Below, in pieces: positions 1 through 33,083 of a DNA stretch of 33,083 bases. Under the pieces are notes generated by a model. It searched no databases. It had not been told where the DNA came from and worked only from the letters and a program-made list of their open reading frames with translations. This stretch comes from Jimgerdemannia flammicorona (Eukaryota). The position numbers and the translations under genes were made by a program. The stretch spans positions 1 through 33,083 of the forward strand of contig RBNJ01000323.1 in NCBI GenBank assembly GCA_003990765.1. Direction: 5' to 3'. Position 1 is the first letter of the stretch; every line of letters begins with the position of its first letter.

Positions 1-339
1 ATCTGTGACAGCCATCTCCCCTCCCATCCCGACATCACCCGAAAAGCAGTCACCTACACCAGAACCGCGCTCGCCGGGAAGCTCGCCAAAGCCAGAGGGC
101 CCCACCACAGGCACCGAGGACCTGCAGGTAACCTACACTGAGCACTTGACGCCCAAGATCGGCCGACTCCCTACGTAGCCCGAGACACACCGAGACAGCA
201 CCTTGTTGATGACGGCAAAAGGAAGAAGGTGCCGCACCAAAACAGATGCACTCCAGATGCAGCTGAAGACACCAGAAACCGTGAAAAAGTGGAGAAGACA
301 CCGATCTGACACCAATAAAGGGGCAACTCATCATCATTG

Positions 340-1651
340 CCCTCCTCCCACCATGCCTAGACTATTTATGAGTTTAGACGCTATCTGGGTAGTCCTCAAT
401 GACATCACCATTGATTGCATCATCTCTGATAAAGTAGTTGTCTAGGAATAATGGTTCACGGATTACTTCTCCTTATTGGTTGAGGTAATAATACATTGGA
501 ACTTCATCTCCATCTCACAAGATAGCATCATCTGTCTTGTAGGCTGGATAAGGTGTTGGTGGGCAAAGGATGGGTATATTGTCTTTGCTTTTGTCGGATT
601 CACTGTCTGCATACCTTCTATAGGTTATAGCACTATGAGTTGTAGGATTGTAGTAAGCTGGTGGCTGTGGTTCATGTTGCTCGTACTCAGGTGGTGGAGT
701 GGTTGGTTCAATCTCAAGGGTTGTCTGGAGATACAGATCATGTTCTTCAGTTTCTTCATTATAGTTGAAATAATCAGGAGTGAATGCAGGTTGGTATTCA
801 TGCCAGTGGTCATTGTCTCAATAAGTCTCGTATGCAGTTATGAACTATTGTAAGTTCATTGGCAAGGTTGGCGGAGTGATCAGGGTTGGCAGAGATCCTT
901 GGCTAGAGGTCATGTCAGCATCAGAGGGATCATTGTCTTCTGCTTTATCTTCATCGAAGTGGATTATATCATAGATGTCTTTCATGGCGTATCCAACTTG
1001 GGGCATTTGCAGGATATGATCATTGGGGTGTGGGAAGGTTCTGTCTGTGGTTTCGACATACTCGAGGTACTTGTGGTTGAGTTCTTGTATCATATCATCG
1101 ATTTGGCCATAGGACAGAGTAGCAACCATTTCGCTGGTAGTAACTCAGAGGTGGGGAATAAAGGTACTGTACTCATAGAAGAGTTCTTGATGTTTGTGGG
1201 TGATGAGCTTCTGGTGTTGAGACATCTGGGTAATGTCTGTATCGTAGTGGTGTTCAACCATGTCTTCCAGGAGGCGGCCGATCTGGTAGTAGCTTGAGAT
1301 TTGTCCAATTCGGTGGGCCTCGCTAAGCATGTTCAGAGCATTCCATCAGGCTTCCATGAAGTAGAGGGGTGCTAGGCTATGAATATTCATGAGGGGACGT
1401 AGCTCAGTTGACAATAGCATTCCAAATGTCAGCACGGATACAGTTGTAGATCTCAGTGGTCATGTTTGTATGTTTGGAAGTTGTAGTTGTTGTTTGTTTT
1501 GGTTCTCTGATTCGACACATCTCGATGCTCGGTATATATGCATTTGGTCCTGATTGGTAAGATTCTGTTTGTGTAGATCTTGTGTTCCATGACTTCGTAT
1601 TGACTTAGCTTTGTGCACTGTAACTTCAGTTTGACTCAGCTTCATGATCAA
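340..1651 (-). pseudogene. Decayed long ORF of unknown function (acidic, Tyr/Pro-rich), probably TE- or virus-derived
   Basis: Track ORFs 1460..1651, 1145..1330 and 845..1129 share one frame, which continues to about 340. The stops checked are TGA/TAG (1460, 1145, 845, 818), compatible with CGA/CAG decay. No recognisable domain. Confidence 0.45.
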
Positions 1652-1739
1652 GCGGGTGATTTCCAGATTTGTTCAGAGGTCGCATGTAATTTCGGTGGCT
1701 TGGAGGTTGTGCGCTTACAGAGTGAGTATATAATATACC

Positions 1740-2400
1740 ATATCTTTAATATATTTAAAAATTCTTTTAATAATACTCTAATGTGAATTATTATAGCAAA
1801 ATAAGTACTATACCATCTTATTCACAGTATATAGGATATTAGGTCTTGTTTCTAGCATAAGATATATAAGAGATGTAACTACTTACTAATAGAGAATATT
1901 GTTATTTTTGTTTATCTCTAGTATAGTATTAAGCTTCTTTAACTTTACTAAAGTCTCTATAGGAGTGCTGACAGATTTTCATTCACTTATATTAAAGCAT
2001 TTTAGGATAGCTTGGATGTAAGTAGACTGTGAGGCATGCATGCTTCTATCACATATAATGAATATCTCCAAAAGGAAGGATATATCACCTATGTCTGTTA
2101 TCTTAAATTCCTTATAATAGGGCTTCTTTAACTCTGTTAAGCCTGCTTTTCATCACAATGATAATTATGTCATCCACCCATATACCTATAAAAGCCACTC
2201 TATCAGCATAGTGGTGAACATATATGCATTTATCTGCTTTGCAGCATGTGAAACCATTGTCAAGGAGATATTTATTGATTTTTCTATTCCACAGATGGAC
2301 TGCTTGCTTGAAGCCATATAATCCTTTACATAGTTTATTCAGACCAACTTGTGTAATCTTCGGTATACATTTCAGACCTGAATGCTTATGTGGTTTCTTG
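1740..2400 (-). mobile_element. Degenerate Ty1/Copia reverse transcriptase (RVT_2) fragment
   Basis: KGLYGFKQAVHLW (LYGLKQ motif), GFTCCKADKCIY, IWVDDIII (YVDD motif), then EFKITDIG, SQSTYIQAILKCF and KSVSTPI in increasingly AT-rich decayed sequence. Confidence 0.88.
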
Positions 2401-3309
2401 TCTTCATTATAGGATGAGGTTATCAAGCAGGAGATATTAATGGCGGAGATTGGGCGGCATGTGTTGCGTGCAAAAGGAACAACCGTTCGCGAGGTGTTAG
2501 TGTTGCACAGGTTATCGTGCCAAGTTTGAGTATGTCAAAATGGAGGCATATTGGGATTTAATACAGGCCACCGTACAGACCATTTTCGCATCTCTGCAGC
2601 TGCCAACGCCCACACGCTTGCCTCTGTAATTTGGTTTTGCCTTGTATAATTTTTTTTTTATTTTATTTTATTTTTTTTTCGCATTCCCTTATCCATACCT
2701 TGCAGCCATCTTTGTACGAAAAAAAACCACATCATTGAATATCACCACTTCTTGTATAAATTTTTTCACTCAAGACCCATATGACCCCAACCGTAGTCTC
2801 GCCTGTTTCTGATGACCCGCCGCCGATTCCCACCAAAACGAGATGTTTGTGTAGATGGGTTCTCCAGTTTGACGCGGTTGTCCTTTTCGGGCCGAACCCC
2901 GATCCGGTGGCTTGTTTCCAATTAAAGTAGTTGTTGGCACACCTATCTGGAATAGTTCTGAGCCTTGCTCGTTGTGTCGGAACGCTCGTCTTTCCCTTTC
3001 GATGCAAACTTTCCGCGCACGCCACTCTTACAGCACATTCGGACTTTGAGGGTTGTTTAAATGTGATTTTAAAAACTCTGCACGAAACCCGTGCCATGTA
3101 ACCACCGCGTGCGACACGTCCTCACACCAAATAGTCGCTGACACTTGTGAGGCTGGAGTATCTTGGTCCGTCAGTGGAGTGTGAAGCAGAGTGGGCAACG
3201 ATCCAAGGGATGTTTGACATTGCTTAACAATTCAAGGAGGGGACTGGCGCACAACACAGTCACAGTTTATATTTTTACGCGACTATCGTTTAGAGAGACG
3301 CAAGCCTCC

Positions 3310-5721
3310 ATGGAGGAAAACCAGAGCCTCCAGATCAGAGCTCGTCCAAACATACCAAACCAATTGCAATGGTCAGATGATAACAACATCGCAATTACAA
3401 CACATCCTTCAATCCACCTTCTGACTCCCGTGCACGCTGGCGCTACCGCAGAGCGACGGAGTTCATTTCTCCACGTCGGCATACCATCGCCATCTTCGTC
3501 CTCGCAATTCAAACCTTCTTTGGAATACGATGAACCTGAGAACATACAAACATCTTACATACTGCCTGAGGGATACAGATGTTCCTCCTGGTCTCCGACC
3601 GGTGTGTCCAAGCTGGACGCTTGCTTGCTCGCCACCGTTACTACCAGCCACCGGGTCCTCATCTACGGTCCCAAGGCGCATCCTGCGAACTCGGAATGGA
3701 TCCAGGTGGAAGACGTCACACCGCAGCTCGAGAAACTGTACGCATCTAACGGAACCAATTGTAGCTTTGCCTCGCCGACAGAGCTGAACAAGTTTCAGAC
3801 TGTGTCGATCGCATGGTCAACCAAACGTTCCTTCATGGACTCCCCCCTGTCCGACCCCAACGATATATCGGTCATTGCGCTGGGAAGCAAAGCGGGAACC
3901 GTGACGCTGTGGGGCTACCATCGTTCCTCTGGTGCACGCTATCTTGCCAGCTTCACGCCCCATACGTCTTGGGTTATCACCTTGGGTTGGTCGCGATGGC
4001 ATCCTATAGAGGGTGGATGTTACGCCTATGTCTCGACCGCGTGCGGGAACGGCTCCGTTGCCTGCACCAAGGTGAGGATCATGCTCGACACCAGCGGCGG
4101 CACGATAGTGAACGCGGATCCACACTCAAATTGGTTTCAACAAGACCGCCACGCCACCACCGTGATCAAATGGTTCGACGAGCCCATTCTTGGTGCCGAG
4201 GATGGATCCCGCCATCACCTTCTGTGCGCCGTGGCCAAGAGCGCTGGCGTCCACATCTTTTCTCTCAGCTCCCTCGCGGGTGCCGGAAACTCCGAATCGA
4301 CCCAATGCGTGAGCTACCGGTTCCCGCTCGGCATGGGCGTGTCAGGTCTCAGCTGGAGCACGGACGGCACGCGTTTGCGCGTCTTCACTATTGATGGCCG
4401 TCACCGCACCCTCCTTGTACCAGTCGCGAAGACGGGGAAACCATTGTCACCATACGACGACGAATCGTCCACTGCCTTCGTCATCCGTCAAATGGTCAGC
4501 AAGTTTAAGCGGCAGGAGGCTGAGGAAAATAGGAGGCAGGCACACGAGGCCGAGGATGATGACGAGGAGGACTCGGACGGGGAGGAACGTGGTGATGGCG
4601 CGAAGGAGCCGCGGATATGGGGCGCTGATGCATCGCCGAATGGGCTCTATGTGGCGTTCGTATACGAGCTGACTTCATCTTTTGACATGGAATATAAGAC
4701 GGAGAAGTTTGATATTTCCTTCCTCGACCTTTGTTTAACGCACCCACGTGCGGACGAGAATGTGGAGGCCGACATAATTGCACGGGTGCGATGGAAGCTT
4801 GCGGACCTAGATTTGCTCTCCCACGACAACGCTACTTCTCTGCTTTGGGACTTCATCGAGTACATGGAATTCGATCCCAATGCAGGGTTTGCCCAGTTCC
4901 GCCTCCTCAACCGATTTTTGAGCGCTATGCAAGAAATCCACAGTAGCGGTCTCGGCACGACCGTATCTCCATCAGAAAATTCCGCATCAGAGGTCAAAAC
5001 TGTTGCCTCGTTCCACCGCACGCTTTACTCGCACCGCGGCCTGAACGCCGCCCGCCTCATGCTCCACCTCGATCAAAACCTTATCCATATCGATCTGCCG
5101 CCCGAGACCCGCGCCCAGCTTCGCGCCGCGTTTGATCCGCTTCCGCATGACATCTGCGAGCACCACACTCGTGCTATTCTCACGCTGGCTCACTCGCGCA
5201 CCAACGCCGAGTTCAAGAACCTGGACGCTAACTCGCTGACGATGCTTATCCTCCTCTGTGATCACGCCCTGATCGCGTACGCACACAGGCCACAGCTCCT
5301 CTCGTTCGTTAAGGCCACCTACACGCGGCTGGCTGAAAACTGCACGGGCACCGCTGGCGCGCAAGGCGTGTTCAAGGGCCTGGAACGCGAGAAGGTCTGC
5401 GTTTCGGACATGATCGTGACGCGCCGGCCCATAGACAAGGGAGACGACGCGTTGCCGGCACGGGAGAAATGCCCTGCATGTGGGGCTGGGGTACCGCTGG
5501 TTTCGGCGTCGGCGGCGGTGTGCGAGAACGGGCATTTGTGGCAGCGGTGTTCGATCACGCTGAGGGTGGTGCCGACGCGGAGAGTGCGGGCTTGCGTTAG
5601 ATGTAATCGAAAGGCCCTGATAGCGGCGAGACAGGGCGAAGTTGGGTCATTATTCGAGGAGGTTTTGAGGGGATGTAATAAATGTGTGTATTGTGCGAAT
5701 AATTTTGCGGGGGCGTTGTAG
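3310..5721 (+). CDS. GTF3C4: Transcription factor IIIC delta/tau60-type subunit (GTF3C4/Sfc9-like), 803 aa, single-exon CDS
   Basis: First ATG of the 3163..5721 ORF is at 3310. N-terminal WD-like TFIIIC_delta motifs LQWSDDNNIAITT and WSPTGVSKLDACLLATVTT. C-terminal zf-TFIIIC-type Cys cluster EKCPAC...AVCENGHLWQRCSITL...RACVRCNR...CVYCANNF. Confidence 0.82.
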   Translation: MEENQSLQIRARPNIPNQLQWSDDNNIAITTHPSIHLLTPVHAGATAERRSSFLHVGIPSPSSSSQFKPSLEYDEPENIQTSYILPEGYRCSSWSPTGVSKLDACLLATVTTSHRVLIYGPKAHPANSEWIQVEDVTPQLEKLYASNGTNCSFASPTELNKFQTVSIAWSTKRSFMDSPLSDPNDISVIALGSKAGTVTLWGYHRSSGARYLASFTPHTSWVITLGWSRWHPIEGGCYAYVSTACGNGSVACTKVRIMLDTSGGTIVNADPHSNWFQQDRHATTVIKWFDEPILGAEDGSRHHLLCAVAKSAGVHIFSLSSLAGAGNSESTQCVSYRFPLGMGVSGLSWSTDGTRLRVFTIDGRHRTLLVPVAKTGKPLSPYDDESSTAFVIRQMVSKFKRQEAEENRRQAHEAEDDDEEDSDGEERGDGAKEPRIWGADASPNGLYVAFVYELTSSFDMEYKTEKFDISFLDLCLTHPRADENVEADIIARVRWKLADLDLLSHDNATSLLWDFIEYMEFDPNAGFAQFRLLNRFLSAMQEIHSSGLGTTVSPSENSASEVKTVASFHRTLYSHRGLNAARLMLHLDQNLIHIDLPPETRAQLRAAFDPLPHDICEHHTRAILTLAHSRTNAEFKNLDANSLTMLILLCDHALIAYAHRPQLLSFVKATYTRLAENCTGTAGAQGVFKGLEREKVCVSDMIVTRRPIDKGDDALPAREKCPACGAGVPLVSASAAVCENGHLWQRCSITLRVVPTRRVRACVRCNRKALIAARQGEVGSLFEEVLRGCNKCVYCANNFAGAL

Positions 5722-6192
5722 GAACAATATATGATTTCGTATACTGGCTTACATCTCCTAGATAGACATTTCGCAGTATTCTCCATCTCCATTTATTCTC
5801 ATCCTCTCCATTGTATCAAACATAGAAACCTGTAGTGCTGTTATAGCGTGTCATCCTACGGGCTTTCTTGTGGATTAGACATTTCGCACATAATAATTTC
5901 ACATGAGTCTCATCCCCCTCATTGTTATTTGCATTTACCGATATCGTCCTCTCTCACCAGTGACACATTCCCGAAACGACCATCCTGATGTCCAATCAAT
6001 ACAAGCTATGGCATGAATACGAATGGCATGTGGCGATAATGAGTTTACCTCGACTAAGGACGCATGACAAAAGAAAACGGTGCCTCCTTTATAAAATTGC
6101 GTCTTGACGCCGATTCCCTCACAATTGTCGCAAATAACTGATCCTTGCCTCTTCCTCACGCCCATCACGATAATCCCGTTTCTTCCCCACTA

Positions 6193-8873
6193 TCATGTCT
6201 TGACACCATATGCGTTTGCTAGCCTGATTACCTCCTCTCGTGGCGGAAGTTCCGAACCTTTGTCGTCAGCGGGTTGGTGGAGGTGGGCGAAGATAGTTTG
6301 TAGAGCTGCCATCGAAGCATATTAATGGTGGGTAAACCAAATTTTGAAACAAGAATAGCAAATCAAGAACCTAAAGAAACTCACCCTCCTTTTCCTTCTT
6401 CTCCATGAACATCACCAACATATCAAACCTCCGCGCTTTACTGAGCCCGCTGAGCACGTCAAAGATATCCTTTTTGCTTTCATTTCTGCAGGTGGATATT
6501 AAGTCAGTATACGGGCCTTTAATGTAATAGACTACACATCGGATTGGGAATACATACGGCACGTAATAATCCTTCAAGATTGCCAGCATCTTTTCTAAAT
6601 GTTCCGATTCTAGCGAGGAGCGGAAGAGGGTTGGGTAGGCGGATGGTGTAATGCACTGTGGGTAACGGCAATTCAGATGATCCGATAATTTGACATGGAC
6701 GGTATTGTACAACAGGTGATTTTCGTTTTCGTGTTTTTGGGGGCGTATGGGCTTTTAAAAGGCGGTTGCGATGTTTAACTTATCTATCTCACCTTCATGT
6801 ACGCATAGACTGCCATATCTCCTCTCGCCTTACACGTCTTCCAATCACGCTCAAACTCATAAGTTGTCTTGGGCGATGTTAACGAAACTGTGGTGACGGT
6901 GGCGGCTGACGTCGGAGGACGAGTTTGGTTCAGCAACGATGCGGCTGCCACGACAATTGGAGGTCGCGGTCCCTTGACAGTGGTACCAGCTTCCTGGATT
7001 TCTTGTACCAGTAGTGTAGCTCGGTTCGTCTGCGCATCTTTTGCAGATGTGACGGGTTCGATTTCATCATCATCATCATCGATTTCCTCAATGACTAGCC
7101 GTTTGCGTGGAACGGCGGTGATTGATTGGCCAGTGGCGGTGGTTGTAGTTTTTTGATTCCGTAATGCAGATGCTGGTGTTGACGAAGGCGATTCTGATGA
7201 TGTGGAGGGTTTTAATGCGGTCTGGCGTAATGGTATGAGATATATGCACCTTCTGTTAGCAACCACACACAACCACCTCCTTCGCCACTATCTCATTTCT
7301 CCACGTCGTCTCCGGTTCGGCTAACTATGCACGCCAAAATAGCCTACCATCTTCGTCAACGGTGCAGTCATGGCAGCGAATGGCTTGTTTGGCCCTATAG
7401 AAGAAGGAGATGGCAATTTTGCGAGTTCCTCTGAGACGGCTTTATTTCCTGGTTCATACTTAAGCGCGAGTTCAAAATCTGGCGGCAAGGTATAAGAATG
7501 TATCTCAGTTAGCTGATTTCAACCTGCCAGCATGCACGCTTATATAATGTCCGCAAAACACTCCACTTTCGGAATCTCAATCCACACATTTGCTAGTTAG
7601 AGCCACACACACACACAAACCCAAACCCACCTATCCTTGCATCTTCCACTCTTCCTAGCTCGCGCCTGGCTATCCCACGGCGCCACAATGCCTTGACGTT
7701 GTCAGGCTGCAGTGCGAGGCCGGAGGTGCAGTCGTTTTCCGCTTCCTTGAAGCTTCGAGTGAAAAAAGAGATATTTAAAATTGGGACATGAGATTTTAGT
7801 GTCTCGCAGCAATATTAATTGGTCAATCTTCTCACACCATCATAGTCAGCAATCATAAAATGAAATTACTTGTTCATCTTCAAATATGCCATAGCTCGAT
7901 TAATTGGGAGTACTGGGTTTGAGGGATCTAATTCCATTCCGAGTGTATAATGCTCGAGTGCCTGTGCGTACTGCCGTTTCTGGAACATGGCGTTACCCTA
8001 TATATATTTCCATTATTTAAGGGGTGAGAAGGGACGAGATCTAGAGGGTACCAGTATCGATCCAACATTTGAGTTTTTGCAAAGACTATATACCAAAAAA
8101 AAAAAAAAAAAAAAATGGGTTGTTCACCTTGTCCTTCTCTGCCAACGCCTGTTCTGTTCTCGGATTACCGTTACCCTTATGTTTCATCTCCGCAGGAGTC
8201 GCAAGCTTAGCTTTCGATTGCTGTGGTTGTGCAGATGCCGCGGAAGTGGCGGCGGTTTTTTTTGGTGTCCCTTTTGTCACGACCGGGGGACCACCGCTGA
8301 TGGAGGACTTGGTACTGAATTTGGATTTCTCGGGGAGGTCGTCGAGGTCTTGAACGGCCTTGTCCTACATAGCGTAGAGATATGCTTCAATATCACCATA
8401 AAAAGACCACTCGATCGAGAGAACCACCTACCGCGTCAAATTTATCCCACGATCTGTAATCGTTTGATGTGATGCGTTCAGTGCCTTTGGCTGCCGATTT
8501 GGCTGTCGCTGTAGTATTTTGGGAAGTCTCTGAAGTGCGAGGCGTCGCAGCATTGTCCGGTTTCAATCGCTTAACAATTGTAGATTTTGGTGTGGCATAT
8601 TCACCCAGGACGATCTCGGTTGTCGCTCTTGGTGAAATTATTTTCTATAAAGGAAAACTCAACACGTTTGCTCTATGAAGTCTGGTCATTCTCTTGCTCA
8701 ATGAACATGTTTACACTTACCTGAGCGGGTACGGGGGTTTTTTTGAGTAGCTGAGAGTCTCTTTGCTTTATTTCGAACTGCCAGTTCTCGAGATCCTCCC
8801 AAATGGATTCCATGATGTCTCGTTGCTTCTGATGCTCTCTATACAGTGGCTTTTCAACACGCTTGCTAGTCAT
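6193..8873 (-). CDS. RPAP3: RNA polymerase II-associated protein 3 (R2TP/PAQosome co-chaperone): TPR clamp plus RPAP3 C-terminal domain; multi-exon
   Basis: N-terminus MESIWEDLENWQFEIKQRD and RITSNDYRSWDKFD. TPRs ALAEKDK|GNAMFQKRQYAQALEHYT...PINRAMAYLKM, FKEAENDCT...NVKALWRRGIAR, DFELALKYEPGN. C-domain PKTTYEFERDWK, ITPSAYPTLFRSSLESEHL, LSKARRFDMLVMFM. GT-AG introns (e.g. 8720-8645). Stop at 6193-6195. Alternative start at 8813. Confidence 0.85.
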
Positions 8874-8941
8874 GTGATATAACCAGTCCTTCAGGCAACA
8901 GACTCGTGGAGCGTTTTGCGTTTTGGTACCCGACGTCGGCA

Positions 8942-9631
8942 ATGCATCTTTTTTTAAACATCAAAGTGGCAGCCCCGCGCCTTGTGCACAACTTTGCCAC
9001 AACGTCCTTTTATCGTACCTCTCGTTGCCAACCCATCTTTCAAAAAACCGAGACACTAGTTGATTACTTGGCCAAACCGCACAAGAACCCTACAAGCACC
9101 GTATTCAAAGGTACAAGCTTTGAACTTGAGGCCAAAGAGGTGCTAGAGAAGTATGGTATGCGTCTACACCACAGCGGTGGTCGCGGTGACAAGGGCGTGG
9201 ATCTCCGAGGGATATGGCAGCTGGAAGCTGACCAAAATTCGCCACCTTACATCATTGCGCAATGCAAAAACGTTAACAAGAAATGCCAACCAGAACACAT
9301 TCGGTCGCTGATTGGCACCGTTGTGGCCGAAAGCCGTACTGAACCTACGATTGGAATTTTTGTCACTTCCAACAAAAATTTTACCAAGGAGGTTGTGGCG
9401 GATTTCAAGAGTTGCCATCTACCCTTGATGTTAGTCAAAATCGCCGACTGTCAATTGAAGAGTCTCGCGCTGAATCCCGCCGCCGAGAAGCTATTGCCAG
9501 GTTATGCTGTCACCACACGGTTTACTACGCAGGGCGTTCCGGAGGTTGTGTTTACGTTTGACGGTCGCATCGTGGAACTCCCAACACCGATTTCGAAGGA
9601 AACCGCTAATCGTACTGTAACAGAAGGATAA
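8942..9631 (+). CDS. RRG7: RRG7 / DUF2034 family PD-(D/E)XK nuclease-like protein, probably mitochondrial, 229 aa, intronless
   Basis: STVFKGTSFE...LHHSGGRGDKGVDLRGIW...IIAQCKN...PEHIRSLIG motifs typical of DUF2034; basic, hydroxyl-rich N-terminus resembling a mitochondrial presequence. Confidence 0.8.
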   Translation: MHLFLNIKVAAPRLVHNFATTSFYRTSRCQPIFQKTETLVDYLAKPHKNPTSTVFKGTSFELEAKEVLEKYGMRLHHSGGRGDKGVDLRGIWQLEADQNSPPYIIAQCKNVNKKCQPEHIRSLIGTVVAESRTEPTIGIFVTSNKNFTKEVVADFKSCHLPLMLVKIADCQLKSLALNPAAEKLLPGYAVTTRFTTQGVPEVVFTFDGRIVELPTPISKETANRTVTEG

Positions 9632-10101
9632 AAAATATTGTGACATTTAACAATTGTAATAATTGTAAAGCAATATAACTTTGGTCTGATCATAACCCAA
9701 TGCTTTTAAGGTCGACTTCTATTGTTCCTTCCTTCTTTCATTGTCTATTGTTCTCCCCTCTATTAGCATCAGCCAACAAAACTAGATACAATAATTCATC
9801 AGCTCTTACATAACCTTGCATGGCCTTATGTCACGTAGCTGTGCTTGCGTTTAAAAAGGGCGTGACCCAAAATATAAACTATTTGGGTTTGTTTTTATTA
9901 TTATTAATATTTTTTGTTTTTTGATTTGATTTTTTCATAAACTATGTACACATCTAGATTTGTCTGCAAAAGAAGTACATACTTCCTATGCTAAACCACG
10001 TAAAATGTTCTGAAGAACTAGGTAACAATCGGATGATAGGATAGCAATCGCAAGAAGAAAAAAAAAAAACATGATTATTGATTACTGTCGCTTTGAAAAC
10101 A

Positions 10102-10136
<35 letters not shown>

Positions 10137-10181
10137 CAGATTCATGCACTCGCGATACGACCATCTTCGTCCAACGGATCT

Positions 10182-16635
<6,454 letters not shown>

Positions 16636-17104
16636 TGTTTATGAGAACAAGGAGAAGTGGACAAAGAACGATGGGAATGGGGGGAGAATTATGAAGAAGA
16701 TCGGTTAAGCGCTTGGCTTAGACCGTCCGGAAAGGACTAATTGCGGGGGAGTGTAGGAGTTGTGGATGGTTTGGGAACGTGTTTTTGGTGTCGACGACGC
16801 GCGCGCGTGTTTGGTTTAATTTTTGGGTCCGGAGGTTTGTGTGGTAGCTGTGGATTATTTGGAATAGGGATCTCGCTCTGGAAAGGCGGTGGACTGTTGT
16901 GTGCAGGTGGCGATGGAGACCCCCCATCTTGTGATCACATTTTGCAAGCATTTTCATTGGCCACCTTGCACATGACGCTAACGTTATTAACCAATCTGTC
17001 GTTTATATCTGTCATTCTGTTTCATCATTGGCCAATATACCGGATTGTCATGTGTTATGTTGAGTATGTCTACGTCATCATAAACGTCACATCATTATGT
17101 ATAG

Positions 17105-17148
17105 TGTGGGAACAATATGAATATATTGTGGGAACAATATGAATATAT
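17105..17148. repeat. Perfect 22-bp tandem duplication
   Basis: tgtgggaacaatatgaatatat x2 in the intergenic region upstream of SNF2. Confidence 0.9.
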
Positions 17149-17462
17149 GGGTAAAATAATTTAGCTACTACAGAAAGGGCAGAATCCCCCCCCCCCATCC
17201 AAGCACGAAATTACAAAAAATAAAAAGCCGCTCTGGGCGCTGCAATCTTATCTAACGGAAACCGCGTAATGTTGTTGTCTTTGTACAAAAACGGGTGATA
17301 GATAAACAATGCAGAGGCGAAGGGGAAAAGGTGTGTGTATAAAACAAGGGAAGATAGAATACATGGAATGTGCATTTCTTCTTTCGAATGCAGGAAAAAA
17401 AGCCAAAAAGGAAAGTTGACGGCTCACTTCATGTAACGGACGGAACTTAACCATCGAACAAC

Positions 17463-19146
17463 TCAGCCAGGCGAATTACTAGCGCAAAGCAATGCCAGCG
17501 CTTCGATGGCTACCCGGTCATCCGATGGCAGTAGCCGTGTTTCCAAAACCATGTCCATCGCAGATTTCATTTCTTCTTGGGAACTGCTTGGCGGGCTTGA
17601 CAGCGGGGAATGCCGTGGATCAAAGCACGATGTTGACCGCACGCTTTCAATCTCTATCTCGTCATCGTCGTCTATTTCGTCGAAGGTTGGTTTTGTTGAA
17701 CGGAATGTGGACACGGGAGTCATCGACGGCACATAAGTTGAAGAAGACTGGAACGACGAGAAGCTATGGTGCTGTCGCCGTGGCCTCGGTGGCACGTAGT
17801 TGCTAACGGCTCCAGAAACAGAGTGCCTTCGGAATGCCAGACCTGTGGGACCGATCCTTCTCCAGTCTTCTTCCTCTGTAGACGAGGTTGAAGATATGTC
17901 GTGGTTTTCGACTTGAGGGGTCTCGTCATCAAGTACAAGTTTCCACCGACCACGGCCCATGCGCTGAAAGCACGAATTCGAGTCGAGAGCGTCGGAAATA
18001 GCATTCTCCCAGTCCGATGGCGCCTTTTGATATATCGGAAAATTCCCCCTGATCCACGCCGTCATCTCTCGTACAGTCTTTTGTTTTCGTGAATTCTGAA
18101 ACATTTGCTTCAAGAGATTGAGCCAACCTTCGGGGGACATCCGATAGCTCTCGTCGATGGGGGTTTGTGGGGGGCTTGCAGGTGGGGATTTGAGGGGTTG
18201 TCGCCGCGCCGCGATAGTAGCCATGACCTCAAGATCAGATTTCCTATGCATTTCCGGTTCTGCTCTGATCCAATCGTTATCGTCGACAATGACCTTTGTT
18301 GCTGTTTCGGCGGGTGATGGCAATGACGGCAACGACCGCGACGACGATGGTGATGGTGATGGTGGCGATGGCGATGATGACGACGACAGTGATGGTCGAT
18401 GATTTTGCGCATCCGCCATCACGAAGTCCTTCTTTTTCTCCTCTGCATCCAGCCCCCTTACAAACATTATATTGATTTCTCTGTCCTCATTGGTTTCAAG
18501 TTCGTCTCTGTCTCCGTCTTCCTTGTCGATTTCTACGCCGTCGGCGTCGTCGTCGTCGTCCTGTTCGTCCTGCTGGATTTCGAGTTCCCCGTCATTACTT
18601 TCTGGATTTGCGCTTGGATTGTTCACCCTTTTCGCCGTGGTGATGAGCTTCATGCCTTGCAAATGCGAGGGGGCACGTGTGTCGATATACGTCCAGACGC
18701 CCCTAGAAAGAAACCAAACGGTTGGAATCAGATGTGGCAGGTACTCGGAACTTGGCGTCTCGACAGAGTTGTTGCATGGGGTTATTGCTCTGGTTTATTG
18801 CTCTTGTTTCAATGTATTCGACGAATCAAACTAACCTCCCAACATTCCGGAAACATTCGTAGTCGTTTAACGTCTTCCTAACGTGGGTCTGCAAGGTCGA
18901 GAACTGCGATTGATAGTATGGGTATGTCGACAAAATCCACGAAAACAGTTCCTGTTCTTTATAGGTGAGCGTACGGTCGTAGTCATGCTTAAATGCCTTG
19001 ATGAGAATTGTCAGCCAGGTATCGATGGGTCTAATGGGCTTGGGCCTCATAGGCTTGGCGGGCGCGCGGGTCGGAGGCTTTTTCTTGGTGGGGCGATAAG
19101 AAGCCTTAAGCGATCTTGCTCGGTGCTTGGACTTGGTGGTGACCAT
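17463..19146 (-). CDS. Two-exon, 516-aa putative transcription regulator with two tandem winged-helix (forkhead-like/Stb3-like) domains and Stb3-like C-terminal motifs
   Basis: Exons 19146-18836 and 18702-17463; the GTTAGT...TTTCTAG intron (18835-18703) joins them in frame to give CFRNVGRGVW. Domain 1: WLTILIKAF...FSWILSTYPYYQ...VRKTLNDYECFRNVGRGVW. Domain 2: WLNLLKQMF...TAWIRGNFPIYQ...WENAISDALDSNSCFQRMGRGRW. Tail has TEEEDWRRIGPTGL and DRVAIEALALL. Confidence 0.75.
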
Positions 19147-19399
19147 TTTTTCCTTTTTTTTATATATATTTTTTTAAAACCAAATTGAAGGGCAAGCGAT
19201 TGCAAGCCCGGCCTTGTCAGTGTTTTTTTTAGAATGGGGGAGAAGGAATGTGCATAAATACAAAGAGTGTGCTACTGCTCGTCAGTAAACAATTCATGCA
19301 GCCAATCACTATCTCTTAAAGTGTCGACGACATCATTTTTATTTTACGAAGTCACAAAGTCACAGTCTCGTGGTCTCGCAAATAATGGGTTGATCATTA

Positions 19400-20070
19400 T
19401 GTTAGATTTTCATTATGTTAATATATAATGTTGAAAATAAAAAACTTGAGTTCTCAGAAATACTTCTTGATATGTTAGAGTATATATTTTATTGAGTTTA
19501 ACTCTATTTTTAAATATGGCTAAATTTAAATTTAAGTAATTTTATTATAATAGATAAATAACTTTTGATAATTGTAAATAAAATAAAATAAAATAATAAT
19601 AATAATAATAAACTATAATAAGTTATTAATAGTATTTAATTCAAATTTGATAAATTTAACTTATTAAATTTATTTTATCTAAATAAATCTAATATAATAA
19701 AGGTTATCAAATTTAGATAAGTTATTATATTTTGAAGTTTAACTCTTAATTTTGAATTAAATTAAAGCTCAATTTAGTTTAATCTGATTAATAAATTATT
19801 TTATTTTATAAATATTTAATAAATATTAATTTTTTAAATTTATAATATTTTATAATATTTTATTTTAATTAATTATATTAGAATACTTTATTTCTTTTTA
19901 ATTTTAAGTTTTTTTTTTAAAAAAAATTTTTTTTAAAAAAATATATAAATATTCTTTTTAACTTCTTAAATAAAATTAGAAATAATAATCTTATTTTTAA
20001 AAAATTATAAAATAGATTAAAACTAAATATCATTGCCACTTTTAAAATCTTACTTCTGGTAGCTTAATAT
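19400..20070. other. Extremely AT-rich low-complexity tract (probably terminally decayed repeat DNA)
   Basis: Almost no G/C over about 650 bp; (AAT)n run near 19593-19611; alternating T and A runs at 19909-19941; no ORF. Confidence 0.7.
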
Positions 20071-20071
20071 G

Positions 20072-20476
20072 TGTAACATTTTAGCATAGTTTATTTCTTT
20101 TCTCTGTCTTTCTTGAATATTCTATAATCTTTCAGCACTTTCTGCATACTTAGAAATCCCCTTCTTGGCACCGAGTATTAACTAGTACTTATTTAGTTAG
20201 TCACTAAATGTTCTGGAAACTTGTAAAACTTTATTTGTCATCATTTGTCATCTTTGCCAAGAACTTTCCTCTTGGTATTTTCTTTTGATTTCTCAAATCC
20301 TTCCAGATTCTTCCTTTAGATCTTGTATAAATATCCCCTTTGTTCTCATGAATAAAGTCTCAGAATATTTTCTCCCAGAAATCTTTCGAGAATACTTGAA
20401 TCCTTAAGTATCTCTTCGAGCTACTTAGAACTACTAGAACTAGTTGCTTCCTTATTTAGAAACTAGAATTATTACA
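20072..20476 (+). repeat. 5' LTR of Gypsy 1 (405 bp)
   Basis: Starts TGTAAC and ends ATTACA (terminal inverted repeat TGTAA/TTACA); internal TATAAATA (~20326) and AATAAA (20351); followed after 2 nt by the PBS. No 3' LTR in the window to confirm. Confidence 0.7.
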
Positions 20477-20478
20477 CT

Positions 20479-20496
20479 TGGTAGCAGCAGGTGGTT
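20479..20496 (+). promoter_or_regulatory. Primer binding site complementary to the 3' end of initiator tRNA-Met
   Basis: TGGTAGCAGCAGGTGGTT 2 nt after the LTR end; TGGTAGC is the complement of the conserved eukaryotic tRNA-iMet 3' end (...GCUACCA). Confidence 0.7.
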
Positions 20497-20543
20497 ACAC
20501 CTAGCCTTATCAAGACACCTCTCAAGATATCAGTCACAATACT

Positions 20544-22456
20544 ATGGAAGATAACAGGTGGAATCCTTCATATAGTACCTATAGTCCAGATAATGCCTCA
20601 TACAATCAATAAGAAGAAGAGGAACAGCAAAACCCTACTCAGTCAAATAGGGCCATTGAGAGTTTTTTATAGACTATATTAGCTCAGATTACTCAACTTC
20701 AAGAATACATAGAAAGAAAGGAAAGCAAGGCCTCTGCTCATACCTCTGCACCCTCACCAACATCAATATATCTAACAGTAATTACTATCAAGTCTCAAAA
20801 GTCCGACATCTTTGATAGTCAAAGAGAAGGACTGTCTACTGATGTCTGGCTTTTCCAATTGGAGCAATATGGAGAACTGACCAATTTGAAAGAAGCAACA
20901 CTAGTCCAATTCGCTGCCACACTTCTCTAAGGGAATGCTACAATCTGGTGGTGAAATTATATCCCGAATACCAGATTCTCTGACCAAATCAAGACCTGGG
21001 GCAAATTTGCTAATACTATTCAAGGCCAATTCAAACTAGTCAACAGTACTAAGACCATGTAAGACTATCTAGCAAATGTCAAACAACTCAAGTCTGTGCA
21101 AGCATACAATGTACAATTCCTATCAATCCTACTAGAATTACTATATATCACTGAAGATGAGAAGGTTGACAAGTACATCCAAGGCCTAAAAGGTCAAACC
21201 CAAGTTTATGTTAAACTAGAAGAACCCAAGGACCTAGATATAGTAATGAAAATTGCTAATAGGTTTGATGTTATTACCTATGGTCACTGCTTTGAACAGA
21301 AGAGACCACCTTTCAACAATAACAACCACAGAAGGGAGGAACCCAAAGTCAGAACTGTTGGACCTGCCCCCATGGACCTAGACACCATCAACAAGAGCAA
21401 GAAAGGCAAGCTTACACCTGAGGAAAAAGAGTATCTCAAGAAGGCTGGAGCCTGCTTCTTTTGCTATCAGCCTGATCACATTGCTACTAAATGTCCCAAG
21501 AAAACCACTGAACCAAAGAGGATCCTGGTCCTGTCCAAAGACACTCAAGGTCAACCAGTTGAATAAGTTATACTCAATTTCATGCGAGTCAATCTCAAGG
21601 CCCAGATCTCTCAAATACAATCAGAAGTAGCCATTGGTTTAGACCTTCAAGCAGTATAACAAGTCACTATCTCTGCACATGAAAGAAGGCTCATTCTAAC
21701 TGGCCTTTCAGTCGAAATCCCCAAGGAATATTATGCAAGAATTGTACCAAGATCTGGCCTCAGTCTCAAGTACTCATTAGATATTGGTGCTGGAGTCATT
21801 GACCCTGATTTTTGAGGTGAAATGCAAGTCCTACTAGTCAACCACAAGAACCAACTATACACTGTCAATGAAGGAGACAGAATTGCACAGCTCATTCTAG
21901 AGCAAGCCACCCTACCAGTCATCAAAGAAGTCACTAAGCTGTCTTCAACCAAGCGAGATCAGAAAGACTTTGACAGTATTGATAAAGTTGCAAGCATAGC
22001 CAAGAACTGAGCCAATTCAATACTCATTTTCAAAGGTCTAGTCAAGGGATAAGAACTAGATATTCTCATAGACAGTGGAGCTGTTGGGAACTTCATCAAC
22101 AAGAATCTCATCGACAAGCTCAAGATTCTCACCAAACTAGCTGGCAAGAATGGTGGAGTTATCACTACAGATAGCACTATCTTACCAATTGACTCAATTG
22201 CTGCTAAACTTCCCCTCAAGATCCAGAAGTACTGGGAATGTTTAGATTTCAAGGTAGCACCACTAGGAGACTATGATCTGATCCTAGGTAAACCCTGGCT
22301 TATATAGTACAACCCTCAGATTGATTAGATCAAGAATGAAGTTACCTTGATTCAGGATGGAGCCAATATTATCATCAAGCCAGACAAGACTCAGACGAGA
22401 ACCCCAATTGCTATTCTTTTGGCAATTCAGTTCAAGAAGGCCCTCAAGAAAGCTAT

Positions 22457-22463
<7 letters not shown>
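20544..22463 (+). pseudogene. Gypsy 1 polyprotein, 5' part: Gag - dUTPase - aspartic protease in one frame
   Basis: One frame from ATG 20544 through track ORFs at 21096, 21822 and 22347, broken only by in-frame stops. dUTPase at about 21573-21980: [42 protein letters not shown] (decayed RGxxGFGS). Confidence 0.88.
22448..22463. repeat. Left target-site duplication of the LINE
   Basis: gaaagctatctatgcc matches gaaagctatctgtgcc at 28363-28378 (15/16). Confidence 0.9.
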
Positions 22464-22501
<38 letters not shown>

Positions 22502-22559
22502 TCCCTTGGACTCCGTCTTTATTACCAATCTATGAATAAGTATACAATAACACCACCCT

Positions 22560-25500
22560 CTACCCTATCCCCATTGGGGGACCCCTCCCCACCTCATCAT
22601 GCGTAAAGACCACCCTCTCACCAATAACTCCAACTCTCCCACCACTCTGACCACAGATTTTCACTACCAAGCGGTACCTCCGACCCCCCTACAGCCCCCA
22701 TCCAAGCCACCAGCCTGTCAAGGTATCCTCCATAAGGCACTGCCACCATGATAACCAGCTCTCCAAGCTCTGTCACCTCCCCTCCTCAATACAAATAGCC
22801 AGTAACTGGCCAGCCCAACTCAAATAGCCAACACCTAGCCTAGAGTAATCCACTCCTCCCCTACCCCTCCTATCAATCGATCCCTCAGATCCTCCCACCT
22901 CTCCCGTACATCATCACCCCTATGCCTTACTCTCAAGCAGTCCCCAATGGCCCGCCAAAAGTTACCCAATACCTCACACTCCCCAAGCCAATGTTCTGGC
23001 GTCTATACAAATCCCCCTTCCTGCCCTACATTATGGCACTCCTCGCAGTCAAAGCAGCCCCCTACAACAAGGTGTCCTGAGCGGAAGTTAAGCATCACAT
23101 TCCTCCTCAGCACATGCCACCAGACCACCCAGTACTTCGGCGGCATCTAATTTTTCACCGCGGCACTCCATGTCCAAACCCCCTGCCAGTCCCACTCCTC
23201 ACCAATTCTGACTCCTTGCCAACTACTAGGCCACAGATCCTGGCCTGGTCCCCTTTGGCATTCGATTCCATCACCAATGTCGAACTTTAGTAAAGGCATG
23301 CCTCCCAGAAGAATGCCATCCCATCTCTATATCGCTGGGCCCCAAGCCCTCTCCCCCTCATCTCCTTGCTAGCAAATACCAATGCGGTGTGCCCCCTCGG
23401 CTATCCCCCACCAGAAGCCTTTATATCGCAGTTGCCCAGTGATCTGAAGCCCAACTAATGAAAGAAGATCACCAGTCAAGCCTCTTGGTGATGTCCACCT
23501 CTTTCATACCTTCTACAGCAGGGGAACCCAACCCCCTCTATGCAACTCCACTACCCTCCTAAGCTACCATACCCTCAAGCAGTGTAGTCTTTTGGAGAAG
23601 TCCACCAGCCCAAGACCACCTCTCACTACTGGTAGGGACAGTGTCTCCCAACTAATCTGACTCCTTCTGTCGGCCCAAATCCATCCCTTGGCCACCTTTA
23701 CCAATTGCTTCACCACCCAGGCTAGAAAGTCCAGATGATAAGCCAAATACCATAGTTTTGGCAGCCAGTATACATTCAAAATTGAGATTATTCCTGCCAG
23801 AGAGAAGTGTCTTCCCCTCCAACCCCACAGGTCCTCCTCCCAAATTCCAATTCTCTGCTCTCACCACAGTCTGGGCAGAACCAACTCATAGACTGACAAA
23901 TATATGCCCAAGTACTGCATCGCCTCTCCGGTGGGGACAATTGTTCCAATAACCTCTCCGCCCACCAGTCTATTGCCTAACACCATCGTTTTACACTTGT
24001 ACCAATTCAACTTCACCCCAGAGTTCTCCTCATACCACTCCACTGTCTCCTTGAGCTCCTCGACATCTGCAGTTACTCTCAAACCAACTACTATGTCATC
24101 TGCAAAGGCTCCAACTTTCCAGCCAATTCCATAGATAGAAAGCCCCACAATCCTCCACTGAATTCGGTCCATTAGAGGCTCCAAGGAAAGTGCATACAAA
24201 ATGGGGGACAGTGGGTCCCCCTGGGGCACTCCCCTACTCAGAGGGAATGCTACCCCTCTATGCTCATTACACATGAGCGCAGCCCTACTCCTTTCCAGTA
24301 GGCTGACCATCACTGTCCAAAATGGGACCGGAACCCCAATCCTATCCAATACTTTTGCCAGCCAGACTTGCTGCACCCGGTCATAAGCCTTCTCCTGGTC
24401 CAAGAAGACAAGACACCCATCCAGTCTACAGGCTCGAGCACCCTCAATAACTCTGTGCACCCAGACCATACCATCTCGAATAAGCCAACCCCCTATGAAG
24501 CCCCTCTGCTCAACTCCTATAATTTGCTGGGCCACCTTCTGCAGCCTTGCGACCACCACCTTAGTCACCAACTTTCTGTCCATATCTAGCAACATTATCG
24601 GCTGCCAGTTCTTCCAATCCTCTCACCTTCCTTTGTTCTTATAAAGCAGCATCACCAGCCCAAGATCCTGCTCCCCCACCCATCTCCCTGACTACAGTAT
24701 GGAGTCATACAGTGCTGTCAACTCTCCCAATATGCCCGAGACTCCAACCATTCGCTTTCAGAAGTCCCAGGGGAGGTCATCCTCCCCAGGCGCCATATCT
24801 GAGGCTGTCGCAGCAAGAACCTGGTGGATCTCATCCTCCTTTACAGGCATAACCAGGTCACCTAATCCCTCAGCTCGTGGAGGGTGCCAATCTTCTAATA
24901 TTTATTCAATGGCTGTAGCATCTGCCCCACCCTCCTCCTCACTCCACAATCCACTCCATCATGCCTTCAGCATTCTAAGGATATCCTGTACACCATGCAC
25001 TAGTCTACCATCTGAGTCAAGTATCCCTTCCCACCGCTGCTATACCCTTCTTGCTCAAAGCATCCTTATAAGAAACTTGGAAGGCCTCTCCCCTTCCTCC
25101 AGCCCCTGCCAATGAAGCTGCACCACCAGGCCTTGCACTCTTGACTCTTCCTCTTCCTGCAGCACCTGTTGTAGTTCCCCAACCTCCATCTTCACCCTTG
25201 TTATTCTCCAATCCTCTTCTCCCTCTACTACTGCCAGACTTGCCCACTCCTCTAGAAGCCTAGCCAATCTAGTAGAAGCCCAATGCACTCTCTGCCTTCG
25301 CTACCTCCCAGCCACTCTGCCAGCCTTGCTCCAATATATTCTGGCCATCTCCTTCATCCTCCTCCACTGAACCCCAATTGTGGCCCCTTCCTGCTGCCAA
25401 TTTGCCACCTTCATCTAAATATCATTTGCTCATTCCTCCCACCAGGACTCATCATCCAACAAGGAGGAATTCAGGTGCCAATGTCCAGGCCCATCACCAC

Positions 25501-26215
25501 TTCCCCCAAAACACTCCTGTCCCAAAAGGCCCCAGTGGTCTGACCATGGATACCATTCTACCTCTAGCACCTTCCAAACGTCATGGCCCCAACAGTCGGC
25601 AGACAGAATCCAGTCAATCCTTGTCCCCAGACCTCTAGCCCAATGCATATATACCCTCCTATCCCCCCAGTATTCCCTATCAGTATCCACCAGTGCTCCT
25701 AGCCTTTCGACCTCCTCCCACATTACCAGCCCCCCACTCCTGCTCTCAGCACCCCATCCTCCATCGGTTCTATCCAGCCGTACATCCCGAACCATATTGA
25801 AATCGCCTCCAAGTATATCCAACCCAGCTTCAGTAAGAATCCCACTCTCCAAGAGCCCTTTCACCCAATCCACATACTCCCCCCGTACAGCAGGGCAGTA
25901 ATAGGAGCCAACTGTAACTGGCTTCCAACCTGCATGAATCCACTTACCCCAGACCAGTCTCTCCCCCCAGCTCCTCACATTCTGTATCTCCCCTCTGCCT
26001 TTCTGAACCAGAATCCCAACCTTACTGTTCCAAATTGCCATGCTATCCCATTCCTTAGTCCATTCCATCCTATTAGAATTATCCTCACACCTGATATCCT
26101 GCAAGAGGAAGAGATCGGCCTCCAATCCCTTCAACCAAATAAAAATGTTCCTGCATCTAACTGTGCCCCTTAGCCCATTCACGTTCAAAGAAAAAATGTT
26201 GATTGTACTGTTCAT
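22560..26215 (-). pseudogene. LINE ORF2: AP endonuclease, reverse transcriptase and C-terminal Cys/His domain, with stops
   Basis: MNSTINIFSLNVNGL, FLLQD, GGDFN, RIDWI, WSDH (APE); KNWQPIMLL, LDQEKAYDRV, RGVPQGDPLSP, AFADDI, YLGI, GGLGL (RT); GCFDCEEC...EHWLGEC; ends GPPMGIG* at about 22560. Confidence 0.9.
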
Positions 26216-26248
26216 AATGAAATATGGTTTATTCGTAATCAATCCCTA

Positions 26249-28276
26249 CTACTCCATGCCCATCTCCTCCTGTGCCGTGTCCAGATTGTGTTCAGCTATC
26301 ACCTCCTCCTCTTCAGCCCTTTGAGCCTCCAGTCCAGCCAACAGCTCATTCATCTCCTCATCAGCCTTCTCCTCAAACTTCTCTCTGTACTCGATACAAG
26401 CCTCCTGCCAAAGCTGCAGCCCATGATGCCTGTTCCAACAGTACTCAGCCTTCTCCCCAGCGACAACCACTAACTCTGCCTCCCTCTCCTTGTCCACCTC
26501 ATACCCTTCCTCCTCCAGATATACTGTGAGAATTTCTGCCTTCAGTGCCATCGCCACTCCTTCCCCCTGCAAAATTCTTGCCCAGTGCTCATCACCCATC
26601 CCACGCAAGTCCACCTCCCCCAGCTCTTCTGCCGCCAGGTTGTTCATCATCTGGTACATCCAAAGTAGATTCCCCACCTCCTTTCCACCAGGGGTCACCG
26701 GCCTCCCTCCATCCAGCATCGTGGTGTCAGCTCCAGCACTCGCGTCCTCATCCCACACCTCCAGGACATCCACCAGTTCCTCCTTCCCGGCCGCCACTAC
26801 CTGGTCCCCATCCATTATCTCTGGAATGCTGAATTTCACCTGCTGGGTCCCCAGCATCATCATGTCCTCCCCAGATTTGTTCCTGGAAGCCGGGCCATGC
26901 CTGATAAGAGGGAAAGGAGTGGGGGAGTTCTCCCAGACTTCCTCCCAAACCTCCAAGGTGCCATCTGTATATGGGTCACTACTCGTCACCTCCTTTGCCT
27001 TCCCTGTCTTTGCCCCATCATTCCCACTCCTCTCACCAGCCCAGACACTCACTCTGGCCCCTTCTGCACCCGTCTTCATGCTTGCATCCTTCAGTTGTCC
27101 ACCCCCCAGTTTAGCCAGCAGATCTTTCTGCCTCTTCCACCCCTGAGCCCTTTTCCACTGCACCTTATTTACTCGAATCCTCTTCCCATCCACTATCTCC
27201 AGGTGTGTTGACTCCTCGAAAGTCTTCCAAGCCTTGGCACGCTATTTCACAGCCCCATCCAGCTCCTCCAGCACTTCCAACAAATCCTCCTCCTCTTCTT
27301 CACTTCCTTTTACCCATGTCACCTTGCACAGGAATGCACCCCAAACCATTGCCAAAGGCCAGTCCCTCGTCTTCCCAGTAGCCTCTTTTCCAGCCAGCCA
27401 AATCCTCACATCCATGTCTCCAGTCCTGAGTATGGTCCCTTCCCAGACCCTGAATCCGATATCCACCACCTTGCCATACTCTGCCATGACATCCTCCACT
27501 CTCTTTCTCGTCTCCATTGCCGTCACCATGGGGACTCCTTTCACCAGCAGTTAGACCACCCTTGGATCCCATTTCAAATACCTCACCATTGGAACACACA
27601 CCTCTCCAACCACTAGCCCAAACCTCAGTGCCTCCTCCAGTGGTTCGACCTCCTCAAAGCCCACCTCCACCCCCTCCAGTCCCTTTAGGAACTTCACCGA
27701 AGCTGCTCCAGCCACCTGCTTAGCGATAAGCCCCAATACTATTTTCGCCATCACTGCTAAGCCTCGGAAACACAACGTGACTGCAAATGCCGAGATCGAC
27801 TTCTTGAGTAATAGAGCCACCACCAGTCCCATTACACCATCTGCCAGGTCCCCTGGCCTCATGCCCTTCCCACCATTCGGCTTACCATCAGCAGTCCCAT
27901 CTAGATTTTTTTCCAGATCGCCCGTCACACCCCCATCAGCAGTCCCCACCCCAGCTGCTACCCCCCCAGCTCCACCCCTATGGCCCTCCAGAGAGGTACC
28001 CCCAAGAGGTTGCTGTCTGGCAGCCTTTACTGGTACCTTCCCCCCTCACAGCCAGCTCTCCAGTCCAGCCCCTTGCCGACCCCCCTTCACCTTCTCTACA
28101 AAGCTCACCCTACCAGACCCTTACCCTCCAGCTCTGCCCCCTCCTCCACCATGGCCTCCTGCCAGCAGGCCCCTCATACTTCCCTCCAAGCCAGGGCCTC
28201 TCCCCACTTGCTGCCATTCAAACACTCCAGGGCCACCCTGCCCAGTATGCACCTCTGGATGCTCATTGGTCACCAT
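26249..28276 (-). pseudogene. LINE ORF1 (Gly-rich N-terminus, RRM-like middle, acidic tail), with stops
   Basis: ATG at 28276 (MVTNEHPEV); fragments 27551..27949, 27242..27544 (KGVPM...MAEYGKVVDI...ILRTGDMDVRI) and 26249..27193; stop 33 nt before the ORF2 ATG. Confidence 0.75.
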
Positions 28277-28362
28277 AATACTAGTAGCTTTTCTTCAGAA
28301 ACTTGTGTCGATAGTGTTGCCAAAGATTGTGTAACCTGAATGTTACCAGAGAAAGGGTGTTG

Positions 28363-28378
28363 GAAAGCTATCTGTGCC
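28363..28378. repeat. Right target-site duplication of the LINE
   Basis: gaaagctatctgtgcc; removing the LINE restores the Gypsy frame FKKALKKAICAFVALIQPKKE. Confidence 0.9.
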
Positions 28379-30420
28379 TTTGTAGCACTGATCCAACCAA
28401 AGAAAGAAGACAAGAAGCTATTCATTAGTGAAAGTATCAAATTACTACTGAACAAGTACAAGGATATCTTTCTGGACAAACTACCTGGTCTACTACCTTC
28501 AAGAGACTATGACCACAAAATCAAGTTGGTACCTGATGCAGCTATACTTAAGAAGAAAATATACCATATGTCTCTACTCAAAATTGAAGAGTCAAGAAGA
28601 AACTCAATGAACTCATCGAGTAAGGAGCCATTCAGCCCAGCAAGTCACCCTTTAGCTCCCCAGTCCTATTTGTCAAGAAAAAGAATGATACTCTGCAAAT
28701 GTATATAGACTACTGAGTACTTAACAAGATCACAGTCAAGAACCATTATCTGCTACTGCTCATAGATCAAATCTTTGATACTCTTAAGAATGCAAAGTAC
28801 TTCACCAAGATTGATCTCACCTCTGGGTATTACCAAATTCGAATCAAGCCAGAAGACATACTCAAGACTGCCTTCATGACACTCTTTGGACTTTATGAAT
28901 TTCTAGTCATGGCCTTTGGTCTCACCAATGTACCAGCAACCTTTCAAGACCTCATGCAAACTGTCTTCAAGGATCAGCTCTATATCTTTGTACTTATATA
29001 TATTGATGTCATCCTGATCTCCAGTAGTACTGAAGAAGAATACCTCAAGCATATTGAATAAGTCCTCAAGATCCTCCACAAGAACAAGCTCTATACAAAG
29101 CTTAAGAAATGTGAATTTTTCAAAGACCAAGTTGAATATCTTGGACATATTGTATCAGCCAAAGGAATTCAAGTAGACCTAAGGAAAATATAAGCCATTG
29201 AACAGTGGTCTGTACCAGCAAACCTCACTGAACTCAGGTCCTTCCTTGGTCTGGCTGGATACTATCATCGATTTGTCAAGAACTTCTCTGGCATTGCAGA
29301 ATCTTTGACAAACCTCCTGTGAAAGGAACCCAACTTTGACCTCTATGTCCCCTATATCTGGGATGCTTTCTGTCAACAAGCTTTTTAAGAACTCAAGAAC
29401 TGTCTGACCCATGCACCTGTCCTAAGAAACATGGACCCAAACTTGAAGTTCACAGTCACTACAGATGCATCTAACTTTGCCATTGGTACAGTCATTTCTC
29501 AAGATGATGGTCAAGGACACCAACCTATTGTCTTTGAGTCAAGAAAATTGTCCCCAGTAGAACAAAAGCTGGCTACTCATGAAAAGAAACTCTTGGCAAT
29601 CATGCATACTCTTAAGACCTAGTGATACTACCTAAAAGGAGTTGAGTTTGATATGATCACTGATCACAGATCTCTTCAGTATATCAATACTCAACCAACC
29701 TTTTCTTATCAACAAGCCAAGTAGAGTCAACTGCTTCAGACCTTTACCTCAAACATCATTTATAAGCCTGGCAAAACTCTGGTTGTACCAGATATACTTT
29801 TAAAAAGATCTAACCTTGCTGCAATTTTACAAGTCACCATGGCACCTGAATTCCTCAATCAGATCAAGGAGGCATATGAACAAAACTCTCTAGTTCTACA
29901 AAGGAATACCAAGGAATTCAAGAAAAAGTATACCATCAAGGACAACCTCATGTACTATCAAGACAAAGTATATATTCCTGCTAACTCTGAACTATGGTAT
30001 AAGATTCTTCATGAACATCATGACTCCCTACTAGCTGGTCACCTTGGAACTGAGAAGACCATCAAGAATATCCAACAAGACTACTACTGGCCAAACATGC
30101 TCAAGGAAATCAAGGAGTATGTCCAAAGTTGTGATCTTTGTCAAAGAAATAAGTCAAGTAACCAAGTACCTGTCAGTCTTTTACAACTCTTGTCAATTCC
30201 AACCAAGAAGTTTGAACAAGTCACAATGGACTTCATTATGCAACTCCCACAAACCAAAACAGGCTATGATACTATTATTATATTTATGGACCATCTCACC
30301 AAGATTATAATCACTAAGCTAACCACAACCAATGCCACTGTCCCAGAAATTGCAAGAATCTTCTTCAAGACTGTCTTCTGCCATTATGGACTTTCCCGAG
30401 TAATTATCAGTGACCTAGAG
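28364..30420 (+). pseudogene. Gypsy 1 polyprotein, 3' part: RT - RNase H - integrase (truncated)
   Basis: YKDIFLDKLPGLLPSRDYDHKIKL, SPFSSPVLFVKKK, RT/RNase H/integrase motifs; apparent 1-nt frameshift near 28590; ends abruptly at IISD. Confidence 0.92.
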
Positions 30421-33058
30421 TAAGGGTCTAATGTGGCTGTCAACTTTGGAAAAGTCTTCTTCAGAGTTCTCAGGTTCTCCTTTGGATGGGTGGATGGAGA
30501 TAGCAAAGAGAGGGCATTTCTTGGCCAATTTCTTGAGTTGCAACTTATTGATGTAGGTGATCTTTGGTCCAGAGTTACTAGAGCTGAGTGGGTCCTTTTT
30601 ACCTTGCAGTTTGAAGTTGTAGCATCCTTTCTTGATGGTCAGAGAATGGTTTACCCAATCGATTATGGGGTTCTCTTACTTCAACCATAGAGTTCCAAGA
30701 ATGATTTCATTGTCAGGAAGTGGTATAATCTGGAGGATAACATGTACTCAGTAGTTGCCAATTTGGAAGAGTAGGTTGCAGACTTCCATATGAGGTTCCA
30801 TTAGCTATAGCAACTGCTTGAGTTTGTTATATCAAAGAGGTGAAGACCTTGAGTCTGTTGGCTGTTTCTTCATTGATGAAGTTGCCTGAGGCACTGCTGT
30901 CTATCATAATCTTGACAAGTGCTTGATTGACAAAAGCTTGAAGTATAAGTAGTTTGTCTGATCCAATAGTGGTAATTTCAGTTATAGGGGCTTTTCTTCT
31001 GTTGGTTCTTCTTTGAGCCAGTTCATTAATATAAGAGAAGTAATTGTTGATTATTTAGAAAGAGTACATTCTAATACTATGGGAGCATTGGCCACTTGGT
31101 ACATATCTGTCTTCAATTTTCTTATAGAATTATTCTTCTTTGTTCATAATAGATTGGGCTGAGGCCTTGTTTGATGAGCCAAATCCTTTAGATCCTCGAA
31201 TAGTGGGCAGTAGTTCAGGGACTTCCTTGACTGTCAGAGTTGACTTGATTTTCTTGAATAGAATCTGTATAATATAGAAATCAATGAGAATCTTAAAGAG
31301 TGTCTAACTATGATTTCAAATGAGGACAATAATTTTATCTGTGTAATTTTTGTCAATGACTCCTCCTTTTACTGAGAGTCCTTTCAATACTAGACTGCTA
31401 TGACAGTATATTCTTCCAACATGTCCTTCAGAGATTTAGATACTGATTCCTATATAGACTTGCTTAACTTCTCAGTTGGAGACTGTAGCTTCTTTAGCTG
31501 CATATAGGTCATATCTAGCTGCCTTTTGACTTCCTTTCATTGGGGCCTTAGTAGTTTGTCTTAACTTGACAAAGTCCAGTGTTCTGGTAGTCAGGTTATT
31601 GAGGTAGTGTAGAGTAGTAACAGTTACTCATATTGCTATTTGGGGTTTTTGGTTAGGGCAGGCCCTGGTCATGTGTCCTGTTTTTCAGTAATAGAAGTAT
31701 GCTCCGCTTCTTTGAAGTTCATTTCTTTCTCCTTCAGTGAGTTTCTTAAAGGTATTTAGTTGGGTGGATTCATGATTTCTGGGTGTCCATGAGATGGATG
31801 TTGAGAGAGCTTGGAATGCTTCATGCTTGGGTTTTTCTTTCTTGGTCTAAGTTTTTTCCTTATTATTAAATTGTCTTTGGGGCAGAATTGGTTCAGCTGT
31901 TAGGATTCACTTAACCATAGTCTTGATTCTTACTAGGCACTATTATTGGTAATCACAACCAACTAGATAGCCTTGTTCTCAGATTTTTCTAGTAAGTTAT
32001 TCAGGTAGTACATTGAATAGATGGTCTGCTCTTATATTATTTCATACTTCATCATTGGTGATATATCCTAGGCCAATAGTATTCAGGAGTAACTTGAGTT
32101 TTGTATAAAAGATTTTGAATTCTTTTTTATCATATATATCAAATTTGAGATTGTGAAGTTTTACTCAAGATTTGGCAATTATGGTTTTGCTACAGTATTG
32201 AGCAATCATAAGTTGTTTTTAGTCCAGGGGCTACAGGATGGGCTCTATATCCTAGGACATTATTTGCTGCATTTTGGGCAACAACCATAGGTTGGGTGTC
32301 CTATGTGAGGGATTTTTCTAGAAAGGTTTACTACTATTCTTTGGCAGGTCCTCAGAAGAATATAACAACTTGACAGACATAGGCTGTAGTAATAACAAAG
32401 AGTTGTTCCAGAGTGTGGTCTTAATTATTTATCAGAAAGTAGTCAGCAACTCACTCATTGGTCTATTGATTGGCTTCAAAGTTGGTATCAACTATACTAA
32501 TGAAGCTTTGAACTTCTTGTGTAGTACTATTGAAGGTAGGTAGGCTCAGATTTTTGGTAGGTCAAGTCTGTTCAGCTAAGACAGTAATGGTTGCTGTCAT
32601 TATTGCTACCTAGGCTGTGAGGTCCAGAATCTATTAATTCACCATATTGTTTGTTAGAGATAGTTGAACTACTATAAGAGGGTTACTTTTTAGAATAACC
32701 ATTATGTAGTTCTGGAAGAGTTTTCTGAAAGTTCTGGATATTCTGGAAGACTGTTTTCTTATGGTCAAGATCAATTTTATATGGAGTATGTCCTCTATGC
32801 TTATTGATTTTAAGATCAGGTTAACATCTCAACCAAAGTCCTTTTTTGGACTAGTTCTGAATGTTCAGGATTTTCTGTATTTCAGAAAGTTTAAGAAACT
32901 AAGACCAGCTTAGTTGAATTGGCATATCACTGCAGACAATACCCAATTAGGAAATTTTATAATGGGATTAGGAGTGGGACCTAATGGGGAGCAGATTTAC
33001 TTAAGAGTAGTTTGTGGGTTATTAAATAGGTTTATTTGCTATTCATAATATTGCTATA
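30421..33058 (-). mobile_element. Ty3/Gypsy retrotransposon 2 (highly degenerate): Gag - dUTPase - protease, truncated before RT
   Basis: Manual minus-strand translation: zinc knuckle GAYFYY*KTGHMTRACP (~31700-31655); in-frame dUTPase (~31590-31172) with AARYDLYA, GRIYCHSSL, GGVIDKNYTDKI, RGSKGFGSS; protease IMIDSSASGNFI (~30900) and IILGTLWL. Possible LTR end/PBS at ~32705-32690 (CTACA-TAA-TGG); outer boundary uncertain. Confidence 0.8.
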
Positions 33059-33083
33059 CTAGGAGTAGTGCTCCTATGTAGAA

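What the first reader, a model, noticed from the sequence alone, without database searches (positions are those of the whole stretch)
20544..22463. Gypsy retrotransposon with a dUTPase fused in frame between the Gag zinc knuckle and the protease
Seen: all five trimeric dUTPase motifs lie in the same frame as Gag and the protease, with no frameshift between them. Known: most Ty3/Gypsy elements lack dUTPase; the NC-dUTPase-PR order is that of betaretroviruses, where it is reached by frameshifting. dUTPase has been reported sporadically in fungal LTR elements, so the domain alone is not unprecedented. Inference: this position in a single polyprotein may define a poorly described fungal lineage that packages dUTPase at Gag stoichiometry to keep uracil out of its cDNA.
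Basis: partly seen in the sequence, partly recalled or inferred. Interest (0 to 1): 0.75.

Follow-up and report, generated by a model that had tools for sequence, protein, structure and literature searches.

The report
Dead fungal retrotransposon carrying a dUTPase
This is a decayed copy of an abundant fungal jumping gene whose single protein chain carries a uracil-clearing enzyme between its RNA-packaging part and its protease, a real arrangement but one already reported in other fungal elements.

Summary
Confirmed at family level. One frame holds capsid, CCHC knuckle, dUTPase (PF00692, E 3.7e-30) and protease, but this copy is dead: 12 stops, a LINE insertion, 3' half lost. The stop at 21564 is decay (3 of 29 other copies carry it). 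Full-length copies are 6.0-kb chromoviruses (403-405-bp LTRs, tRNA-iMet primer site) with Gag and all of Pol in one frame. The dUTPase was constrained like capsid and protease. Intact relatives with the same order occur in environmental proteins.

Two inferences weaken. With no frameshift anywhere, dUTPase is translated 1:1 with RT and integrase as well as Gag, so 'Gag stoichiometry' is unshown. The order does not define one lineage: it recurs in separate RT groups, close relatives lack dUTPase, and dUTPase ahead of the protease is published for Postia PosPlaTy3-3. Protease-site-like motifs on both sides suggest a released enzyme, not a betaretroviral NC-dUTPase fusion.

Most notable context: at least seven Gypsy families in this genome carry dUTPase, in two positions. 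This scan found the same layout before on other pieces of this genome.

The parts
20072..20476 (+). 5' LTR of family A (TGTAACA...TTACA)
   Evidence: Matches both LTRs of full-length copies at 85-91%
20479..20496 (+). Primer-binding site for host tRNA-Met(CAT) of initiator type
   Evidence: 17 of 18 bases complementary to the 3' end of the tRNA gene in L082 plus CCA; initiator assignment from recalled sequence features
20544..22447 (+). 5' part of the single Gag-Pol frame; 12 stops in this copy
20886..21305 (+). Capsid domain (Ty3_capsid / Retrotrans_gag)
   Evidence: Pfam E 1.1e-12 and 2.9e-9
21453..21494 (+). CCHC zinc knuckle (nucleocapsid)
   Evidence: C-x2-C-x4-H-x4-C in the translation
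21564..21566 (+). Stop codon in the knuckle-dUTPase linker; decay, not a Gag terminator
   Evidence: Stop in 3 of 29 other copies, sense codon in 26
21600..21977 (+). Trimeric-type dUTPase domain, inactivated in this copy (2 stops, degenerate motif 5)
   Evidence: PF00692 E 3.7e-30; a stop-free copy matches solved dUTPases to E 2.7e-36
22002..22355 (+). Aspartic protease (DSG motif)
   Evidence: RVP_2 E 6.6e-11
22448..22466 (+). Left copy of a 19-bp target-site duplication of the LINE
   Evidence: 18 of 19 bases equal to 28363-28381
22467..28362 (-). Inserted LINE (AP endonuclease + RT, poly-A tail) that splits the element between protease and RT
   Evidence: Exo_endo_phos E 1.4e-5, RVT_1 E 5.7e-27; element resumes at the duplication
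28363..30413 (+). Continuation of family A Pol: RT, RNase H, integrase zinc finger, start of the integrase core; truncated
   Evidence: RVT_1, RT_RNaseH, Integrase_H2C2; 91% to copy L038
30415..33069 (-). Second, distant Gypsy element (family B): LTR, Gag, knuckle, dUTPase (31549-31172), protease; 3' half missing
   Evidence: PF00692 E 8.5e-22; 85-91% to L098; domain order

Best explanation
The locus is a dead copy of a high-copy fungal chromovirus (Ty3/Gypsy) family. SHOWN: the family is about 6.0 kb with 403-405-bp LTRs, 5-bp target duplications and a tRNA-Met primer site, and encodes one polyprotein CA-NC-dUTPase-PR-RT-RH-IN-chromodomain with no shared stop or frameshift; the dUTPase was under purifying selection while the family was active; copies have since decayed mainly by C-to-T changes at CpG. 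INFERRED: the dUTPase is a cassette sitting in the spacer between nucleocapsid and protease. It enters the virus-like particle as part of the polyprotein, is most likely cut free on both sides by the element's protease, trimerises, and hydrolyses dUTP to dUMP at the site of reverse transcription so that less uracil enters the cDNA. It is translated 1:1 with every other domain; any Gag excess would have to arise after translation, as in Tf1.
For: Domain order and single frame: knuckle-dUTPase-protease in one frame in 19 of 20 long copies; capsid to integrase zinc finger in one frame in 10 of the 19 that reach it, with shifts at differing places in the other 9; chromodomain E 4e-13 and 4e-15. 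Element anatomy: (13 of 20 with both LTRs; identical 5-bp duplications in 9 of 13). Selection: transversion-only second-position/fourfold ratio between families A and A2 is 0.15 for dUTPase, 0.24 for capsid, 0.07 for protease; Nei-Gojobori 0.19, 0.19, 0.20. Catalytic Asp of motif 3 in 28 of 29 copies. Intact outside relatives with the same order: P0001 (cluster of 11), P0002 (1767 aa, complete), P0353, P0416, P0417. Flanking hydrophobic-x-x-hydrophobic motif after the knuckle in 8 of 10 and before the protease in 9 of 10 dUTPase-bearing elements (shuffle means 4.3 and 2.5), and in 6 of 7 and 6 of 7 dUTPase-less relatives; Ty1 protease sites have Val/Ile at P2 and P2' (PMC6952103, passages). 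Role of retroviral dUTPases: PMC4531489, sections 8-9 and passages.
Against: No enzyme activity, particle composition or processing was measured. The cleavage-site motif was defined after looking at the sequences, the rows are related, and the Ty1 precedent is a Copia protease. Motif 3 has Phe in place of the usual Tyr in 29 of 29 A and 14 of 14 A2 copies (usual Tyr seen), which may alter sugar specificity. Eight close Pol relatives with a complete Gag-protease junction have no dUTPase, so the enzyme is dispensable in this wider group. Synonymous sites between A and A2 are near saturation, so the ratios are rough.
Confidence: 0.75

Rival explanations
1. Betaretrovirus-like NC-dUTPase fusion at Gag level: the dUTPase stays attached to the nucleocapsid, is tethered to the RNA, and survives with Gag while downstream Pol domains are degraded or under-expressed.
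For: The knuckle lies only about 35 residues ahead of the dUTPase in families A, A2 and B and about 25 in P0001. Betaretroviral enzymes always retain NC (PMC4531489, section 9). A Tf1-like loss of Pol proteins (26:1 Gag:IN; PMC7175516, passage) could spare a Gag-side domain.
Against: No stop, frameshift or slippery heptamer between knuckle and the end of the protease. A protease-site-like motif sits between knuckle and dUTPase in 8 of 10 elements. The knuckle-dUTPase spacer varies from about 25 to over 150 residues (P0002, P0407). Sister RT lineages and families D, E, F place the domain after the protease, so adjacency to NC is not needed.
Confidence: 0.15
2. The dUTPase is a neutral passenger, recently captured from the host gene, with no role in transposition.
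For: The host dUTPase message has been retrocopied in this genome (intronless L051, 98% identical to the 4-exon gene in L081), so capture is possible. Many close relatives lack the domain.
Against: Only 38% identity to the host enzyme; a family A plus host clade is rejected (AU p 0.017); constraint equals that of capsid; the domain is kept in-frame in intact environmental relatives.
Confidence: 0.04
3. The domain is conserved for a non-catalytic or secondary role (a trimeric scaffold in particle assembly, or interference with host silencing or repair), with dUTP hydrolysis incidental.
For: Phe for Tyr in motif 3 and an altered motif 1 in families A and A2. A retroviral dUTPase-like gene can be needed without activity (BIV; PMC4261571, search listing and abstract start only).
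Against: All five catalytic motifs, including the motif 3 Asp and the motif 5 loop, are kept across families only 31-54% identical.
Confidence: 0.06

Closest known systems
PosPlaTy3-3 of Postia placenta (Novikova et al. 2010, PMC2864245; section 5 and passages read, Figure 3 and .DOC supplements not viewable)
   Same: Fungal Gypsy element with dUTPase at the amino-terminus of Pol, i.e. ahead of the protease.
   Different: Here the domain is in one frame with Gag and the whole of Pol, primed by tRNA-Met. Whether PosPlaTy3-3 has one or two ORFs could not be seen, and its sequence was not on hand. The only named basidiomycete element with this order in my set (Phlebia brevispora, P0008) falls in a separate, well-supported RT clade.
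Other dUTPase-bearing Gypsy elements: PosPlaTy3-4 and -5, Phanerochaete elements, Tuber Tmt1, rotifer Juno/Vesta/TelKA, planarian Burro (PMC2864245, PMC5408684, PMC6431247; passages)
   Same: Trimeric dUTPase as an accessory polyprotein domain.
   Different: Placed between protease and RT or at the C-terminus. Families D, E and F of this genome have the protease-dUTPase-RT order.
Betaretroviral NC-dUTPase (MMTV, M-PMV; PMC4531489 sections 8-9)
   Same: Linear order NC, dUTPase, protease.
   Different: There it is a trans-frame protein made by ribosomal frameshift and keeps NC. Here there is no frameshift, the RT is Ty3/Gypsy with a chromodomain integrase, no env was seen, and cleavage from NC looks likely.
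Tf1/Tf2 of Schizosaccharomyces pombe (PMC7175516, passages)
   Same: Ty3/Gypsy with one ORF processed by its own protease.
   Different: No dUTPase is described there; Tf1 self-primes (title in the reference list of PMC2864245 and recall), whereas this family has a tRNA primer site.

Membership tests
Ty3/Gypsy (Metaviridae) | Pol order PR-RT-RH-IN | tested here: met
Ty3/Gypsy (Metaviridae) | LTRs ending TG...CA, short target duplication, primer site, polypurine tract | tested here: met
   403-405-bp LTRs, 5-bp duplications identical in 9 of 13, purine tract before the 3' LTR; primer site 17 of 18
Chromovirus | Chromodomain at the integrase C-terminus | tested here: met
   PF00385 E 4.3e-13 and 4e-15 in 2 of 2 full-length copies scanned; that part is missing from the window copy
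Chromovirus named clades (Tcn1, Chlamyvir, MarY1, Tf1) | RT groups with reference members of the clade | not testable with these tools
   No labelled reference RTs were on hand; nearest rows are unnamed environmental elements, then algal ones
PosPlaTy3-3-like dUTPase chromoviruses | dUTPase ahead of the protease | tested here: met
PosPlaTy3-3-like dUTPase chromoviruses | Same RT lineage as the basidiomycete elements | tested here: inconclusive
   The proxy P0008 (Phlebia) sits in a separate clade (99; 97/97), but PosPlaTy3-3 itself was not in the tree
Trimeric dUTPases (PF00692) | Five conserved motifs | tested here: met
   All five in 7 of 29 copies; singly 26, 28, 26, 25, 10 of 29. Not met by the window copy itself (stop in motif 3, degenerate motif 5)
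Trimeric dUTPases (PF00692) | dUTP pyrophosphatase activity and homotrimer | not testable with these tools
   needs an assay
Betaretroviral NC-dUTPase | Trans-frame protein made by a gag-pro frameshift | tested here: not met
   Same frame in 19 of 20 long copies; no slippery heptamer in 21441-22463
Betaretroviral NC-dUTPase | Mature protein keeps NC | not testable with these tools
   Only a sequence hint of cleavage

The most novel reading that the evidence does not exclude
In this fungus dUTPase is close to a requirement for Gypsy success. At least seven families from distant RT lineages carry it, in two positions, and appear to have exchanged it as a module. That would point to a host condition (high dUTP or low host dUTPase in the cells where transposition is inherited) that selects for the enzyme and helped drive genome inflation, with family A one branch of an unnamed tRNA-primed, single-ORF chromovirus group in soil fungi. 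Basis: 8,265 first-look dUTPase candidates against 7,947 for Gypsy RNase H; 19 of 20 loci picked by RNase H score carry it; dUTPases of families C and F pair (97/80) though their RTs cannot (AU p 4e-5). Against: candidate counts are not copy numbers, the 20 loci come from two families, and the RT-congruent pairing E+F is not rejected on the dUTPase tree (p 0.33).
Probability: 0.3. Interest if true: 0.55.

Novelty: new member of a known kind. Interest (0 to 1): 0.3.

Why it matters
The role of dUTPase in LTR retrotransposons is described as unclear in the one fungal survey read (PMC2864245). This family adds evidence that the domain was under purifying selection, and it gives intact natural relatives with and without the domain that could be compared. 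The genome-wide prevalence across unrelated Gypsy lineages is a usable lead on what host conditions favour the enzyme; Entomophthora muscae, another repeat-inflated fungal genome, is also enriched in PF00692 (10.1101/2023.09.13.557621, one passage). The domain order itself is not new, and the window copy is a fossil.

Tried and rejected
Programmed read-through stop between dUTPase and protease: the stop at 22008 occurs in 15 of 29 copies, but equally frequent stops occur inside capsid and dUTPase (12-17 of 29), with the mixed sense/stop pattern of CpG decay; rejected.

Recent capture from the host dUTPase: rejected.

One origin for all Gag-knuckle-dUTPase-protease elements: not recovered in either dUTPase tree, AU p 0.042, which is only marginal.

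Expression: no RNA holder listed, which says nothing either way. Three soil DNA runs were laid: they cover the stretch in short pieces, and one 306-base contig spans 21510-21808 in frame; they add presence only.

A second tRNA isoform to explain primer-site tail variants: pattern not found.

Naming the host by exact protein look-up: 0 of 3 window proteins were in the collection.

An IQ-TREE run on 146 RT rows timed out and was replaced by FastTree; in that tree the row 'L102_famE_noDUT' is mislabelled and belongs to family B. One search used 110 dUTPase rows, a random subsample of the Copia-like and protease-dUTPase rows plus all rows with the order in question. No structure or complex prediction was run, since sequence matches to solved dUTPases are already decisive for the fold.

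Full report
OBSERVATION. Translation of 20544-22463 gives one frame with capsid, a CCHC knuckle, dUTPase and aspartic protease, interrupted by 12 stops. Read with X at stops, Pfam finds dUTPase at aa 353-477 (E 3.7e-30), Ty3_capsid (1.1e-12), Retrotrans_gag (2.9e-9) and RVP_2 (6.6e-11). In this copy the dUTPase has two stops and a degenerate motif 5.

HOST AND SURROUNDINGS. The element starts with an LTR at 20072-20476. It is split by a minus-strand LINE (22467-28362, 19-bp target duplication), resumes with RT, RNase H and the start of integrase (28363-30413), and then abuts a second, inverted Gypsy element (30415-33069) that also has knuckle-dUTPase-protease.

THE FAMILY. A DNA search of the genome gave 961 candidates, 40 scored, the 39 non-self ones at 91-92% identity; 29 other copies were compared codon by codon. 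The stop at 21564 is in 3 of 29; 27 of 29 keep the frame from knuckle through protease; one partial copy has no stop over that span. Of 20 long copies (17 of them the same insertions as above), 19 have knuckle, dUTPase and protease in one frame, and 10 of the 19 that reach integrase have capsid to integrase in one frame; the other 9 shift at differing places. Two copies scanned in full show CA-NC-dUTPase-PR-RT-RH-IN-SH3-chromodomain in about 1,620 codons. Thirteen of 20 have both LTRs: 6.02-6.04 kb, LTRs 403-405 bp, identical 5-bp duplications in 9 of 13. The primer site matches a host tRNA-Met gene at 17 of 18 bases. So this is a tRNA-primed, single-ORF chromovirus.

DECAY. Paired LTRs differ by 4.5-8.7%, with 312 transitions to 10 transversions. 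C/T differences hit 113 of 160 CpG sites, 115 of 516 CpA, 50 of 271 CpC and 24 of 844 CpT; CpG observed/expected is 0.03-0.27 in the elements and 1.06-1.13 in host genes. This fits methylation-driven deamination (inference) and explains recurrent stops, including the one at 22008 between dUTPase and protease (15 of 29), which is no more frequent than stops inside capsid or dUTPase. None of the 13 full-length copies is intact.

WAS THE dUTPase FUNCTIONAL? Motifs 1-5 survive in 26, 28, 26, 25 and 10 of 29 copies, all five in 7, the motif 3 Asp in 28. A sister family A2 (1,116 candidates, 40 scored, 14 loci fetched) allows a selection test. Using transversions only, which C-to-T decay does not touch, the second-position to fourfold-site ratio is 0.15 for dUTPase, 0.24 for capsid and 0.07 for protease. 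The domain was constrained like the essential ones. Motif 3 has Phe rather than the usual Tyr in all 43 A and A2 copies. Activity itself is untested.

DISTRIBUTION. Among the 120 listed hits the order is dUTPase-protease in 8, protease-dUTPase in 35, RT/RNase H-dUTPase in 13, C-terminal in 3, other (largely Copia-like by their Pfam lists) in 60 and unclear in 1. Intact ORFs with Gag-knuckle-dUTPase-protease exist outside this genome: P0001 (cluster of 11), P0002 (complete, 1,767 aa), P0353, P0416, P0417, P0407, P0195; they are unnamed environmental proteins. Of the 120 listed nearest Pol relatives only 3 carry dUTPase; many are Pol fragments, but 8 with a complete Gag-protease junction clearly lack it. 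Of the best 150 representatives, 4 show knuckle-dUTPase-protease, 2 knuckle-dUTPase, 6 dUTPase-protease, 17 protease-dUTPase.

ONE LINEAGE? In the RT-RNase H tree (146 rows, FastTree) family A groups with family C and P0002 (94), beside protease-dUTPase and dUTPase-less elements, while the Phlebia element with the same order lies in a separate clade (99); the smaller IQ-TREE run keeps the Phlebia clade apart (97/97) but leaves family A's neighbours unresolved. In the dUTPase trees A, A2 and the P0001 group form a clade (100/95; 98/91), and B, C, D, F and P0353 another (97/84). Forcing all Gag-knuckle-dUTPase-protease rows together gives AU p 0.042, and family A with the host enzyme p 0.017. 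With 137 columns these are weak, but a single position-defined lineage is not supported. A + A2 + P0001 is a fair candidate for a small real lineage.

MECHANISM. Shown: one polyprotein, no frameshift or slippery site. It follows that dUTPase, RT and integrase are all translated 1:1 with Gag. Tf1, also single-ORF, reaches 26:1 Gag:IN by degrading Pol proteins (PMC7175516, passage), so which side the dUTPase falls on is open. A hydrophobic-x-x-hydrophobic motif follows the knuckle in 8 of 10 and precedes the protease in 9 of 10 dUTPase-bearing elements (shuffle means 4.3 and 2.5; 10 and 0 of 2,000 shuffles as high), and in 6 of 7 and 6 of 7 dUTPase-less relatives (114 and 17 of 2,000; 1 of 8 rows dropped for lack of a protease motif). 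Ty1 protease sites have Val/Ile at P2 and P2' (PMC6952103, passages). I infer that the dUTPase sits in the NC-PR spacer between two cut sites and is released, unlike the betaretroviral NC-dUTPase, which keeps NC (PMC4531489, section 9). The motif was chosen after seeing the data, so this is a hint. The purpose, lowering dUTP during reverse transcription, is carried over from lentiviral work in non-dividing cells (PMC4531489, passages).

GENOME CONTEXT. PF00692 gave 8,265 first-look candidates and Gypsy RNase H 7,947 (150 scored each). All 20 plus-strand RNase H hits with at least 3.6 kb upstream were fetched: 19 of 20 carry dUTPase, all after the protease, from two further families E and F whose RTs lie outside the chromovirus group. 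With A, A2, B, C (before the protease) and D, E, F (after), at least seven families carry the enzyme. The sample is biased to top-scoring families.

PRIOR ART. Novikova et al. 2010 (PMC2864245; section 5 and passages read; Figure 3 and the .DOC supplements could not be seen and may bear on the single-ORF point) report dUTPase at the amino-terminus of Pol in PosPlaTy3-3, at the C-terminus in -4 and between PR and RT in -5, with independent acquisitions. PMC5408684 and PMC6431247 (passages) cover rotifer and planarian elements with PR-dUTPase-RT. Searches listed no paper that, by title or abstract start, describes this family or a single-ORF Gag-dUTPase-PR chromovirus; subscription papers, Repbase, REXdb and GyDB entries were not searchable.

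VERDICT. Real, family-wide and once functional, but the copy is dead and the order is known. New member of a known kind; interest 0.3. The genome-wide prevalence is the better lead.

Noticed in passing
window 30415-33069 (-): A second, distant Gypsy family (B; dUTPase about 31-41% identical to family A's) with the same knuckle-dUTPase-protease order abuts family A head to head; both lack their 3' halves, so a deletion or misassembly lies at 30413/30415.
   Followed up: partly
L084:940-1170; L088; window about 30950-31170 (-): Families B and C carry an extra Cys/His-rich segment (C-P/L-H ... C-x-x-C) between dUTPase and protease that family A lacks; possibly a metal-binding motif.
   Followed up: no
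L051:1492-2100 (-) and L081:148-1057: The host dUTPase gene has four exons (L081) and an intronless copy 97-99% identical to it (L051), apparently a retrocopy with a few motif changes.
   Followed up: partly
L118-L137: Two further families (E, F) with protease-dUTPase-RT order and RTs outside the chromovirus group; no chromodomain within 2.6 kb past the RNase H start. Family F's dUTPase pairs with family C's although their RTs are far apart.
   Followed up: partly
window 22467-28362 (-): A nearly full-length LINE (ORF1, AP endonuclease, RT, poly-A, 19-bp target duplication) inserted into the Gypsy element.
   Followed up: partly
primer sites of L031-L050: The primer site has three tail variants after a shared core; only one matches the tRNA-Met gene found, as expected if the primer is sometimes copied during reverse transcription. 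No second tRNA isoform was found.
   Followed up: partly
LTR pairs of 13 full-length copies: Besides CpG (71% of sites), C/T differences are frequent at CpA (22%) and CpC (18%) but rare at CpT (3%), a context pattern that may reflect non-CG methylation or a RIP-like process.
   Followed up: no
proteins P0040-P0120: Many environmental Copia-type polyproteins (RVT_2) also carry dUTPase, by their precomputed Pfam lists.
   Followed up: no
window 3151-5721 (+) and 11188-16251 (-): Host genes: a TFIIIC delta-type subunit and a multi-exon SNF2/STH1 remodeller.
   Followed up: partly
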